In this document: one piece after another, positions 1 to 64,000 of the stretch
Position numbering within the stretch: the first letter of the stretch is position 1
How the letters are laid out: each line of letters opens with the position of its first letter
Source of the DNA: Escherichia coli
Lineage (GTDB): Bacteria > Pseudomonadota > Gammaproteobacteria > Enterobacterales > Enterobacteriaceae
Assembly (NCBI RefSeq): GCF_003790525.1
Contig: NZ_CP033635.1
Length of the DNA stretch: 64,000 bases
Strand: one strand, 5' to 3'
Program-made: the position numbers and the translations under genes
The notes under the pieces: model-generated
What the model saw: the letters and a program-made list of their open reading frames with translations, nothing else
Told to the model about the DNA's origin: nothing
Database searches by the model: none

Positions 1-426
1 CCCCGCACCGGTTCCTGTGCCCAGGGTGGCCCTGACAGCGTGGCTCAACAATTCTATGACTACCGCATTCAACATCGTAACAATGACATTACCGCCCTGC
101 GCCCCTATTTGAGTGACAAACTGGCAACCCTACTTAGCGATGCCAGCCGCGATAACAGTCATCGTGAATTGCTAAGCAGCGATCCGTTCTCCAGTCGAAC
201 CACCTTGCCAGACAGCGCCCACGTTGCCAGTGCATCGACTATCCCTAATCGTGATGCCCGTAACATTCCATTGCGCGTGGATCTCAAACAGGGTGACCAG
301 GGCTGGCAGGATGAAGTGTTAATGATTCAGGAAGGCCAGTGTTGGGTCATCGACGATGTGCGCTACTTAGGCGGTAGCGTTCATGCCACAGCGGGTACGC
401 TCCGTCAGTCCATCGAGAATCGCTAA
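1..426 (+). CDS. ybjP: Lipoprotein YbjP, C-terminal part; 5' end lies before the window start
   Basis: Frame 1 is open from base 1 with no stop until 426; ORF-track protein matches the C-terminus of E. coli YbjP; position upstream of artP matches K-12 synteny. Confidence 0.75.
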   Translation, partial: PRTGSCAQGGPDSVAQQFYDYRIQHRNNDITALRPYLSDKLATLLSDASRDNSHRELLSSDPFSSRTTLPDSAHVASASTIPNRDARNIPLRVDLKQGDQGWQDEVLMIQEGQCWVIDDVRYLGGSVHATAGTLRQSIENR

Positions 427-643
427 CGCCTTGATCAACCAATAAACTCCGTAAATTGTCCGGCATTTCGTGAGGAATGCCGACATTTATGCTCGCCGAC
501 CACCGCCCCCGTTATTTTGTGCTATGTTTATTGAATAATGCGCTTTGCTTTTAACTTTTAAAGCAGAAATATTGCATAATTATTCTGTCAAAGGTACTAT
601 CTTCGACCTCAATAGCTATCAGACTGCCAGTATACGAGTGTCA

Positions 644-1372
644 ATGAGTATTCAATTAAACGGCATTAATTGCTTCTACGGCGCGCATCAGGCGCTGTTC
701 GATATCACGCTGGATTGCCCACAGGGCGAAACGCTGGTGTTACTTGGCCCCAGCGGCGCGGGGAAAAGCTCGCTGCTGCGTGTACTCAATCTGCTTGAGA
801 TGCCGCGCTCCGGTACGCTCAACATTGCAGGCAACCATTTCGATTTCACCAAAACACCCTCTGACAAAGCGATTCGCGATTTGCGTCGTAACGTTGGCAT
901 GGTGTTTCAGCAATACAACCTATGGCCGCATCTGACCGTGCAGCAAAACCTGATTGAAGCGCCCTGCCGTGTACTGGGGTTGAGCAAAGATCAGGCGCTG
1001 GCCCGTGCAGAAAAACTGCTGGAACGTCTGCGTCTCAAACCTTATAGCGATCGTTACCCGCTGCATCTTTCTGGTGGTCAGCAGCAGCGTGTTGCTATTG
1101 CCCGTGCGTTGATGATGGAACCGCAGGTACTGCTGTTCGATGAACCGACCGCCGCACTGGACCCGGAAATTACGGCACAAATCGTCAGCATCATTCGTGA
1201 GTTGGCAGAAACGAATATTACCCAGGTGATCGTCACCCACGAAGTTGAAGTGGCGCGTAAAACCGCCAGCCGAGTGGTGTATATGGAAAACGGTCATATC
1301 GTAGAACAAGGCGACGCGAGCTGCTTTACCGAGCCGCAAACCGAAGCATTTAAAAACTATCTCTCTCACTAA
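644..1372 (+). CDS. artP: Arginine ABC transporter ATP-binding protein
   Basis: Walker [10 protein letters not shown], signature LSGGQQQR, Walker B LLFDEPT; start taken at internal ATG 644 (MSIQLNG) to give 242 aa; first gene of artPIQM. Confidence 0.9.
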
Positions 1373-1389
1373 TATTCGGGATAACAACA

Positions 1390-2121
1390 ATGAAAAAAGT
1401 TCTGATTGCCGCGTTAATTGCAGGTTTTAGTCTTTCCGCCACAGCTGCCGAAACTATTCGTTTTGCTACCGAAGCCTCCTATCCTCCGTTTGAATCGATT
1501 GATGCAAACAACCAGATCGTTGGTTTTGACGTCGACCTGGCACAAGCGCTGTGTAAAGAGATTGATGCAACCTGCACTTTCTCCAACCAGGCATTTGACA
1601 GCCTGATCCCAAGCCTGAAATTCCGTCGCGTGGAAGCGGTGATGGCCGGGATGGATATCACCCCAGAACGTGAAAAGCAGGTGCTGTTTACCACCCCTTA
1701 CTATGACAACTCTGCCCTGTTTGTGGGTCAGCAGGGTAAATACACCAGTGTTGATCAGCTGAAAGGCAAAAAAGTCGGCGTTCAGAACGGGACGACACAC
1801 CAGAAGTTCATTATGGATAAGCACCCGGAAATCACCACCGTTCCGTATGACAGCTACCAGAACGCAAAACTGGATCTGCAAAACGGTCGTATCGACAGCG
1901 TATTCGGTGACACCGCAGTGGTCACCGAGTGGCTGAAAGACAACCCGAAACTGGCGGCAGTGGGCGATAAAGTGACCGATAAAGATTACTTCGGTACTGG
2001 TCTCGGCATCGCGGTACGTCAGGGCAACACTGAACTGCAGCAGAAACTCAACACTGCGCTGGAAAAAGTGAAGAAAGATGGCACTTACGAAACCATCTAC
2101 AACAAATGGTTCCAGAAGTAA
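1390..2121 (+). CDS. artI: Arginine-binding periplasmic protein
   Basis: 243 aa with signal peptide; periplasmic solute-binding family; paralog of the downstream artJ. Confidence 0.9.
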   Translation: MKKVLIAALIAGFSLSATAAETIRFATEASYPPFESIDANNQIVGFDVDLAQALCKEIDATCTFSNQAFDSLIPSLKFRRVEAVMAGMDITPEREKQVLFTTPYYDNSALFVGQQGKYTSVDQLKGKKVGVQNGTTHQKFIMDKHPEITTVPYDSYQNAKLDLQNGRIDSVFGDTAVVTEWLKDNPKLAAVGDKVTDKDYFGTGLGIAVRQGNTELQQKLNTALEKVKKDGTYETIYNKWFQK

Positions 2122-2127
2122 TTCCTG

Positions 2128-2844
2128 ATGAATGAATTTTTTCCTTTAGCAAGCGCCGCCGGGATGACCGTCGGCCTTGCCGTTTGTGCATTGATTGTCG
2201 GGCTGGCGCTGGCGATGTTCTTTGCGGTATGGGAGTCGGCAAAATGGCGTCCTGTCGCGTGGGCAGGTTCAGCGCTGGTAACCATTCTGCGTGGCCTGCC
2301 AGAAATTCTGGTGGTGCTGTTTATCTATTTTGGCTCCTCGCAGCTGCTGCTGACGCTTTCGGATGGCTTCACTATCAATCTTGGGTTCGTGCAAATCCCG
2401 GTGCAGATGGACATTGAGAACTTCGACGTTAGCCCGTTCCTTTGTGGTGTCATCGCTCTGTCGCTGCTGTATGCCGCCTATGCCTCGCAAACGCTGCGCG
2501 GCGCGTTGAAAGCGGTGCCGGTGGGCCAGTGGGAATCCGGACAGGCGCTGGGGCTGTCGAAATCGGCTATCTTTTTCCGTCTGGTGATGCCGCAGATGTG
2601 GCGTCATGCGCTGCCTGGTCTCGGTAACCAGTGGCTGGTGCTGCTGAAAGATACCGCGCTGGTCAGTTTGATAAGCGTGAATGATTTAATGCTACAAACC
2701 AAAAGCATTGCTACTCGTACCCAGGAACCATTTACCTGGTACATTGTGGCGGCGGCGATTTACCTGGTGATCACCCTGCTCAGTCAGTACATTCTCAAAC
2801 GCATTGACCTGCGCGCGACACGTTTTGAGCGGAGGCCCAGCTAA
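2128..2844 (+). CDS. artQ: Arginine ABC transporter permease
   Basis: 238 aa hydrophobic permease; operon position. Confidence 0.9.
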
Positions 2845-3512
2845 TGTTTGAGTATTTACCCGAACTGATGAAAGGGCTGCACACCAGCCTGACGCTAACC
2901 GTTGCCTCGCTGATTGTGGCACTGATTCTGGCATTGATTTTTACCATCATCCTGACGCTGAAAACGCCGGTGCTAGTGTGGCTGGTACGGGGCTATATCA
3001 CGCTGTTTACCGGTACGCCGCTGCTGGTGCAGATCTTCCTGATTTATTACGGACCGGGCCAGTTCCCGACGTTGCAGGAGTATCCGGCACTGTGGCATTT
3101 GTTGTCAGAACCGTGGTTATGTGCGCTGATTGCGTTGTCGCTGAACAGTGCGGCGTACACCACGCAGCTGTTTTACGGTGCGATTCGCGCGATCCCGGAA
3201 GGTCAATGGCAGTCCTGTAGCGCCCTGGGAATGAGCAAAAAAGATACGCTGGCGATCCTGCTGCCGTACGCGTTTAAACGCTCGCTCTCTTCTTATTCCA
3301 ACGAAGTGGTGCTGGTGTTCAAAAGTACTTCTCTGGCTTACACCATTACGCTGATGGAAGTGATGGGATACAGCCAGTTGTTGTACGGACGCACCTACGA
3401 TGTCATGGTGTTCGGTGCGGCAGGGATTATTTACCTGATTGTTAACGGTCTGCTGACGCTGATGATGCGTCTGATCGAGCGTAAAGCACTGGCGTTTGAG
3501 CGAAGGAATTAA
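2844..3512 (+). CDS. artM: Arginine ABC transporter permease
   Basis: 222 aa permease; start overlaps the artQ stop (ATGA-type coupling). Confidence 0.9.
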   Translation: MFEYLPELMKGLHTSLTLTVASLIVALILALIFTIILTLKTPVLVWLVRGYITLFTGTPLLVQIFLIYYGPGQFPTLQEYPALWHLLSEPWLCALIALSLNSAAYTTQLFYGAIRAIPEGQWQSCSALGMSKKDTLAILLPYAFKRSLSSYSNEVVLVFKSTSLAYTITLMEVMGYSQLLYGRTYDVMVFGAAGIIYLIVNGLLTLMMRLIERKALAFERRN

Positions 3513-3523
3513 TTTGGCTGCGT

Positions 3524-3564
3524 GCTGATGCCGGATGCGGCGTGGACGCCTTATCCGGCCTACA
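3524..3564. repeat. REP (repetitive extragenic palindromic) element
   Basis: gctgatgccggatgcggcgtggacgccttatccggcctaca, the characteristic E. coli REP motif. Confidence 0.75.
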
Positions 3565-3588
3565 TAGTGCATAAATTCTTATAATGAA

Positions 3589-3622
3589 GACGGACAACTC
3601 ACTAAGCTGTCCGTCTTTTTTT
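3589..3622 (+). terminator. Rho-independent terminator after artM
   Basis: Hairpin gacggaca...tgtccgtc followed by a run of seven T. Confidence 0.8.
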
Positions 3623-3737
3623 ATTTCATTTAAATTATTTAATCATATTTATTGCATATAAATTCACTTGATGGCATTGTTATCCCATGCCGCAGACACG
3701 GCCAAAAATCATAAGATTGACAGACGGGAGTTCCATC

Positions 3738-4469
3738 ATGAAAAAGTTAGTTCTTGCCGCTTTACTTTCATCCTGTGCATTCGGCGCTTCTGCCGCAGAG
3801 AAAATCAATTTTGGCGTTTCAGCCACCTATCCACCCTTTGAATCTATAGGTGCTAATAATGAGATTGTCGGCTTTGATATCGATCTGGCAAAAGCCTTGT
3901 GCAAACAAATGCAGGCAGAATGTACTTTTACGAATCACGCGTTCGACAGCCTGATCCCGTCACTGAAATTCAGAAAATATGACGCCGTAATCTCCGGTAT
4001 GGATATCACCCCGGAGCGTAGCAAACAGGTATCGTTTACCACGCCCTACTATGAAAACTCAGCCGTCGTGATTGCCAAAAAAAATACCTACAAAACGTTT
4101 GCCGATCTGAAAGGCAAACGTATTGGGATGGAAAACGGCACCACGCACCAGAAATATATTCAGGATCAGCACCCGGAAGTGAAAACTGTCTCCTATGACA
4201 GTTATCAGAATGCCTTTATCGATCTGAAAAATGGCCGTATTGATGGCGTATTTGGTGACACCGCAGTGGTAAACGAATGGCTGAAAACCAATCCGCAACT
4301 GGGCGTTGCGACTGAAAAAGTGACCGATCCGCAATACTTCGGCACCGGCCTGGGTATCGCTGTACGTCCGGATAACAAAGCTCTGCTGGAAAAACTGAAT
4401 AATGCGCTGGCAGCAATTAAAGCTGACGGTACATATCAGAAAATCAATGACCAGTGGTTCCCACAGTAA
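3738..4469 (+). CDS. artJ: Arginine-binding periplasmic protein
   Basis: Start refined to ATG 3738 (MKKLVLAALL, signal peptide), 243 aa; paralog of artI. Confidence 0.9.
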   Translation: MKKLVLAALLSSCAFGASAAEKINFGVSATYPPFESIGANNEIVGFDIDLAKALCKQMQAECTFTNHAFDSLIPSLKFRKYDAVISGMDITPERSKQVSFTTPYYENSAVVIAKKNTYKTFADLKGKRIGMENGTTHQKYIQDQHPEVKTVSYDSYQNAFIDLKNGRIDGVFGDTAVVNEWLKTNPQLGVATEKVTDPQYFGTGLGIAVRPDNKALLEKLNNALAAIKADGTYQKINDQWFPQ

Positions 4470-4475
4470 GATTCA

Positions 4476-4500
4476 GAAAGCCGCACCTGCGGCTTTTTTA
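4476..4500. terminator. Bidirectional rho-independent terminator between artJ and rlmC
   Basis: aaagccgcacctgcggctttttta; GC stem flanked by A-run and T-run. Confidence 0.75.
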
Positions 4501-5625
4501 TTGCTTCACCAGCAGCGTCAGCACTTCATAGTGCGCGGTGTGCGGGAACATATCAAAAAGCTGTACCCGTTCAATACGGTAACCTGGCAGTTCGCGGATA
4601 TCTTTCGCCATGGTTTGGGCGTTACAGCTGGAGTATATGATAAAACGCGGTGCCATCGTTGAGAGATAATCACACAGCGGTATACCAATGCCGCGGCGCG
4701 GCGGGTTAACCAGCACCAGCTCCGGCACTTCCCCCTGGGCGGTGGCAAACTGCGTAGAGTCCAGCGCCTGAAATTGCAAACGCGTTAAGCCCAGTTCAGC
4801 GGCTGACTGCTTCGCACAGGCAATGGCCTCTGGTGCAATTTCGATCCCGGTTAACTGAATGTCAGGCGTCGCGCAGTGTAAACCAAAGCCCCCCACGCCG
4901 CAGAAGAGATCCCACATATGGTTTACCGGTAGTTGCCGCACCCAGTCGCGCGCGGTAGCGTAAAGCTGGCTGGCGACCGCCGGATTGGTCTGGAAGAAAC
5001 TTTGCGGACGGATCCACAGCGGCACATCGTTAAAACGCTCCGCCAGCGCCTGTTGTTCGGTCAGGTAGATCTCCGTCTCCCCTTCCATAATCGCCATATG
5101 TACCGGCTGAATATTGACGGTAATAACTTTCAGCTGCGGTAATTGTTCCTGTAACCACGGCAGCGCCTTACGCAGTTGCGCCAGTTTGGTATCAGAACGC
5201 AGTACAAAACGCAGCATCATGCCGCCATCGCTCTGGCTTTCAGTCAGCAGAATGTATTTCAGTTCACCACGTTTACGCGCCACGTTGTAAGGTGTTAACC
5301 CCGCACGGGCGATGAAGGGTTTTAGCGCCGCAAAAACGGGCGCAAATGAGGCTGGATAAAGCGGGCAGTCACAAAGGTCTTCCGGTGTACCATCTCGATG
5401 CAGCATACCGAGCAGTGGTTTTTCAACACTACCACTCACCACCATTTTGGCTTTATTACGAAACCCTTGTTCCGGGCCTGACACCGGCGCACACCATTCC
5501 TCAACCGGAAAATCGGCGAGCAGATTTTTAAGATCGGCGGTTTTAGCGGAGAGTTGCTCTGGAATCGGCTGCGTTATCCACTGACAGGAACGACAGCGAC
5601 CCGCGTCGTAAAGTGCGCACTGCAT
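4498..5625 (-). CDS. rlmC: 23S rRNA m5U747 methyltransferase (RumB)
   Basis: 375 aa; N-terminal Cys cluster (C-x5-C-x2-C) and SAM-methyltransferase motifs; synteny. Confidence 0.88.
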
Positions 5626-5665
5626 ACATTGACCTTCACATCATCAGGGGCGACGATTATACACA

Positions 5666-6154
5666 TTATTGCAACTGGAAGAACCGCCGACTGGTCGAGG
5701 GAACGAACAGCAGCATCAGGATGAGCATATCCGGCAGCTTCTGCAGTATCAGGCTATGGAAGATTTCACGTTTTGATTCACCGGGAATGCTGAACAGCTC
5801 CGGATAACCATACCCCAGCGAAGCTGCCCACAAGTAACTTGCGGCCGTGATTTGAGTCAACAGATACAGCCAGCGCGCCCAGCGACGCCCTTTCACCAGT
5901 GAAAACGCACACCAGATCTCAATAAAAACCAGCACCAGACTGCTTAAAAAGACCAGCGTTAAACTCCAGGTTTGTACGCTGCGATGAATGAACTCGCCAA
6001 TACCGCGCACGCCCAGCGTATTGAAAATCATCAGCACGTCGAGGCCACGGATCATAATAATGGCGAGCGCCGCTACCTGCACCAGCGCAGGCACATTCAG
6101 GCGAGCATGAGATGAAGATGTTTTCTTAAAAAATCCCAACGTTTCGTCTTCCAT
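5666..6154 (-). CDS. ybjO: Inner membrane protein YbjO
   Basis: 162 aa hydrophobic protein; synteny. Confidence 0.8.
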   Translation of the reverse strand: MEDETLGFFKKTSSSHARLNVPALVQVAALAIIMIRGLDVLMIFNTLGVRGIGEFIHRSVQTWSLTLVFLSSLVLVFIEIWCAFSLVKGRRWARWLYLLTQITAASYLWAASLGYGYPELFSIPGESKREIFHSLILQKLPDMLILMLLFVPSTSRRFFQLQ

Positions 6155-6213
6155 GAAAACAATGCCGCGACATGCGCGGCATTATGTAGCCAGGTTGGCA
6201 AATTTTAGTGTCT

Positions 6214-7059
6214 TCAGCCACGTCTTGCACGCTGGATATCGCGTATCCGCTGTTTTTCTGCGCGCGCCATCAGATACCAGGCGATAAATCCGACAATTCC
6301 GACCGCGCCGAGGATTAATGTTGCCAGGGCGTTGATTTCCGGATTCACCCCCATCCGCACGCTGGAAAAGACCAGCATCGGTAACGTGGTGGCTCCCGGC
6401 CCGGAAACAAAGCTGGCGATCACCAGATCATCAAGCGACAAAGTAAAAGCCAGTAACCAGCCAGAAATGATCGCGGGCATGATCATCGGTAGCGTAATGA
6501 CGAAAAACACTTTCAGCGGCGTCGCACCGAGATCCATCGCTGCTTCTTCTATCGAGCTATCCAGTTCCCGCAGACGCGACGAAATAACGACTGCCACATA
6601 AGCCGTACAGAAAGTGACATGCGCCAGCCAGATGGTGAGCATACCGCGGTCCGCAGGCCAGCCAATGGCATGAGCAAGCGCGACGAATAACAACAACAGC
6701 GACAAGCCTGTGATGACATCTGGCATCACCAGCGGCGCGGTGATCATAAAGGCAAAGCCATTTGATCCGCGAAACCTGCCAAAGCGCACCAGCACCACCG
6801 CCGCAATAGTCCCGAGGATCGCCGCCGCCGTCGCCGCACAGGCCGCAATTGTCAGGCTTAAACCAACCGCACTCATCATCGCGTCATCGCGCAATAATTC
6901 GCCATACCAGCGCGTTGACCAGCCGGCCCACACCGTCACCAGCTTCGAGCTGTTGAATGAATAGATCACCAGCATCAGCATTGGCGCGTAGAGAAAGGTG
7001 AAGCCCAGCAGCAAAATCACAATCCGCCAGGGCGAACGAACTACCGGTAAATTATTCAT
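6214..7059 (-). CDS. potI: Putrescine ABC transporter permease
   Basis: Start refined to MNNLPVV (281 aa); overlaps potH stop. Confidence 0.88.
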   Translation of the reverse strand: MNNLPVVRSPWRIVILLLGFTFLYAPMLMLVIYSFNSSKLVTVWAGWSTRWYGELLRDDAMMSAVGLSLTIAACAATAAAILGTIAAVVLVRFGRFRGSNGFAFMITAPLVMPDVITGLSLLLLFVALAHAIGWPADRGMLTIWLAHVTFCTAYVAVVISSRLRELDSSIEEAAMDLGATPLKVFFVITLPMIMPAIISGWLLAFTLSLDDLVIASFVSGPGATTLPMLVFSSVRMGVNPEINALATLILGAVGIVGFIAWYLMARAEKQRIRDIQRARRG

Positions 7060-8009
7060 CCGTGTTCTCCCACGCTTTTTTGCTGATGCTTGTGGAACCA
7101 CATTATCGGCACAATTAGCAGCAGCAACATGATGATCGCTACCGCTGAGGCCACCGGCCAGTCGCGGTTGTTAAAGAACTCCTGCCACAGCACGCGCCCG
7201 ATCATGATGCTGTCCGGGCCACCGAGCAGTTCAGGGATCACAAACTCGCCCACAGCCGGGATAAACACCAGCATCGATCCGGCAATAATCCCACCTTTAG
7301 TCAGCGGCACGATCACAGTAAAGAACGTTTTCAGTGGTCGTGCACCGAGATCCAGTGCTGCTTCCACCAGCGAATAATCAATTCGAATCAACGCGGTATA
7401 AATCGGCAGTACCATAAACGGCACGTAGGCGTAAACAATGCCGATATAAACGGCCAGATTGGTATGTAGAATGGTCAGCGGTTGATCGATAACCCCCAGC
7501 CACAGCAGAAAATTATTCAGTACGCCGTTATTTTTTAATATTCCCATCCAGGCATAAACGCGAATCAGAAACGAGGTCCACGACGGCAGGATCACCAGTA
7601 GTAATAAGATATTACGGGTCGAAGGCTTACTGTGCGCCACCGCCCACGCCAGCGGATAGCCGATCAGTAAACAGCAAATAGTCGAAATCGCCGCCACCTG
7701 TAGCGACTGGAGATAAGCATCGAAATAGAGCGGATCGTCAGTCAGTTGCAGAAAATTACCGAGATTAAGAGTGATGGAAAGTTGCCCGTCAGCCCACTCC
7801 ATCAGTTCGGTATAAGGTGGAATAGCGCGCGCCATCTCCGCCAGGCTTATTTTAAAGACAATCAGAAATGGCAGCAGAAACAGCAGGATTAGCCAGATAT
7901 ACGGCAGCGCAATCACCAGTTTGCGCCCATGCTTCATTTGCAGCTGCGACAACCACAGCTTAAATCCGCCCGGCGGTTTCGACTGGGCAGCAGGTTCAAG
8001 TGTACTCAT
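7056..8009 (-). CDS. potH: Putrescine ABC transporter permease
   Basis: 317 aa permease; potFGHI operon. Confidence 0.9.
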   Translation of the reverse strand: MSTLEPAAQSKPPGGFKLWLSQLQMKHGRKLVIALPYIWLILLFLLPFLIVFKISLAEMARAIPPYTELMEWADGQLSITLNLGNFLQLTDDPLYFDAYLQSLQVAAISTICCLLIGYPLAWAVAHSKPSTRNILLLLVILPSWTSFLIRVYAWMGILKNNGVLNNFLLWLGVIDQPLTILHTNLAVYIGIVYAYVPFMVLPIYTALIRIDYSLVEAALDLGARPLKTFFTVIVPLTKGGIIAGSMLVFIPAVGEFVIPELLGGPDSIMIGRVLWQEFFNNRDWPVASAVAIIMLLLLIVPIMWFHKHQQKSVGEHG

Positions 8010-8018
8010 CTTTGCTCC

Positions 8019-9152
8019 TTAAACCGTCAGCACCACACAGCTGTCCACTTCCCAGCACAAACGTACTTCGTCGCCCCAGGTCGGTAACCCTTTACGATGA
8101 CGATGGGCGTTTTGTAGCTGGGCGCTAATCATCTGCCCACTTTTCAGACGAACGTGATACACCGAAAGATCGCCGAGATAGGCAATGTGTATCACCTCCC
8201 CCACCGCGAAGTTACAACCATTGGCGGGCGGTTCCTCGCAAAGCATGATTTTTTCCGGGCGAAGCGCCACATGCACCGGCACGTTATCGACCACTGAAGC
8301 ATCCGCATCGACTTTCAGTGGGTGCACCAGTCCCGGCGAATAAAGCACCAGACCATCTTCCTGACGCTCTTTGAGTACACCTTCAAAGACATTAACCGAA
8401 CCGATAAATTCAGCGCTATAGCGGGTGGTCGGATGCTCATAGATCTCTTCCGGTTCGCCAATCTGGACAAATTTCCCACGATTCATAATGGCGATACGCC
8501 CCGCCATGGTCATCGCCTCTTCCTGATCGTGAGTAACCATCACGCAGGTCACACCGACGCGCTCCAGAATATCCACCACTTCAAGCTGCATCCGGTCACG
8601 CAGCTTTTTATCCAGCGCGCCCATCGGCTCATCGAGCAGTAATAGTTTCGGGCGCTTGGCAAGGCTTCGGGCCAGGGCCACACGCTGTCGCTGACCACCG
8701 GAAAGCTGATGCGGTTTGCGTTTGGCGAACTCCTGCATATGCACCAGCCCGAGCATCTCATTGACCCGGCTGGCAATTTCCGCTTTCGGTAGTTTGTCCT
8801 GTTTCAGGCCAAAAGCGATGTTCTGTTCCACGGTCATATGCGGAAACAGCGCGTAAGACTGAAACATCATATTGATGGGGCGCAGGTAAGGCGGCACCTG
8901 TGACAAATCGACGCCATCGAGCATAATCTGCCCGGCAGAAGGTTGTTCGAAACCTGCCAGCATACGCAGCAGCGTGGACTTGCCACAGCCGGATGCGCCC
9001 AGCAGCGCGAAGATTTCGCCTTTATAGATGGTCAGGCTGACATCATCGACCGCATGCTGACCATCGTAAGATTTAGTCAGATTACGGATTTCTAATAGCG
9101 GCGTCAGCGCCTTACGGGTTTTCGCCTGCGGGCGAGGGATAGCGTCATTCAC
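8019..9152 (-). CDS. potG: Putrescine ABC transporter ATP-binding protein
   Basis: Walker A GASGCGKST, LSGGQRQR signature; start assigned to GTG at 9152 (VNDAIPRPQ read as M) to give 377 aa; the ORF-track upstream extension is probably not translated. Confidence 0.85.
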   Translation of the reverse strand: MNDAIPRPQAKTRKALTPLLEIRNLTKSYDGQHAVDDVSLTIYKGEIFALLGASGCGKSTLLRMLAGFEQPSAGQIMLDGVDLSQVPPYLRPINMMFQSYALFPHMTVEQNIAFGLKQDKLPKAEIASRVNEMLGLVHMQEFAKRKPHQLSGGQRQRVALARSLAKRPKLLLLDEPMGALDKKLRDRMQLEVVDILERVGVTCVMVTHDQEEAMTMAGRIAIMNRGKFVQIGEPEEIYEHPTTRYSAEFIGSVNVFEGVLKERQEDGLVLYSPGLVHPLKVDADASVVDNVPVHVALRPEKIMLCEEPPANGCNFAVGEVIHIAYLGDLSVYHVRLKSGQMISAQLQNAHRHRKGLPTWGDEVRLCWEVDSCVVLTV

Positions 9153-9246
9153 GGCTGCTCTCCGGCATTGAATGTGTGCAAGCGCACCATAATGGTGCGA
9201 ATTGCCGGCGGGTGTGGTGCGCCCGTCCGGCATCTACGACTGCGGA

Positions 9247-10359
9247 TTATTTTCCGCTCTTCACTTTGGTCCACGCGCGGGTGCGCACACGGTCTATTTT
9301 TGGATCCTGCACTTTCAGAGTGAACAACTTCGCACGAACGTCCGCCGGAGGATAAATCCCTGGATTATCACGCACTTCCGCGCTTACCAGCGGCGTAGCT
9401 TCTTTGTTCGCGTTGGCATAGAACACATGGTCGGAAATATGCGCCACCACATCCGGGCGCAGCAGGTAATTCAGGAACTGATAGGCTTCGTCTTTATTTT
9501 TGGCATCCGCAGGCATGGCGAAGACATCAAAGAACGCCATCGCCCCTTCTTTCGGAATCGAGAACGAGACATTAACGCCATTCTTCGCTTCCTTCGCGCG
9601 GTTTGACGCCTGCCAGACATCGCCCGCCCAGCCAATAGCGACGCAGATATCGCCGTTTGCCAGGTCGTTAATGTATTGAGATGAATGGAAATAACGAATG
9701 TTCGGGCGCAGCTTTAACAGCAGATCGGTTGCCGGTCCGGTGTAATCATCTGCTTTAGTGCTGTTGGGATCTTTACCGAGATAATTCAGCACGGTAGCAA
9801 ACACTTCTTCCGGTGCATCAAGGAAAGAGACGCCGCAGCTTTTCAGTTTTTCCAGATTTTCAGGTTTGAGGATCAAGTCCCAGCTATCGACGGGCGCGTT
9901 TTCGCCCAGCACCGCTTTGACTTTATCGACGTTATAGCCAATCCCGGTTGTCGCCCACATATAGGGCATAGCAAATTTATTATCCGGGTCGTGTTTGGCA
10001 ACCAACTTCAGCAGTTCCGGGTCGAGATTCTTCCACTCCGGCAATTTGCTTTTATCCAGCGGCTGGAAAACTCCCGCAGTCAACTGGCGTTCAAGAAAGC
10101 TTGCTGACGGCACCACCAGGTCAAAGCCGGTGCTACCCGCCATTAATTTGCCTTCCAGTACTTCGTTAGAGTCGAAAACATCGTAGACGACTTTAATACC
10201 GGTTTCTTTTTCAAAATTGGCCACCGTGTCCGGGGCGATATAATCAGACCAGTTATAAATGTGGAGTGTTTTTTGTTCAGCCGCGAGCGTGCTGACAGAG
10301 ACGGCCATCAGAGCACCCGCAACCAGACCCGATAGCCATTTTTTATTTAAGGCGGTCAT
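9247..10359 (-). CDS. potF: Putrescine-binding periplasmic protein
   Basis: Start refined to MTALNKKWLSG (signal peptide), 370 aa. Confidence 0.9.
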   Translation of the reverse strand: MTALNKKWLSGLVAGALMAVSVSTLAAEQKTLHIYNWSDYIAPDTVANFEKETGIKVVYDVFDSNEVLEGKLMAGSTGFDLVVPSASFLERQLTAGVFQPLDKSKLPEWKNLDPELLKLVAKHDPDNKFAMPYMWATTGIGYNVDKVKAVLGENAPVDSWDLILKPENLEKLKSCGVSFLDAPEEVFATVLNYLGKDPNSTKADDYTGPATDLLLKLRPNIRYFHSSQYINDLANGDICVAIGWAGDVWQASNRAKEAKNGVNVSFSIPKEGAMAFFDVFAMPADAKNKDEAYQFLNYLLRPDVVAHISDHVFYANANKEATPLVSAEVRDNPGIYPPADVRAKLFTLKVQDPKIDRVRTRAWTKVKSGK

Positions 10360-10709
10360 ATCTCTTTCCTTCTGAAAGTTCGTTAACAAACGAACAAAAG
10401 TTGTCACACTGAAAGATATGCAATAAACGTGCATATTTTTTATCGGCGCGGTGTAAGAAAAGAGAACTCTCTCCCGGCCAGCACTGCTCGCTATATAAAA
10501 GCATCGCAAGAATAACTTTAGCCAGGGTTTGAGACTATAGCTCGGATTAAAAAACGGTATTTAACAAATTTTTATGCGTATTTGCTCTATGTGATAAAGC
10601 CAAATCGACACAAGAGAAGTGAAACAATCTTTAAGAAAAGATTAAAAACAGCAGATAATTTTGCAGCGCGCAGTCACTGCACCAGCGACTGCGTGCTCGA
10701 AAGGAGTTA

Positions 10710-11186
10710 TCAGTGGAGGAAATAGTTTTCAGTAACGTTGTTTTGCCCTTCATCGTCAGTCGGTAACAGCAGTTGATGGGCATTAGCTTCAAGAATGACC
10801 ATCGAAATCTGCTCTTCGCTCTGACGCACGAACCATGCAAACTGCTCATAGGTTACGCCCTGCATAACGGATAAAGACTGGCAAACCACCAGCTTTGGCA
10901 GATTATCATCCTGCATATCAAGAAATGCTTTCACGGTCAGCGAACTGGCATTGATGGCAGATAAATCCGCCGCCAGCGGCAATACGGCTGAAGGTCGGAC
11001 TTCCGCCATGGCAGAAAACAGGATCGTGTTATCGATCAGATCGATTTTGGCATCAAAGACACCGTCGAAATTCTGCATATGGGGCAGATGCAGAGCCTGA
11101 CAGTTATCACATTCAAAAAAACTCATCCCCAGGTCATCGAGCCATTGACGCAGCGTATCCAGACCAGGAACGACCAGCGATGTCAT
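10710..11186 (-). CDS. ybjN: YbjN (putative sensory transduction regulator family)
   Basis: Start refined to MTSLVVPGLD (158 aa); synteny upstream of rimK. Confidence 0.8.
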   Translation of the reverse strand: MTSLVVPGLDTLRQWLDDLGMSFFECDNCQALHLPHMQNFDGVFDAKIDLIDNTILFSAMAEVRPSAVLPLAADLSAINASSLTVKAFLDMQDDNLPKLVVCQSLSVMQGVTYEQFAWFVRQSEEQISMVILEANAHQLLLPTDDEGQNNVTENYFLH

Positions 11187-11273
11187 AATTTTGTACAACC
11201 TCTTTCGATAAAAAGACCGGCACAGCTTACGCAAAAAGCGCAGGCAAAACCATGATCAGCAATGTGATTGCGA

Positions 11274-12176
11274 CTAGCCACCCGTTTTCAGGCAATATTC
11301 TGTCGTAGCGTGGCGTTCGATCCAGCGGATCATTTTACCCGCGATGTCGATACCGGTGGTTTTTTCTATTCCTTCCAGCCCTGGCGACGCATTCACTTCC
11401 ATCACCAACGGCCCGCGATTAGCACGCAGAATATCCACACCAGCAACGTCCAGCGCCATCGTTCGCGCGGCTTTTATCGCGATTTCACGCTCCTGTGGTG
11501 TGATTCTGGCGACGCTTGCCACGCCGCCACGATGCAAATTGGAACGAAAATCGCCCTCTTTCGCCCGCCGTTCAATCGCAGCGACCACTTCATCGCCAAC
11601 AACCAGACAGCGGATATCGCACCCTTGCGCCTCTTTGATATATTCCTGCACCAGAATATGCGCGTTCAGACCGCGGAAAGCGTCAATCACGCTTTCCGCC
11701 GCCTGACGCGTCTCCGCCAGCACGACGCCAATTCCCTGCGTGCCTTCAACCAACTTGACCACCAGCGGCGCACCACCGACCATGTCGATTAAATCGCTGG
11801 TATCATCCGGCGAATGCGCAATGCCCGTGACAGGCAGGTCGATGCCCTGACGCGCCAGCAGTTGCATCGAACGCAATTTGTCACGCGCCCGGGCAATGGC
11901 GACCGACTCATTGAGCGGATAGCTCCCCAGCATCTCGAACTGGCGCAGTGCCGCCGTCCCATAAAAGGTAATGGCGGTACCAATACGCGGGATCACAGCA
12001 TCAAAATGGGGTAACTTGCGGCCTTTGTAGTGAATAGAAGACGCCGCAGGATTTATGTTCATGTAGCAAGAAAGCGGATCAAGAATTTCAACCAGGTGAC
12101 CGCGCTGTATAGCGGCTTCACGCAGCCGCTTACACGAATAGAGCGTTCCATCCCGGGACAATATGGCAATTTTCAC
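11274..12176 (-). CDS. rimK: Ribosomal protein S6 glutamate ligase (ATP-grasp)
   Basis: 300 aa ATP-grasp protein; synteny. Confidence 0.9.
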
Positions 12177-12236
12177 CCTGCACCTCTCTGTCAGACCTGG
12201 TCAAAAGCCCGCGTATCATACATCGGCGTGGCGGTT

Positions 12237-12959
12237 TTAGCGCGTTGCCCAACCCTGTTTGTGCAAATAATCCAGAATAAATGGGCGGCTTTCTTTAATG
12301 ATTGTTCGGCGGATATGATCGCTCCAGGTATCCCGGCGATTATTGCTGCCACGGGTGAGGTAATATTCCGCCAGTTGTTCGTCATACTGCGCCAGTGCGT
12401 CTTTATCCAGCGGTTGATAGCTGTTTTCATGCACCAAAATGGAGGCCGGTAAACGCGGCTTAAGATCCGGATTATCCGCAGGCCAGCCAAGGCACAGCCC
12501 AAACAACGGCAGAACATGCCGCGGTAATTTCAGCAGCTCCGTCACCGCTTCAATATTATTGCGCAGGCCGCCGATATATACCCCGCCCAATCCCAGCGAT
12601 TCCGCTGCGGTTAATGCATTCTGCGCCATCATTGCCGTATCAACGACACCGAGCAACAGTTGTTCCGCCAGGCCAAGTTGTGCATCCGGACAGATCTGTA
12701 AATGGCGGTTAAAGTCGGCACAGAACACCCAGAACTCCGCCGCTTGCGCTACGTGTTTTTGCCCGCCGGTCAGTGTCACCAGTTCATCACGTAACGCTTT
12801 GTCGGTAATGCGAATAATGCTACTGCACTGCAAAAAACTGGAACTGGACGTCGCACGGGCGCTGTTAATAATCGCCTCACGCTGCGCTTCGGAAATGGGT
12901 TCATCAGTGAAATGGCGAATGGAGCGATGGCCACAAATAAGTTCAATGGTTGGCGTCAT
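12237..12959 (-). CDS. nfsA: Oxygen-insensitive NADPH nitroreductase
   Basis: 240 aa; nitroreductase family; synteny. Confidence 0.9.
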   Translation of the reverse strand: MTPTIELICGHRSIRHFTDEPISEAQREAIINSARATSSSSFLQCSSIIRITDKALRDELVTLTGGQKHVAQAAEFWVFCADFNRHLQICPDAQLGLAEQLLLGVVDTAMMAQNALTAAESLGLGGVYIGGLRNNIEAVTELLKLPRHVLPLFGLCLGWPADNPDLKPRLPASILVHENSYQPLDKDALAQYDEQLAEYYLTRGSNNRRDTWSDHIRRTIIKESRPFILDYLHKQGWATR

Positions 12960-13230
12960 TATCTTTTTCTCTTTCTGAACGTGAATATTGCGGTGGACGG
13001 TTCATCAGCTGTGGGGCAAGACGTTTTACCACCTGAAGAATAACCACCACCGCAGCGGGAAGCATGAGCAAAACACCGAGAAAAATCATCAGAATCTGCA
13101 CTTCTGGCCGAGAAAATGGCTCAGGCAGCGACAGGGGGTCGCTTACCGACAGCAGCGCCACCGCCAGCGACATCATTCCGATAAATTCCAGTATCAACAC
13201 GCTTTTAGGCAATTTACCGATCGCGCGCAT
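12943..13230 (-). CDS. ybjC: Small membrane protein YbjC
   Basis: 95 aa hydrophobic ORF overlapping the nfsA start; synteny. Confidence 0.75.
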   Translation of the reverse strand: MRAIGKLPKSVLILEFIGMMSLAVALLSVSDPLSLPEPFSRPEVQILMIFLGVLLMLPAAVVVILQVVKRLAPQLMNRPPQYSRSEREKDNDANH

Positions 13231-13389
13231 ACGCTTCCCTCTGCAAAGTGAGCCTTCAGTCTAAAACTTTTCACTGTATTGTGTTTAACAGTTATAGCTT
13301 TTAGCAATTAATGCAACAGGTTAAACCTACTTTCAGCGAATACATTTTAGCGTGATCATTACAGGCATAAATCTATGAGGAGAGAAATA

Positions 13390-13647
13390 ATGCAAACCGT
13401 TATTTTTGGTCGTCCGGGTTGCCCTTACTGTGTGCGTGCAAAAGATCTGGCTGAGAAATTGAGCAATGAACGCGATGATTTTCAGTATCAGTATGTTGAT
13501 ATTCGTGCGGAAGGGATCACTAAAGAAGATCTACAACAAAAGGCAGGTAAACCCGTAGAAACCGTGCCGCAGATTTTTGTCGATCAGCAACATATCGGCG
13601 GCTATACCGATTTTGCTGCATGGGTGAAAGAGAATCTGGACGCCTGA
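13390..13647 (+). CDS. grxA: Glutaredoxin 1
   Basis: CPYC active-site motif; 85 aa from MQTVIFGRPGCPYC. Confidence 0.92.
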   Translation: MQTVIFGRPGCPYCVRAKDLAEKLSNERDDFQYQYVDIRAEGITKEDLQQKAGKPVETVPQIFVDQQHIGGYTDFAAWVKENLDA

Positions 13648-13657
13648 TCGTCTGACA

Positions 13658-13680
13658 AGCCCTCGCGTTGAGGGCTTTAT
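13658..13680 (+). terminator. Rho-independent terminator after grxA
   Basis: aagccctcgcgttgagggcttt hairpin followed by T-rich tract. Confidence 0.7.
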
Positions 13681-14054
13681 TGATTTTTTCTGTGCTGTGG
13701 TTTAAACAAACTACTGATAAATAAGAAACACAGTGCCCCCAGCGCACACCAGAACACCGCACTTAATAACCATGCCAGCTCTTGCCAGAATGAGCGCGTC
13801 GGTGAAAAAAACAGCCGCATAATAAGCATTGAACAGGGTGCCGCCAGCATTGCGCCAAACAGAGGTTTCAGGACTTCTCTACGCTGTGAAAAGAAGCTGG
13901 CAACTGCTCCAGGAAGAATGAAAAACAGCAAGCCGATTTCAGGATGCCCGGCAGCCCGAAAAGCGCCTTTCATGTGCGTCGCCAGAAAAAGGCACACCAC
14001 AATGAAGAGGACAAAACAGCAGATTGCCCCCGCCCAACGTTGTTTATGTTTCAC
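13677..14054 (-). CDS. ybjM: Inner membrane protein YbjM
   Basis: 125 aa hydrophobic protein; synteny. Confidence 0.8.
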   Translation of the reverse strand: MKHKQRWAGAICCFVLFIVVCLFLATHMKGAFRAAGHPEIGLLFFILPGAVASFFSQRREVLKPLFGAMLAAPCSMLIMRLFFSPTRSFWQELAWLLSAVFWCALGALCFLFISSLFKPQHRKNQ

Positions 14055-14323
14055 TCGTTCCTCCTGACACTGCGTCTATCGAACACATTTTTCGCCAGTG
14101 TGGCGTTCAGTAAGATAAAGCCGCTTCGCATTCCATGCTAATATAGGCCAACGCAATTCATATAGCCGTTGATACCTAATGTGATTACACTAGTAAAATA
14201 TATTGTTACTTTACTATCGTTTAGGTGCGCTGAATGAATCTGCGCCCTGAATTCTGGTAAAAAACATTATCGTAAATTACCATTTCTTTCAACAGCTTAC
14301 TAGTAAACAAGAAGTTAGCCTCC

Positions 14324-16009
14324 GTGAATATAAACGTCGCCGAATTGTTAAATGGGAATTACATTCTGTTATTATTTGTGGTCCTCGCGCTTGGGCTATG
14401 TCTCGGGAAATTACGACTTGGTTCGATCCAACTGGGTAATTCCATTGGCGTTTTAGTCGTATCGCTGTTATTAGGCCAACAACATTTCAGCATTAACACC
14501 GACGCGCTTAATCTTGGCTTTATGCTGTTTATTTTCTGCGTCGGGGTCGAAGCCGGACCGAACTTTTTTTCCATTTTTTTTCGCGATGGGAAAAATTACC
14601 TAATGTTAGCACTGGTGATGGTTGGCAGTGCGCTGGTCATCGCCTTAGGGTTAGGTAAGCTGTTTGGCTGGGATATTGGCCTGACGGCCGGTATGTTAGC
14701 AGGCTCTATGACGTCAACACCGGTTTTGGTCGGTGCTGGCGATACACTGCGTCATTCCGGCATGGAAAGCAGGCAGCTCTCACTGGCACTGGATAATCTG
14801 AGCCTCGGGTATGCCTTAACCTATTTAATCGGTCTGGTGAGTTTGATTGTTGGTGCGCGTTACTTGCCGAAATTGCAGCATCAGGACTTACAGACCAGCG
14901 CCCAGCAAATCGCCCGCGAACGTGGCCTGGACACAGATGCCAACCGTAAGGTTTATTTGCCGGTGATCCGCGCCTACCGCGTCGGCCCGGAGCTGGTGGC
15001 CTGGACCGACGGCAAAAATCTGCGTGAACTGGGTATTTATCGACAAACCGGCTGCTACATTGAACGTATTCGACGTAACGGGATTCTGGCAAATCCAGAC
15101 GGTGATGCCGTGCTACAAATGGGCGATGAAATAGCGTTGGTAGGCTATCCCGACGCCCACGCCCGACTCGATCCCAGTTTCCGTAATGGCAAAGAAGTTT
15201 TCGATCGTGACCTTCTCGACATGCGTATCGTCACTGAAGAAGTGGTCGTTAAAAACCATAACGCTGTAGGCAAACGTCTCGCACAACTGAAGTTGACCGA
15301 TCACGGTTGCTTCCTTAACCGCGTCATTCGTAGCCAGATTGAGATGCCGATTGATGACAACGTCGTGCTTAACAAAGGTGACGTTTTACAAGTCAGCGGC
15401 GATGCCCGTCGCGTAAAAACCATCGCCGATCGCATCGGCTTTATCTCGATTCACAGCCAGGTCACTGACTTGCTGGCATTCTGCGCCTTCTTTGTGATTG
15501 GGCTGATGATCGGGATGATCACCTTCCAGTTCAGCACATTCAGTTTCGGCATGGGGAACGCTGCCGGGTTGTTATTCGCCGGAATTATGCTGGGCTTTAT
15601 GCGTGCTAACCACCCGACCTTCGGTTACATTCCGCAAGGTGCATTAAGCATGGTGAAAGAGTTCGGCTTGATGGTGTTTATGGCAGGCGTTGGTCTGAGC
15701 GCCGGTAGCGGTATTAATAACGGCCTGGGCGCGATTGGCGGTCAAATGTTGATTGCCGGATTGATTGTCAGTCTGGTGCCAGTGGTTATCTGCTTCTTGT
15801 TCGGTGCTTATGTATTGCGAATGAACCGCGCACTGTTGTTCGGCGCAATGATGGGCGCACGCACCTGCGCGCCGGCAATGGAGATCATCAGTGATACAGC
15901 TCGCAGTAACATCCCGGCGCTGGGCTATGCGGGCACCTATGCAATCGCCAACGTCCTGCTGACGCTAGCAGGGACAATCATCGTCATGGTATGGCCAGGA
16001 TTAGGATAA
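14324..16009 (+). CDS. ybjL: Putative transporter YbjL (AAE family, TrkA-C domains)
   Basis: 561 aa with N- and C-terminal membrane halves around a soluble middle. Confidence 0.88.
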
Positions 16010-16121
16010 AACTGAAGTTGCCCTGAAAATGAAATTTTTTTGCACAACCGCAGAACTTTTCCGCAGGGCATCAGTCTTAATTAGTGCCACTGCTTTTCTT
16101 TGATGTCCCCATTTTGTGGAG

Positions 16122-16164
16122 CCCATCAACCCCGCCATTTCGGTTCAAGGTTGGTGGGTTTTTT
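16122..16164 (+). terminator. Hairpin plus T-run about 110 nt downstream of ybjL
   Basis: cccatcaacc...ggttggtggg stem followed by tttttt. Confidence 0.5.
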
Positions 16165-16183
16165 GTTGCCTGAAATTTATCTA

Positions 16184-16720
16184 CTACCCTGCAACCCTCT
16201 CAACCATCCTCAAAATCTCCTCGCGCGATAGCGGCTTACGGTCGGTGACAAAATGCAGCGTCATCCCCTCAATAAACGCATCAAGCGCGCGGGCGGTTCC
16301 GGGTTCAAACCATTGTTCGAGCGTTTGCTGACTGCGCTGCATCCAGTTTTGCATTACCGTTTTTAATAGCGGTTTTCGGCTAGCCAGCGCGTAGAGCTGG
16401 TACATCAGCTCCATGTTATCCGGCGTTGCAACCTGTGAGCTGTAGATCATATCGGTGATAGCCTGGCATGCGCCCGGAGCATCACTAACATCGCTAAAAA
16501 ATGCCTGATATTGCCGGGACATGATCTCAGTAAAACGGCTGAACGCCTCCAGCAACAACTCATCAATTCCTGAAAAATAGTAAGTCATCGATCCCAACGG
16601 TACCCCGGCAAGGGTAGCAATTTTGCGGTGCGTAACAGCATGTATTCCGTAAAGTTTCACCGCCTCCAGCGTGGCCTGGATAATTTTTTCTCGCCGTTGT
16701 GGATCGTTAGCGCGACGCAT
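16184..16720 (-). CDS. rcdA: TetR-family transcriptional regulator RcdA
   Basis: Start refined to [13 protein letters not shown] (178 aa); N-terminal TetR HTH. Confidence 0.85.
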
Positions 16721-16803
16721 GTCATTTCCTCTGTCTGCAATTGTGTACAAATGTACACAACCTTGCTAATGTTGTCTTCCCTCTTCTTATTTTGACGTGA
16801 TCT

Positions 16804-18012
16804 ATGACCGTAAATTCTTCACGTAATGCATTGAAACGCCGAACCTGGGCGCTGTTTATGTTCTTCTTTTTGCCAGGCCTGTTAATGGCGTCCTGGGCAA
16901 CCCGTACACCTGCTATCCGCGACATTCTTTCTGTCTCGATCGCTGAAATGGGTGGAGTCCTCTTTGGTCTGTCGATCGGTTCAATGAGCGGTATTCTCTG
17001 CTCGGCGTGGTTAGTGAAACGCTTTGGAACGCGTAATGTCATCCTGGTCACGATGTCCTGCGCATTGATCGGGATGATGATACTAAGTCTGGCACTCTGG
17101 CTGACATCGCCCCTGCTCTTCGCGGTTGGTCTCGGCGTCTTTGGGGCAAGTTTTGGTTCTGCGGAAGTGGCGATAAACGTTGAAGGTGCCGCCGTTGAGC
17201 GAGAAATGAATAAAACGGTTTTGCCGATGATGCACGGTTTTTATAGCCTGGGCACGCTGGCAGGCGCTGGTGTCGGGATGGCACTGACGGCCTTTGGCGT
17301 TCCGGCAACGGTGCATATTTTATTGGCGGCGCTGGTAGGCATCGCACCTATTTATATCGCCATTCAGGCAATCCCTGACGGTACGGGCAAAAATGCTGCC
17401 GATGGCACCCAGCATGGCGAAAAAGGCGTACCTTTTTATCGCGATATCCAGTTGCTGTTGATTGGTGTTGTGGTGCTGGCGATGGCCTTTGCCGAAGGTT
17501 CTGCCAACGACTGGTTACCCTTATTAATGGTTGACGGTCACGGTTTTAGTCCTACTTCCGGCTCGCTGATTTATGCCGGTTTTACCCTGGGGATGACTGT
17601 TGGACGCTTTACCGGCGGTTGGTTCATCGACCGTTACAGTCGCGTTGCCGTGGTTCGGGCCAGTGCACTAATGGGGGCGTTGGGTATTGGGATGATTATT
17701 TTTGTCGATAGTGCCTGGGTCGCTGGGGTGTCTGTTGTACTTTGGGGACTGGGTGCCTCGTTGGGCTTCCCGCTGACCATTTCTGCCGCCAGCGATACCG
17801 GCCCCGATGCACCGACCCGCGTCAGCGTGGTAGCAACGACCGGTTATCTGGCTTTCCTCGTTGGGCCGCCGCTGCTGGGCTATCTCGGCGAACATTATGG
17901 ATTACGTAGTGCAATGCTGGTTGTACTGGCGCTGGTTATTCTCGCGGCTATTGTCGCGAAAGCCGTCGCCAAACCCGATACCAAAACGCAGACGGCGATG
18001 GAGAATAGTTGA
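16804..18012 (+). CDS. ybjJ: MFS transporter YbjJ
   Basis: 402 aa, multiple TM segments. Confidence 0.88.
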
Positions 18013-18827
18013 TGAGCATTAAATTAATTGCGGTAGACATGGATGGTACTTTCTTAAGCGATCAAAAAACCTATAACCGTGAGCGGTTTATGGCTCAGTA
18101 TCAGCAAATGAAAGCACAAGGCATTCGCTTTGTGGTCGCCAGCGGGAATCAATATTATCAGTTGATCTCTTTCTTTCCGGAAATTGCTAATGAAATAGCC
18201 TTTGTGGCTGAAAACGGCGGCTGGGTAGTGAGCGAAGGCAAAGATGTTTTTAATGGCGAGCTGTCGAAGGATGCGTTTGCTACTGTCGTGGAACATTTGC
18301 TGACGCGCCCGGAAGTGGAAATTATTGCCTGCGGAAAAAATAGCGCCTATACCCTCAAAAAATATGACGATGCCATGAAAACGGTGGCGGAAATGTATTA
18401 TCACCGTCTGGAATACGTCGATAACTTTGACAACTTAGAAGATATCTTCTTTAAGTTTGGTCTGAATCTTTCCGATGAACTGATTCCACAAGTACAAAAA
18501 GCATTACATGAGGCCATCGGCGATATTATGGTGCCGGTCCACACCGGCAACGGCAGCATCGATCTGATTATCCCCGGCGTACATAAAGCCAATGGCCTTC
18601 GCCAACTGCAGAAATTATGGGGAATAGACGACAGCGAAGTGGTGGTCTTTGGCGATGGCGGTAACGATATTGAGATGCTGCGTCAGGCAGGCTTTAGTTT
18701 TGCAATGGAAAATGCCGGCAGCGCGGTCGTCGCAGCAGCAAAATACCGGGCAGGCTCCAATAACCGTGAAGGCGTACTGGATGTGATCGATAAAGTTCTT
18801 AAACACGAAGCGCCATTTAACCAATAA
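18012..18827 (+). CDS. ybjI: HAD-family phosphatase (FMN / sugar phosphatase)
   Basis: DMDGTF motif of Cof-type HAD hydrolases; 271 aa; start overlaps ybjJ stop. Confidence 0.88.
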   Translation: MSIKLIAVDMDGTFLSDQKTYNRERFMAQYQQMKAQGIRFVVASGNQYYQLISFFPEIANEIAFVAENGGWVVSEGKDVFNGELSKDAFATVVEHLLTRPEVEIIACGKNSAYTLKKYDDAMKTVAEMYYHRLEYVDNFDNLEDIFFKFGLNLSDELIPQVQKALHEAIGDIMVPVHTGNGSIDLIIPGVHKANGLRQLQKLWGIDDSEVVVFGDGGNDIEMLRQAGFSFAMENAGSAVVAAAKYRAGSNNREGVLDVIDKVLKHEAPFNQ

Positions 18828-18912
18828 AAACGGCAGCACGCCCGGCAACACAATGCCTGAATGAAGGCTGCATAATTCGCGGAAATTAACCCGCTGCATT
18901 ATTTCAGGCGAA

Positions 18913-19197
18913 ATGATTATGAAAAATTGTCTACTGTTGGGCGCGCTTTTAATGGGCTTTACTGGTGTGGCGATGGCGCAAAGTGTCACCGTCGATGTGC
19001 CGAGTGGATACAAAGTGGTTGTGGTTCCTGATTCAGTCAGCGTTCCACAAGCGGTCAGCGTCGCGACTGTGCCGCAAACCGTCTATGTGGCTCCTGCGCC
19101 AGCTCCGGCTTACCGCCCGCATCCTTATGTTCGCCATCTTGCCAGCGTAGGTGAAGGGATGGTTATCGAACACCAGATTGACGACCATCACCATTAA
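18913..19197 (+). CDS. ybjH: Small secreted protein YbjH
   Basis: 94 aa with signal peptide; synteny. Confidence 0.75.
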   Translation: MIMKNCLLLGALLMGFTGVAMAQSVTVDVPSGYKVVVVPDSVSVPQAVSVATVPQTVYVAPAPAPAYRPHPYVRHLASVGEGMVIEHQIDDHHH

Positions 19198-19203
19198 TTT
19201 GAG

Positions 19204-19240
19204 AATGCCTGATCGCACAAAGCAATCAGGCATTTTTTTA
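19204..19240. terminator. Rho-independent terminator between ybjH and mdfA
   Basis: aatgcctgatcgcacaaagcaatcaggcattttttta. Confidence 0.8.
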
Positions 19241-20470
19241 CCCTTCGTGCGAATTTCCCATCTGTTTATCTTTTAAAAAGATAACCATCAGCAACAGCCA
19301 CAAAATGCCGTTGACAAGGTTGAAGAGATTAAACAGTCCGTTGCCCCCGTTCAGCCAGGCATGTTTGCTGATTTCAATACCGACGGTAAAGATCAGCATT
19401 TGCAGCATCCCCATCGCCGCAGAAACCGTACCTTTACTCATATCGCTGGCAAACAGGGTTAATCGCACCAGTCCCGCATTCGCCAGACCAATACCGAAAG
19501 CATAAAGACTTAACCCGGCGGTCATCCATAAATACGCATGCGATGAGATAACCGTTGCCGCAGCAGCGACCAACAGACCAATCATAATCGGCCAGCCGCC
19601 CATAATAATCAGCGAACGTACGGTGCGGCGCGAGGTCAGACGCGCTAACAGCAAGTTACCCGCAATTAACGCCCCGAAAATAGGCACTTGCAGCAAACCA
19701 TATTCATAGCTGCTCAACTGCTCGCCGGTAATGATGATAATCGGCGACTGGGCGATCCACGCCAGCAATGGCAGGCTAACGAATCCCAGCGCCAGCGCCC
19801 CCGCCACAAAGCGACCGTTCTTCAGCACCAGCTTATAGTCACGACCGAGTTCTTTCAGCGACAGTTTCTCGCCTATACGCGTGGCGGTTTCAGGCATGGC
19901 TCGTTGTAGACCGAAAAAGGAGATCGCTGCCAATGCGGCAAACAAGACAAACATCCCCTCCCAGGGCAGCACATGGATCCACGCCGCGCCCACCAGCGGA
20001 CCAAGTAGCGGAGCAATCAGCGCCACGTTCGCCATCAGCGCGGTGATCTTGATACAAACCGCCTCTTCGAAGGATTCCTGAATTGCGGCGTATCCCACAG
20101 CGCCAATGAAACAGAGGCTTATGCCCTGCAAGAAGCGCAACAGGGTGAATTGTTCAATGTTTTGCGCCAGTAATATTGCCAGACAGGTGACGATAAACCA
20201 CACCACTCCCGCCAGCATCACCGGACGGCGGCCAATACGATCCGACAGCGGCCCCAGGAGCCATTGTAAAAACATCCCGCCCGCCAGATACGCGGTCATC
20301 GAAGTAGGAACCCAATCAATGCCCGCCTGATATTGTTCCACCACCGCCAACATACCGGGTTGAATCATATCGTTGCCGATATAGGTTGAAAATTCGTAAA
20401 GCACCAGACAGAGAGGGAAAAGTAACGCCTGACGTCCAAGCCTGGCACCGGAAGCTAATTTATTTTGCAT
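19238..20470 (-). CDS. mdfA: Multidrug efflux MFS transporter MdfA (Cmr)
   Basis: Start refined to [12 protein letters not shown] (410 aa); 12-TM MFS. Confidence 0.9.
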
Positions 20471-20754
20471 GCAATTTCTTCGCCAATAATAATCGCGCAA
20501 AGTTTAATAAAAGCGCAGCTAACGAGAAAGCGAATTTTGTAGCTGAAACCACGGTTAAGCACATTCTTACATTATTGCGAGTATAGCTACGCTTTCTTTA
20601 AGTTTTATTTAACCTATGCCCGTTACAATCACCCACCGTAAACAGGCCGCTTGAGGGAAATAAGACGATGCCGCTTTACCCAGTTTAACCTGCACTTTAT
20701 TCTCAACGACTTGCCTGTATTGGCTCCCTTTTAATCACTTTGCGTCGGGAAGTT

Positions 20755-21351
20755 ATGCTGGAAAATTTGAATCTCTCTCTATTCTCTCTTATTAACGCGA
20801 CGCCAGACTCTGCGCCGTGGATGATCTCGTTGGCGATTTTTATTGCAAAAGATTTGATTACCGTGATGCCGCTGCTGGCCGCAGTACTTTGGTTGTGGGG
20901 GCTTACAGCACAACGGCAACTGGTGATAAAAATCGCTATCGCGCTGGCGGTCAGCCTGTTTGTGTCCTGGACGATGGGGCATCTTTTTCCGCACGACCGA
21001 CCCTTTGTCGAAAATATCGGCTATAACTTCCTGCATCATGCGGCGGATGACTCATTCCCGAGCGATCACGGTACGGTGATTTTCACCTTTGCACTGGCAT
21101 TTTTATGCTGGCATCGCCTGTGGTCCGGCTCACTTTTAATGGTGCTGGCCGTCGTCATTGCCTGGTCGCGCGTTTATCTTGGTGTCCACTGGCCGCTGGA
21201 TATGCTCGGTGGATTGCTGGCAGGTATGATTGGCTGCCTTAGCGCCCAGATTATCTGGCAAGCGATGGGGCATAAACTCTATCAACGTCTGCAATCGTGG
21301 TATCGCTTCTGTTTTGCATTACCGATCCGCAAAGGCTGGGTGCGTGACTGA
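20755..21351 (+). CDS. ybjG: Undecaprenyl-diphosphate phosphatase (PAP2 family)
   Basis: PAP2 motifs (PSDH, SR...H); 198 aa from MLENLNLSLF. Confidence 0.85.
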   Translation: MLENLNLSLFSLINATPDSAPWMISLAIFIAKDLITVMPLLAAVLWLWGLTAQRQLVIKIAIALAVSLFVSWTMGHLFPHDRPFVENIGYNFLHHAADDSFPSDHGTVIFTFALAFLCWHRLWSGSLLMVLAVVIAWSRVYLGVHWPLDMLGGLLAGMIGCLSAQIIWQAMGHKLYQRLQSWYRFCFALPIRKGWVRD

Positions 21352-21408
21352 TCTCTGCTAAAAAGTGTAGTATTGAGCGGCTCGCTTCAATAACTATTCA
21401 GAGGGATT

Positions 21409-22167
21409 ATGGAAACACGTCGCGAAGAGCGTATCGGGCAGCTGCTGCAAGAATTAAAACGCAGCGATAAGTTACATCTTAAAGACGCCGCCGCCCTGCT
21501 TGGGGTTTCGGAGATGACGATTCGTCGCGATCTGAACAACCACAGTGCGCCCGTCGTTTTGCTCGGCGGCTATATTGTTCTGGAACCGCGCAGTGCCAGC
21601 CATTACCTGTTAAGCGATCAAAAATCCCGCCTGGTGGAAGAAAAACGCCGGGCGGCAAAACTGGCTGCGACGATGGTAGAACCCGATCAGACCCTCTTTT
21701 TTGACTGTGGCACCACCACACCGTGGATTATTGAAGCGATTGATAATGAAATCCCTTTTACCGCCGTTTGTTATTCGCTAAATACCTTTCTGGCGCTGAA
21801 AGAGAAACCTCATTGCCGCGCGTTTCTGTGTGGTGGTGAATTTCACGCCAGCAACGCCATTTTCAAACCCATCGATTTTCAGCAAACGCTGAATAATTTT
21901 TGCCCGGATATCGCTTTTTATTCTGCGGCGGGCGTGCATGTCAGTAAAGGCGCTACCTGTTTTAATCTTGAAGAGTTGCCGGTAAAACACTGGGCCATGT
22001 CGATGGCGCAAAAGCATGTGCTGGTTGTCGACCACAGTAAATTTGGCAAGGTGCGTCCGGCGCGCATGGGTGACCTGAAACGCTTTGATATTGTTGTGAG
22101 CGATTGTTGCCCGGAAGATGAGTATGTGAAGTACGCGCAGACGCAGCGTATTAAGTTGATATATTAA
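21409..22167 (+). CDS. deoR: DeoR transcriptional repressor
   Basis: 252 aa; N-terminal HTH and DeoR C-terminal sugar-binding domain. Confidence 0.9.
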   Translation: METRREERIGQLLQELKRSDKLHLKDAAALLGVSEMTIRRDLNNHSAPVVLLGGYIVLEPRSASHYLLSDQKSRLVEEKRRAAKLAATMVEPDQTLFFDCGTTTPWIIEAIDNEIPFTAVCYSLNTFLALKEKPHCRAFLCGGEFHASNAIFKPIDFQQTLNNFCPDIAFYSAAGVHVSKGATCFNLEELPVKHWAMSMAQKHVLVVDHSKFGKVRPARMGDLKRFDIVVSDCCPEDEYVKYAQTQRIKLIY

Positions 22168-22213
22168 TGACGTATAACCGGATGACGTTTCGCGCCATCC
22201 GGTTATCAGAAGA

Positions 22214-23416
22214 TTAAGAGAACCAGCTGCCGAACCACTGATGGAATTTCATCATCACGAAATCCCACATCCGACCAAAGAATCCGCCCTCTTCCACATT
22301 TTCCATCACGATCAGCGGACGCTGCTCAATGGATTTACCGTTAAGCTGGAAATCAATGGTCCCGACAACCTGACCTTTTTTCAGCGGTGCGGTAAGCTGC
22401 GGTTCCGTTAACGTATAACTCGCTTTCAGGTTTTTCAGCTGCCCACGCGGTATGGTCACTGAGCCCGCTTCACCTGCCCCGAGATTCACTTCGCTCTTAT
22501 CACCAAACCAGACGCGCTGAGTCACAAAGGTGGCATCAGGTTTAATTGGCGTCACGGTTTCAAAGAAGCGGAAACCCCAGGTCAATAATTTCTCAGACTC
22601 ATTAAAACGGATACGGTCAGTTTTCGCCCCCAGCACTACGGAGATTAAACGCATATCACCCTGGGTAGCCGAAGCAACCAGATTATATCCCGCGCCTGCA
22701 GTGGTTCCTGTCTTCATGCCATCAACATTCAGATTGCTGCTCCACAGCAGACGGTTACGGTTAGGCTGACGAATTTTGTTGAAGGTGAACTCTTTCTCTT
22801 TATGAATGGCGTACTCTTCCGGCACATCGTGGATTAATGCTTTACCCAGCAATGCCATATCGCGCGCGGTACTGAACTGCCCCGGCGCATCCAGACCGTG
22901 CACCGTCTGGAAGGTAGTGTTGGTCAGACCCAGTTTTTTGGCATAACCATTCATCAAACCAATAAATGACTCCTGGCTCCCGGCAACGTAATCGGCCAGC
23001 GCAATACAGGCGTCATTACCGGACTGGATAATCACACCTTTGTTCAAGTCTGCCACCGAAACCTGATCGCCCGGTTTGAGGAACATTACCGATGAACCAC
23101 GCAGTGCCGGATTTCCCGTCGCCCAGGCATCTTTACCGACCGTCACCATATCGGTGAGTTTAATCTTATCGGCCTTAAGCGCCTGCCCAACCACATAGCT
23201 GGTCATGATTTTAGTCAGGCTCGCGGGATCCAGTTTCTCATCCGCGTTGCCTTCTGCCAGCACTTTACCGCTGGCGTAATCCATTAAAATCCATGCACGC
23301 GCATCCACGCTCGGCGCTTCAACGGTTTGTTCCGCCGCGAATGCCGTTGGGGCAAAAAGGAATAAAAATGCAGAACCCGCTGCAAGACCACGAAGGAGAG
23401 AGGAGTATTGCGTCAT
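22214..23416 (-). CDS. dacC: D-alanyl-D-alanine carboxypeptidase PBP6
   Basis: SxxK (SLTK), SGN and KTG motifs; start refined to [10 protein letters not shown] (400 aa). Confidence 0.9.
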
Positions 23417-23662
23417 AAATGCCACCCGAGTATCCATTCAAAAAAAATACGTTATATCGCCGTATGATAAGTTCGGTGATTAATAACGCACACACAAACT
23501 TAAAGAAACCGTAAGTTGGTAAAGTTTTTAAAGTTTATGCAATATCCTGCCGCTTCGCTGCTTCTGGTGTCATTTTTTTGCCAGCTGTTGCTTAAAAGTT
23601 ATCTTTACTTCACCATCGGAGTCCTGTTCAGCCTGTGGCTGCCTGTCGGAAAAGGGGTGAGT

Positions 23663-24289
23663 ATGATTACGCTGTGGGGTCGGAATAATTCAACCAACGT
23701 AAAAAAAGTATTGCTGACGCTCGAAGAACTGGAACTACCTTATGAGCAAATTCTCGCGGGCCGTGAGTTTGGGATAAATCACGATGCTGATTTTCTGGCG
23801 ATGAACCCTAACGGGCTGGTGCCGTTGTTGCGTGACGACGAAAGTGATCTCATTCTTTGGGAATCAAACGCCATTGTCCGCTATCTGGCGGCACAGTACG
23901 GGCAAAAACGCCTGTGGATCGACTCACCGGCACGTCGTGCGGAAGCAGAAAAATGGATGGACTGGGCAAACCAGACGCTCAGTAATGCCCATCGCGGGAT
24001 CCTGATGGGATTAGTCAGAACACCACCGGAAGAGCGCGATCAGGCCGCCATTGATGCCAGTTGTAAAGAGTGCGACGCCCTGTTTGCCCTGCTCGATGCG
24101 GAACTGGCAAAAGTAAAATGGTTCTCCGGCGACGAGTTTGGTGTGGGCGATATCGCTATCGCACCGTTCATCTACAATTTGTTTAACGTTGGCCTGACCT
24201 GGACACCGCGTCCAAATCTGCAACGCTGGTATCAGCAACTCACTGAACGCCCCGCAGTGCGCAAAGTGGTGATGATTCCCGTTAGCTAA
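23663..24289 (+). CDS. gstB: Glutathione S-transferase GstB (YliJ)
   Basis: Start refined to MITLWGR (208 aa); the ORF-track 5' extension is not credited. Confidence 0.88.
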
Positions 24290-25401
24290 TTGCGTGGGCT
24301 AACTTTAAGTAATTCCCCACTGGACTCGTCGGTGAGAACGTATAAATAACCGTCGGGTCCAGTGCGAACATCACGAATTCGCTGCCCTCTGTCCGTTAAA
24401 ATACGGCCATCTTCTGTCACTTTGTCGCCGTTGACGCTCATCACAATGACATCTTTATCTTTCAGCGCGCCAATAAATAATTTTTGCTGCCACTGGGGGA
24501 ATTTATCGCTGTTATAGAAGGCCATGCCGCTCACGGCGGGCGAATCTTTCCAGTAAAAAACAGGTTGCTCGGTCCCGGCGACGATCTCCCCTTTCGCTTC
24601 CGGTATTTTAAAGCCCGAATAGTTGATTCCCCAGGTTGCCAGCGGCCAGCCGTAGTTTTTGCCTTTTTGCGGGATATTAATTTCATCGCCACCGCGCGGG
24701 CCATGTTCATTCAGCCATAGTGCATTACTCCACGGATTCATCGCCATTCCTTGCGGATTACGAATACCATAAGACCAGATCTCGGCGCGTGCACCGGATT
24801 CCTTTATAAAAGGATTATCATCCGGGATTTCGCCCTGGTCGGTCAGACGCACCAGTTTGCCCTGTAATTTATCCAGATCCTGCGCCGTCGGGCGCTGATT
24901 GTTTTCGCCCAGAGCAATAAAAAGATAACCTTTACCGTCGAATACCAGCCGCCCGCCAAAATGGTTGCCGGTAGACAGTTTTGGCATCTGGCGAAAGACG
25001 GTGCGGAAGTCGGTCACCTTTGAGAGATCATCACTTAAGCGGCCATAACCCACAGCAGTTCCGGCTTTGCCATCATCGCCAACTTCGGAATAACTTAACC
25101 AGATGCGGCGAGACTGAGCAAAATCAGGCGCTAAAACCACATCCAGCAGGCCACCCTGCCCGTGCGCCCAAACTTCCGGCACTCCGGAAAGCGGCGCAGA
25201 TAATCCTTTTCCTGCTTGCCAGTGACGCAACTCGCCGCCGCGCAGAGTGATTAACATACCGTGATTGTCGGGTAAAAAGGCCAGCGCCCAGGGATGGTCG
25301 AGTTTGTCTTGCAGTACTTCGACATTTACCGTTGCAGGAGCCGCCCAGAGAGCGGAAGAAAGACAAATAAGGGGCACAAGGAAAAAGGATTGTCGATGCA
25401 T
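24286..25401 (-). CDS. yliI: PQQ-dependent aldose sugar dehydrogenase YliI
   Basis: 371 aa with signal peptide; beta-propeller dehydrogenase; 4-nt convergent overlap with gstB. Confidence 0.88.
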
Positions 25402-25511
25402 AACGCCTCCGGATTGACTCTGGCTTAAAGCGTAGTCAGTGGAGGAGATAACAAATTCATTTTTACAAAAACTTAAACATGAAGGGGGAGACGCTTTCTC
25501 CCCCTTAGTTT

Positions 25512-25895
25512 TCAGGCCTTCTCAAGCATAGCGTGCTTCTGCAGGCTCTGGATACTCAGCGTTAAGCTCATCAGACAATTTTCAAGCTTATCGGCGTTGA
25601 CGGTAATAACAGTCGGGCAATCATGGTGCCCACTCATCAAACATACTGCGGCTGTCGCTAATGCTTCTTCAGCATGATGAAGAGCACTCCACTCTTCCTG
25701 ATCCAGATGAAGATTCAACCGCAGCGATTTATCGTGCAGTTCGCGATTCAGTTTAAAAAAGTTATCTCGTAGATGATTGCTTTCGCTGACGGACATGTAT
25801 CCTTTTGCCTTCCTCAGTTGCACGTATGCGGCGAGGTCAACGCGTGCGTCGATCAACCGGTTCAGCAGGTCGATTCGCTGTCTGTCAACGAACAT
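25512..25895 (-). CDS. bssR: Biofilm regulator BssR
   Basis: 127 aa; synteny. Confidence 0.85.
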   Translation of the reverse strand: MFVDRQRIDLLNRLIDARVDLAAYVQLRKAKGYMSVSESNHLRDNFFKLNRELHDKSLRLNLHLDQEEWSALHHAEEALATAAVCLMSGHHDCPTVITVNADKLENCLMSLTLSIQSLQKHAMLEKA

Positions 25896-26107
25896 ACTTC
25901 GATCCTCCTCTTTCCAGCCTTGTTGCAGTTAAATAGTATGGCTATTTTTTGAGCAAAATGCTGTCCAGGATCAATTCTTCACGCCGAATTAACAAAATTT
26001 ACATTTCCTTCGCCTCCGTCAGCGAATGAGATTGCGATACAAATTTTATCCAGAACTCTGTAGAATCCCTGCCCTGACCTTTCCTGTAACTGAATATTTT
26101 TTAAGCT

Positions 26108-27433
26108 ATGAGCAAAGTAACTCCCCGGCCGAAAATCGGCTTTGTTTCCCTTGGCTGTCCGAAAAACCTTGTCGATTCAGAGCGTATTCTCACCGAACTA
26201 CGCACTGAAGGTTATGACGTGGTACCGAGCTATGACGATGCGGACATGGTGATCGTCAACACCTGCGGCTTTATTGACAGCGCGGTACAAGAATCACTGG
26301 AAGCCATTGGTGAAGCGTTGAATGAAAACGGCAAGGTAATTGTGACCGGTTGTCTGGGGGCAAAAGAAGATCAGATCCGCGAAGTCCACCCGAAAGTGCT
26401 GGAAATCACCGGGCCTCATAGCTATGAGCAGGTTCTGGAGCACGTTCATCACTACGTGCCAAAACCGAAACACAACCCATTCCTGAGCCTGGTGCCAGAA
26501 CAAGGTGTGAAACTGACACCGCGTCATTATGCCTATCTGAAAATTTCTGAAGGCTGTAATCACCGCTGCACCTTCTGCATTATTCCGTCTATGCGCGGCG
26601 ACCTGGTGAGCCGTCCGATTGGCGAAGTGTTAAGTGAAGCGAAACGTCTGGTTGATGCGGGCGTTAAAGAGATTCTGGTGATCTCGCAGGATACTTCCGC
26701 GTATGGCGTCGATGTTAAACATCGTACTGGCTTCCACAACGGCGAGCCCGTAAAAACCAGCATGGTCAGCCTGTGCGAACAGTTATCGAAACTGGGGATC
26801 TGGACACGTCTGCACTACGTTTACCCTTATCCGCATGTGGACGACGTCATCCCACTGATGGCAGAAGGCAAAATCCTGCCGTATCTGGACATTCCGTTGC
26901 AGCACGCCAGCCCGCGCATTCTCAAACTGATGAAGCGTCCGGGTTCTGTAGATCGCCAACTGGCGCGCATCAAACAGTGGCGCGAAATCTGCCCGGAACT
27001 GACCCTACGCTCAACCTTTATTGTCGGCTTCCCTGGCGAGACGGAAGAAGATTTCCAGATGCTACTCGACTTCCTGAAAGAAGCACGTCTGGATCGCGTT
27101 GGCTGCTTTAAATACAGCCCGGTTGAAGGTGCAGACGCCAATGCCCTGCCTGACCAGGTTCCGGAAGAAGTGAAAGAAGAACGCTGGAACCGTTTCATGC
27201 AGTTGCAGCAGCAGATTTCCGCCGAGCGCCTGCAAGAGAAAGTGGGCCGTGAAATTCTGGTGATTATCGACGAAGTGGACGAAGAAGGTGCGATTGGTCG
27301 CAGCATGGCAGATGCACCGGAAATCGACGGCGCGGTTTATCTCAATGGTGAAACCAACGTTAAGCCGGGTGATATCCTGCGTGTGAAAGTCGAGCACGCC
27401 GATGAGTACGATTTGTGGGGTAGCCGGGTTTAA
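26108..27433 (+). CDS. rimO: Ribosomal protein S12 methylthiotransferase (radical SAM)
   Basis: CxxxCxxC radical-SAM motif (CNHRCTFC), MTTase N-terminal and TRAM domains; 441 aa. Confidence 0.92.
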
Positions 27434-27617
27434 TTAATCTTAAGGCAGATCTAACAAGGATATTGTTCTTCGATCTGCCTCTGCTACCCTTCCCGATGTC
27501 CTACCCTTACGCACAAAATCCCCTGACGCATAAATCGAGAAAAATGTATCGTACTCGAGGCAACTCTCACTTTTTCACACCAAATTAAAGTTTTGATCGC
27601 AATTACTTGAAATAAGC

Positions 27618-27643
27618 GTAATGGTTACTATAGTAAACATTAC
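27618..27643. promoter_or_regulatory. Near-perfect inverted repeat upstream of the toxin gene; candidate operator
   Basis: gtaatggttacta / tagtaaacattac, arms match 12 of 13; lies just upstream of the SD (aagga) and ATG at 27659. Confidence 0.5.
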
Positions 27644-27658
27644 CACAAGGATGGATGT

Positions 27659-28045
27659 ATGGGTGTGTATAAGGCAAGACGATTCAGCCAAAGCACGAAA
27701 AAACTTGGTATTCACGATAAAGTTCTCATGGCTGCCGCTGAAGAAGTGATGCAGGGCATATGGGAGGCTGATTTAGGTAGCGGTGTCATCAAAAAACGTT
27801 TACCCCTCCAACAAGGAAAGAGTGGTGGAGCCAGAACAATTATCTTTTTTAAATCAGCAAATCATGTGTTTTTTTATGATGGTTGGTCCAAGAGTGGTCT
27901 AAGCAGTAAAGGAACCAAAGAAATCGAAGATGATGAACTGGCGGCCTACAAAAAAATGGCAAATGCATTTCTGGCCTTTAGCAATAAGCAAATAGAGGAT
28001 TTGATCGAAACTGGCTTTTTGATTGAGGTGAAAAATGAGCGATAA
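27659..28045 (+). CDS. Type II toxin, HigB-2 / RelE-like family
   Basis: 128 aa; GKSGGARTIIFF motif resembling the GxGGxRxI core of HigB-2-type toxins; toxin-first order with an 11-nt overlap onto an HTH gene; absent from this position in K-12. Confidence 0.7.
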   Translation: MGVYKARRFSQSTKKLGIHDKVLMAAAEEVMQGIWEADLGSGVIKKRLPLQQGKSGGARTIIFFKSANHVFFYDGWSKSGLSSKGTKEIEDDELAAYKKMANAFLAFSNKQIEDLIETGFLIEVKNER

Positions 28046-28364
28046 ATTACAAATGATGCTGGAAGATGCAAAGGAACTGAATGCACTGGGCCTGATGTCT
28101 GATAGTGAAGTTGATGCCATTGCCGTCATGGTCAAAGCTCGTGAAGTCAGCGCCCGTATAGCCAAAGTCAAATCAATGACGGGTGAAGAGATCAAAGCCA
28201 TCCGCACCCGATACGGCATGTCACAATCCGTGCTGGCACATACAATGGGAATGTCAAAAGAAAGTGTCTCGAAATGGGAACGTAATGAAATAAAACCGAG
28301 CGGCCCGGCATTACGTATTTTGAATACATTGGCAATAAAAGGGCCGGAAGTTTTTGCAAAGTAA
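28035..28364 (+). CDS. HTH (XRE-type) antitoxin, HigA-2-like
   Basis: 109 aa; C-terminal HTH (GMSQSVLAHTMGMSKESVSKWE) after an N-terminal extension; translationally coupled to the toxin. Confidence 0.7.
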   Translation: MSDKLQMMLEDAKELNALGLMSDSEVDAIAVMVKAREVSARIAKVKSMTGEEIKAIRTRYGMSQSVLAHTMGMSKESVSKWERNEIKPSGPALRILNTLAIKGPEVFAK

Positions 28365-28433
28365 AATGTTTGCAAATGATTTACCACATTCATTAGTACC
28401 CCTTGATTAAGGGGTACTAACACTATTCTAATT

Positions 28434-29762
28434 CTACTGCCAGCTAATCTGCGCCCTGCCGTTTTTCTTACTCTTATACAGCCGCTCATCCGCCAGCATT
28501 TTCAAGCGTTCGACGGTAGGACATTCATTTGAATGCGCTACACCGATACTGGTACTTAAATTAATGCTTCCCACCTGGAAATGAACGATTTCTTTTAGAA
28601 TCGATAGCAACTCTTCCAGCGTTCCACCCGTATAAATCACCGCAAATTCGTCACCACCGAAGCGGTAGACTTTACCTTTATCTACCGGGATCTGTGATTT
28701 AAGGATTTTCACCACTTTCATCAACACTTCATCGCCCAGCAAATGACCGAAGGTGTCGTTGATGTTTTTGAATTTATCGACATCAAAAAGACACAGATAG
28801 CCGCCTTTTTCCGGCAGGGCTTTTAAATCTTCGTCAAAGGATTTTCTGCCCATTGCTTTGGTCAGGTCATCCAGGAACGCCGAGTTATACAGACTGTAGA
28901 GTTTTTTGACATCGGCAGCCGAAAAGAAAAGCCCGCCATCCAGTACGCGTTCAAAATGGTTATTAATGATGGCTTCTTTCTCCACAACACCACGATTAAT
29001 CACTCTGCGTACCAGATAGAGGCAACTGGCACCCGATATCACTGCCACCAATGCGGCAAAGAAAATAATCAATGTACAGACCCGCAAATAAACATCTTTT
29101 TTATACGCAAATACGTACAATCCGGTCGGCAAATAGGCGAAGTGCTCCATCGCTTCCGAAACGGTGAAGATGGCGTTTTTAGCATTATATTCATCACCGG
29201 TCACCGGTTTACCGTTCTTAAACAGAGAGAACATCAGGTTCTCGCTGTCCATCGCCAGCGATTTTGACAGTAAAGAAAAACGTTCCAGACCAAGCAAAAA
29301 TATCAGACTGCGATTGTGAGTTACCGGATAGAGGTAATAGACGAAGGTTTTACCGTCAAAAGAGATAAACCCTGTATTTTTGACATGTCGATACTTCACA
29401 ACCTGCATAATATCTGCACAATAATTTTTCTCGAACTCCTTTACCTGAATACATTCGTCACTGGAAATCAGATAAGGACCGACATCGTACAAATAAGAGG
29501 GTGAAAGCGAGTCGGCGTAAGCTGTGCGTAAGCCAACCAACAGCTGTTCCTCCGTAGGATTTAGCGTGTTGATCAGATCAATTGCCACACTACGCCGATA
29601 TTCAGCAATATTTGCCACCGCAAAAGCAGTATCAATAACGGACTGTTTCAGGCCATACACCCGTTCCTTTACCATTTGAGTGTAGATCCCGCAGGCAACT
29701 GCTGAAATCATGATAAAAATCAGCAGACTGACTGTAAGTACGAATTTATTGATTCTGGACAT
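28434..29762 (-). CDS. dgcI: Diguanylate cyclase (GGDEF domain), membrane-anchored
   Basis: 442 aa; RFGGDEF active-site motif; synteny (yliF). Confidence 0.88.
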
Positions 29763-29769
29763 ACGTAAA

Positions 29770-32118
29770 CTACTCTTTTACTAATTTTCCACTTTTATCC
29801 CAGGCGGAGAACGGCATGGGTTTCTGGTACAGATACCCCTGAGCCTGAACACATCCTAATTTGATTAATTCGCGCGCAACGTCTTCGCTCTCTACGCCTT
29901 CCGCAATCACCGGGATCCGGTTATAGCGTGCCAGATCGAAAATAATGCGCACAATTTTTCCCGCAGTACCGAAAATATCGCCGGTAAATTGTGAGTCCAC
30001 TTTTATGCTATCTGGATTAATTTCATAAAAACGTTTCAGGTTTGACAAACCGGTGCCAAAGTCATCAATCGATATCCGTACCCCTTGTTTACGCAGTTGT
30101 TCAATATTGAGATAAAAATGTTCATTAATTCGCTCAATCACGGTTTCAGTGATCTCAACACAGAGGCTGTTCACCTTCAGGCCATTTTCTTCCATGATGG
30201 TGGTAAAACGCTCATGAAAGTGTGGTTCGTTTAACTGCCAGGGCGAAACATTAATATGCAGTAAGAAACCGTCCTTCAGGACCGCACGCTGACTAAAATG
30301 TCTGAATTCACCCATCGCGGTTTTAATAATCTGATAACCCAGCTCATTGATAAACCCGATATCTTCAGCAATGGTAATGAACTTTAGCGGTGAAATGATC
30401 CCCCGCTCCGCAGACACCCAACGGCACAACGCCTCCGCGCCCAGAATGGCGCGGGTGTTAATATCAACGATCGGTTGATAGACGAGGAATAGTTCGCCAA
30501 TTTCCATTGCATGGCGAATATTACGCGCAATCCAGATATTCTCTTCTATTTCGTTGAGTTTCGCATCATCACAGAAAATAAACTCTGAGAACATATGGTT
30601 GCGGATACTGGAAATCGCCAGTTTCAGCTTTTCTGCGTAACTCCAGGCGTTTTCCCCCTGCAAAGGTTCACAAATAGCAGACTTATGGATGCGCAGATTG
30701 CGGTAGCCAAAACTGCTGTCAAAATCGTTTACCGTCGCTATCTTACGGGTAAACGTCTGTACATTTTCCCGGCACAGGAGTAAATAGAGATCGGCATTAA
30801 ATGTCACGATATCGCAGCATTGCGCATATTTCTCGGCAATTCGCTGACACAATTTTCTGACGATTTTATTGCGTTCATCAACACCAAACACCGCTTCCAC
30901 GGCTTCCAGACCACACAGTTTGATGATCCCCACAGCCAGATACTGATTATTGTTGGACTCAATAATCGCCATATTTTTAATAAAACCGCTTTCCTGATCG
31001 TAAGAGATCAGTGAGAGCAATTTATTTGACCGTTCAATTTCGGCATCTTTCATTTCCGCGATCGAATTTTTGATGCTGATAATCTCTTTCGCATCGCCTT
31101 CGCGAATTTTCAGAGCCTCGATCTGATCCGTTGAGTCGGGCAAAAACGCCAGCGTATTAACCAGCTCGGTCATTTCAGAAAATTGCCGACGGAACACACG
31201 AGTGGTCATTAAATAAACCACCAACAATACGATAATAATGAACGCAAACGGCAGATAAAAAAGTTTATCTGATGCGTTCAATAAATTACCGCCAGGATAA
31301 TAAAAATAGATTTCGAATAATGCGTTGTTTGGCACCACTGATGTTTTTTCGATATATTCAGTATCGACAGAATCAATAATATTATAATTACCTTCGCTAT
31401 TATAAATAATCAGTTTTTCACGCGCGAGTTGATTCTTGGCAATGATCTCATGGCCTTGTTTCAAAAATAGAACTTCATCATTAGCGCTGATGTGATCAAG
31501 ATACTCGTTCAGATATCGCCAGTTTAAATCGACATGTATTTTATCCACCGCTAACAAATCGTGATCTTTGCCGTTGATGCGTAGCGTAAAAGAGATACAT
31601 TTTTTACCCGGACGATCAAAGCAATTGTATGCCGGATACCAGCTGTTGTTAGAGTCATCTGAAGCCACCGACCACGGTCGTTTCGATGGGTTAAAATCGG
31701 CAAAAATAACCCGCCCTGACTCGTCGACAAGCGGTCCATTTACTTGTTCCTGATGATAAACAACGATTTTATCATTCGTCCTCCGCGAAAAGAGATAATA
31801 TTTATTATCATCAAGTACCAGTCCCACCGAGTCTAAAAATGGCATCATTTCCATTTTCAGAATTACGGCGCGTTGAATCTCCTCTGTATTTTTTAATAAA
31901 TATAGTGAGTCCTTTAATGTCAGGGCCGAACGTTCAATATCTTTAAAGAAATAGCCAACGTTTTTCTGAATAAGTTCAAAGCGGCTATCGGCACGTTTTA
32001 CCGCGCGTTCCGATACCAGTTGATAGTTAATGATGAAAAAAAGACCAATAAATGACAGTGCTGCCAATAAAAATAAAATTATCAGCCTTATCTTTATCTT
32101 TTCGTATAAACTCAGCAT
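29770..32118 (-). CDS. pdeI: c-di-GMP phosphodiesterase (EAL domain), membrane-anchored
   Basis: 782 aa; EAL-domain motifs (EALCRW); synteny (yliE). Confidence 0.88.
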
Positions 32119-32294
32119 GTTAATACATTTAACAAAATAACTGTCTGAACGCTGTGCCGCTGCAAAATAGTCCCTTGCTGCGGCTTTTTAACCAAATTAC
32201 CCGATTCTACAAAATCAGCAGAAAGTTACAACACTTGCTTAGGGCAATAATTTCCTGTGAGGTGATTACCCTTTCAAGCAATATTCAAACGTAA

Positions 32295-33206
32295 CTATCC
32301 TTTAATTTTCGGATCCAGCGCATCGCGTAAACCATCGCCCAACAAATTGAACGCCAGTACGGTCAGAAAAATAGCCAGGGCCGGAAAAACAGCGACATGC
32401 GGCGCGATAACCATATCCGCTCGTGCCTCATTGAGCATTGCTCCCCACTCTGGTGTCGGCGGCTGCGCACCGAGGCCGAGAAATGACAGGCTGGCGGCAG
32501 AGATAATCGAGGTACCAATGCGCATGGTGAAAAACACCACGATAGAAGAGACGGTCCCAGGCAGGATATGACGCAATAAAATGGTCATATCGCTGGCACC
32601 AATACTGCGTGCTGACTCGATAAAGGTTTGCTGTTTCAACACCAGCGTGTTGCCGCGCACCAGCCGGGCAAACGCGGGGATGGAAAAAATGGCGACTGCG
32701 ATAATCACGTTAGCAATGCCGCTTCCCAACACCGCAACAACAGCGATCGCCAGTAAAATACCCGGGAAGGCAAACAGCACATCGCAAATACGCATGATCA
32801 GCCGATCCCACCAGCCTTCATAATATCCAGCCAGCAAGCCCAGCAACGTCCCGATCGCCGCACCGATAAACACGGCAAACACGCCCGCCGCCAGCGAGAT
32901 TTGCGCACCAACCAGGACACGGCTGAAAATGTCGCGCCCCAGTGAATCGACGCCAAACCAGTGCTGCAAAGAAGGTCCGTTATTCAGATTGTCATAATCA
33001 AAATAATTTTCGGCGTCATAGGGAGCGATCCAGCGTGCAAAAATGGCCACCACAATCAATAAAATAACGAATAATGCGGCGGTCATCGCCATATGCTGAC
33101 GGCGAAATCGTCGCCAGAATTCATACCACGGTGTACGCACCTGGTCAGGTTTGACCAGTGGCATGGCGTTTAACACCGCCTGACGTCGCCAGTTAAATAG
33201 TCGCAT
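32295..33206 (-). CDS. gsiD: Glutathione ABC transporter permease
   Basis: 303 aa permease; operon position. Confidence 0.9.
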
Positions 33207-33208
33207 CC

Positions 33209-34129
33209 TTACTTGTACCTGATAGCCGGGTTAATGGCGGCGTAAAGCACATCCACCACTAAGTTGATAAGAATAAATTCCAGCGAGAAAAGCAGAATTT
33301 CCGCCTGAATCACCGGGTAATCGCGCATTTCTACGGAGTCAACGAGTAAGCGTCCAAGTCCGGGCCAGTTGAAAACTTTCTCCACCACGATAGAACCACC
33401 GAGCAAAAAGCCAAACTGTAAGCCCATCATGGTCACTACCGGGATCATCGCGTTACGTAGCCCGTGTTTGAGGACAACCCAGGTTTCGCTCACCCCTTTC
33501 GCCCTCGCGGTACGCATATAATCTTCGCTTAAAACATCGACAAACGACGCGCGGGTAAAGCGCGCCATCACGGCTGCCACTGCCGCGCCGAGCGTCAGGG
33601 AGGGTAAAATGTAGTGCTGCCAACTGTCTGCTCCCACGGTAGGCAGCCAGCCCAGTTCAACGGAGAATACCTGAATTAAAAGCATCCCCAGAGCAAATGC
33701 CGGAAACGAGATCCCCGACACCGCAATGGTCATACTCAATCGATCCGGCCAACGGTTACGCCAGACGGCGGCGATAATTCCCGCCGCCATACCAAATATC
33801 ACCGCCCAGACCATACTGGTTATGGTCAGCCACAGCGTTGGCATAAAGCGGCTGGCAATCTCATCAGCAACCGGACGACGCGACACCATCGACAGGCCAA
33901 AATCTCCCTGCACAGCATTGCTGATATAGTGCCAGAACTGGTGATACAGCGGCTGATCCAACCCCAGCTGCTGACGCACCAGTTCTATAACCTGCGCATC
34001 AGCTTCGGGCCCGGCAATTAATCGCGCCGGATCGCCGGGCAGCATATGGACAAATAAAAACACCAGCACCGAGACGATAAACAGCGTCGGAATCAACCCC
34101 AGCAAGCGTTTGATAACGTAATTAAGCAT
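33209..34129 (-). CDS. gsiC: Glutathione ABC transporter permease
   Basis: 306 aa permease. Confidence 0.9.
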
Positions 34130-34146
34130 TCCACTCCCTGCGTTGC

Positions 34147-35685
34147 TTATTGCAAATCTGCGTCTTCAAAGCTGAAGCCGGTGTCTGGCATGATCCAAAA
34201 ACCGGTCAGGTTTTTACTGTGTGCCGACACCAGTTTTTCTACCACCAGCGGGATCCACGGCGACTCTTGCCAGATGATATCCTGCGCCGCCTTATATAAA
34301 CGGGTCTTTTCCGCCGGATCATTAGTTTTTAGTGCCTGAGCCAGGAAGTCATCCACCTGTTTATTGCTGTAAAACGCGGTATTAAACAGCGTTGGTGGCC
34401 AGTTTTGCGAGGCAAACAGCGGCGATAGTGCCCAGTCAGCTTCGCCGGTTGAAGCCGACCAGCCAGTGTAGAACATCCGCACGCCGCTCTCTTTTTGCCC
34501 TTTACCTTCGACTTCTGCCGCCCGCTGTCCGGCATCCATCGCAGTCACCTGGGCTTTAATCCCGACCTGCGCTAACTGCTGCTGGGTAAATTGCAGCACT
34601 TTCTGCGCGGTGCTGTGGTTATGTGACGACCACAGCGTGGTACTGAAACCGTTGGGATATCCCGCCTCTTTCAGTAATTCGCGCGCTTTCACTGGATCGT
34701 AAGGCCACGGTTTATAACTTTGCGCATAGGCGATACTCGGCGGTACCACACCAGTAGCTGGCGTTGCATAGCCCGCGAAGGCCACTTTCACCAGCGCCGG
34801 GCGGTTAATGGCGTAATTCAGCGCCTCACGGACCTTCGGGTTATCGAACGGCTTTTGCGTCACGTTCATACTGATATAACGCTGCATAATTGACGGACTG
34901 GCCATCAACTCGATATTTTTGTTTTTCTCCAGCAATGCGGCCTGCTCGTAAGGAATGGGGAAAGCAAACTGCGCTTCACCGGTTTGTAGCATTGCCGCGC
35001 GGGTGTTGTTATCCGCAACCGGACGCCAGGTTATGCTGTCCAGTTTGGGCAATCCTGGCTGCCAGTAACCCGCGAATTTTTTCACCTTCACAAAATCGGT
35101 CTGATTCCAGGTATCCAGTTCATACGGCCCGGTTCCCACCGGATGAAAACCAATATCCTTGCCATATTTTTCCAGCGCTGCCGGCGAAATCATCGCGGTC
35201 GCCGGATGGGCAAGAATATTAATAAACGCTGAGAACGGCTGTTTGAGGGTAATCTTTACCGTTGTTGGATCGATCGCTTCCGTTTTGGCAATATTCTTAT
35301 ACAGGTTGTAGCGTTTAAGATGATTCGCCGGATCGCTGGCCCGGTCCAGATTCGCTTTTACCGCCGCTGCGTTGAAGTCGGTTCCATCCTGGAATTTAAT
35401 TCCTTCCCGCAGTTTCACGGTGTAAGTAAGGCCGTCATCGGAAACGGTATAACTCTCCGCCAGCACGTTTTTCAGTTTCATCTCTTTATCCAGACCGAAC
35501 AGCCCCTGGTAAAACGATTTCGCTACGGCCTGAGATAACGTGTCATTCGCGTCATATGGATCGAGCGTGGTGAAGTTCGATCCTACCGCCACCACCACAT
35601 CTTTGGCAGCGAATGCACAAGATGCCATCAACGCTGTCGCAATGCCCAGCGCCACTAACCCACTACGGTGTACAGCTCTTGCCAT
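34147..35685 (-). CDS. gsiB: Glutathione-binding periplasmic protein
   Basis: Start refined to [20 protein letters not shown] (signal peptide; 512 aa); the 89-codon upstream extension in the ORF track is not credited. Confidence 0.88.
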
Positions 35686-35704
35686 TTTATTCTCCGCCTG
35701 AATG

Positions 35705-37576
35705 TTATCTACGCATGAATGCGTATTCTGATTGTGGTTGTGCGACGTAATGCCCCGGCCCGACGCATTGCAACGAGACGGCTGCAACCTCTTCGCCACG
35801 CAGATGAATATTGCTGGGAAGATCGTCCGACAGCAGTACACGCTGCGGTCGTTGTCGGGACGGTTCAGCGACCGGAACTGCCGCCAGTAATTTACGCGTA
35901 TAAGGATGCTGCGGGTTTTCGAAGACCGCGCGCCGTGGACCAATTTCAACAATTTGCCCGAGATACATCACCGCCACACGATGACTAATCCGCTCTACCA
36001 CGGCCATATCGTGGGAGATAAACAGATACGCAATGCCGAAATCACGCTGGAGATCGAGCAACAAGTTGATAATCTGCCCGCGAATAGAAACATCCAGCGC
36101 CGAGACGGCTTCGTCGGCAATGATCACTTTTGGATTCAATGCCAACGCGCGAGCAATGCAGATGCGCTGGCGCTGACCGCCGGAAAACTCATGCGGGTAA
36201 CGCCAGGCATGTTCAGGTAACAGGCCCACGCGCTCCAGCAACCACGCAACACGTGCAGCCGCTTCTTTACCTGGCAATAAACCGTGTACGCGCAGCGGTT
36301 CGATAATCGAATCACCGATGGTCTGACGTGGGTCCAGCGAAGCGTAAGGGTCCTGAAAAATAAACTGAATATCGCGGCGCAATGCCTGAAGTTTACCGGA
36401 TGACAAGGTATCGATTCGCTGACCGTTAAAGATAATTTCGCCGCCCTGCGATTCGACCAGGCGCAGCAACGCCCGCCCGGTAGTGGATTTACCGCTGCCA
36501 GACTCGCCCACCAGCGATAGCGTTTCACCAGGCCAGAGATCAAAACTGACTTTCTCAACGGCATGCACTTCCCGCGTTACGCGATTCAACAAACCGCTGC
36601 GCAAAGGGAAACGGGTGACCAGATTACGCACCCGTAAAACAGGTTCGCCATCCACCACCGTTTTCTGCTCGATGGGTGGCTCCTGTTTCGCTGGATGTTC
36701 AAGCGATATCAACGGGAAACGTCGGGGATAATCTAACCCTTTCATCGCACCAAGTTGCGGAACAGCAGCTAACAGCGCACGGGTATAAGGATGTTGCGGT
36801 GCATGAAAAATCTGTTCGACGCTACCCGTTTCCACCGCCTCGCCCTGATACATCACCAGAACCCGATCGGCAATCTCTGCCACCACGCCCATATCGTGAG
36901 TGATAAAGATAACGCCCATCGACATCTCTTTTTGCAATACTTTGATTAATTGCAGGATCTGCGCCTGAATAGTGACATCCAGCGCGGTGGTTGGCTCATC
37001 GGCAATCAGCACCGCCGGGCAGCATGACAGCGCCATCGCAATCATCACTCGCTGGCGCATCCCGCCAGAGAGTTGATGCGGATAACGTGAAAGAATGGTT
37101 TGTGCCTCCGGAATGCGTACCTGATCCAGCATCCGCTTCGCCTCGACCATCGCTTCTTCACGACTGGCGTTCTGATGCAGACGAATTGATTCGGCAATCT
37201 GTTCACCCACAGTAAATACCGGGTTCAGCGATGTCATCGGTTCCTGAAATATCATCGCCATATCCGCACCGCGCACATGGCGCATTTGTGCAGCGCTCTG
37301 CTCGCTAAGTTCAATCACTTCGCGACTGCGCCGCCGCAACAGCATTTTATCGCACTGTACTAAACCGCCCGCCTGTTCCAACAGACGCATCAATGCCAGC
37401 GCAGTCACTGACTTACCGGAGCCGGATTCGCCAACAATTGCCAGCGTCTCACCGCGTTGCAGGCTAAAAGAGAGATTGCGGACCGCAGCTATTTTCTGCT
37501 GGTCCTGCATAAAGGCAATATTCAGATTTTCAACCGCCAGCACATCACCGGCATCAAGTTCATCACTGTGTGGCAA
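35705..37576 (-). CDS. gsiA: Glutathione ABC transporter ATP-binding protein (tandem ABC domains)
   Basis: Two Walker A (GESGSGKS) and two LSGG signature motifs; start assigned to TTG at 37576 (LPHSDELD) to give 623 aa; 14-nt overlap with the iaaA stop. Confidence 0.85.
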
Positions 37577-38528
37577 CGGTGTCCCCTTTTTCACGGTAGA
37601 TACCGGTGGTTGGCGTATCGCCTGCGTAGCCCCAGGCGCGATACATTCCTTCGGTGTTAAACGGTAGCGCGACGTTACCTTCATGGTCGATAGCGATTAA
37701 GCCACCGCTACCGCCAAGCGCAGGGAGTTTTTCCATTACTACCCGCTCGCAGGCTTCCGCGAGACTTAATCCGCCGTAATCCATTAACGCGGCGATGTCA
37801 TATGCCGCCAGCGCGCGGATGAAGACTTCGCCCGTGCCGGTACAAGAAACCGCCACACTGGCGTTATTGGCGTAGCATCCGGCACCCACTAAGGGACTAT
37901 CGCCAACTCGTCCGGGTAATTTATTGGTCATTCCGCCCGTGGACGTGGCTGCCGCCAGATTGCCGTCTAAATCCAACGCCACGGCCCCCACGGTGCCCAT
38001 TTTCTGTTTTTCATCCAGTGGCGCACCGCTATGGTCGAGGACTGTTGCCCCTTCCTCGCGCGCTGCCAGTAGTTGTTCATAACGCAAAGGCGTGGAGAAA
38101 ATCTCCGGTGAGACGCGCTCCATGCCATGAGCAAACGCAAAATTTTCTGCCCCTTCGCCAATCATCATCACATGCGGGCTTTGCTCCATCACCAGCCGGG
38201 CGGCAAGAACCGGATTACGCAGATGACTAACGCCCGCCACCGCACCGGCTTTCAGGGTGTTACCATCCATCACACAGGCGTCCAGTTCATGGGTTTCATC
38301 ACGCGTAAAGACAGCGCCAATTCCGGCGTTAAACAGTGGACACTCTTCCAGCAGACGCACCGCTTCCGTCACCACATCCAGCGCACTTTCGCCCGCTTCC
38401 AGCATTTTCTGCCCGGTTTCAACAATGGCAGACAGCGCCTCGATGTAGCGTAATTCCTGTTGCAGACTCATCTGCGCGCGGCTAATTGCACCTGCGCCGC
38501 CATGAATTGCAATGACTGCTTTGCCCAT
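37563..38528 (-). CDS. iaaA: Isoaspartyl dipeptidase / L-asparaginase (Ntn hydrolase)
   Basis: 321 aa; MGTVGAV autoprocessing-site region; synteny. Confidence 0.9.
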
Positions 38529-38731
38529 AGTATTCGTCCATTAAGGGTGGCTCGCCACTTTTGCTATAAATATCAGAATTTTTATGAATTACTCATTCAA
38601 TTTTTGAATATAGAAAGATGGATATGGCATGTAAAGGCAGGAGCCAGCGCTACGCCCGAGGTGGCATACAGTCTGTGGCGTTTTTCTGACATAATAGGCA
38701 AATTCGATTTTGCCTCCGCAGGAGTGTTTTC

Positions 38732-39967
38732 ATGGAATTTACCACCGGATTGATGTCGCTCGACACCGCGCTTAATGAGATGCTTTCTCGCGTTACCCCA
38801 CTGACCGCCCAGGAAACGCTGCCACTGGTTCAGTGTTTTGGTCGTATTCTGGCGAGCGATGTCGTTTCGCCACTGGATGTCCCGGGGTTTGATAACTCCG
38901 CTATGGACGGCTACGCGGTGCGTTTAGCCGATATTGCCTCCGGGCAACCGCTGCCCGTTGCCGGTAAATCCTTTGCCGGTCAGCCGTACCATGGTGAATG
39001 GCCTGCGGGTACCTGCATTCGTATTATGACCGGTGCGCCGGTGCCAGAAGGCTGCGAAGGGGTGGTGATGCAGGAGCAGACTGAACAAACGGACAATGGC
39101 GTGCGTTTTACTGCTGAAGTGCGTAGCGGGCAAAATATTCGCCGTCGCGGTGAAGATATCTCTGCAGGTGCGGTTGTTTTCCCGGCGGGGACTCGCCTGA
39201 CTACCGCTGAACTGCCAGTGATTGCTTCGCTAGGGATTGCCGAAGTTCCGGTGATTCGTAAAGTGCGTGTAGCGCTTTTTTCTACCGGTGATGAACTCCA
39301 GTTGCCCGGTCAGCCGCTGGGCGACGGCCAAATCTACGATACCAACCGTCTCGCCGTACACCTGATGTTAGAACAGTTGGGATGCGAGGTAATCAACTTA
39401 GGGATTATCCGCGACGATCCCCATGCCCTGCGCGCCGCATTTATTGAAGCCGACAGCCAGGCGGATGTGGTGATCAGTTCCGGCGGTGTTTCAGTGGGTG
39501 AAGCGGATTACACCAAAACCATTCTTGAAGAGCTGGGGGAGATCGCCTTCTGGAAGCTGGCGATTAAACCAGGTAAACCGTTCGCGTTCGGTAAACTCAG
39601 CAATAGCTGGTTCTGCGGCCTGCCGGGCAACCCGGTTTCAGCAACGCTGACCTTCTATCAACTGGTACAGCCTTTGCTGGCAAAACTAAGCGGCAATACC
39701 GCCAGCGGCCTGCCCGCGCGCCAGCGTGTGCGCACGGCATCGCCTCTGAAGAAATCGCCAGGACGCCTTGATTTCCAGCGCGGCGTGCTGCAACGCAACG
39801 CCGATGGCGAACTGGAAGTGACGACCACCGGACATCAGGGTTCACATATATTTAGCTCCTTTAGCCTCGGCAACTGCTTTATCGTGCTGGAACGCGATCG
39901 CGGCAATGTGGAAGTGGGCGAATGGGTGGAAGTAGAACCGTTTAACGCGTTGTTCGGAGGCCTGTAA
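38732..39967 (+). CDS. moeA: Molybdopterin molybdenumtransferase
   Basis: 411 aa; MoeA family. Confidence 0.92.
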
Positions 39968-40716
39968 TGGCGGAACTCAGCGATCAGGAGATGCTGCGCT
40001 ACAACCGGCAAATCATTCTGCGCGGCTTTGATTTTGACGGCCAGGAGGCGCTGAAAGATTCTCGCGTGCTGGTAGTGGGCCTGGGCGGCCTCGGCTGTGC
40101 AGCCTCGCAGTATCTGGCAAGCGCCGGTGTCGGCAACCTGACGCTGCTCGACTTCGACACGGTTTCGCTCTCCAATCTGCAACGCCAGACGCTGCACAGT
40201 GATGCCACGGTCGGGCAACCGAAGGTGGAATCCGCCCGTGACGCCCTGACGCGGATCAACCCATATATCGCGATTACGCCAGTCAATGCGCTGCTTGATG
40301 ACGCTGAACTTGCTGCGATGATTGCAAAACACGATCTGGTGCTCGACTGTACGGATAACGTTGCAGTACGTAATCAACTGAACGCAGGCTGTTTTGCCGC
40401 GAAGGTGCCGCTGGTTTCCGGCGCGGCAATTCGTATGGAAGGGCAAATCACGGTCTTCACTTATCAGGACGGCGAACCGTGCTATCGCTGCCTTAGCCGT
40501 TTGTTTGGCGAGAACGCGTTAACCTGCGTAGAAGCAGGCGTGATGGCACCGTTAATCGGCGTAATTGGTTCGTTGCAGGCAATGGAAGCAATCAAACTGC
40601 TGGCAGGTTATGGCAAACCAGCCAGCGGGAAAATCGTGATGTACGATGCGATCACCTGTCAGTTTCGCGAAATGAAACTGATGCGCAATCCGGGGTGTGA
40701 GGTGTGCGGGCAGTAA
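39967..40716 (+). CDS. moeB: Molybdopterin-synthase adenylyltransferase
   Basis: 249 aa; ThiF/MoeB fold with GxGxxG (GLGGLGC) and C-terminal CxxC pairs; start overlaps the moeA stop. Confidence 0.92.
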   Translation: MAELSDQEMLRYNRQIILRGFDFDGQEALKDSRVLVVGLGGLGCAASQYLASAGVGNLTLLDFDTVSLSNLQRQTLHSDATVGQPKVESARDALTRINPYIAITPVNALLDDAELAAMIAKHDLVLDCTDNVAVRNQLNAGCFAAKVPLVSGAAIRMEGQITVFTYQDGEPCYRCLSRLFGENALTCVEAGVMAPLIGVIGSLQAMEAIKLLAGYGKPASGKIVMYDAITCQFREMKLMRNPGCEVCGQ

Positions 40717-40791
40717 CTGCCACCTCCAGGCCAGATAAGACGCGGCACTCCGCCACGTCATCAGCAATTTATGAGGATGCAGAACGTCCGG

Positions 40792-41454
40792 TTAAATCGA
40801 CGTTCTGCCAAACGCACCCAGCCAGTCCTGTTCAAACTTCGCCACAGCGGCATCAACCGCCGGATAGCTAATCATCTGTTGTGCCACATCCAGTGGCAGA
40901 GTAATTGATTCACATCCTGCCAGTAAGCAGTCCAGCGCCTGACGCGGGGTTTTGAAACTCGCTGCCAGCACTTTCGCCTGCGGCGCATGCATTTTCAATA
41001 ACTGGTGTAAGTCGGTCACAGTCTGAATACCGCTACCGCCCTGAGCATCAATACGATTAACGTAAAGCGCAACATATTCTGCACCTGCCAGCGCCGACAT
41101 CAACCCTTGTGCCGCGCCATATACCGCGGTTCCCAGCGTCGGAATCCCTTCCGCTTTTAACATCTTAATCGCTGCCAGCCCCTCGGCGGTCACCGGAACT
41201 TTCACCACGATATCCGCAATAATAGAACGCAGCTTAAGCGCGTCATTCACCATCCCTTCGGCAGTGGTAGCCATTACCTGGGCAAACAGACGCCCCTGAC
41301 CGCCCATCGCTTCATGAAGTTGCGGAAGCACAACCTCCAGCGGTTTTTTACCCGCGGCGATAATGCTTGGGTTAGTGGTCACACCCGCTAGCGGAAAAAT
41401 ACGTGACAGCGCCTTCACCGCAACAACGTCTGAAGTATCCAGATACAGTTCCAT
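40792..41454 (-). CDS. fsaA: Fructose-6-phosphate aldolase 1
   Basis: Start refined to [10 protein letters not shown] (220 aa); transaldolase-like. Confidence 0.88.
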
Positions 41455-41584
41455 AACCATCCTCAAAATGTACTTTTTGTCTGAATGTAGACTATCACGG
41501 GAAAACTCTCTGAACAGTTGACACACATCAATCTAACTTTCATTCGAAAGTATTTTAATGTTTGAACGAAACAGAGAGGCAACT

Positions 41585-42484
41585 ATGATTTTCAATATTC
41601 AGCGCTACTCGACCCATGATGGCCCCGGTATCCGCACGGTCGTATTTCTTAAAGGCTGTTCGCTGGGCTGCCGCTGGTGTCAGAACCCGGAAAGCCGAGC
41701 CCGCACGCAGGATCTGTTGTATGACGCACGACTGTGTCTGGAAGGCTGCGAGCTGTGCGCTAAGGCCGCGCCGGACGTGATTGAGCGCTCGCTGAATGGT
41801 TTGCTTATTCATCGGGAAAAGTTAACCCCGGAGCATCTGACAGCGTTAACCGACTGCTGTCCGACACAGGCGTTAACCGTGTGTGGTGAAGTGAAAAGCG
41901 TTGAGGAGATCATGGCGACCGTTTTGCGCGATAAACCGTTTTACGATCGCAGCGGCGGCGGCTTAACACTTTCTGGCGGTGAACCCTTTATGCAGCCGGA
42001 AATGGCGACGGAGCTACTGCAAGCCAGCCACGAGGCCGGCATTCATACTGCGGTAGAAACCTGTCTGCATGTGCCGTGGAAATATATCTCCCCTTCTCTG
42101 CCCTATATCGATCTGTTTCTTGCCGATTTAAAACACGTCGCCGACGCGCCGTTTAAACAGTGGACCGACGGTAACGCCGCCAGGGTGCTGGATAATCTGA
42201 AAAAACTCGCTGCGGCGGGGAAAAAAATCATCATCCGCGTACCGCTGATTCAGGGCTTTAATGCCGACGAAACCGCTGTAAAAGCCATTACCGATTTTGC
42301 CGCCGACGAGCTGCACGTTGGCGAAATCCATTTCCTGCCCTACCACACGCTGGGCATCAACAAATATCACTTACTTAATCTGCCCTATGACGCCCCGGAA
42401 AAACCGCTTGATGCGCCAGAACTGCTCGACTTTGCCCAGCAGTATGCCTGCCAGAAAGGGTTAACCGCGACCTTACGAGGATAA
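41585..42484 (+). CDS. ybiY: Glycyl-radical enzyme activating protein (PFL-activase-like)
   Basis: Radical-SAM cysteine motif near the N-terminus plus additional Cys clusters; start refined to [15 protein letters not shown]. Confidence 0.85.
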
Positions 42485-42489
42485 CAACC

Positions 42490-44922
42490 ATGACCACACT
42501 GAAACTGGACACGCTCAGCGACCGCATTAAAGCGCACAAAAATGCGCTGGTGCATATTGTGAAACCACCAGTCTGTACCGAGCGCGCGCAGCACTATACC
42601 GAGATGTATCAACAACATCTCGATAAGCCGATCCCGGTACGTCGCGCGCTGGCACTGGCGCATCACCTGGCGAATCGCACCATCTGGATCAAGCACGATG
42701 AATTGATCATTGGCAACCAGGCAAGCGAAGTTCGCGCCGCGCCGATCTTCCCGGAATATACCGTCTCCTGGATCGAAAAAGAGATTGATGATCTGGCAGA
42801 TCGTCCCGGTGCTGGTTTTGCGGTGAGCGAAGAGAACAAACGCGTTCTGCATGAAGTGTGCCCGTGGTGGCGCGGTCAGACCGTACAGGATCGCTGCTAC
42901 GGCATGTTTACCGATGAGCAAAAAGGTCTGCTGGCGACCGGCATCATTAAAGCGGAGGGCAATATGACCTCCGGCGATGCGCACCTGGCGGTCAATTTCC
43001 CGCTACTGCTGGAAAAAGGTCTTGATGGTCTGCGTGAGAAAGTGGCGGAACGTCGCTCGCGCATCAATCTGACGGTACTGGAAGATCTGCACGGCGAGCA
43101 ATTCCTGAAAGCGATTGATATCGTGCTGGTGGCAGTCAGTGAACACATTGAACGTTTCGCTGCCCTGGCGCGTGAAATGGCCGCGACCGAAACCCGCGAA
43201 AGCCGTCGCGATGAACTGCTGACGATAGCAGAAAACTGCGATCTTATCGCCCACCAGCCGCCGCAGACTTTCTGGCAGGCGCTGCAACTGTGTTACTTCA
43301 TCCAGTTGATTTTGCAGATCGAATCTAACGGTCACTCAGTATCGTTTGGTCGTATGGACCAGTATCTCTACCCGTACTATCGCCGCGACGTTGAACTGAA
43401 CCAGACACTGGATCGTGAACACGCCATCGAGATGCTGCATAGCTGCTGGTTAAAATTGCTGGAAGTGAACAAGATCCGCTCCGGCTCACACTCAAAAGCC
43501 TCTGCGGGAAGTCCGCTGTATCAGAACGTCACCATTGGCGGGCAAAATCTGGTTGATGGTCAACCAATGGACGCGGTGAATCCACTCTCTTACGCGCTCC
43601 TCGAATCCTGCGGTCGCCTGCGTTCCACTCAGCCTAACCTCAGCGTGCGTTACCATGCAGGAATGAGCAACGATTTCCTCGACGCCTGCGTACAGGTGAT
43701 CCGTTGCGGCTTCGGGATGCCGGCGTTCAACAACGACGAAATCGTGATCCCGGAATTTATTAAACTCGGTATTGAACCGCAGGACGCTTACGACTATGCA
43801 GCGATTGGTTGTATCGAAACCGCCGTCGGTGGCAAATGGGGCTATCGCTGTACCGGCATGAGCTTTATCAACTTCGCCCGTGTGATGCTGGCGGCGCTGG
43901 AAGGCGGTCGTGATGCCACCAGCGGCAAAGTGTTCCTGCCACAAGAAAAAGCGTTGTCGGCAGGTAGCTTCAACAACTTCGATGAAGTGATGGACGCGTG
44001 GGATACGCAAATCCGTTACTACACGCGTAAATCAATCGAAATCGAATATGTCGTCGACACCATGCTGGAAGAGAACGTACACGATATTCTCTGCTCGGCG
44101 CTGGTGGATGACTGCATTGAGCGAGCGAAAAGTATCAAACAAGGCGGCGCGAAGTATGACTGGGTGTCTGGCTTGCAGGTCGGTATCGCCAACCTCGGCA
44201 ACAGCCTGGCGGCAGTGAAGAAACTGGTATTTGAACAGGGCGCGATTGGTCAGCAACAGCTGGCTGCCGCACTGGCGGATGACTTCGACGGCCTGACTCA
44301 CGAGCAGCTGCGTCAGCGGCTGATTAACGGTGCGCCTAAGTACGGCAACGACGATGATACTGTCGATACGCTGCTGGCTCGCGCTTATCAGACCTATATC
44401 GACGAACTGAAACAGTACCATAATCCGCGCTACGGTCGTGGTCCGGTTGGCGGCAACTATTACGCGGGTACGTCATCTATCTCCGCTAACGTACCTTTTG
44501 GCGCGCAGACGATGGCAACGCCGGACGGGCGTAAAGCCCACACCCCGCTGGCAGAAGGCGCAAGCCCGGCCTCCGGTACTGACCATCTTGGCCCTACCGC
44601 GGTCATTGGCTCGGTGGGTAAACTGCCTACGGCAGCGATTCTCGGCGGCGTGTTGCTCAACCAGAAACTGAATCCGGCAACGCTGGAGAACGAATCTGAC
44701 AAGCAGAAGCTGATGATCCTGCTGCGCACCTTCTTCGAGGTGCATAAAGGCTGGCATATTCAGTACAACATCGTTTCCCGCGAAACGCTGCTGGAGGCGA
44801 AAAAACATCCCGATCAGTATCGCGATCTGGTAGTGCGCGTCGCGGGCTATTCCGCCTTCTTCACCGCGCTCTCTCCAGACGCTCAGGACGATATCATCGC
44901 CCGTACTGAACATATGCTGTAA
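42490..44922 (+). CDS. ybiW: Glycyl radical enzyme (pyruvate formate-lyase-like)
   Basis: 810 aa; C-terminal glycyl-radical motif RVAGYS. Confidence 0.88.
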   Translation: MTTLKLDTLSDRIKAHKNALVHIVKPPVCTERAQHYTEMYQQHLDKPIPVRRALALAHHLANRTIWIKHDELIIGNQASEVRAAPIFPEYTVSWIEKEIDDLADRPGAGFAVSEENKRVLHEVCPWWRGQTVQDRCYGMFTDEQKGLLATGIIKAEGNMTSGDAHLAVNFPLLLEKGLDGLREKVAERRSRINLTVLEDLHGEQFLKAIDIVLVAVSEHIERFAALAREMAATETRESRRDELLTIAENCDLIAHQPPQTFWQALQLCYFIQLILQIESNGHSVSFGRMDQYLYPYYRRDVELNQTLDREHAIEMLHSCWLKLLEVNKIRSGSHSKASAGSPLYQNVTIGGQNLVDGQPMDAVNPLSYALLESCGRLRSTQPNLSVRYHAGMSNDFLDACVQVIRCGFGMPAFNNDEIVIPEFIKLGIEPQDAYDYAAIGCIETAVGGKWGYRCTGMSFINFARVMLAALEGGRDATSGKVFLPQEKALSAGSFNNFDEVMDAWDTQIRYYTRKSIEIEYVVDTMLEENVHDILCSALVDDCIERAKSIKQGGAKYDWVSGLQVGIANLGNSLAAVKKLVFEQGAIGQQQLAAALADDFDGLTHEQLRQRLINGAPKYGNDDDTVDTLLARAYQTYIDELKQYHNPRYGRGPVGGNYYAGTSSISANVPFGAQTMATPDGRKAHTPLAEGASPASGTDHLGPTAVIGSVGKLPTAAILGGVLLNQKLNPATLENESDKQKLMILLRTFFEVHKGWHIQYNIVSRETLLEAKKHPDQYRDLVVRVAGYSAFFTALSPDAQDDIIARTEHML

Positions 44923-45067
44923 TCTCCTCAGCCCGGCGGCGGCGTCGCCGGGCTAAATCATTCACATCATCAATTTCAGCCTCGCTTTCATTCGAAATAT
45001 AATTTGTGCTCTGCGTCACATTGTTATTACACTGTTACGGTTTCATTTTCGAGCCAGGAGCACACCT

Positions 45068-45883
45068 ATGAGCGTAAAAGTTATCGTCACAGACATGGAC
45101 GGTACTTTTCTTAACGACGCCAAAACGTACAACCAACCACGTTTTATGGCGCAATATCAGGAACTGAAAAAGCGCGGCATTGAGTTCGTTGTCGCCAGCG
45201 GTAATCAGTATTACCAGCTTATTTCGTTCTTTCCTGAGCTAAAGGATGAGATCTCTTTTGTCGCAGAAAACGGCGCACTGGTTTACGAACATGGCAAGCA
45301 GTTGTTCCACGGCGAACTGACCCGACATGAATCGCGGATTGTTATTGGCGAGTTGCTAAAAGATAAGCAACTCAATTTTGTCGCCTGCGGTCTGCAAAGT
45401 GCATATGTCAGCGAAAATGCCCCCGAAGCATTCGTCGCACTGATGGCAAAACACTACCATCGCCTGAAACCTGTAAAAGATTATCAGGAGATTGACGACG
45501 TACTGTTCAAGTTTTCGCTCAACCTGCCGGATGAACAAATCCCGTTAGTGATCGACAAACTGCACATAGCGCTGGATGGCATTATGAAACCCGTCACCAG
45601 TGGTTTTGGCTTTATCGACCTGATTATTCCCGGTCTACATAAAGCAAACGGTATTTCGCGGTTACTGAAACGCTGGGATCTGTCACCGCAAAATGTGGTA
45701 GCGATTGGCGACAGCGGTAACGATGCGGAGATGCTGAAAATGGCGCGTTATTCCTTTGCGATGGGCAATGCTGCGGAAAACATTAAACAAATCGCCCGTT
45801 ATGCTACCGATGATAATAATCATGAAGGCGCGCTGAACGTGATTCAGGCTGTGCTGGATAACACATCCCCTTTTAACAGCTGA
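45068..45883 (+). CDS. ybiV: Sugar phosphatase, HAD family (SupH)
   Basis: DMDGTF motif; 271 aa; paralog of ybjI. Confidence 0.88.
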
Positions 45884-46034
45884 CCTCTCTACCGGAGCCA
45901 TGCGCTCCGGTTTTCCCTTCTTTTTACATCCTGTACATCACATCAAATCATTAAACTTGCATTAACTTATTTATAACTTATATTGTCACATGCAAATCAG
46001 TATAGTTTCGAATGAAAGTTAATGCGAGGTGGTT

Positions 46035-47300
46035 ATGGCTTCTACTTTTACCAGCGACACATTGCCTGCCGATCACAAAGCAGCTATCCGTCAGATGAAG
46101 CACGCGCTGCGGGCGCAGCTTGGCGACGTCCAGCAGATCTTTAATCAGCTAAGCGATGACATTGCCACGCGAGTGGCTGAAATCAACGCACTCAAAGCAC
46201 AGGGCGATGCAGTCTGGCCGGTGCTGTCTTATGCCGATATCAAAGCAGGTCATGTTACTGCAGAGCAACGCGAACAGATTAAACGTCGCGGTTGTGCGGT
46301 GATAAAAGGCCATTTCCCCCGCGAACAAGCGCTAGGCTGGGATCAGTCGATGCTGGACTATCTGGACCGCAACCGCTTTGATGAGGTCTACAAAGGCCCC
46401 GGCGATAATTTCTTCGGGACGCTCAGCGCTTCACGTCCCGAGATTTACCCCATCTACTGGTCGCAGGCGCAAATGCAGGCCCGCCAGAGTGAAGAAATGG
46501 CGAATGCGCAGTCGTTTCTCAATCGTCTGTGGACATTTGAAAGTGATGGAAAGCAATGGTTTAACCCGGATGTGAGCGTCATCTACCCTGACCGTATCCG
46601 CCGCCGTCCGCCCGGAACGGCCTCCAAAGGTCTCGGAGCGCATACCGACTCCGGGGCACTGGAACGCTGGCTGCTTCCAGCGTATCAGCGCGTTTTCGCC
46701 AACGTCTTTAATGGCAATCTGGCGCAATATGATCCCTGGCATGCGGCACATCGTACAGAAGTTGAAGAGTACACGGTGGACAACACCACCAAATGTTCCG
46801 TGTTTCGGACATTCCAGGGCTGGACAGCGCTCTCTGATATGCTGCCTGGTCAGGGACTGCTGCACGTCGTGCCCATTCCTGAAGCCATAGCGTACGTGCT
46901 GTTACGTCCGCTGCTTGATGATGTGCCGGAGGATGAACTGTGCGGCGTAGCGCCCGGAAGAGTGTTGCCGGTATCAGAGCAATGGCATCCACTGTTGATT
47001 GAGGCATTAACCAGCATTCCACAACTCGAAGCCGGAGACTCCGTCTGGTGGCACTGCGACGTCATCCATTCCGTTGCCCCCGTTGAAAATCAACAGGGCT
47101 GGGGCAACGTGATGTACATTCCTGCGGCACCGATGTGCGAGAAAAATCTTGCCTACGCGCACAAGGTGAAGGCCGCACTGGAAAAAGGCGCATCACCTGG
47201 CGACTTCCCGCGGGAAGATTATGAAGCAAACTGGGAAGGCCGCTTTACGCTGGAGGATCTGAACATTCACGGTAAGCGCGCACTGGGCATGGATGTTTGA
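46035..47300 (+). CDS. ybiU: DUF1479-family protein YbiU
   Basis: About 421 aa; synteny; exact start (46029 or 46035) uncertain. Confidence 0.8.
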   Translation: MASTFTSDTLPADHKAAIRQMKHALRAQLGDVQQIFNQLSDDIATRVAEINALKAQGDAVWPVLSYADIKAGHVTAEQREQIKRRGCAVIKGHFPREQALGWDQSMLDYLDRNRFDEVYKGPGDNFFGTLSASRPEIYPIYWSQAQMQARQSEEMANAQSFLNRLWTFESDGKQWFNPDVSVIYPDRIRRRPPGTASKGLGAHTDSGALERWLLPAYQRVFANVFNGNLAQYDPWHAAHRTEVEEYTVDNTTKCSVFRTFQGWTALSDMLPGQGLLHVVPIPEAIAYVLLRPLLDDVPEDELCGVAPGRVLPVSEQWHPLLIEALTSIPQLEAGDSVWWHCDVIHSVAPVENQQGWGNVMYIPAAPMCEKNLAYAHKVKAALEKGASPGDFPREDYEANWEGRFTLEDLNIHGKRALGMDV

Positions 47301-47382
47301 GAGTTAATGGAAGTGAATTGATGTGGGATTAAGAAAATCGATTCGACGTTACTCAGATTGCTGACAAATGCGCTTTGTTAAT

Positions 47383-47481
47383 GCCTGATGCGGCGTTAAC
47401 GCCTTATCCGGCCTACAAAGTCCTGCAGATTCAATATATTGCAGGTACTGCGTAGGCCTGATAAGCATAGCGCATCAGGCA
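47383..47481. repeat. Pair of inverted REP elements (BIME-like)
   Basis: gcctgatgcggcgttaacgccttatccggcctaca and the inverted copy gtaggcctgataagcatagcgcatcaggc. Confidence 0.75.
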
Positions 47482-47540
47482 ATCTTGCGTTTGTCATCAG
47501 CCGCCGTCACCCCGACAGTATCGGGCTGACGGATAATAAC

Positions 47541-49133
47541 TTACTCGATCCCTTTACTACGCAGATAATCTTCGTAATTACCGCTAAAGTCGATCACGCG
47601 TTCCGGGGTGATTTCCAGAATACGGGTCGCCAGGGAGCTTACGAACTCACGGTCGTGTGAAACAAAGATCAGCGTGCCCTGATACAGTTCCAGCGCCATG
47701 TTCAGCGACTCAATAGATTCCATATCCAGGTGGTTGGTCGGTTCGTCCATGATCAGAATGTTCGGCTTCTGCATCATTAACTTACCAAACAGCATCCGCC
47801 CTTTCTCCCCACCGGAAAGCACTTTCGCTGGCTTTTTGATATCGTCCTGGCTGAACAGCAAACGACCGAGAATGCTGCGTACCGCCTGCTCGTCATCGCC
47901 TTCCTGCTTCCACTGGCTCATCCATTCGAACACGGTCAGATCATTTTCGAACTCATATTCATGGTCCTGGGCGTAGTAACCAATGCGCGCGTTCTCAGAC
48001 CATTTTACGGTGCCGCTGTCCGGTTGCAGATCGCCCACCAGCGTTTTCAGCAGCGTTGATTTACCGACGCCGTTGGTACCCAGTACCGCCAGTTTTTCAC
48101 CGACTTCCAGCAGCAGGTTGAGATTTTTAAACAGTGGACCGTTATCAAACCCTTTGGTCAGACCTTCCACTTCCAGCGCGTTACGGAACAGTTTCTTATC
48201 CTGCTCAAAACGGATGAACGGGTTCTGACGGCTGGAAGCTTTCACCTCTTCCAGTTTGATTTTATCGATCTGGCGCGCACGCGAAGTTGCCTGGCGAGAT
48301 TTCGAGGCGTTGGCGCTAAAGCGGCTAACGAAAGATTGCAGCTCGGCAATCTGCGCTTTCTTCTTGGCATTATCAGCCAGCAGACGTTCACGCGCCTGGG
48401 TCGCCGCCGTCATGTACTCATCGTAGTTACCTGGATAAACGCGCAGCTCGCCGTAATCCAGATCCGCCATATGGGTACAAACCATGTTAAGGAAGTGACG
48501 GTCGTGCGAGATGATGATCATGGTGCTGTCACGCTCGTTCAGCACCTGTTCCAGCCAACGAATGGTGTCGATGTCGAGGTTGTTGGTCGGTTCGTCGAGC
48601 AGGAGAATGTCCGGATCAGCAAACAGCGCCTGCGCCAGCAGCACACGCAGCTTCCAGCCAGGAGCAACTTCACTCATCGGGCCGTAGTGCTGTTCCACTG
48701 GAATTCCCACGCCAAGCAACAGTTCACCGGCGCGAGCTTCCGCAGAGTAACCGTCCATTTCGCCGTATTTTACTTCCAGATCGGCCACTTTATAACCGTC
48801 TTCTTCGCTCATTTCCGGCAAAGCATAGATACGGTCGCGCTCCTGCTTCACTTCCCACAACTCTTTATGCCCCATGATCACCGTATCCAGCACGGTGAAC
48901 TCTTCAAAGGCAAACTGATCCTGACGCAATTTACCAATGCGCTCGTTGGGATCGAGGGAAACGTTACCCAGCGTCGGCTCTAAGTCGCCGCCGAGGATCT
49001 TCATAAAGGTGGATTTACCACTACCGTTCGCGCCAATCAGGCCGTAACGGTTGCCGCCGCCAAACTTGACGGAAATGTTTTCAAACAACGGCTTACTGCC
49101 GAACTGCATGGTGACGTTACTGGAAACTAACAC
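47541..49133 (-). CDS. ybiT: ABC-F family ATPase
   Basis: 530 aa; two ABC cassettes, no membrane domain. Confidence 0.9.
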
Positions 49134-49351
49134 AGGCGTATCCTGAAAAGAGATATGACAAACCGCGTATTATGCCATAAGTCTGAAAGAAGATCCCGTC
49201 CCCCGCTTAAGGTCTACACTCTTCCCAAAGGCAAAAAATGTGATTTCGTACACATCTGATTTCACTGTGAGCTGGAATGAACTTATAATGCGCTTCCAAT
49301 ACTCTAATATTCTCAACCCAATGGCCTGCCAGGCACAAAATCTCGCTTAAC

Positions 49352-50272
49352 ATGAATATGAAATTGAAAACATTATTCGCAGCGGCCTTCGCTGTTGTCG
49401 GCTTTTGCAGTACCGCCTCTGCGGTAACTTATCCTCTGCCAACCGACGGGAGTCGCCTGGTTGGTCAGAATCAGGTGATCACCATTCCTGAAGGTAACAC
49501 TCAGCCGCTGGAGTATTTTGCCGCCGAGTACCAGATGGGGCTTTCCAATATGATGGAAGCGAACCCGGGTGTGGATACCTTCCTGCCGAAAGGCGGTACT
49601 GTACTGAACATTCCGCAGCAGCTGATCCTGCCGGATACCGTTCATGAAGGCATCGTCATTAACAGTGCAGAGATGCGTCTGTATTACTATCCGAAAGGGA
49701 CCAACACCGTTATCGTGCTGCCGATCGGCATTGGTCAGTTAGGCAAAGATACGCCTATCAACTGGACCACCAAAGTTGAGCGTAAGAAAGCAGGCCCGAC
49801 CTGGACGCCGACCGCCAAAATGCACGCAGAGTACCGCGCTGCGGGCGAACCGCTTCCGGCTGTCGTTCCGGCAGGTCCGGATAACCCGATGGGGCTGTAT
49901 GCACTCTACATCGGTCGCCTGTACGCTATCCATGGCACCAACGCCAACTTCGGTATCGGCCTGCGTGTAAGTCATGGTTGTGTGCGTCTGCGTAACGAAG
50001 ACATAAAATTCCTGTTCGAGAAAGTACCGGTCGGTACCCGCGTACAGTTTATTGATGAGCCGGTAAAAGCGACCACCGAGCCAGACGGCAGCCGTTATAT
50101 TGAAGTCCATAACCCGCTGTCTACCACCGAAGCCCAGTTTGAAGGTCAGGAAATTGTGCCAATTACCCTGACCAAGAGCGTGCAGACAGTAACTGGTCAG
50201 CCTGATGTGGATCAGGTCGTGCTGGATGAAGCGATCAAAAATCGTTCCGGGATGCCGGTTCGTCTGAATTAA
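49352..50272 (+). CDS. ldtB: L,D-transpeptidase (YbiS)
   Basis: 306 aa; signal peptide; YkuD-domain catalytic motif (HGT...SHGCVR). Confidence 0.9.
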
Positions 50273-50330
50273 TCGTCAAAACGTAAAACAGAGGCGGACT
50301 CATCATCCGCCTTTTTTATTTGGCCAGACC

Positions 50331-51449
50331 CTAGTTGGCCGGGAGCATAACGAATAAAACGTATCCCACCAGCGCCGCCCACAACAGCATCGGTATCGAA
50401 TAAAGATGAAAACGCCACCAGATACGGCGATCGTTCGCCATCCGTAACGCAATCAAATTTGCCAGCGATCCGGGTAATAAACCAAAGCCCCCCACGTTTA
50501 CCGCCCATGCCAGCAGCAACGACGGCGGCACATAGTTCAGCAACAATATGGTACTCGGCACATTACTGATCACCTGCGATAAACCGATTGCCGTTAACCA
50601 TAATCCGGGTTCGGATAAATGGCTCACATTGCTCAACACGCCCTGCAAAGCTGGCAGTTGGGTCAGCAAATGGACGTCGATAAACATCGCCATAAATACC
50701 AGCAGCAGCGTCCAGTCCACACTCAACACCACGCGACGTGCCAGCAGCGCAAAGCCCGCCGCCACAATCACCAGTCCCCACAGCTCTTGTTTTAACTCCA
50801 GCGCCGTCAGAAAGACGATATACAGCCCCAGACAACTCCACACCAGCCGCGGTTTCCACTCCGGTGTTTGCACCCCCGTATGGTATTGGAGTGCCTTTCC
50901 AGGGAAACAACACCAGCACAACAGCAGGAGCGTCAGCATCATTGCGCCAGCCAGCGGTGCCATTTGGGCAATAAATCCGGCAAACGAAAGACCAGAACGT
51001 CCCCAGATAAGAATATTTTGCGGGTTGCCAATTGGCGTCAGTAGCGAACCCGCATTGACTGCCAGCGCCTCAAAAATAATCAGCCGATTAACCGGGATCT
51101 CACACAGTCTTTTTAGCGTGATAGTCAGCGGAACAACTATAAACAGCGCGACATCGTTGGTCAGAAAGGTAGAAAGCAGCGCCGCCGCCAGCACCATAAA
51201 CATCGCCAGCCGACGCTCCGTAGCAAAGCGGCGCACCATTTTGCGCCCCAGCACATCAAAATAACCGCTTAACTCCACACCTTTGGTCAGCAGCATCAGG
51301 CCGCTTAAGGTGATGATGGTGTGCCAGTCGATAGCAGCAGGCCAGGATTTCGGTGCAAAGGGCACGAAAAAGCTTAATCCGATACCAACAAGAATTAATA
51401 ACTGAAAAAAACGATCCCCTTGCAGCGTGCGTAAAAAAGGCAGGCTCAT
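50331..51449 (-). CDS. ybiR: Putative inner-membrane transporter YbiR
   Basis: 372 aa polytopic membrane protein; synteny. Confidence 0.85.
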
Positions 51450-51913
51450 TTGGCACCGTGTTTCTGGGTAAACAAACGAAAAGCGTCGAGCGTCTCTTCA
51501 CTGACATGGTGCTCCATGCCTTCCGCGTCGCGACGGGCGATTTCCGGACTGACGCCCAACACCAACAAGAAATTTTCGACTATCTGATGTCGCTCGCGGC
51601 TTTCCTGCGCCAGCTTCTCTCCTTCTGCCGTTAAAAACACGCCACGCCAGGGGATCATTTCAATCAGCCCCATGGTTGCCAGTCGCTTAAGCATTTTAGC
51701 CACCGTCGGTTGCGAAACTCCCAAACGAGCAGCCATGTCTACCTGACGAGCTTCCCCCACTTCCCTGATCAAGTCAGAAATCAGCTCAACGTAATCATCA
51801 ATAAGCTCGCGCCGATGCGCCTCTCTGACCTGGCGGAACCCTTCAACGTGCTCTTCCACGTTCACTAACTGCGTCACTTTTTTTGCTGTTGGCGTACCTG
51901 CGCGACGACTCAT
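51446..51913 (-). CDS. mntR: Manganese-responsive transcriptional regulator (DtxR family)
   Basis: 155 aa; DtxR-type HTH; overlaps the ybiR start. Confidence 0.9.
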
Positions 51914-52014
51914 TGTGCTTCCTCATTATGGTGACGCATACCTAGCGTTCTCATTTCGTGCGCACATTGTAAACCAGAGTTGCGAAGGTACAAAAAATTA
52001 ACGTTTTAGCAATA

Positions 52015-52029
52015 GCTATATAATATAGC
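52015..52029. promoter_or_regulatory. Candidate MntR operator palindrome in the mntS promoter
   Basis: gctatataatatagc near-perfect palindrome about 70 bp upstream of mntS; assignment to MntR is by inference. Confidence 0.45.
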
Positions 52030-52098
52030 CTGTGCTATATCTGTATGTAATGCAATCATCCCTCAAGGATCGACGGGATTAGCAAGTCAGGAGGTCTT

Positions 52099-52227
52099 AT
52101 GAATGAGTTCAAGAGGTGTATGCGCGTGTTTAGTCATTCTCCCTTTAAAGTACGGTTAATGCTGCTCTCTATGTTGTGCGATATGGTCAACAACAAACCG
52201 CAGCAAGATAAACCTTCCGATAAATAG
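52099..52227 (+). CDS. mntS: Small protein MntS (42 aa)
   Basis: ORF MNEFKRCMRVFSHSPFKVRLMLLSMLCDMVNNKPQQDKPSDK preceded by SD gaggt; too short for the ORF track. Confidence 0.8.
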   Translation: MNEFKRCMRVFSHSPFKVRLMLLSMLCDMVNNKPQQDKPSDK

Positions 52228-52262
52228 CGGCGTCGCGGTACGCCGCTTCACTCCTGCTTTTA
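52225..52262 (+). terminator. Rho-independent terminator of mntS
   Basis: gcggcgtcgcggtacgccgc hairpin followed by a T-rich tract. Confidence 0.7.
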
Positions 52263-52498
52263 TGCAGGCACAACGCGTTTTGGTCTGAAAAACCCCACTT
52301 TTTGTCGGATTTGCAATCCCCTTCGCGAAAGATTTGTTCGTCAGTAGTTGACCTGAACGGCGGCTCGCTCTATCTTCTTGCAGCCCTGCGTATATTGCGG
52401 CTCGCGGATGCGGACCCCTTTCCCCTCTTCACGCACTCTTGCAGGTATTGACCCTTGACGCCAGGGTAAGCACATGGCGTTTGTTACGATAGTGGCAT

Positions 52499-54082
52499 AT
52501 GAATTTAACCCTCAAAGACTCGCTTGTTACCCGTAGCCGGGTATTTAGCCCGTGGACTGCGTTCTACTTTTTACAGTCGCTATTAATTAACCTCGGCTTA
52601 GGTTATCCCTTCAGTTTGCTCTACACCGCTGCGTTTACGGCTATTTTGCTTTTGCTATGGCGAACATTGCCTCGCGTACAAAAAGTTCTGGTCGGTGTCA
52701 GTTCGCTGGTGGCGGCTTGTTATTTCCCTTTTGCTCAGGCCTACGGCGCGCCTAATTTCAATACATTGCTGGCATTGCACTCCACCAATATGGAAGAGTC
52801 GACCGAAATCCTGACGATTTTTCCGTGGTACAGCTACCTGGTCGGCTTATTTATTTTTGCGCTCGGCGTAATAGCAATCAGGCGAAAAAAAGAGAATGAA
52901 AAAGCGCGCTGGAATACCTTCGACAGCCTGTGTCTGGTATTCAGTGTGGCGACATTTTTTGTTGCTCCCGTGCAAAACCTGGCCTGGGGCGGCGTATTTA
53001 AACTGAAAGATACTGGCTATCCGGTATTTCGTTTTGCTAAGGATGTCATCGTCAATAATAACGAGGTGATCGAAGAGCAAGAACGGATGGCAAAACTTTC
53101 CGGAATGAAAGATACCTGGACGGTCACTGCCGTTAAGCCGAAGTATCAGACCTATGTGGTGGTGATCGGTGAAAGCGCGCGTCGCGATGCCCTCGGTGCC
53201 TTTGGCGGTCACTGGGACAATACCCCGTTTGCCAGCAGCGTTAACGGTTTGATATTTGCTGACTACATTGCCGCCAGTGGCTCCACGCAGAAATCGCTTG
53301 GCTTAACGCTCAATCGCGTTGTCGATGGCAAACCACAGTTTCAGGATAACTTTGTCACCCTGGCAAATCGCGCGGGCTTCCAGACCTGGTGGTTTTCCAA
53401 CCAGGGCCAAATCGGCGAATACGATACCGCCATCGCCAGCATCGCCAAACGTGCAGATGAAGTGTACTTCCTGAAAGAAGGTAATTTTGAAGCAGATAAA
53501 AACACGAAAGACGAAGCGTTACTGGATATGACCGCTCAAGTGCTGGCGCAAGAGCACTCGCAACCGCAGCTGATTGTTCTACATCTGATGGGCTCGCATC
53601 CGCAGGCCTGCGACAGGACACAAGGCAAATACGAAACCTTTGTGCAATCAAAAGAAACGTCGTGCTATCTCTATACCATGACGCAAACGGACGATTTACT
53701 GCGCAAACTGTACGATCAGTTACGCAACAGCGGCAGCAGCTTCTCGCTGGTTTACTTTTCTGACCACGGTCTGGCCTTTAAAGAGCGCGGCAAAGACGTG
53801 CAATACCTTGCCCATGATGATAAGTATCAGCAAAATTTCCAGGTGCCTTTTATGGTCATTTCCAGCGACGATAAAGCGCATCGGGTGATTAAAGCCCGCC
53901 GCTCAGCCAATGACTTCTTAGGTTTTTTCTCCCAGTGGACGGGAATTAAAGCGAAGGAAATTAACATCAAATACCCGTTTATATCTGAGAAGAAAGCCGG
54001 GCCGATATACATCACCAACTTCCAGTTACAGAAGGTAGATTACAACCATCTCGGAACCGATATTTTCGACCCGAAACCTTAA
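52499..54082 (+). CDS. opgE: Phosphoethanolamine transferase (OPG modification)
   Basis: 527 aa; N-terminal TM segments and sulfatase-like domain; synteny (ybiP). Confidence 0.85.
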   Translation: MNLTLKDSLVTRSRVFSPWTAFYFLQSLLINLGLGYPFSLLYTAAFTAILLLLWRTLPRVQKVLVGVSSLVAACYFPFAQAYGAPNFNTLLALHSTNMEESTEILTIFPWYSYLVGLFIFALGVIAIRRKKENEKARWNTFDSLCLVFSVATFFVAPVQNLAWGGVFKLKDTGYPVFRFAKDVIVNNNEVIEEQERMAKLSGMKDTWTVTAVKPKYQTYVVVIGESARRDALGAFGGHWDNTPFASSVNGLIFADYIAASGSTQKSLGLTLNRVVDGKPQFQDNFVTLANRAGFQTWWFSNQGQIGEYDTAIASIAKRADEVYFLKEGNFEADKNTKDEALLDMTAQVLAQEHSQPQLIVLHLMGSHPQACDRTQGKYETFVQSKETSCYLYTMTQTDDLLRKLYDQLRNSGSSFSLVYFSDHGLAFKERGKDVQYLAHDDKYQQNFQVPFMVISSDDKAHRVIKARRSANDFLGFFSQWTGIKAKEINIKYPFISEKKAGPIYITNFQLQKVDYNHLGTDIFDPKP

Positions 54083-54084
54083 AA

Positions 54085-54115
54085 ACAAAAATCCGCCCCG
54101 AGAGGCGGATTTTTT
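54085..54115. terminator. Bidirectional terminator between opgE and ompX
   Basis: aaaaatccgccccgagaggcggattttttat. Confidence 0.8.
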
Positions 54116-54130
54116 ATATCACCGAAGTGA

Positions 54131-54646
54131 TTAGAAGCGGTAACCAACACCGGCAATCCAGGTGCCTACGTCAACGCTACGAATACGGCTCTGCTCGTAA
54201 GAGAAGTCCAGAGCAACGTTTTCCATCGGGTTGAACTGCAGACCAGCACCGTAGGAGAAACCGTAGTCGCTGGTGTCGTGTTTGTAGGTCGGGTATTCAG
54301 TGGTCTGGAATTTACCATAACCCACACCCACTACACCGTAGATGCTTGCCCAGTCGTTAATGCGGTAAGCCGGACCAGCAGTGATGCCGTAGTACTGGTT
54401 TTTGTTGTAGTCACCAGAGCTTGCAGTACGGCTTTTCTCGGTGTAAGTGAAAGAACCGATCACACCCAGCGGGCTGTTGTCTTCTTCATAGCGGTATTTC
54501 AGGTTGAAACCGCCCATTTTGTTCATTTGGCCCTGAGCGTCGCTCTGTGCGTAACCGCCAGTTACAGTAGAAGTCGCAGCTACGGAAGTACCTGCGGTGA
54601 AAGCCAGAACTGCGGCCAGTGCTGAAAGACATGCAATTTTTTTCAT
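54131..54646 (-). CDS. ompX: Outer membrane protein X
   Basis: 171 aa from MKKIACLSALAAVLAFTAGTSVA; ends GVGYRF (beta-barrel C-terminal signature). Confidence 0.93.
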   Translation of the reverse strand: MKKIACLSALAAVLAFTAGTSVAATSTVTGGYAQSDAQGQMNKMGGFNLKYRYEEDNSPLGVIGSFTYTEKSRTASSGDYNKNQYYGITAGPAYRINDWASIYGVVGVGYGKFQTTEYPTYKHDTSDYGFSYGAGLQFNPMENVALDFSYEQSRIRSVDVGTWIAGVGYRF

Positions 54647-54998
54647 AACCACCTCAAATGTGATTCAAATAAGTCCTAAGTTTTAAATATATCAAAAATT
54701 AATGGGAAACTCTTCGCGATTTATGATGTCTAACGGGCCATTTCATGTAACAGAACGTTTCCATACACCGCTATCCATCTAAATTTAAATCACTTTTTCA
54801 GAGAACTGCGTAAGTATTACGCATGTTTTCCCTGTCATTCATCCAGATTATTCCTAATCACCAGACTAATGATTCCATCAATCCTGGCGCATTTTAGTCA
54901 AAACGGGGGAAAATTTTTTCAACAAATGCTCAACCAGCATTGGGTATATCCAGTACACTCCACGCTTTACTTAGGTTTAGATATTTGTGGGAGAAAGG

Positions 54999-55886
54999 AT
55001 GCCTGGTTCATTACGTAAAATGCCGGTCTGGTTACCAATAGTCATATTGCTCGTTGCCATGGCGTCTATTCAGGGTGGAGCCTCGTTAGCTAAGTCACTT
55101 TTTCCTCTGGTGGGCGCACCGGGGGTCACTGCGCTGCGTCTGGCATTAGGCACGCTGATCCTCATCGCGTTCTTTAAGCCATGGCGACTGCGCTTTGCCA
55201 AAGAGCAGCGGTTACTGCTGTTGTTTTACGGCGTTTCGCTGGGGGGGATGAATTATCTTTTTTATCTTTCTATTCAGACGGTACCGCTGGGTATTGCGGT
55301 GGCGCTGGAGTTCACCGGACCACTGGCGGTGGCGCTGTTCTCTTCTCGTCGCCCGGTAGATTTCGTCTGGGTTGTTCTGGCGGTTCTTGGTCTGTGGTTC
55401 CTGCTACCGCTGGGGCAAGACGTTTCCCATGTCGATTTAACCGGCTGTGCGCTGGCTCTGGGGGCCGGGGCTTGTTGGGCTATTTACATTTTAAGTGGGC
55501 AACGCGCAGGAGCGGAACATGGCCCTGCGACGGTGGCAATTGGTTCGTTGATTGCAGCGTTAATTTTCGTGCCAATTGGAGTGCTTCAGGCTGGTGAAGC
55601 ACTCTGGCACTGGTCGGTTATTCCATTGGGTCTGGCGGTCGCTATTCTCTCGACCGCTCTGCCTTATTCGCTGGAAATGATTGCCCTCACCCGTTTGCCA
55701 ACACGCACATTTGGTACGCTAATGAGCATGGAACCTGCGCTGGCTGCCGTTTCCGGGATGATTTTCCTCGGAGAAACACTGACACCCATACAGCTGCTGG
55801 CGCTCGGCGCTATCATCGCCGCTTCAATGGGTTCTACGCTGACAGTACGCAAAGAGAGCAAAATAAAAGAATTAGACATAAATTAA
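54999..55886 (+). CDS. rhtA: Threonine/homoserine exporter (DMT superfamily)
   Basis: Start refined to MPGSLRKMPVWL (295 aa); 10-TM EamA-type. Confidence 0.88.
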   Translation: MPGSLRKMPVWLPIVILLVAMASIQGGASLAKSLFPLVGAPGVTALRLALGTLILIAFFKPWRLRFAKEQRLLLLFYGVSLGGMNYLFYLSIQTVPLGIAVALEFTGPLAVALFSSRRPVDFVWVVLAVLGLWFLLPLGQDVSHVDLTGCALALGAGACWAIYILSGQRAGAEHGPATVAIGSLIAALIFVPIGVLQAGEALWHWSVIPLGLAVAILSTALPYSLEMIALTRLPTRTFGTLMSMEPALAAVSGMIFLGETLTPIQLLALGAIIAASMGSTLTVRKESKIKELDIN

Positions 55887-56011
55887 ATTTACATTTCTGC
55901 ATGGTTATGCATAACCATGCAGATTTTCTCGCTACTTTTCCTCTACACCGTCTTTATATATCGAATTATGCAAAAGCATATTTATTCCGAAAATTCCTGG
56001 CGAGCAAATAA

Positions 56012-56689
<678 letters not shown>

Positions 56690-56906
56690 ATCCATCGCTG
56701 ATGGTGCAGAACTTTAGTACCCGATAAAAGCGGCTTCCTGACAGGAGGCCGTTTTGTTTTGCAGCCCACCTCAACGCACTTATTTAGTGCATCCATCTGC
56801 TATCTCCAGCTGATTAAGTAAATTTTTTGTATCCATATCATCACACAATCGTTACATAAAGATTGTTTTTTCATCAGGTTTTACGCTAAATAATCACTGT
56901 GTTGAG

Positions 56907-56950
56907 TGCACAATTTTAGCGCACCAGTTTGGTGCCCCAGAATGGTGCAT
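56907..56950. promoter_or_regulatory. NtrC-type enhancer sites upstream of glnH
   Basis: gcaccagtttggtgc palindrome and flanking tgcac/gtgca half-sites, matching the TGCACC-N5-GGTGCA type. Confidence 0.6.
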
Positions 56951-57022
56951 CTTCAGGGTATTGCCCTATAAATCGTGCATCACGTTTTTACCGCATCTCG
57001 ATAAATCAATGAGTTGCAAAAC

Positions 57023-57040
57023 TGGCACGATTTTTTCATA
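57023..57040 (+). promoter_or_regulatory. Sigma-54 promoter of glnH (glnHp2)
   Basis: tggcacgattttttcata, GG/-24 and -12 spacing, about 55 bp upstream of the glnH ATG. Confidence 0.6.
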
Positions 57041-57077
57041 TATGTGAATGTCACGCAGGGGATCGTCCCGTGGATAG

Positions 57078-57839
<762 letters not shown>

Positions 57840-58056
57840 TAACGCTACGCCTGTAAGGCGCACTGGCAGTTCCCTCTCCCCTCTGGGGAGGATCTATTGA
57901 TATCAACTGATTTCAACAGAGCTAACCCCTCCCCCTTTAACCCCCTTTGAAATAAGATATCATCAGAAATTCCTTTTCTCTGGGGGTCAATCATATTCCA
58001 TGAACATCAAGATGATTTTGGGGGCTATTCTGGGGGCTACATTTCAGGGGTAACTC

Positions 58057-59250
58057 ATGCCACTTACTGTTCGACAAATTGAGTCGGCTAAACCTGCTGA
58101 CAAGGATTACAAACTTTCTGACGGTCAGGGCCTTTATCTTCTTGTCAAAAAATCCGGTGCCCGTTACTGGAATCTGAAGTACCGGTTTGCCGGTAAGGAA
58201 AAGAAACTGGTGATTGGTGTCTATCCTGACATATCACTGGCTCAGGCTCGTCAGAAGCGGGATGAAGCACGTAAACTTCTGGCTGAAGGTAAAGATCCGT
58301 CGTATGAAAAACAGGCGCGAAAACTTGCCATCAGGGAAAGTATGGCCTGCACATTTCGCACCATTGCAGAGGAGCTGCTTACTCATATGGCACGTCGATG
58401 GACAACAGGTTACCAGGCAGACCAGCGTGCAAGACTTGAAAATCATGTTTTCCCTGCTCTTGGAAACCGTCCTGTGACCGGGATCCGCCCCATGGAAATA
58501 CTGAACGTCCTGAGGACTATAGAAGAACAGGGAAAACTTGAAGCACTGCGTAAAACACGCCAGCTCTGTGCGCAGGTTTTTGATTATGCCATAGCAACAG
58601 GGCGTGCAACCGTTAATCCGGCATCGACACTCAGCGGGGTACTGCTTCCTCCTGAAAAACAACAGCGCAGGACGCTTTCTGAAGAACAGATAGGAGCTTT
58701 CATGTATCAGATAACGGCTTCCGGAAATCTGATGTCGCTGGCAACGCGGATGCTGGTTCTGACCGCTGTTCGCACCGGAGAACTGCGACTGGCAACCTGG
58801 GACGAAATTAATTTCACGGAGGCCCTGTGGGTTATTCCGAAAGAAAGAATGAAAATGCGACGACCGCACGTTGTGCCGCTTTCACGGCAGGTACTGGCGT
58901 TACTGGAGGAGATAAAAACACGCACTGAATCGCGTAATTCCGCCTTTATTATTCCTGGTGCATTCAGAAAAGATCTCCCGCGAAACCGCAAGTGTATCAA
59001 TGAATTCCTTGAGCAGTCAGGCTGGCATGCCCTGACAACAGCCCACGGATTTCGTCATACCTTCAGCACCATTCTCCATGACCATGATTTCAGCTCAGCC
59101 TGGATTGAACTCCAGCTTGCTCATGTTGATAAAAACGTCATGCGTGGCACTTATAACCATGCGCAATATCTGGATGGACGTCGTGAAATGATGCAGTGGT
59201 ACGCTGATTACATTGATTCACTTATGGAGAAAAACGTAAAAACGAAATAA
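58057..59250 (+). CDS. Tyrosine recombinase, P4 / CP4-57-type integrase
   Basis: 397 aa; N-terminus (AKPADKDYKLSDGQGLYLLVK...YWNLKYRF) typical of P4-family integrases; C-terminal catalytic region HGFRHTF...LAH...Y. Confidence 0.9.
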   Translation: MPLTVRQIESAKPADKDYKLSDGQGLYLLVKKSGARYWNLKYRFAGKEKKLVIGVYPDISLAQARQKRDEARKLLAEGKDPSYEKQARKLAIRESMACTFRTIAEELLTHMARRWTTGYQADQRARLENHVFPALGNRPVTGIRPMEILNVLRTIEEQGKLEALRKTRQLCAQVFDYAIATGRATVNPASTLSGVLLPPEKQQRRTLSEEQIGAFMYQITASGNLMSLATRMLVLTAVRTGELRLATWDEINFTEALWVIPKERMKMRRPHVVPLSRQVLALLEEIKTRTESRNSAFIIPGAFRKDLPRNRKCINEFLEQSGWHALTTAHGFRHTFSTILHDHDFSSAWIELQLAHVDKNVMRGTYNHAQYLDGRREMMQWYADYIDSLMEKNVKTK

Positions 59251-59616
59251 GCCATCACCCCCACCAACCACAGCGGTTGGTGGGGAGTTAACTACCATTT
59301 GTATTTTTTGATTTCTGCCTTCAGGCGACATACTCAATATCATCTGATGAGCGAAGATACCCCACCCAAAATGATGGTAGCTTCACATCGTCATTTTCAT
59401 ATAGCAGCACACTGCTGTTCTGACCTCGTAGTCACATTTCTACAGCATCATTACCAGTCAGGCTGATTGCTCCTCATTGAAAGAATGAATCCATGACTAA
59501 CACAAAAATAGCTCTGGCCGGCTGTTACCGGTGTGAGAAGAAACTTGATACAAACTGCCGTGGGCTTTATTCTTGGAGAACTATAAGTTTTTCCAGATTT
59601 ACAACAGATTCAGCAT

Positions 59617-64000: not shown

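Follow-up and report, generated by a model that had tools for sequence, protein, structure and literature searches.

RybB and its sigma-E promoter in the ybjL-rcdA intergenic region of an Escherichia coli genome

The 174-nt gap between ybjL and rcdA (positions 16010-16183) in the Escherichia coli sequence studied here, a stretch of 64,000 nucleotides which we refer to as the window, is almost certainly the rybB locus, with a 79-nt primary transcript that is made from its own sigma-E promoter. RybB is a textbook regulator of outer-membrane homeostasis whose description dates from 2001 and whose characterisation began in 2006. The gene found here is therefore already known and nothing new is learned from its presence at this locus. 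The identity of RybB and the presence and conservation of its promoter, seed and terminator are established in this analysis, and we found no evidence in it that contradicts this reading. The sigma-E dependence, the Hfq binding and the omp targets are presumed to hold in this strain by analogy with published experiments in K-12 and Salmonella.

The genes in this part of the window are ordered grxA, ybjM, ybjL, rcdA, ybjJ and ybjI. A stretch of 401 nt around the gap is 100% identical to several complete E. coli genomes, and the RefSeq annotation of one of them gives the synteny ybjM-ybjL-[rybB]-rcdA-ybjJ. The stop codon of ybjL (TAA) occupies 16007-16009 and 20 nt separate the stop codon of the convergent rcdA from the 3' end of RybB. 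Table 1 lists the features of the region.

Table 1. Features of the ybjL-rcdA region in window coordinates, with the basis of each assignment.
Feature	Position	Strand	Basis
ybjL CDS, aspartate:alanine antiporter family	14324-16009	+	ORF list; RefSeq annotation of 100%-identical genome
Left arm of inverted repeat, TGCCCTG, ybjL-proximal spacer	16019-16025	+	Sequence; pairing not conserved across 118 species
A/T-rich tract (AAAATGAAATTTTTTT...), about -60 to -40, UP-element position	16026-16046	+	Recurs in all aligned species
Sigma-E -35 element GAACTTT (-33 to -27)	16053-16059	+	Columns >= 90% to 100% conserved, 118 sequences
Right arm of inverted repeat, CAGGGCA, in -35/-10 spacer of rybB promoter	16064-16070	+	Sequence
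Sigma-E -10 element GTCTTA (-12 to -7)	16074-16079	+	G, T and C invariant, following A's nearly so, 118 sequences
rybB gene, 79-nt RybB small RNA	16086-16164	+	Rfam RF00110; K-12 ncRNA rybB b4417
5' seed CACUGCUUUU, pairs with omp mRNAs	16088-16097	+	Invariant in 118 sequences, but 16090 onward fixed by search pattern
Rho-independent terminator hairpin of RybB, 12-bp stem and inner 3-bp helix	16120-16160	+	Folds; covariation
Attachment-site core of P2-like (Felsduovirus) prophages, 27 nt	16154-16180		Core duplicated at prophage junctions, E. coli B derivative
T6 run, 3' U-tail of RybB	16159-16164	+	Sequence; nearly invariant across species
rcdA (ybjK), convergent downstream neighbour of rybB	16184-16720	-	RefSeq and K-12 annotation

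When the whole window was searched against Rfam, the RybB family (RF00110) matched at 16089-16167 on the plus strand with a score of 104.1 bits (gathering threshold 40; E = 2.5e-20), and the match spans the full model, i.e. positions 1-79 of 79. In K-12 MG1655 the ncRNA rybB (b4417) is annotated at 887979-888057 between rcdA and ybjL. This sequence aligns exactly to the rybB interval of Table 1 with one mismatch, so that 78 of the 79 nt are identical. In the literature rybB lies in the gap from ybjL to ybjK/rcdA and has the orientation of ybjL (PMC1804206), and the annotation of K-12 and of the 100%-identical genome shows this arrangement. The K-12 gene and the gene in the window thus agree in locus, strand relative to ybjL, length, promoter, seed and terminator. 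They differ by the mismatch, an A-to-G change at 16154, and by four substitutions just past the U-run (16168-16176).

The mismatch is located in the 3' arm of the terminator stem, where K-12 carries A and the window carries G. As G converts a U-A pair of the terminator to U-G, the pairing is kept by wobble. Of 5420 E. coli records 738 carry the window allele. In the alignment of 118 sequences described below, no sequence other than the window has G at this position. The 79-nt RybB sequence itself is present in 5418 of 5426 complete E. coli genomes. The same genome search gave seven matches to it on records classed as plasmids. In PGAP-annotated E. coli genomes there is no feature under the rybB match, and the gene is named only in the curated K-12 record. 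With rybB unannotated in RefSeq/PGAP records the spacer looks empty in most gene tables.

The spacer contains both elements of a sigma-E promoter at the distance from the known 5' end that is expected for RybB. Transcription starts at G16086, with 6 bases between the -10 element and +1. The stretch AGAACTTTT at 16052-16060 is followed by a 13-nt gap up to the GTCTTA hexamer. The published sigma-E consensus is GGAACTTTT for the -35 and GTCAAA for the -10 element (PMC1804206); the hexamer in the window matches the latter at 4 of 6 positions and is identical in K-12, whose rybB promoter was experimentally strong and is one of the strongest promoters in the sigma-E regulon (PMC4102768). We searched both strands of the 64-kb window for the motif [AG]GAACTT-N15-17-TCNNA and obtained a single site, the rybB promoter, which lies 44-70 nt past the ybjL stop and hence within the intergenic spacer. 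The A/T-rich tract upstream of the -35 element may, judging from its composition and position, act as a promoter UP element, and UP elements of sigma-E promoters, that of rybB included, have been studied (PMC3326320). In a SELEX experiment with the RpoE holoenzyme the rybB-ybjL spacer gave the strongest peak in the genome (55-fold; PMC5493296).

The transcript ends in a Rho-independent terminator which begins 111 nt past the ybjL stop. Its 12-bp stem is formed by AGCCCAUCAACC (16120-16131) and GGUUGGUGGGUU (16149-16160) and encloses an inner 3-bp helix (16134-16136/16142-16144), and the stem runs into the T6 run. The initial annotation had noted a hairpin with T6 about 110 nt downstream of ybjL, and both are present. 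Conservation of this structure clearly exceeds chance. In the alignment of 118 sequences 99.1% of the cells of the hairpin are paired, and seven of its pairs are changed on both sides, for example CCCAUCAACC/GGUUGAUGGG against CCCGAUAGUC/GACUAUCGGG. None of 500 shuffles reached its covariation score, and the pairing fell to 12-60% when the 3' partners were slid as a control.

A simple promoter and terminator scan found neither end of the gene. The sigma-E promoter was missed because the scan models only sigma-70, and the terminator because the 17-nt apical region of its hairpin exceeds the loop limit of 8. The scan is uninformative for the rybB locus. Between the ybjL stop and 16120 it reported no other terminator-like site, and since there is none it is plausible from the sequence that ybjL transcripts may end at the RybB terminator too. 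We also considered the hairpin as a canonical bidirectional terminator serving the convergent rcdA and rejected this, as the stem, read on the minus strand, leads into CTCCACAAAA and not into a T-run.

To compare the locus across species we searched for exact occurrences of a 23-nt pattern taken from the 5' part of RybB and retrieved 120 loci from other species. We aligned 117 of them with the window (118 sequences in total), from 85 nt upstream to 95 nt downstream of the start of the pattern. The aligned species belong to the Enterobacterales and include Escherichia, Salmonella, Klebsiella, Enterobacter, Serratia, Yersinia, Xenorhabdus, Providencia and Sodalis. The GAACTTT element, GTC..AA, the +1 region, the first ~30 nt of the RNA and the U-run are invariant or at least 90% conserved, where the invariance of the 23 nt of the search pattern (16090-16112) is built in and carries no weight. 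The sequence further upstream of the promoter could not be aligned and is wholly different between genus groups. Promoter and RNA are conserved where the upstream sequence differs, so the two travel together, whatever lies upstream. The seed is unpaired in the predicted fold, and the conserved RybB seed has been published as CRCUGCUUUU (PMC6694218).

These observations bear on the origin of the RNA. The initial annotation had proposed a discrete, structured 3' UTR of ybjL from which a small RNA of 100-150 nt could be derived; in this account read-through from ybjL reaches the hairpin and processing releases the small RNA. A discrete structured RNA that ends at the terminator does exist in the interval, though its origin and its size are not those proposed. 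The position of the hairpin speaks for the proposal, as it lies on the same strand as ybjL at a distance of 111 nt with no other terminator-like site in between, so that ybjL mRNAs may end there, and the 174-nt gap folds better than its shuffles (z = -2.9). Against it stand the conserved sigma-E promoter, which lies in the spacer and is correctly spaced from the known 5' end, and the conservation of promoter and RybB in genera with quite different upstream sequence. RybB is a primary transcript with its +1 at G16086, and the known species measures 79-80 nt. The strongest argument against a supply from ybjL read-through is that RybB is lost without sigma-E: it was undetectable in a Salmonella rpoE mutant (PMC1804206). 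We found no literature that links ybjL read-through to RybB; the two are mentioned together only in the RpoE SELEX paper (PMC5493296). An origin from the ybjL 3' UTR is consequently very improbable. The wrong origin was assigned because the sigma-E promoter went unrecognised, and the case provides a calibration point in which a reading of the raw sequence caught the terminator-ended structured RNA and misplaced its source. The chance that the interval instead encodes a small protein is close to nil. The program-made list of open reading frames contains a 45-aa ORF at 16001-16138 on the minus strand and a 43-aa ORF starting with TTG at 16100-16231 on the plus strand. We rejected these small ORFs on both strands on the pattern of conservation, which is that of an RNA, with an invariant block that shows no third-position wobble and with compensating changes in the stem pairs. 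Furthermore, indels of 1-2 nt in the apical region of the hairpin would shift either frame, and neither ORF is annotated in K-12 or RefSeq.

A second structure in the spacer, the gccctg...cagggc inverted repeat which had been reported to precede the hairpin, is present as GCCCTG (16020-16025) and CAGGGC (16064-16069). The complementarity continues to 7 bp, and ACTGA (16011-16015) and TCAGT (16071-16075) lie on its outer sides. As its left arm lies 10 nt past the ybjL stop and its right arm falls in the -35/-10 spacer, the repeat is outside the RybB RNA and upstream of its 5' end, and not part of the small RNA. Together with the outer ACTGA/TCAGT helix it could be a functional element, either a DNA palindrome to which a regulator of the rybB promoter binds or an RNA stem-loop at the ybjL 3' end, in the latter case a stabiliser or a weak terminator that keeps read-through away from the rybB promoter. 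We consider such a role unlikely. The 76 nt at 16010-16085 do fold at -22.9 kcal/mol (z = -3.9), and the stem is kept in four other Escherichia lineages. One of these is unchanged (L104); the other three (L006, L039 and L071) have one A-to-G change, and pairing is kept only as G-U, which fits an RNA rather than a DNA element. For Salmonella a similar long-range architecture with other sequence is predicted (z = -2.6 for L113 and z = -1.5 for L035). Across the 118 sequences, on the other hand, the pairing of the repeat is at background (42% of cells, compared to 40% in shuffles and 34-39% when slid). Folds of the 76 nt upstream of +1 computed for each species have a median z of only -0.5, with 14% of the species below -2. 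On the background-level pairing and this median we rejected the repeat as a conserved structure. Much of the inner structure is the promoter A-tract pairing with its T-tracts, a composition effect that dinucleotide shuffles do not control. No U-run lies 3' of the stem. Dinucleotide shuffles of the 174 nt also produce a GC-rich 6-mer repeat with a loop of at most 40 nt in 24% of cases, and two overlapping repeats of this kind, corresponding to the 7-bp version, in 7%. Taken alone the inverted repeat provides weak evidence. Its arms lie on either side of the -35 region, and most likely it is an incidental feature or one specific to the lineage; a function confined to Escherichia and Salmonella, such as a stem at the ybjL 3' end or insulation of the promoter, is possible but unlikely. 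In its specific form, in which an RNA stem of 16011-16025 with 16064-16075 would cap ybjL read-through, set the ybjL 3' end and insulate the rybB promoter in Escherichia, and would be altered in Salmonella, the proposal is doubtful at best.

For the RybB locus, the published work suggests the following course of events in this strain. Under envelope stress RNA polymerase with sigma-E would bind the intergenic promoter through the A/T tract and the two elements GAACTTT and GTCTTA. Transcription would start at G16086 and end at the hairpin and U-run (16120-16164), which yields the 79-nt RybB. Hfq would occupy the 3' portion of the RNA and the single-stranded seed would pair with the mRNAs of major outer-membrane proteins. 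This pairing would speed the decay of the omp mRNAs, reduce the load of unfolded porins and in this way exert negative feedback on sigma-E. In the literature RybB is ~80 nt long, accumulates in stationary phase, is induced within minutes by RpoE expression or polymyxin B and is bound by Hfq with an apparent Kd of ~100 nM (PMC1804206). The Hfq-binding domain has been assigned to its 3' part (PMC6694218), and RybB and MicA together target 31 mRNAs, the major porins included (PMC4102768).

MicA and MicL, the other sigma-E-dependent Hfq-binding small RNAs of E. coli, follow the same scheme in which a sigma-E promoter yields a short Hfq-binding RNA that represses abundant envelope proteins (PMC4102768), but their sequences and targets are unrelated to those of RybB. 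MicL is transcribed from inside the cutC CDS and then processed, and is thus embedded in a 3' UTR, whereas RybB starts in an intergenic spacer. With the small RNAs derived from 3' UTRs (such as MicL-S or those of the CpxQ type) RybB shares its location directly 3' of a gene on the same strand and possibly the terminator of that gene. It differs from this class, which is defined by a 5' end generated by processing or by a promoter within the upstream CDS: the promoter of RybB is in the intergenic spacer, its 5' end is the transcription start, and its presence does not depend on conservation of the upstream gene.

The 3' end of rybB also serves as a prophage integration hotspot, and about one in five complete E. 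coli genomes is occupied at this site. The 27-nt attachment core overlaps the last 11 nt of RybB and the site is empty in the window. Approximately 1196 of 5422 E. coli genomes (~22%) are interrupted at a point corresponding to window position ~16180. In an E. coli B derivative (L004) the interruption is a 24-kb P2-like prophage that extends from ogr to the integrase. The core ATGGGTTTTTTGTT..CT.AAA.TTAT is found at both ends of this prophage (L004:270-400 and L004:24330-24490) and once in the window. Two further strains have the same ogr/gpD prophage end at rybB, and in the record of a Klebsiella P2-like phage the matching stretch bears the annotation attR. Hotspot #29 of the E. coli pan-genome is formed by Felsduovirus prophages that have integrated into rybB (PMC10121019), and a Klebsiella prophage was located 'precisely within' rybB (PMC4048246). 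The core overlaps the 3' end of an RNA gene, as do attachment sites at tRNA and tmRNA genes, and as at those sites the prophage carries a replacement copy which leaves the gene intact after integration (PMC10121019, PMC4048246).

The attachment site also contains the four substitutions noted above. At 16168-16176 the sequence is GCCTGAAAT in the window and ATCTAAAAC in K-12. The window form recurs in many other genera and where the E. coli B prophage joins the chromosome on the rybB side, and the K-12 form matches the rcdA-side junction of the same prophage. The difference between the alleles could stem from a past integration and excision that exchanged core alleles. The prophage in the E. 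coli B derivative additionally encodes a retron St85-family reverse transcriptase with an effector (L004:13062-15110), which fits reports of defence systems in prophages at this hotspot.

Some further observations were made elsewhere in the window. Rfam returned a match to the ES036 (CssrF) small RNA at 47417-47459 on the plus strand, with 41.6 bits against a threshold of 37.6 and two non-canonical pairs; it is situated where ybiU meets a gene for a LacI-family regulator. This regulator and an MFS transporter follow ybiU at 47369-50000, a position at which K-12 is not known to have them. Between rimO and dgcI, at 27659-28364 on the plus strand, lies a gene for a RelE/ParE toxin together with an HTH partner; in the E. 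coli B derivative the corresponding spacer lacks this pair.

Follow-up and report, generated by a model that had tools for sequence, protein, structure and literature searches.

What does the palindrome directly upstream of a toxin-antitoxin operon of Escherichia coli do, and which protein reads it? The window (the whole stretch of DNA that was analysed, 64 kb) contains such an element, wrapped around a predicted promoter and followed by a toxin gene and an antitoxin gene. Autoregulatory palindromes over the -10 hexamer are the norm for type II modules. The conservation of this element among related cassettes, together with the behaviour of homologous systems, argues strongly that it serves a HigB2/HigA2-type type II toxin-antitoxin operon as its autoregulatory operator, and we consider this reading very probable. 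The features on which the analysis rests are collected in Table 1.

Table 1. Features of the toxin-antitoxin island, with positions in the window and the grounds for each assignment
Feature	Position	Strand	Grounds
Island left part, upstream of promoter	27439..27606	+	Absent from K-12; not conserved in orthologous cassettes
-35 hexamer TTGAAA	27607..27612	+	Promoter scan; TTG conserved in orthologs
26-bp palindrome (both units and central TATA)	27618..27643	.	Arm complementarity, chance test
Putative operator unit 1, GTAA-TGG-TTAC	27618..27628	.	Abuts -10; ortholog conservation
-10 hexamer TATAGT	27629..27634	+	Promoter scan; palindrome centre
Putative operator unit 2, GTAA-ACA-TTAC	27633..27643	.	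Covers -10 3' end and expected start at about 27641
Shine-Dalgarno AAGGA	27647..27651	+	7 nt before ATG; read from sequence
Toxin gene, 128 aa, PF06296 "RelE" (HigB2 family)	27659..28045	+	Pfam, RefSeq, family profile
Antitoxin gene, 109 aa, N-terminal helices and C-terminal XRE-type HTH	28035..28364	+	HTH_3, HigA-2 match, AF2
Hairpin, candidate terminator, island right edge	28393..28420	.	Perfect 12-bp stem, gatt loop

The palindrome consists of GTAATGGTTACTA followed without a gap by TAGTAAACATTAC, two arms of 13 nt that are complementary at 12 of 13 positions; the lone mismatch opposes G27624 and A27637. From its end it is 3 nt to the Shine-Dalgarno sequence (SD) and 15 nt to the toxin ATG. 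The window has three gapless 13+13 palindromes with one mismatch or none, where 100 dinucleotide shuffles gave 0.1 on average, and when the 225-nt intergenic region was shuffled, 3 of 20,000 shuffles yielded such a palindrome. A previous sequence-only reading had described an inverted repeat of this length and arm match just 5' of the toxin SD and start codon, and both the repeat and its position are borne out by the sequence and the shuffle statistics. Within the palindrome, two 11-bp GTAA-N3-TTAC units are joined by a self-complementary TATA and lie 15 bp apart (about 1.4 helical turns). Two such units in tandem give a 26-bp palindrome automatically, and 10 of the 13 complementary pairs come from this substructure; the remaining 2 pairs are contributed by the unit spacers, TGG and ACA, which match at 2 of 3 positions. 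Between 27439 and 28434, which would include an internal antitoxin promoter, no further unit with at most one mismatch was found besides these two.

A promoter scan of the intergenic region returned only one good sigma-70-like site on the + strand, TTGAAA-16-TATAGT, with 10 of 12 consensus positions. Its TATAGT is the centre of the palindrome and is overlapped by an alternative -10, TACTAT, at 27626-27631. Unit 1 adjoins the -10 on its upstream side and unit 2 overlaps its 3' end. Judged from the position of the -10, transcription is expected to start at about 27641, inside the right arm, so that the leader would be about 18 nt long.

The two genes are read in the order toxin, antitoxin, both on the + strand and overlapping by 11 nt, in identical agreement with the RefSeq annotation. 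The toxin, named RelE/ParE family toxin in RefSeq, matches Pfam PF06296 over its full length (E = 6.9e-33; 113.8 bits, with a cut-off of 27), a family whose members have been called HigB-2 (2025 review, PMC11980606). A pairwise phmmer search of the toxin against PDB sequences gave no match at E ≤ 1, and a profile built from 50 family toxins had the HigB-2 of Vibrio cholerae as its sole significant match in the PDB (E = 2e-6). K45, K46, R47, R59, and K78 are invariant across the toxin family. The active-site residues of HigB-2 are K49, R51, R64, Y82, and K84 (PMC10098735); K45, R47, R59, and K78 of the toxin appear to align with the Lys and Arg residues that we take to be K49, R51, R64, and K84, and in our reading of the alignment the position of Tyr82 is occupied by Trp, Phe, or Tyr in the toxin family.

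The antitoxin matches HTH_3 (E = 1.9e-9) and, with phmmer, HigA-2 (E = 5.7e-4, residues 47-106 against 38-96). Its AlphaFold2 model, computed with 48 homologs, has a pLDDT of 91, and the top Foldseek matches are the HigA2 structures 5jaa and 5j9i (rmsd of 1.1-1.3 Å over 60-61 residues), followed by MqsA (3gn5, and 3fmy at 1.7 Å). The modelled fold is thus HigA2-like and resembles the C-terminal part of MqsA. In HigB2/HigA2-type modules the N-terminal region of the antitoxin is intrinsically disordered and folds on the toxin. Residues 1-46 of the E. coli antitoxin lie outside the HTH; the model places two confident helices at 2-17 and 23-41 and is uninformative on disorder in the free state. 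Together, the PF06296/HigB-2 and HigA2 matches identify the module as HigB2/HigA2-type and not as a canonical HigBA pair.

Two other identities were considered for the antitoxin. Membership of the MqsA family was rejected because the matches to its models remained below threshold (TIGR03830, 47.1 bits with a cut-off of 61.8; PF15731, 20.6 with a cut-off of 30) and were confined to the C-terminal part (TIGR03830 positions 51-122, E = 1.8e-12), and because the zinc-binding domain is missing: the 109-aa protein has no cysteine, and hence nothing of the CxxC...CxxC pattern of MqsA. Identity with canonical HigA was rejected as well, since there was no HigA-family model among the antitoxin's 18 NCBIfam hits and the HigA of Proteus vulgaris (6chv) ranked only 31st in the fold search, at an rmsd of 5.2 Å. 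Of the earlier proposal of a HigA-type operator, the operator part is supported: each computational test bearing on it was favourable (the location on the -10, the conservation in 24 cassettes, and the covariation with the recognition helix), and homologs described below offer precedent. The part on canonical HigA fails.

The two ORFs are flanked by rimO (26108-27433) on the left and by dgcI (28434-29762), which converges on them, on the right. In E. coli K-12 the flanking genes are separated by a spacer of just 46 nt that contains a hairpin, and homology to K-12 ends after 27438 and restarts at about 28435, which defines the pair as an accessory island of about 1 kb. The island is found in 1128-1135 of 5426 complete E. 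coli genomes (about 21%), including O157:H7, and 1113 of the carriers share a promoter region of at least 99% identity. The region is 100% identical to that of E. coli SMS-3-5.

Conservation was assessed in relatives of the toxin, of which more than 80 loci were collected by tblastn against plasmids and by a pattern scan of one genome per species. The close subfamily comprises 24 distinct upstream regions or cassettes, with toxins 43-74% identical, carried on plasmids as well as at a variety of chromosomal sites in Kluyvera, Siccibacter, Enterobacter, Pantoea, Pectobacterium, Proteus, Providencia, Moellerella, Photorhabdus, Xenorhabdus, and others. In these 24 orthologs the element lies 13-23 nt (mostly 15-18) from the start codon, a TTG is kept where the -35 would be, about 12-14 nt ahead of the palindrome, and a GAGG-like SD block is conserved. 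The sequence farther upstream and downstream of the cassette is unrelated between loci; at such divergence, the conservation of the element reflects selection on the element itself.

This conservation falls into blocks, which read GTAa (positions 1-4), TTAC TATA GTAA (8-19), and tTAC (23-26). Most of these positions carry 1.2-2.0 bits in the 24 orthologs, with lower information at positions 4, 16, and 23 (0.65-0.96 bit); the spacers (5-7 and 20-22) carry 0.1-0.6 bit and the flanks, outside the -35 TTG and the SD, 0-0.9 bit. In unit 1, positions 1-3 and 8-11 reach 1.3-2.0 bits, position 4 has 0.8, and the spacer 0.1-0.3; in unit 2, positions 16-19 and 24-26 have about 1.0-2.0 bits and position 23 has 0.65. 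An independent MAFFT alignment recovered the identical conserved block. The palindrome centre, which is the -10, is invariant or nearly so in all orthologs, and since a -10 alone would account for the conservation of these central 9-10 bp, the outer blocks are the only independent evidence. Sigma-70 contacts and promoter function do not explain the conservation of the outer GTA and TAC, which are not part of the -10 hexamer. With the blocks conserved while the spacers drift, the palindrome resolves into two 11-bp units flanking the -10. The functional unit is probably this 11-bp 4-N3-4 palindrome, present twice; the single 26-bp site proposed in the sequence-only reading thus survives as a palindrome and probably not as the unit that is recognised.

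In the distant subfamilies there was only one 4-N3-4 unit, which matched the left unit of the E. coli element in register and directly abutted a TAnnnT hexamer. This unit is GCAC-N3-GTGC in the subfamily with a 119-aa toxin, TCAC/CCAC-N3-GTGA/GTGG in several proteobacterial metagenome-assembled genomes (MAGs), and GTAC/ATAC-N3-GTAC/GTAT in Pantoea. A perfect GNAN-N3-NTNC unit was present in 32 of the 78 distinct upstream regions of PF06296 toxins, against 1.05 in shuffles (maximum, 5) and 1 in an equally long coding-sequence control, and was almost always followed directly by the TAnnnT hexamer. A palindrome scan that scores long arms passes over the operators of distant homologs (L005 to L007), which are revealed by the criterion of a 4-N3-4 unit next to the -10. 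The antitoxins differ in parallel: the recognition helix xM[ST]xxSV[SQ]KWE pairs with half-sites ending in TTAC, and NTSxST[VI]xKWE with xCAC/GTGx half-sites. The half-site class therefore appears to track the antitoxin recognition helix, as cognate pairs should, with the proviso that this covariation is confounded by common descent, operator and antitoxin being inherited together. The inner TTAC-N4-GTAA pair was also considered as the family-type site and set aside, because an alignment anchored on the -10 registers GTAA-N3-TTAC with GCAC-N3-GTGC and GTAC-N3-GTAC.

Some loci carry additional palindromes. In Pectobacterium (L041 to L047), a longer one with arms of about 18 nt, CCCGATATTACTATGGTA-GTTA-TTACCATAGTAATATCGGG, lies about 20-60 nt upstream of the toxin start and is made of TTAC/GTAA 4-mers with a central GTAG-N3-TTAC unit. 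In Pantoea (L005, L035, L037, L038, and L040), a second conserved palindrome, GGAC-N7-GTCC, is found in the leader, between the -10 and the SD. Several homologous toxin genes (L036, L054, L068, L069, L061, and others) are, in the sequences extracted, truncated or devoid of an adjacent antitoxin ORF (59-103 aa), which suggests that such loci are decayed cassettes; the putative operator is retained in some, such as L054 and L069.

The closest experimental precedent is higBA2 of V. cholerae (PDB 5J9I, 5JAA, and 8A0W/8A0X), where the toxin gene also comes first, the antitoxin has an N-terminal toxin-binding part (predicted for E. coli) and a C-terminal XRE HTH, and a palindromic site lies between the -35 and the start (here predicted) and covers the -10. 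HigA2 protects 24 bp that include TGTACGC-N5-GCGTACA, from after the -35 across the -10, and represses its own promoter in vivo in a reporter assay, for which dimerisation is required (PMC11006873). An operator over the -10 is thus already known for the HigBA2 family in Vibrio, and is an expected, ordinary feature of the module. The two systems differ in their details: the HigA2 operator is a single 7-N5-7 repeat, whereas the E. coli element has two GTAA-N3-TTAC units, and HigB-2 and the E. coli toxin are too diverged for a pairwise sequence match. The base-contacting residues of HigA2 are R68, E71, N72, and R77 (PMC11006873), and the corresponding residues of the E. coli antitoxin, E76, S79, K80, and E85, differ at all four positions. 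This fits a different operator sequence and, combined with the 7-N5-7 geometry, means that the mode of recognition seen in the crystal structure does not transfer directly.

A second precedent is ToxP/AntitoxP (CBUA0028/CBUA0027) of the Coxiella burnetii plasmid QpH1, whose toxin belongs to the same family and is 35-37% identical to that of the window (tblastn). AntitoxP and the toxin-antitoxin complex bind the promoter PtoxP in EMSA, and PtoxP is active only without the plasmid (PMC10098735). We read PtoxP as TTGACA-17-TATAGT with TCAC-TTA-GTGA abutting the -10; this assignment is our own, the site being unmapped in that study. The palindrome so placed has the position of unit 1 in the E. coli operon and follows the family rule. 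Unlike the E. coli pair, the Coxiella system would have a single unit with a CAC/GTG half-site and the recognition helix NTSVSTVKQWE.

E. coli MqsA (PDB 3GN5 and 3O9X) offers a further comparison, with the toxin gene first and an HTH fold at an rmsd of 1.7 Å. MqsA binds AACCT-N3-AGGTT, and the mqsRA promoter carries two such palindromes (PMC4894380), so that short N3-spaced palindromes, two per promoter, are common to both; this is a resemblance of sites and not evidence of membership. MqsA has an N-terminal zinc-binding domain that the 109-aa antitoxin lacks, its half-site sequence is different, and its toxin MqsR is of PF15723 and not PF06296. The half-site centres of a 4-N3-4 unit are about 7 bp apart, a spacing that fits MqsA and that for a HigA2-type dimer is a proposal by analogy. 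Canonical HigA (Rts1/P. vulgaris and E. coli K-12) is likewise encoded after its toxin, has an XRE-type HTH, and recognises palindromes in the promoter of its own operon, as predicted here; the toxins of these pairs are of PF05015/PF09907 in place of PF06296, and the antitoxin family differs too. The toxin-binding part of canonical HigA is not known to be an N-terminal extension of the type predicted for the 109-aa antitoxin.

How the element would be read is the point on which an alternative deserves most attention. All 26 bp could form one composite operator, read across the central dyad by a single antitoxin dimer or by a dimer of dimers, with contacts to the inner TTAC/GTAA pair, to the outer GTA/TAC pair, or to the two together. 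The single operator of V. cholerae HigA2, with its 24-bp footprint for one dimer, speaks for such a site, as do two orthologs (L003 and L004) in which symmetry across the dyad is better than symmetry within the units, and the inner 4-mers, whose conservation exceeds that of position 4 in the outer ones. Against this, the spacers of the orthologs show no constraint across the dyad, with 24 of 72 positions matching, no better than chance (0.27 expected from composition). The right unit has decayed in three of the 24 orthologs (L015, L023, and L031) with the left unit retained, and the left unit is lost in none, while the distant subfamilies all have their single 4-N3-4 unit at the position of the left one. 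A composite operator is therefore a possibility that we consider somewhat unlikely, and two antitoxin dimers on two units is the arrangement that we favour from the sequence comparison.

The remaining explanations do without the antitoxin. Conservation might reflect promoter function only, with the operon unregulated or regulated elsewhere, and indeed the most conserved core, TACTATAGT, holds two overlapping -10 hexamers. Yet the outer GTA (positions 1-3) and TAC (24-26), at 1.2-2 bits and mutually complementary, sit in the spacer and around +1 to +3, positions at which sigma-70 does not demand particular bases; distant subfamilies exchange GTAA/TTAC for GCAC/GTGC in step with the antitoxin helix while the -10 is unchanged; and homologous antitoxins have been shown by experiment to bind their own promoters, which makes this explanation very unlikely. 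It is more improbable still that the palindrome acts as RNA, either as a leader hairpin affecting translation or stability or as a terminator of rimO read-through. A 9-bp interrupted stem can be drawn (6 + 3 pairs, with a 2×2 internal loop and a 4-nt loop), but the fold is weak (-7.6 kcal/mol, z-score of -0.76, with 41 of 200 shuffles folding as well), no T-run follows the palindrome, and what is conserved is the primary sequence of the 4-mers, the spacers not being compensatory. Moreover, with the -10 at the palindrome centre, transcripts from this promoter would contain only part of the right arm. The weak fold, the missing T-run, and the central -10 led us to reject this reading. An equally remote idea is that some other protein acts here, for instance a recombinase at an island integration site, or a host regulator. 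The mobility of the cassette, which occupies many genomic contexts, would suit this idea, as would the further GTAA-N3-TTAC unit between ompX and rhtA. The distance to the toxin start is nevertheless fixed (mostly 15-18 nt), the palindrome is internal to the cassette, with about 180 nt between it and the island edge, most loci have no recombinase travelling with the cassette, and the half-site covaries with the cassette's own HTH protein.

With the palindrome read as an autoregulatory operator, the antitoxin would presumably dimerise through its C-terminal XRE-type HTH, as HigA2 does, and bind both units, alone and in complex with the toxin. Bound antitoxin would exclude RNA polymerase from the -10 and the start region, resulting in negative autoregulation, and loss of the antitoxin would free the promoter so that the operon is expressed again. 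Binding by the antitoxin, its stoichiometry, the part that the toxin plays in it, and the point at which transcription starts are what we infer for the E. coli pair, of which we found no study in the literature on the PF06296 family, the two RefSeq proteins, and the rimO/dgcI locus. What the analysis adds is modest: the two-unit architecture and a family-wide rule of a 4-N3-4 palindrome abutting the -10. It completes the predicted anatomy (promoter, operator, toxin, and antitoxin) of an uncharacterised accessory operon present in about one-fifth of complete E. coli genomes and gives the PF06296/HigBA2 family a testable rule, in which the half-site of that palindrome follows the antitoxin recognition helix. 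For hundreds of homologs, operator sites and specificity determinants can be predicted from this rule, which also points to the bases worth mutating; the understanding of type II toxin-antitoxin autoregulation is unchanged. A more speculative idea, which we regard as quite unlikely, is that the Enterobacterales branch of HigBA2 duplicated an ancestral single 11-bp operator into two units that bracket the -10, bound by two dimers on different faces of the DNA and possibly bridged by the toxin. If true, the duplicated operator would allow cooperative control dependent on the toxin ratio, which is absent from the single-operator V. cholerae system.

Exact GTAA-N3-TTAC matches occur at two other places in the window, at 35249 (inside a 601-aa ORF) and at 54810 (between ompX and rhtA), neither of them tied to the island. 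The latter is part of a perfect 7-N3-7 palindrome, TGCGTAA-GTA-TTACGCA (TGCGTAAGTATTACGCA), at 54807-54823, in the intergenic sequence annotated as yliM; this palindrome includes the GTAA-N3-TTAC unit of the putative operator and has GCGTAA in common with the left edge of the latter. The region of this palindrome was found in 5422 of 5426 E. coli genomes, with or without the island, and is thus a core-genome feature independent of it. It may be the site of another regulator, or a cross-target of the antitoxin in island-carrying strains. A weaker corollary of the duplication idea would be that the antitoxin also binds there and acts, like MqsA, as a regulator of host genes in the approximately 21% of strains that carry the island. 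A perfect gapless 26-bp palindrome at 55897-55922, 11 nt after the stop of a 299-aa rhtA-like ORF (54987-55886), is probably a terminator or a protein-binding site.

The edges of the island show further repeats. Past the antitoxin stop, where the antitoxin and dgcI genes converge, the hairpin TTAGTACCCCTT-gatt-AAGGGGTACTAA stands in place of the GC-rich rimO-dgcI hairpin of K-12; it has no T-run, is not conserved in orthologous cassettes, and is a candidate terminator. At the right junction of the island (28434-28436), the dgcI stop TAA of K-12 (L001, 1581-1583) is changed to TAG. On the left edge, directly after the rimO stop, an inverted repeat at 27443-27480 (AGGCAGATCTAACAA and TTCTTCGATCTGCCT, 87% complementary, with an 8-nt loop) may substitute for the rimO terminator.

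Two database records that contain the cassette are probably misassigned. L008 (JAIJJM010000872.1), a 1198-bp contig of a "Collinsella sp." MAG, has a toxin gene with about 200 nt of upstream sequence 100% identical to the window and encodes the identical 109-aa antitoxin; the contig almost certainly comes from E. coli and was binned into the actinobacterial MAG by mistake. H21 (CP088669.1), a 730-kb E. coli "plasmid" that encodes an identical toxin, is likely to be a chromosomal fragment or a mis-assembly.

Follow-up and report, generated by a model that had tools for sequence, protein, structure and literature searches.

The spacer between a toxin-antitoxin (TA) operon and the convergent gene dgcI of Escherichia coli contains a perfect hairpin that probably acts on RNA as a stem-loop which defines transcript 3' ends and blocks exonucleases. 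The evidence for this reading is strongest for the TA transcript; for dgcI the reading is plausible. An optional TA operon, found in about 21 % of complete E. coli genomes, O157:H7 included, is thus likely to have its 3' end here, as is dgcI in these TA-bearing strains, which has little import beyond annotation. The hairpin seems to be an ordinary, so far unannotated member of a well-described class and not a new kind of element.

A perfect hairpin between convergent genes

The window, by which we mean the whole 64-kb stretch of DNA analyzed, has the gene order yliI, bssR, rimO, toxin, antitoxin, dgcI, pdeI, gsiDCB around the hairpin, and its positions 27200-28700 are 100 % identical to E. coli SMS-3-5 (NC_010498.1). 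The features of the locus are collected in Table 1. Upstream of the toxin gene, the palindrome overlapping the predicted promoter is probably the antitoxin operator, since 92-96 % of it is conserved in the related modules of Kluyvera (L012) and Siccibacter (L013). A literature search on a TA pair at rimO-dgcI found nothing relevant.

Table 1. Features of the rimO-dgcI region, in positions of the window
Feature	Position	Strand	Description
rimO	26108-27433	+	Upstream neighbor of the TA segment
TA-allele-specific segment	27439-28434	.	996 nt; in 1138/5426 genomes
Second allele-specific hairpin	27443-27480	.	9-bp outer stem AGGCAGATC/GATCTGCCT; -16 kcal/mol
Sigma-70 promoter (predicted)	27607-27634	+	TTGAAA-16-TATAGT
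Palindrome (probable antitoxin operator)	27618-27643	+	GTAATGGTTACTA/TAGTAAACATTAC; overlaps the -10 of the predicted TA promoter
Toxin gene	27659-28045	+	RelE family PF06296, E = 6.9e-33
Antitoxin gene	28035-28364	+	HTH_3; 11-nt overlap with the toxin gene
Spacer between convergent antitoxin and dgcI stops	28365-28433	.	69 nt; TA-allele-specific; without homology to TA relatives
Hairpin	28393-28420	.	12-bp perfect stem TTAGTACCCCTT / AAGGGGTACTAA; 4-nt loop GATT
C-rich, G-poor tract (candidate rut region)	28421-28480	+	19 C, 6 G; antisense to the dgcI 3' end
dgcI	28434-29762	-	GAPES2 + GGDEF; convergent with the TA operon

An inverted-repeat search returned arms at 28393-28404 and 28409-28420 with 100 % complementarity and 4 nt between them, only five of the 12 pairs being G-C. 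The initial annotation had the site of this perfect hairpin right and its stem one pair short, at 11 bp. It had also placed the hairpin between two convergent genes, as is indeed the case: the antitoxin stop codon lies at 28362-28364 and that of dgcI, on the minus strand, at 28434-28436, so that a transcript would reach the hairpin 28 nt after the former or 14 nt after the latter.

The hairpin folds stably in either direction. Alone, the 28-mer has a folding energy of -17.2 kcal/mol for each of the two strands (z = -4.6 and -5.1), and the fold of its 86-nt intergenic context has a z of -4.6 on the plus strand and -3.35 on the minus strand. The fold of the 69-nt spacer is dominated by it. Perfect hairpins with at least 12 bp and a loop of 3-8 nt are rare, with two in the window compared to the 0.03 expected from dinucleotide shuffles of the same 64 kb. 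Rfam covariance models run across 27000-29000 gave no match at E <= 10.

The second of these two long perfect hairpins is the palindrome TCTGCATGGTTATG/CATAACCATGCAGA at 55896-55923, in the gap 3' of an ORF at 54987-55886 (+). It is a perfect 28-bp palindrome without a loop and is followed by TTTTCT.

The hairpin lacks the tail of an intrinsic terminator

The stem is followed by CACTATTCTAAT on the plus strand and by TGAATGTGGTAA on the minus strand. As noted in the initial annotation, neither tail has a T-run: the first 8 nt after the stem (CACTATTC and TGAATGTG) contain only 3 T on either strand. No A-tract precedes the stem, and a scan with the terminator consensus makes no call at the hairpin. 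Having no U-tract, the hairpin is therefore not a canonical intrinsic terminator.

It could nevertheless be a weak Rho-independent terminator of both genes, pausing and releasing the polymerase arriving from either side despite a poor U-tract. Its site between convergent genes and its stable fold on both strands would fit such a role, the plus-strand tail CACTATTCTAATTCT is moderately T-rich, and two of the TA relatives described below have canonical terminators at the same position. It shares with canonical intrinsic or bidirectional terminators a place between two convergent stop codons and the ability to form on either transcript, but it is without the U-tract and the A-tract that define them. 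Intrinsic termination in E. coli depends strongly on the U-tract. With only 3 T in the first 8 nt of each tail, no upstream A-tract and no call from the consensus scan, we regard termination by the hairpin itself as unlikely. Of the bidirectional terminator suggested in the initial annotation, the stem-loop serving both 3' ends is retained and the canonical intrinsic type, for want of a U-tract, is given up.

The base composition further downstream differs between the two strands. Counting the 60 nt after the stem, the plus strand has 19 C to 6 G, which places it at the 98.6th percentile of all 60-nt windows, while the minus strand, with 11 C to 9 G, is at the 61st percentile. Because the minus strand has no such excess of C over G, an argument for a rut region is limited to the TA transcript. 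Even there, the C-over-G tract is the antisense of the 3' end of the dgcI coding sequence and may therefore merely mirror its codon content.

A probable 3'-end stem-loop for the TA transcript

E. coli transcripts terminated by Rho have been found to end precisely at stable stem-loops (Dar & Sorek 2018, PMC6061677). The stem-loops at these 3' ends have reduced U, no upstream A-tract and a mild enrichment of C over G downstream, and there is evidence that PNPase and RNase II trim the transcripts back to the stems (PMC6061677). The hairpin described here resembles that class in being a stable stem-loop soon after a stop codon, without a U-rich tail or an A-tract, and on the TA strand it may resemble the class in the downstream excess of C over G as well. 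It differs from the class in that the minus strand is without the C-over-G bias.

Our observations comprise the structure and its position, the lack of a U-tract, the association with one allele and a C-over-G bias on one strand; from these we infer the following steps at the level of the transcript. The TA operon transcript would start near 27641, as predicted from the promoter, and end at about 28420, giving a length of roughly 780 nt. As there is no U-tract, the hairpin by itself probably does not release the RNA polymerase. Transcription would instead continue into the C-rich, G-poor antisense of dgcI, which is untranslated and as such a natural Rho substrate, and Rho would terminate there. 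The 3'-to-5' exonucleases PNPase and RNase II would then trim the RNA back to the stem, which would both define and protect the 3' end. As a perfect palindrome, the stem can also form shortly after the stop codon of the dgcI mRNA and could serve that transcript likewise.

The initial annotation had allowed for a role in RNA processing, and transcript 3'-end formation on both strands, with a strong fold on either of them, is the best reading of the hairpin. Term-seq data exist for O157:H7 Sakai (PMC7547250). We also looked for an entry for rimO or dgcI in PMC7815308 as a source of per-locus 3' ends and found none.

Among known extragenic elements, REP/BIME sequences are similar in being palindromes between convergent genes that are able to block 3' exonucleases. 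The hairpin differs from them in being single-copy (in 1138 genomes) and relatively AT-rich and in having no REP consensus.

Two alleles of the rimO-dgcI gap

We compared the locus across 5426 complete E. coli genomes. The TA pair is present in 1138 of them, in one piece in 1128 and split into two places in 9 of the remaining 10. The hairpin also occurs in 1138 genomes, all TA-bearing. The initial annotation had left it undecided whether the hairpin belongs to the inserted module or to the backbone; it goes with the TA segment and, rather than standing unchanged in the TA-free genomes, is absent from all 4287 of them.

In those 4287 genomes the 996-nt segment is replaced by a segment of 42 nt, TCAGGCCGGGCAAAATCATTTGTCCGGCCTGCGAATAATGAT (L001 541-582). 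The two alleles part 5 nt after the rimO stop codon (27438/27439) and rejoin within the stop codon of dgcI (28434/28435), which is TAG in the TA allele and TAA in TA-free genomes. The hairpin is located 14 nt inside the right edge of the allele-specific segment.

The 42-nt allele has a hairpin of its own, CAGGCCGGGCAAA ATCA TTTGTCCGGCCTG, whose 13-bp stem and 4-nt loop fold at -23 kcal/mol; this hairpin is single-copy and has neither a T-run nor a U-tract. The two hairpins have in common the gap they occupy, the 4-nt loop, the single copy and the lack of a T-run. They differ in sequence, which is unrelated, and in composition and stability, the TA-free one being GC-rich and stronger (-23 vs -17 kcal/mol). 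At the other end of the TA allele, the second hairpin of Table 1 follows the rimO stop codon by 10 nt, again without a T-run and with a sequence unrelated to that of the first, and it probably plays a like role at the 3' end of rimO in TA-bearing strains. Taken together with the TA-free hairpin, this means that in both alleles each of the convergent genes ends near a stem-loop without a U-tract. In the TA-bearing allele, the hairpin stands in for the U-tract-less hairpin of the backbone, and either version of the gap keeps such a structure between convergent genes.

By eye, 10 nt of the TA-free 42-mer, AAATCATTTG, also match 28373-28382 in inverted orientation; we roughly estimate the chance expectation of such a match at about 0.1.

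Diversity of the hairpin within E. coli is minimal and amounts to two haplotypes plus few variants. The first haplotype, found in 696 genomes, is identical to SMS-3-5 across 28385-28428. The second has A28409C, the sole common polymorphism, and is found in 437 genomes (O157:H7, O55:H7, ATCC 8739 and others). This substitution affects no pair but the loop-closing one, which it opens at a cost of 0.9 kcal/mol (-17.2 to -16.3). Other variants are few, and some of them come from error-rich assemblies such as HS-02. In the HS-02 (L006) and BS-01 assemblies the annotation shows the TA genes as fragments, and the locus has many 1-nt deletions, which look like sequencing errors and not biology. Elsewhere, E. 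coli STK78-E (L003) has the order rimO - IS1 - gsiD, with dgcI and pdeI lost in an IS1-associated deletion.

It is conceivable that the hairpin is more than a passive 3' end: an insulator that works in both directions and is selected along with the TA pair or, at the DNA level, a palindrome involved in the rearrangement behind the two rimO-dgcI alleles. We hold either to be very unlikely. An insulator, if this were its function, would limit convergent interference between the TA operon and dgcI and would set the stability of the TA mRNA and hence the balance of toxin and antitoxin.

Related TA modules have unrelated stem-loops at the same position

Related TA modules were compared in enterobacterial genomes (Kluyvera sichuanensis L012, L032/L033, L034, L037, L035, Siccibacter L013, Enterobacter sp. 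L038), in Proteus (L015/L009) and in plasmids of Xenorhabdus, Providencia and Erwinia (L007, L008, L010). The antitoxin of L035 falls in a cluster named Kluyvera georgiana. The DNA that these relatives have in common with the window is confined to 27608-28365, from the operator palindrome to the antitoxin stop codon. The E. coli hairpin is absent from the relatives in 10 other contexts, and among those compared no homologous hairpin was found outside E. coli.

What recurs is a structure at this position: of 10 related TA loci, 8 have a strong hairpin, unrelated in sequence, in the gap that follows the antitoxin stop. In L012, L032, L035, L037, L038 and L008 the antitoxin is followed by a strong stem-loop, in no case with a T-run after it as judged by eye; L012 and L035, both with G+C-rich gaps, have weak shuffle z-scores (-2.4 and -1.7). 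Erwinia L010 and Proteus L015, both outside the gsiD neighborhood, have canonical U-tract terminators after the antitoxin. Position and structure are thus repeated while the sequence turns over, which is the pattern of transcript-end hairpins and not that of a protein-binding or recombination site.

Two possible origins of the hairpin sequence were considered and rejected. The minus strand of the hairpin has 12 nt, TACCCCTTAATC, in common with the gsiD stop region of L032, L033 and L034, as would a relic of a gsiD 3' end. We attribute this match to chance: blastn against a database of about 55 kb gives it an E of 0.18, and a chance match of 14 nt from the other flank does better (E = 0.029). 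A relic of the SMI1 gene, which in L032 separates rimO from the TA pair, gave no tblastn match.

The neighborhood of the related modules bears on the direction of the change in E. coli. L032 has the order rimO (95 % amino acid identity) - SMI1 - TA (74 % and 78 %) - gsiD (88 %), L012 and L037 have bssR - TA - gsiD, and L035 has TA - gsiD. The E. coli order is rimO - TA - dgcI - pdeI - gsiD, and only there do pdeI and dgcI lie between the TA pair and gsiD. From this gene order, the TA pair looks like an old resident of the gsiD...rimO/bssR neighborhood. Given related pairs in the same neighborhood, it may be the TA-free allele that is derived, in which case the arrangement of K-12 would be a deletion and the TA allele the older state. 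The module had initially been described as inserted; that it is an allele-specific segment is borne out, while insertion itself is uncertain. The TA neighborhood in Kluyvera-like genomes may prove to be a more useful result than the hairpin.

The same comparison bears on the possibility that the hairpin is a palindromic site on DNA where the HTH antitoxin or some other regulator binds to control the TA pair or dgcI. In favor of this, the palindrome is perfect and adjoins the gene of an HTH protein, and its arms contain GGTACTA / TAGTACC, which by eye is loosely like the GGTTACTA / TAGTAA core of the promoter palindrome. These half-sites are everted and 14 bp apart, unlike those of the promoter palindrome, and repeat searches find no link between the two. 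The operator at 27618-27643 is conserved in L012 and L013 and the hairpin is not, which argues against the hairpin as an antitoxin operator. As it also lies downstream of both genes, with no obvious target for repression, we consider a regulatory binding site highly improbable.

Features that speak against a mobile element

The initial annotation had raised a role at an insertion boundary, and the hairpin might accordingly be the end of a mobile unit (IS, MITE, IS200/IS605-like, attC or dif-like) that moved the TA cassette into the gap. Its location close to the right junction, the second hairpin 4 nt inside the left junction and an 11-6-11 layout that is superficially like a Xer site are the points in favor of such an origin. 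The two end hairpins, however, are without common sequence, and the segment has no terminal inverted repeat or target-site duplication. The 996 nt contain the TA ORFs only and no transposase or integrase ORF, and we found no recombinase nearby. There is no partner repeat and no other copy: across the 1138 genomes the hairpin occurs once per genome and always at the same locus (being a palindrome, it yields two places per genome, one by each strand, which are one site). A GTTRRRY core and any resemblance to dif are lacking by eye. The related modules, which share with E. coli only the operator-to-stop DNA and lack the hairpin, and a synteny that suggests an old resident of the neighborhood also speak against it. 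We therefore drop the insertion-boundary role, and a mobile-element end seems to us highly improbable.

Specific types of element fared no better. Cargo of the IS200/IS605 or PATE kind, with subterminal hairpins, was rejected on account of the unrelated hairpins, the single-copy fixed locus and the lack of a TnpA gene, and attC and dif-like sites were rejected on reading the sequence, which has no core motifs and no similarity to them.

A phage collection has no match to the allele-specific segment, and the full-length matches of this segment in E. coli "plasmid" entries are records of 0.7-4.9 Mb, most likely chromosomes or chromosome fragments. Viral contigs do match the stem: a scan of IMG/VR for the 9-bp stem core AGTACCCCT-N6-AGGGGTACT returned 16 stretches that represent 3 independent hairpins with unrelated flanks, and these three are unrelated to the E. 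coli hairpin. In one giant-virus MAG, GVMAG-S-1101171-79 (IMG/VR, L020-L023), a longer palindromic repeat, ...CTTATACTAAATTTA AGTACCCCTCCTCTGAGGGGTACT TAAATT..., is conserved in four copies; this repeat has only the 9-bp stem core in common with the E. coli hairpin.

Follow-up and report, generated by a model that had tools for sequence, protein, structure and literature searches.

The window analysed here, a stretch of 64,000 nucleotides from Escherichia coli, carries on its minus strand an ordinary E. coli iaaA-gsiABCD operon. The gene iaaA (37563..38528, minus strand; 321 codons plus a TGA stop) encodes an isoaspartyl dipeptidase/beta-aspartyl peptidase and has the same extent as K-12 b0828. 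Its product differs from K-12 IaaA at three residues and scores 714 bits against the NCBIfam equivalog NF007589 (IaaA; cutoff 567), with residues 1–321 of 321 aligned. The next gene, gsiA (35705..37576, minus strand; 623 codons plus stop), encodes the ATP-binding subunit of a glutathione ABC transporter, with two fused ATPase domains. Against the NCBIfam equivalog NF007613 (GsiA; cutoff 1077), GsiA scores 1377 bits, protein residues 1–623 corresponding to profile positions 1–623 of 623. It shares 98.6% identity with K-12 GsiA, from which it differs at eight residues, N11D and R186C among them, and its start and stop are those of RefSeq b0829. No solved structure of GsiA showing the N-terminus was found, the nearest being those of mycobacterial Rv1281c, DppD and the E. 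coli Opp/Dpp ATPases.

Immediately downstream of gsiA, the starts and N-termini of gsiB, gsiC and gsiD were located at 35685, 34129 and 33206, respectively, and the gene order in the window is collinear with K-12 iaaA-gsiABCD. From established knowledge and the RefSeq layout, we take these genes to be transcribed as an operon. The operon is induced when sulfur is limiting or when glutathione is the sulfur source. A sigma-70-like match (38607..38635, minus strand; TTTACA, 17 nt, TATATT) lies upstream of iaaA and is a candidate operon promoter. It is the single promoter-like site in 37300–38800, where 0.7 would be expected by chance, and it is a match to the consensus only. The import of glutathione by GsiA is attributed to published K-12 work (Suzuki et al., 2005, as cited in PMC10355420).

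The 3' end of iaaA, read on the minus strand, is ...TAC CGT GAA AAA GGG GAC ACC GTT GCC ACA CAG TGA, with the TGA stop at 37565-37563. In the gsiA frame, which is +1 relative to that of iaaA, the same region reads ...GTG AAA AAG GGG ACA CCG TTG CCA CAC AGT GAT GAA CTT GAT... The TTG in this reading (37574..37576, minus strand) is identified below as the initiation codon of gsiA, so that the two genes overlap by 14 nt (37563-37576, minus strand), from the TTG to the iaaA stop. Upstream of the TTG is a Shine-Dalgarno (SD) sequence, AAGGGG (37583..37588, minus strand), separated from it by a 6-nt spacer and situated within iaaA codons 314-315.

The gsiA initiation codon

A mechanical search for open reading frames places gsiA elsewhere. 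The ORF on the minus strand runs from 37684 to 35705 and encodes 659 aa, with an ATG as its first codon (37682..37684, minus strand), inside iaaA. The in-frame TTG at 37576-37574, followed by PHSDELDAG, lies 36 codons below this ATG (659 − 623 = 36), and the coordinates given for the ORF in the original prediction were confirmed. Two further in-frame start-type codons, both missing from that prediction, flank the TTG. One is a GTG 18 nt upstream (37592..37594, minus strand); the other is a GTG at 37543 (minus strand), 33 nt downstream, which was the start in the 2006 K-12 annotation (U00096.2).

The original prediction had proposed the TTG as initiator and, as one way of accounting for it, an ATG-to-TTG change relative to K-12. 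The second of these proposals fails. The start codon in K-12 had been set beforehand as the point of comparison, and MG1655 (NC_000913.3) has the same TTG, the 100 nt around which are identical to the window; any claim of novelty is thereby refuted. In MG1655, iaaA occupies 866568-867533 and gsiA 867520-869391, and the 14-nt overlap (867520-867533) is annotated, gsiA (b0829) being already given from the TTG in RefSeq. The b0828/b0829 junction also shares the AAGGGG SD and the iaaA TGA with the window, and the two sequences differ only by strain-level substitutions outside the junction. The overlap of gsiA onto the iaaA stop, also claimed at the outset and read here directly from the sequence, is thus that of the K-12 annotation. 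The annotation of strain 2012C-4502 has the same TTG start and the same 14-nt overlap. Both features are therefore already known, and have been in the reference annotation since its 2014 revision.

Nor is the TTG a peculiarity of a few strains. A 301-nt query covering the junction matches 5425 of 5426 complete E. coli genomes, with iaaA and gsiA annotated under every match listed. A native 37-mer centred on the TTG junction was designed such that any change at the TTG destroys the 28-nt seed required by megablast. It was matched in at least 5355 of the 5426 genomes, exactly in 5233, and the ATG and GTG versions of the same 37-mer gave no match among the 5426. The TTG is thus intact in at least 5355 of these genomes, and no ATG or GTG replaces it in an otherwise identical junction.

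Of the candidate codons, the TTG has by far the strongest predicted pairing with the 3' end of 16S rRNA. The energy of the anti-SD duplex is −7.8 kcal/mol for the TTG, against −1.5 kcal/mol for the ATG at 37684 and −3.0 kcal/mol for the GTG at 37594. Related genera keep a purine-rich GGAG/GGGG element at the same spacing. For comparison, a scan with one genome per species yielded 80 gsiA loci, among which the Salmonella junction is not included. About 25 Enterobacterales loci have a start-type codon (TTG, GTG or ATG) at the position homologous to the TTG. It is TTG in Escherichia, E. albertii, three Citrobacter species, Superficieibacter and Pseudocitrobacter; GTG in Lelliottia, Enterobacter, Phytobacter, Kosakonia, Pluralibacter gergoviae and Siccibacter; and ATG in Leclercia, Cedecea, Pantoea, Mixta, Rahnella and Serratia. 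A strong SD is present in nearly all the genera compared, which are those whose GsiA N-terminus can be aligned; Rahnella is the clear exception. In-frame stops 9-15 nt ahead of the homologous start rule out any start further upstream in Lelliottia, Enterobacter MGH24, Enterobacter sp. Ag1, Cedecea and Siccibacter.

The phase of substitutions leads to the same codon. Here the window was set against K-12, a divergent E. coli, E. albertii and three Citrobacter. The 108 nt that precede the TTG contain 78 substitutions, 68 of them at codon position 2 of the gsiA frame (position 3 of iaaA), whereas beyond the TTG 62 of 108 are at gsiA codon position 3. These counts indicate that the TTG is where coding constraint passes from the frame of iaaA to that of gsiA.

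These comparisons bear directly on a start at the ATG at 37684, which would give a protein of 659 residues, the first 36 of them read from an alternative frame of iaaA, with an overlap of 122 nt. The frame is open from this codon, ATG is the preferred start codon, and the same ATG is found in K-12 and Citrobacter. It lacks an SD (the −1.5 kcal/mol given above), however, and is predicted to lie in stable local structure (MFE −16.7 kcal/mol, probability of being unpaired 0.27). E. albertii lacks the ATG altogether, and in many relatives stops close the frame before the real start. The pattern of substitutions in the extension (68 of 78 at the second codon position) is accompanied by poor conservation of its residues, 18–21 of 36 being identical to Citrobacter as against 32–34 of 35 in the iaaA frame, and the GsiA family model NF007613 begins at the TTG and not at the ATG. 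A start at the ATG is already effectively refuted, and its probability is negligible; the codon is not a start codon. The 36-codon extension is an artefact, arising because the gsiA frame is open across the 3' end of iaaA.

Published data on initiation in K-12 were also considered. Nakahigashi et al. (2016) used tetracycline-inhibited ribosome profiling (TetRP) to map initiating ribosomes in K-12 (PMC4909307). Entry no. 8 of their Table S2 (yliA = gsiA) moves the start from its 2006 position to a TTG 33 nt farther upstream, where the read depths are 46, 140 and 71, as against 0, 0 and 3 at the GTG annotated in 2006. The TetRP start is also that of the 2014 re-annotation (U00096.3; 867520), and the table gives no second candidate for gsiA (PMC4909307). 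Ribosome profiling had been put forward at the outset as a check on the start, and these published data place initiating ribosomes at the TTG. The column for N-terminal peptides is blank for yliA/gsiA in the same table. The search extended ±60 nt from the 2006 start, a range that takes in the GTG at −18 and leaves out the ATG at −108 (PMC4909307), so it is the comparative evidence by itself that excludes the latter. Two other sources, the TRAINSPOTTER supplements (PMC13245402), which contain no gsiA entry, and Ribo-RET, which gave no peak at gsiA, add nothing to this; the missing Ribo-RET peak is probably due to low expression.

The two GTG codons could in principle serve as the start, alone or for a second proteoform, giving proteins of 629 aa (37594) or 612 aa (37543). 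Both are start-type codons in frame, and the GTG at +33, besides being the start in U00096.2, is conserved in many genera, yet it codes for the conserved Val of a VLxV strand. For neither GTG is the SD energy better than −3.0 kcal/mol, so that the GTG at −18, too, is without an SD; that codon is missing in L003, E. albertii and Citrobacter, and is not used. A start at +33 would cut off the conserved PHSDELD segment, and the TetRP reads there (0, 0 and 3, against 46–140 at the TTG, with no second candidate listed) also speak against it. Initiation at either GTG is accordingly very improbable.

There is very little doubt, then, that translation of gsiA starts at the TTG at 37576-37574, the same start as in K-12. 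On this codon, placed before PHSDELDAG as originally proposed, the K-12 annotation, the SD, the start-type codons of relatives, the phase of substitutions and the TetRP peak in K-12 all agree. The fuller explanation, which combines the TTG start with an SD inside iaaA, an overlap derived by loss of a stop codon and a putative coupling of the two genes, is given a probability of roughly 0.93.

Origin of the 14-nt overlap

The comparison of junctions shows how the overlap arose. In Leclercia, Lelliottia, Enterobacter, Phytobacter and Pseudocitrobacter the junction has the form cgtgaaTAAggggg, followed after 10-11 nt by ATG, GTG or TTG. Escherichia and Citrobacter have instead cgtgaaAAAggggacaccgTTG, which is collinear base for base with the cgtgaaTAAggggg form. 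The codon that differs is AAA (Lys314; 37587..37589, minus strand) of iaaA; at the homologous place, several related genera of the Enterobacteriaceae have the TAA stop of their iaaA. With AAA in place of TAA, iaaA reads on for eight codons (KGDTVATQ) to the TGA inside gsiA.

The distribution of the two forms points to the longer IaaA as the derived one. In every other genus examined, the C-terminus of IaaA is ...IYR or no more than a few residues away, as in ...GIYRE, and an ending of the ...IYR type also holds for the Enterobacterales outgroups and for Betaproteobacteria in which iaaA adjoins gsiA. The eight-residue tail KGDTVATQ is limited to the one clade of Escherichia and Citrobacter. Salmonella IaaA, which we take to be 313 aa long, would be of the short form. 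The iaaA stop of other lineages either overlaps the gsiA start by 1 or 4 nt (TGATG and ATGA types) or precedes it by 9-13 nt, and the stop-to-start spacing is between −14 and +13 nt in nearly all the Enterobacteriaceae loci examined. Leclercia, Lelliottia, Enterobacter, Phytobacter, Pseudocitrobacter and Cedecea share with the window the gene order, the position of the gsiA start and a strong SD. They differ in that most have a GTG or ATG start, and in that iaaA either ends eight codons earlier (TAA after ...GIYRE) or overlaps gsiA by 1-4 nt; where the window has a 14-nt overlap, these genera have a spacer of 9-13 nt or an overlap of the TGATG/ATGA type. On this comparison of sequences, the 14-nt overlap is a derived stop-loss of the Escherichia/Citrobacter lineage and not an ancient design.

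Possible translational coupling of gsiA to iaaA

The arrangement suggests a mechanism by which translation of the two genes may be linked. The AAGGGG SD (37588-37583), inside the last codons of iaaA, directs initiation of gsiA at the TTG. The change of the iaaA stop from TAA to AAA in the Escherichia/Citrobacter lineage created the overlap. Ribosomes ending iaaA would then pass over the SD of gsiA and reach their stop 14 nt beyond the gsiA start, which makes some coupling probable, and part of the translation of gsiA could be tied to that of iaaA, through re-initiation or local unfolding. GsiA output would be held low by the weak TTG codon.

Coupling is common between genes of E. coli operons whose stop and start lie close together. 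Among translationally coupled pairs are trpB-trpA and trpE-trpD, in which the classic overlaps are 1 or 4 nt and coupling was shown by nonsense mutations. Like these pairs, iaaA and gsiA are on the same strand, with the start and SD of the downstream gene inside the coding sequence of the upstream gene and the stop near the start. Unlike them, iaaA-gsiA has a 14-nt overlap and a TTG start, and its coupling is putative. From what is known of closely spaced genes in operons, coupling of gsiA to iaaA is a plausible and reasonable reading. The location of the one promoter-like match ahead of iaaA, with none between it and gsiA, is compatible with this.

Whether coupling contributes materially to the translation of gsiA appears evenly balanced. 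The TTG start may be right and initiation nevertheless independent of iaaA, with ribosomes loading de novo on the SD and the overlap a neutral by-product of the stop-loss; this we consider a serious possibility, at somewhat short of an even chance. The SD is strong and correctly spaced. Related genera function with spacers of 9-13 nt and without an overlap, so the overlap is not required, and the restriction of the eight-residue IaaA tail to one clade is also consistent with independent initiation. Against this, stop and start are closely juxtaposed across the family, and pairs so placed in E. coli operons are, as already stated, commonly coupled.

Predicted RNA structure is on the side of independent initiation. 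Folding, comparison with shuffled sequences and a consensus fold built from seven Escherichia/Citrobacter sequences gave no significant occluding structure at the gsiA SD and TTG that translation of iaaA would open. The accessibility at the gsiA start is 0.57, similar to that at the starts of gsiB, gsiC and gsiD. A hairpin of CACCGGUAUCUACC with GGGGACACCGUUG (−9.3 kcal/mol) covers the SD and the TTG and is found in the consensus fold. It was rejected as a coupling device, as 29% of shuffles are as stable and it shows no compensatory pairs. A fold of 111 nt (z = −2.4) was likewise rejected: the consensus fold differs from it, its long-range helix is not conserved in Citrobacter and, again, there are no compensatory pairs.

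Results in vitro lean the other way. When the isolated gsiA initiation region (−30 to +150) was assayed by INRI-seq, none of the five replicates showed an initiation peak, unlike gsiB, gsiC and gsiD, which gave signal (PMC9825163, Table S2). This zero signal counts against initiation independent of iaaA. About 30% of all genes are undetected in INRI-seq (PMC9825163), however, so the silence of gsiA is weak evidence for coupling. The silence of gsiA in Ribo-RET and INRI-seq is uninformative on the choice of start, and for coupling it is weakly suggestive.

A more speculative suggestion is that the change from TAA to AAA at Lys314 in Escherichia and Citrobacter was not neutral and may alter the link between GsiA and IaaA synthesis; we consider this unlikely. 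If true, termination of iaaA, formerly about 10 nt short of the TTG, would have shifted to a point 14 nt beyond it, and terminating ribosomes would cross both the SD and the start of gsiA. The stop-loss would also add a tail of eight residues to the IaaA beta subunit. Still more speculative is a +1 slip of tRNA-Lys from AAA to AAG on GAA-AAA-GGG, into the gsiA frame, by which a trace of an IaaA-GsiA fusion might be made.

Significance for annotation and for the Escherichia/Citrobacter lineage

For annotation, the finding matters little beyond hygiene. The frame is open inside iaaA, and a longest-ORF track consequently misplaces the start of gsiA by 36 codons; the curated TTG is right. To the existing annotation the present comparison adds, first, evidence that independently rules out the ATG at −108, a codon outside the published TetRP screen, and second, the presence of the TTG in no fewer than 5355 of the 5426 E. 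coli genomes. The third addition, and the sole mildly new point, concerns the biology of the group: the overlap of iaaA and gsiA originated by loss of the iaaA stop, and with it IaaA gained its eight-residue tail in Escherichia and Citrobacter.

Reading frames and initiation in iaaA-gsiABCD

The longest-ORF track overextends gsiB, drawing it at 34147-35952 on the minus strand (601 aa) from a TTG within gsiA. The real gsiB encodes 512 aa from an ATG at 35685, with the N-terminus MARAVHRSG, and the over-extension is a longest-ORF artefact, as is that of gsiA to the upstream ATG at 37684. In vitro initiation profiling of K-12 (INRI-seq) called peaks for gsiB, gsiC and gsiD; none was called at the gsiA start (equivalent to 37576 here), with 0 in all five replicates, or at the iaaA start (equivalent to 38528), which was above threshold in only one of five (PMC9825163, Table S2). 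The iaaA start codon is ATG, and the SD-like sequence upstream of it is only weak.

Within GsiA, residue 186 (about 37019-37021), immediately ahead of the first Walker B motif, is Cys. This position is Arg in K-12, strain 2012C-4502, E. albertii, Citrobacter, Leclercia, Lelliottia, Phytobacter and Superficieibacter, and His in one divergent E. coli.

The 3' end of iaaA

IaaA of E. coli and Citrobacter carries an eight-residue C-terminal tail, KGDTVATQ (37563-37589, minus strand). The loci compared were L003-L037 of a scan of one genome per species, around position 2960-3010 of each. In several related genera the iaaA stop TAA directly follows GIYRE, and in every genus examined other than Escherichia and Citrobacter IaaA ends at IYR or within a few residues of it. 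The tail originated in a change of the iaaA stop from TAA to AAA in E. coli and Citrobacter.

The site of this stop-loss reads GAA AAA GGG (37584-37592, minus strand), and its A5G run, which the gsiA frame divides as G AAA AAG, is similar to a dnaX-type slippery motif. On a speculative reading, tRNA-Lys could slip +1 off AAA onto AAG, which would shift ribosomes translating iaaA into the gsiA frame.

The iaaA-gsiA neighbourhood across genera

In L008, the gsiA locus of Enterobacter sp. BIGb0383, tblastn found no iaaA upstream of gsiA. The frame right ahead of the gsiA GTG start (2955-3000 of the locus) retains TGIYRQ and a stop, apparently a vestige of the C-terminal end of IaaA. The lack of a tblastn-detectable iaaA, together with this leftover, suggests that most of iaaA was deleted and the gsiA ribosome-binding region retained.

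Of the 80 loci that the scan returned, 66 have iaaA directly upstream of the gsiA homologue. Among them are Betaproteobacteria whose IaaA identity is only 55-62%; loci L038-L079 take in Achromobacter, Bordetella, Paraburkholderia, Variovorax, Cupriavidus, Xylophilus and others. Such deep conservation of gene order suggests a functional link, and more than co-regulation, between the isoaspartyl/beta-aspartyl peptidase and the peptide-type ABC importer.

Follow-up and report, generated by a model that had tools for sequence, protein, structure and literature searches.

The elements with which the locus described here is best compared are satellite phage P4 and the KplE1/HK620 module, whose integrases follow the heterobivalent scheme of arm and core binding summarised in PMC2951348. 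Autorepression has been shown for P4 Int, for IntS and for the IntI protein of PAI I536 (PMC2951348, PMC7286903), and IHF sites have been reported in the int promoter regions of P4 and PAI I536 (PMC7286903). The autoregulation of P4 Int (Piazzolla et al. 2006, as cited in PMC2951348 and PMC7286903) is reported in PMC2951348 to depend on its direct binding to DNA close to the point where int transcription starts. In the GenBank record of P4 (NC_001609) units of 12 nt with the sequence TGGGGGCA(T/C) are annotated as 'attP arm sequence repeat'.

Two further bodies of work bear on the insertion site. The papGII islands of uropathogenic E. coli occupy the same loci, glnP-glnH and ulaE-ulaD, and carry site-associated integrases (Biggel et al. 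2020, PMC7686366); the text of that paper describes gln and ula at gene level only and makes no mention of att core or arm sites. The island described here differs from them in that the part of it that was examined has no pap operon. The BoxC/PIT/TMECO elements are intrastrand-triplex repeats of E. coli, at which Holder et al. 2015 reported greater genetic variability but no integrases or transposases nearby (PMC4666352).

The DNA analysed here is a stretch of 64 kb, referred to below as the window. An earlier note on it had described G- and C-rich tracts upstream of an integrase gene, and on re-reading the sequence these were present at 57901-58056, where the note had placed them. From its sequence, this region is very probably the int-proximal (P') arm of attL of an island of about 40 kb inserted in the BoxC hairpin between glnH and glnP, with a tandem pair of repeats that would be arm-type Int sites. 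The G-tract feature is most likely canonical P4-type arm-repeat architecture, the exception being the target, which is BoxC rather than a tRNA gene.

Layout of the left junction

The features that define the junction are as follows (coordinates are those of the window; coordinates preceded by an L number refer to comparison sequences).

57093-57839, plus strand: glnH, the host gene to the left of the insertion (ORF list; annotation in a genome with an identical junction and in K-12)
57876-57890, no strand assigned: attL core CTCCCC-TCT-GGGGAG, an inverted repeat around a 3-nt centre (end of host homology; copy at the far junction)
58057-59250, plus strand: P4-type tyrosine integrase of 397 aa with an N-terminal arm-DNA-binding domain (Pfam, BLASTP)

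The genome in which glnH is annotated at this place is that of strain 23CRST013, and its junction segment is 100% identical to the window over 57700-58300. In the genome comparison 5421 genomes were matched; 18 of these cover at least 80% of the query and carry the junction. Among 5426 complete E. coli genomes, nearly all align only as far as 57890, where the host homology stops, and this indicated that the tract is island-borne; as ordinary glnH downstream sequence of island-free genomes, the origin that the earlier note had set against its own reading, it was not found. In K-12 glnP follows directly after glnH (the empty site), while in 23CRST013 about 40 kb lie between glnH and glnPQ. The island of 23CRST013 contains the integrase gene, sugar and ketone-body utilisation genes, a gene for a PapB-family regulator, an AlpA-family gene and a CP4-type YeeU/CbtA module. 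Given this layout, the window ends ~6 kb into an integrative island whose left junction it contains.

The integrase contains the Pfam domains Arm-DNA-bind_3 (2.2e-28), Phage_int_M (9e-29) and Phage_integrase (5e-20). Its identity to P4 Int is 36% across the whole length of about 400 aa (BLASTP, E 4e-79), and that to IntS (HK620/KplE1 Int) is 41%. The AlpA/Vis-family gene present in the island is a candidate for a directionality factor.

Directly after int there is a gene for a TPR-repeat protein (59617-60672), followed on the minus strand by a 126-aa ORF of an ISAs1-family transposase (60774-61154), which suggests some decay or rearrangement near the left end of the island. At the other end, on the glnP side and outside the window, the glnHPQ operon is split by the island: glnPQ are now about 40 kb from the glnH promoter and lie directly downstream of frameshifted DUF4942 genes, in the same direction (L003 28119-30652).

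Core and target site

One reading offered earlier for 57901-58056 was that of an attachment-site core. The core, CTCCCCTCTGGGGAG, was instead found just 5' of this region, at 57876-57890, so that the region itself would be the P' arm of attL. Both junctions carry a 14-bp direct repeat, TCCCCTCTGGGGAG, the far copy being the glnP-proximal one on the minus strand (L003 29598-29585), and the heart of this repeat is the inverted repeat CCCC-N3-GGGG. At the left junction ...ccctcTCCCCTCTGGGGAG gives way to gatctatt, and at the right junction ...caccatTCCCCTCTGGGGAG gives way to aggattagggtgagggg. A tRNA or tmRNA gene was considered as the target of the island and rejected: none is found in the 64-kb window, and it is the BoxC hairpin between glnH and glnP that serves as attB.

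The empty site of K-12 (L002 1665-1705) has the sequence CTCCCCTATGGGGAGAGGATTAGGGTGAGGGG, also read as CTCCCCTATGGGGAG or as CCCTCTCCCC-TAT-GGGGAGAGGATTAGGGTGAGGGG. In the form CCCTCTCCCCTATGGGGAGAGGATTAGGGTGAGGGG it fits the three-block BoxC motif CCCTC(T/G)CCCC-N3-GGGGAGAGGG-TTA-GGGTGAGGGG with one mismatch (GGA for GGG). Related elements were located at a minimum of three BoxC copies, namely glnH-glnP, gcvP-ygfF (L096 494-530) and tusA (L098 883-925), and the ygfF and tusA sites match BoxC type A when compared with Table 1 of PMC4666352; all three attBs fit the consensus CCCTC(T/G)CCCC-N3-GGGGAGAGG(G/A)TTAGGGTGAGGGG (PMC4666352). A fourth site is a look-alike, CTCCCC-GGC-GGGGAG, inside the ulaE coding sequence (L095 685-701), where the insertion has taken the place of the 5' end of the gene. 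Judged from these insertions, the attB recognised by integrases of this family lies at the top of the BoxC/PIT/TMECO repeat hairpin (CCCC-N3-GGGGAG). In this the elements differ from what was reported in PMC4666352, where no integrases were found near the repeats, whereas here a P4-type integrase family uses the hairpin top as attB.

The central triplet of the core varies. The right arms at ygfF and tusA (L010 with L098) are identical at 259/260 positions, and the sole difference is the central triplet, TTT at ygfF and TCT at tusA, which follows the local BoxC copy. Within ulaE the triplets are GCC in attL and GGC in attR of PKF4 (L004 2486-2500 with L009 592-606), GGC in attL and AGC in attR of EC22 (L097 124-138 with L013), and GGC in the attB of K-12. 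The mismatch between attL and attR within single islands, together with the difference between ygfF and tusA, suggests that the triplet lies in or beside the strand-exchange (overlap) region and that heterology there is tolerated.

We regard it as an even question whether this P4-type integrase clade has exchanged tRNA genes for a new target, the top of the BoxC/TMECO hairpin, such that one element type could enter many chromosomal copies of this dispersed repeat. If this were true, it would explain part of the unexplained genomic variability at BoxC sites and would make BoxC a multi-copy landing pad for islands inside operons. The link between a P4-type integrase clade and BoxC repeats as attB is a more novel lead than the G-tracts themselves, and it defines at sequence level the gln and ula sites at which islands insert in uropathogenic E. 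coli. With the insertions the glnHPQ and ula operons are split, which may alter glutamine and ascorbate uptake in carriers.

A decayed attL-like remnant was also observed (L007 2460-2570 and L008 2460-2570), with a degenerate core, CCCTTCGGAGAGGAGCTATT, and 85% identity to window positions 57908-57975. It carries neither a G5 pair nor an integrase gene, and many E. coli genomes have it beside a 3-hydroxybenzoate 6-monooxygenase/maiA cluster.

Proposed arm repeats at both ends of the island

The repeat unit of the arm is TGGGGGCTA.

58019-58039, plus strand: two arm-type repeats, TGGGGGCTA at 58019-58027 and TGGGGGCTA at 58031-58039 (repeat search, conservation, P4 annotation)

The pair has the form TGGGGGCTA-N3-TGGGGGCTA with a period of 12 bp and occupies the positions 18-38 nt before the int ATG. 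Its octamer GGGGGCTA occurs only twice in the 64-kb window, at 58020 and 58032, 12 bp apart. In about 90 kb that include the whole 23CRST013 island and its flanks there are four copies, two per island end and all in the same orientation. A copy of the tract at the other island boundary, which the earlier note had proposed to look for, was thus found in the form of a second tandem pair of GGGGGCTA: the right-end pair, cgaTGGGGGCTAcatTGGGGGCTAtac, is located at L003 29679-29659, 61-81 bp before the core, in the same orientation and with the same 12-bp period.

Related left arms were found in 181 genomes, and 90 genomes have a related right arm. Four left arms and six right arms were aligned, and a seventh right arm, that at tusA (L098), was read separately from the alignment and carries the pair. 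The arms compared belong to elements at glnH-glnP, inside ulaE, at gcvP-ygfF and next to tusA, the six aligned right arms representing the first three of these sites. The left-arm pair is invariant in 4/4 aligned left arms, with overall identity down to about 80%. Among the right arms the G5 cores are invariant in 6/6, one arm (L012) having GGGGGCCA in the first unit, while the neighbouring DNA diverges and the spacer between pair and core is in one case almost unalignable. No copy of this exact arm was found across species among species representatives, the closest integrases outside E. coli being at most 55% identical, and a literature search for the motif GGGGGCTA together with integrase returned nothing relevant.

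In the mechanism that we propose, the N-terminal domain of Int would bind the TGGGGGCTA units on both arms, and the half-sites of the core, CCCC/GGGG, would be bound by its catalytic C-terminal domain. Once the island is excised as a circle, the core CTCCCC-N3-GGGGAG would have an arm pair on either side, and arm-bound Int monomers would bridge to the core and, together with bending proteins such as IHF, form the intasome for integration and excision. The junction has the composition of a complete and apparently intact P4-type site, comprising the core, two arm pairs, an intact-looking integrase and an AlpA-family gene; given this, the island is probably still excisable and the integrase probably self-limited. 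With the arm motif and the core as queries, islands of this kind could be searched for and additional landing sites predicted.

Comparison with P4 and with more distant integrases

The P4 arm motif, TGGGGGCAT, is nearly the same as the island TGGGGGCTA, and both have a G5C core. The int-side tandem pair of P4, atcatTGGGGGCATaatTGGGGGCAT, occupies the positions 16-39 nt ahead of the annotated ATG of int, or 28-51 nt ahead of the ATG that aligns with the integrase studied here. The two P4 pairs are at 3965-3942 and 4174-4151; the 20-bp core follows 112 bp after the first, and the second pair lies 53 bp beyond the core. Motif, 12-bp period, number of pairs and distances thus all correspond between P4 and the island: from core to pair there are 128 bp in the int-proximal arm of the island against 112 bp in P4, and 61 bp against 53 bp in the other arm. 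The two integrases are homologous from end to end and have the same set of domains, and each element has an AlpA/Vis-family gene.

There are also differences. The attB of P4-type elements lies in the 3' end of a tRNA gene, whereas here it is the palindromic CCCC-N3-GGGGAG in BoxC, or the ulaE look-alike. P4 is a satellite phage of 11.6 kb, whereas the present element is a CP4-type metabolic and fimbrial-regulator island of about 40 kb. Finally, P4 has an inverted arm copy over the int start codon and the island lacks it: downstream of the pair the best match to an inverted copy was 3/8 in the window and from 2/8 to 4/8 in three E. coli relatives. It was also seen that P4 int probably starts four codons further downstream than annotated (L094 3914-3926), given that the alignment with the present integrase begins at P4 M5 and that the inverted repeat GCCCCCA lies between the two ATGs.

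In a wider set, the last 80 nt before int were compared for 79 relatives from other species (L014-L093; Enterobacterales and beyond) with 34-55% integrase identity. A perfect 8-mer tandem with 11-13 bp spacing was present in 27/79 relatives as against 1/79 shuffled controls. The tandem motif is clade-specific (GGGGGCAT, GGGGGTAT, TGTATAG, ACGGTAT, GTGTATGC), and in 23 of the 27 relatives the inverted copy at the start codon changes along with it. Such clade-wise motifs with matching inverted copies are as expected for the sites of a co-evolving protein, and they could serve to predict arm specificity.

Expression of int and candidate accessory sites

The elements that may be concerned with transcription and translation of int, and with accessory proteins, are the following.

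57901-57913, plus strand: candidate IHF site TATCAACTGATTT, 12/13 against WATCAANNNNTTR, starting 11 bp from the core and mostly conserved in the left-arm alignment
57899-57910, 57909-57920 and 57956-57967, plus strand: direct copies GATATCAACTGA, GATTTCAACAGA and GATATCATCAGA, a repeat family conserved in the left-arm alignment
58011-58031, plus strand: candidate int -10 elements by prediction, GATGAT at 58011-58016 and TATTCT at 58026-58031
58046-58050, plus strand: AGGGG, the likely Shine-Dalgarno sequence of int, its last G 6 nt before the ATG

A stringent sigma-70 scan gave no promoter in 57700-58200. Of the two weak -10 candidates, the GATGAT at 58011 reads GATAAT or TATAAT in relatives, TATTAT also occurring among relatives at these positions, and TATTCT lies between the two G5 runs, in the same place as the predicted -10 of P4 (CATAAT); the predicted P4 promoter is TTGAAA-18-CATAAT, with the -10 between the two P4 repeats. 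The AGGGG at 58046-58050 is not an arm site and is not kept as GGGG in relatives. At this site int mRNA could also come from glnH read-through rather than from a promoter of its own.

The layout of an autoregulated int is present, in that the core ends at 57890, the arm pair occupies 58019-58039, the int ATG is at 58057 and int reads away from the junction. The P' pair lies over the likely -10/+1 region and ends 18 nt before the ATG, so that bound Int should hinder RNA polymerase and would in this way repress its own transcription. By analogy with the described systems, we lean slightly towards Int autorepression through the P' pair, which would then have the role of an int operator. The KplE1/HK620 module, with a 41% identical integrase, is similar in that int adjoins attL and reads away from the junction, with P' arm sites in the promoter/leader (PMC2951348), and this likeness predicts negative autoregulation here. 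It differs in the sequence of the arm sites, in its target, which is the argW tRNA gene, and in having TorI where the island has an AlpA-family protein; in KplE1, moreover, regulation was demonstrated experimentally (Panis et al. 2010, PMC2951348), whereas for the island we infer it. As for the suggestion in the earlier note that the tract is an integrase promoter or operator, the homologous layouts of P4 and IntS give good support to a putative operator, and the promoter is a predicted one.

If the repeats were instead the operator of another regulator (an AlpA/Vis-family protein or a host factor), with a purely transcriptional function outside the recombination site, their position immediately before int would also be explained. 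An AlpA-family protein is encoded in the island, and PMC7498355 describes directionality factors as commonly binding direct repeats about one helical turn apart. However, the other att arm, at a distance of about 40 kb, holds an identical pair and has no gene for it to control, the homologous repeats are labelled attP arm repeats in the P4 record, and the self-regulation of P4 Int is described, in the passage of PMC2951348 that treats it, as direct DNA binding near the int start. The family of three GATATCAACTGA copies is moreover a better candidate for an accessory protein than the G5 repeats. We therefore consider such an operator unlikely.

The three GATATCAACTGA-like copies are, from their sequence, candidate sites for an accessory protein, either IHF or an AlpA/Vis-family factor. 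Near them is an inverted ATCATC/GATGAT (58006-58018), both sides of which change together to ATTATC and GATAAT/TATAAT in relatives of 80% identity. These copies and the ATCATC-GATGAT may serve as sites of IHF or of an AlpA-family protein; alternatively, the int -10 box could be the 3' member of the latter.

Remaining tracts of the arm

The tracts of the region were read as follows.

57926-57938: C tract CCCC-T-CCCCC-TTT
57939-57949: AACCCCCTTTG
57980-57987: CTGGGGGT
58016-58038: TTTTGGGGGCTATTCTGGGGGCT
57921-57949, minus strand: C-run block GCTAACCCCTCCCCCTTTAACCCCCTTTG, with degenerate arm-like units on the minus strand and at most a weak accessory role
57979-57988, plus strand: TCTGGGGGTC, which holds the degenerate arm-like unit TGGGGGTCA (57981-57989, 7/9 to consensus)

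The first of these had been described as C5-T-C5; the tract is there, but its first run is C4. There are 43 runs of at least five G or C in the 64-kb window and five of them are within 57901-58056, which is the maximum for any 156-nt span of the window (Poisson P ~1e-7 per span, ~4e-5 when corrected for the number of spans).

Read on the minus strand, the C-run block at 57921-57949 is AGGGGGTTA, about 7/9 against the TGGGGGCTA consensus. In the left-arm alignment the 80%-identity variants have CTATCCTCTCCCTTCAACAGCTTTT or CTCTCCACCCCCTTTAACTCACTTT in its place, and only the C5 at 57931-57935 is roughly conserved within the block. The tract at 57979-57988 is likewise unconserved, relatives having CTGGATGTCA or CTGGACGTAA, and in the same alignment the 80% relatives have non-run sequence instead of the C4 at 57926, the C5 at 57941 and the G5 at 57982. 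As arm sites the C-runs and the extra G5 at 57982 match the consensus at 7/9 only, about 0.3 such matches being expected by chance in the arm (our own estimate and not the output of a tool), and they are unconserved; they would at most be weak accessory sites of this lineage.

The complementary C5 and G5 tracts had also been proposed to form a structured element. As RNA this could be a leader of int, as DNA a cruciform or hairpin, and it would regulate int or act as the recombination substrate. The minimum-free-energy fold does pair the C-runs (57925-57945) with the G5 runs, but its energy is no better than that of dinucleotide shuffles (z = 0.05 for RNA and -0.92 for DNA). In an alignment of four sequences 83.6% of cells pair, compared with 44-54% for slid partners; this control is, however, inflated, the structure having been derived from one of the aligned sequences, and the count of pairs in the four sequences was reached by 20/500 shuffles and was judged uninformative, as inverted sites of a protein would produce such a signal too. 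One coupled change is seen on both sides of the pairing, at ATCATC/GATGAT (to ATTATC/GATAAT), but coupled changes in an inverted repeat are equally expected for the sites of one protein, or for a -10 box. The 80% relatives lack the pairing partners C5 at 57941 and G5 at 57982 but keep the tandem G5 pair unchanged, the G5 pair at the far end is without a C-run partner, and the region has no match to an Rfam family, the only matches in the window being elsewhere. A structured element of this kind is accordingly very unlikely.

A G-quadruplex formed by the four plus-strand G-tracts (57982, 58020, 58032, 58047) in DNA or in the int 5' UTR and controlling int is more improbable still: although four runs of at least four G lie on one strand within 70 nt, the first and fourth are unconserved (GGATG or GGACG, and GGGAT or GGAGT, in relatives), one loop of 33 nt would be needed, the right-end copy has two G-tracts only and P4 and its relatives have the same two-tract tandem arrangement.

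The two Rfam matches of the window, to the RybB sRNA (104 bits, 16089-16167) and to the ES036/CssrF sRNA (41.6 bits, 47417-47459), are ordinary core-genome features with no relation to the junction.
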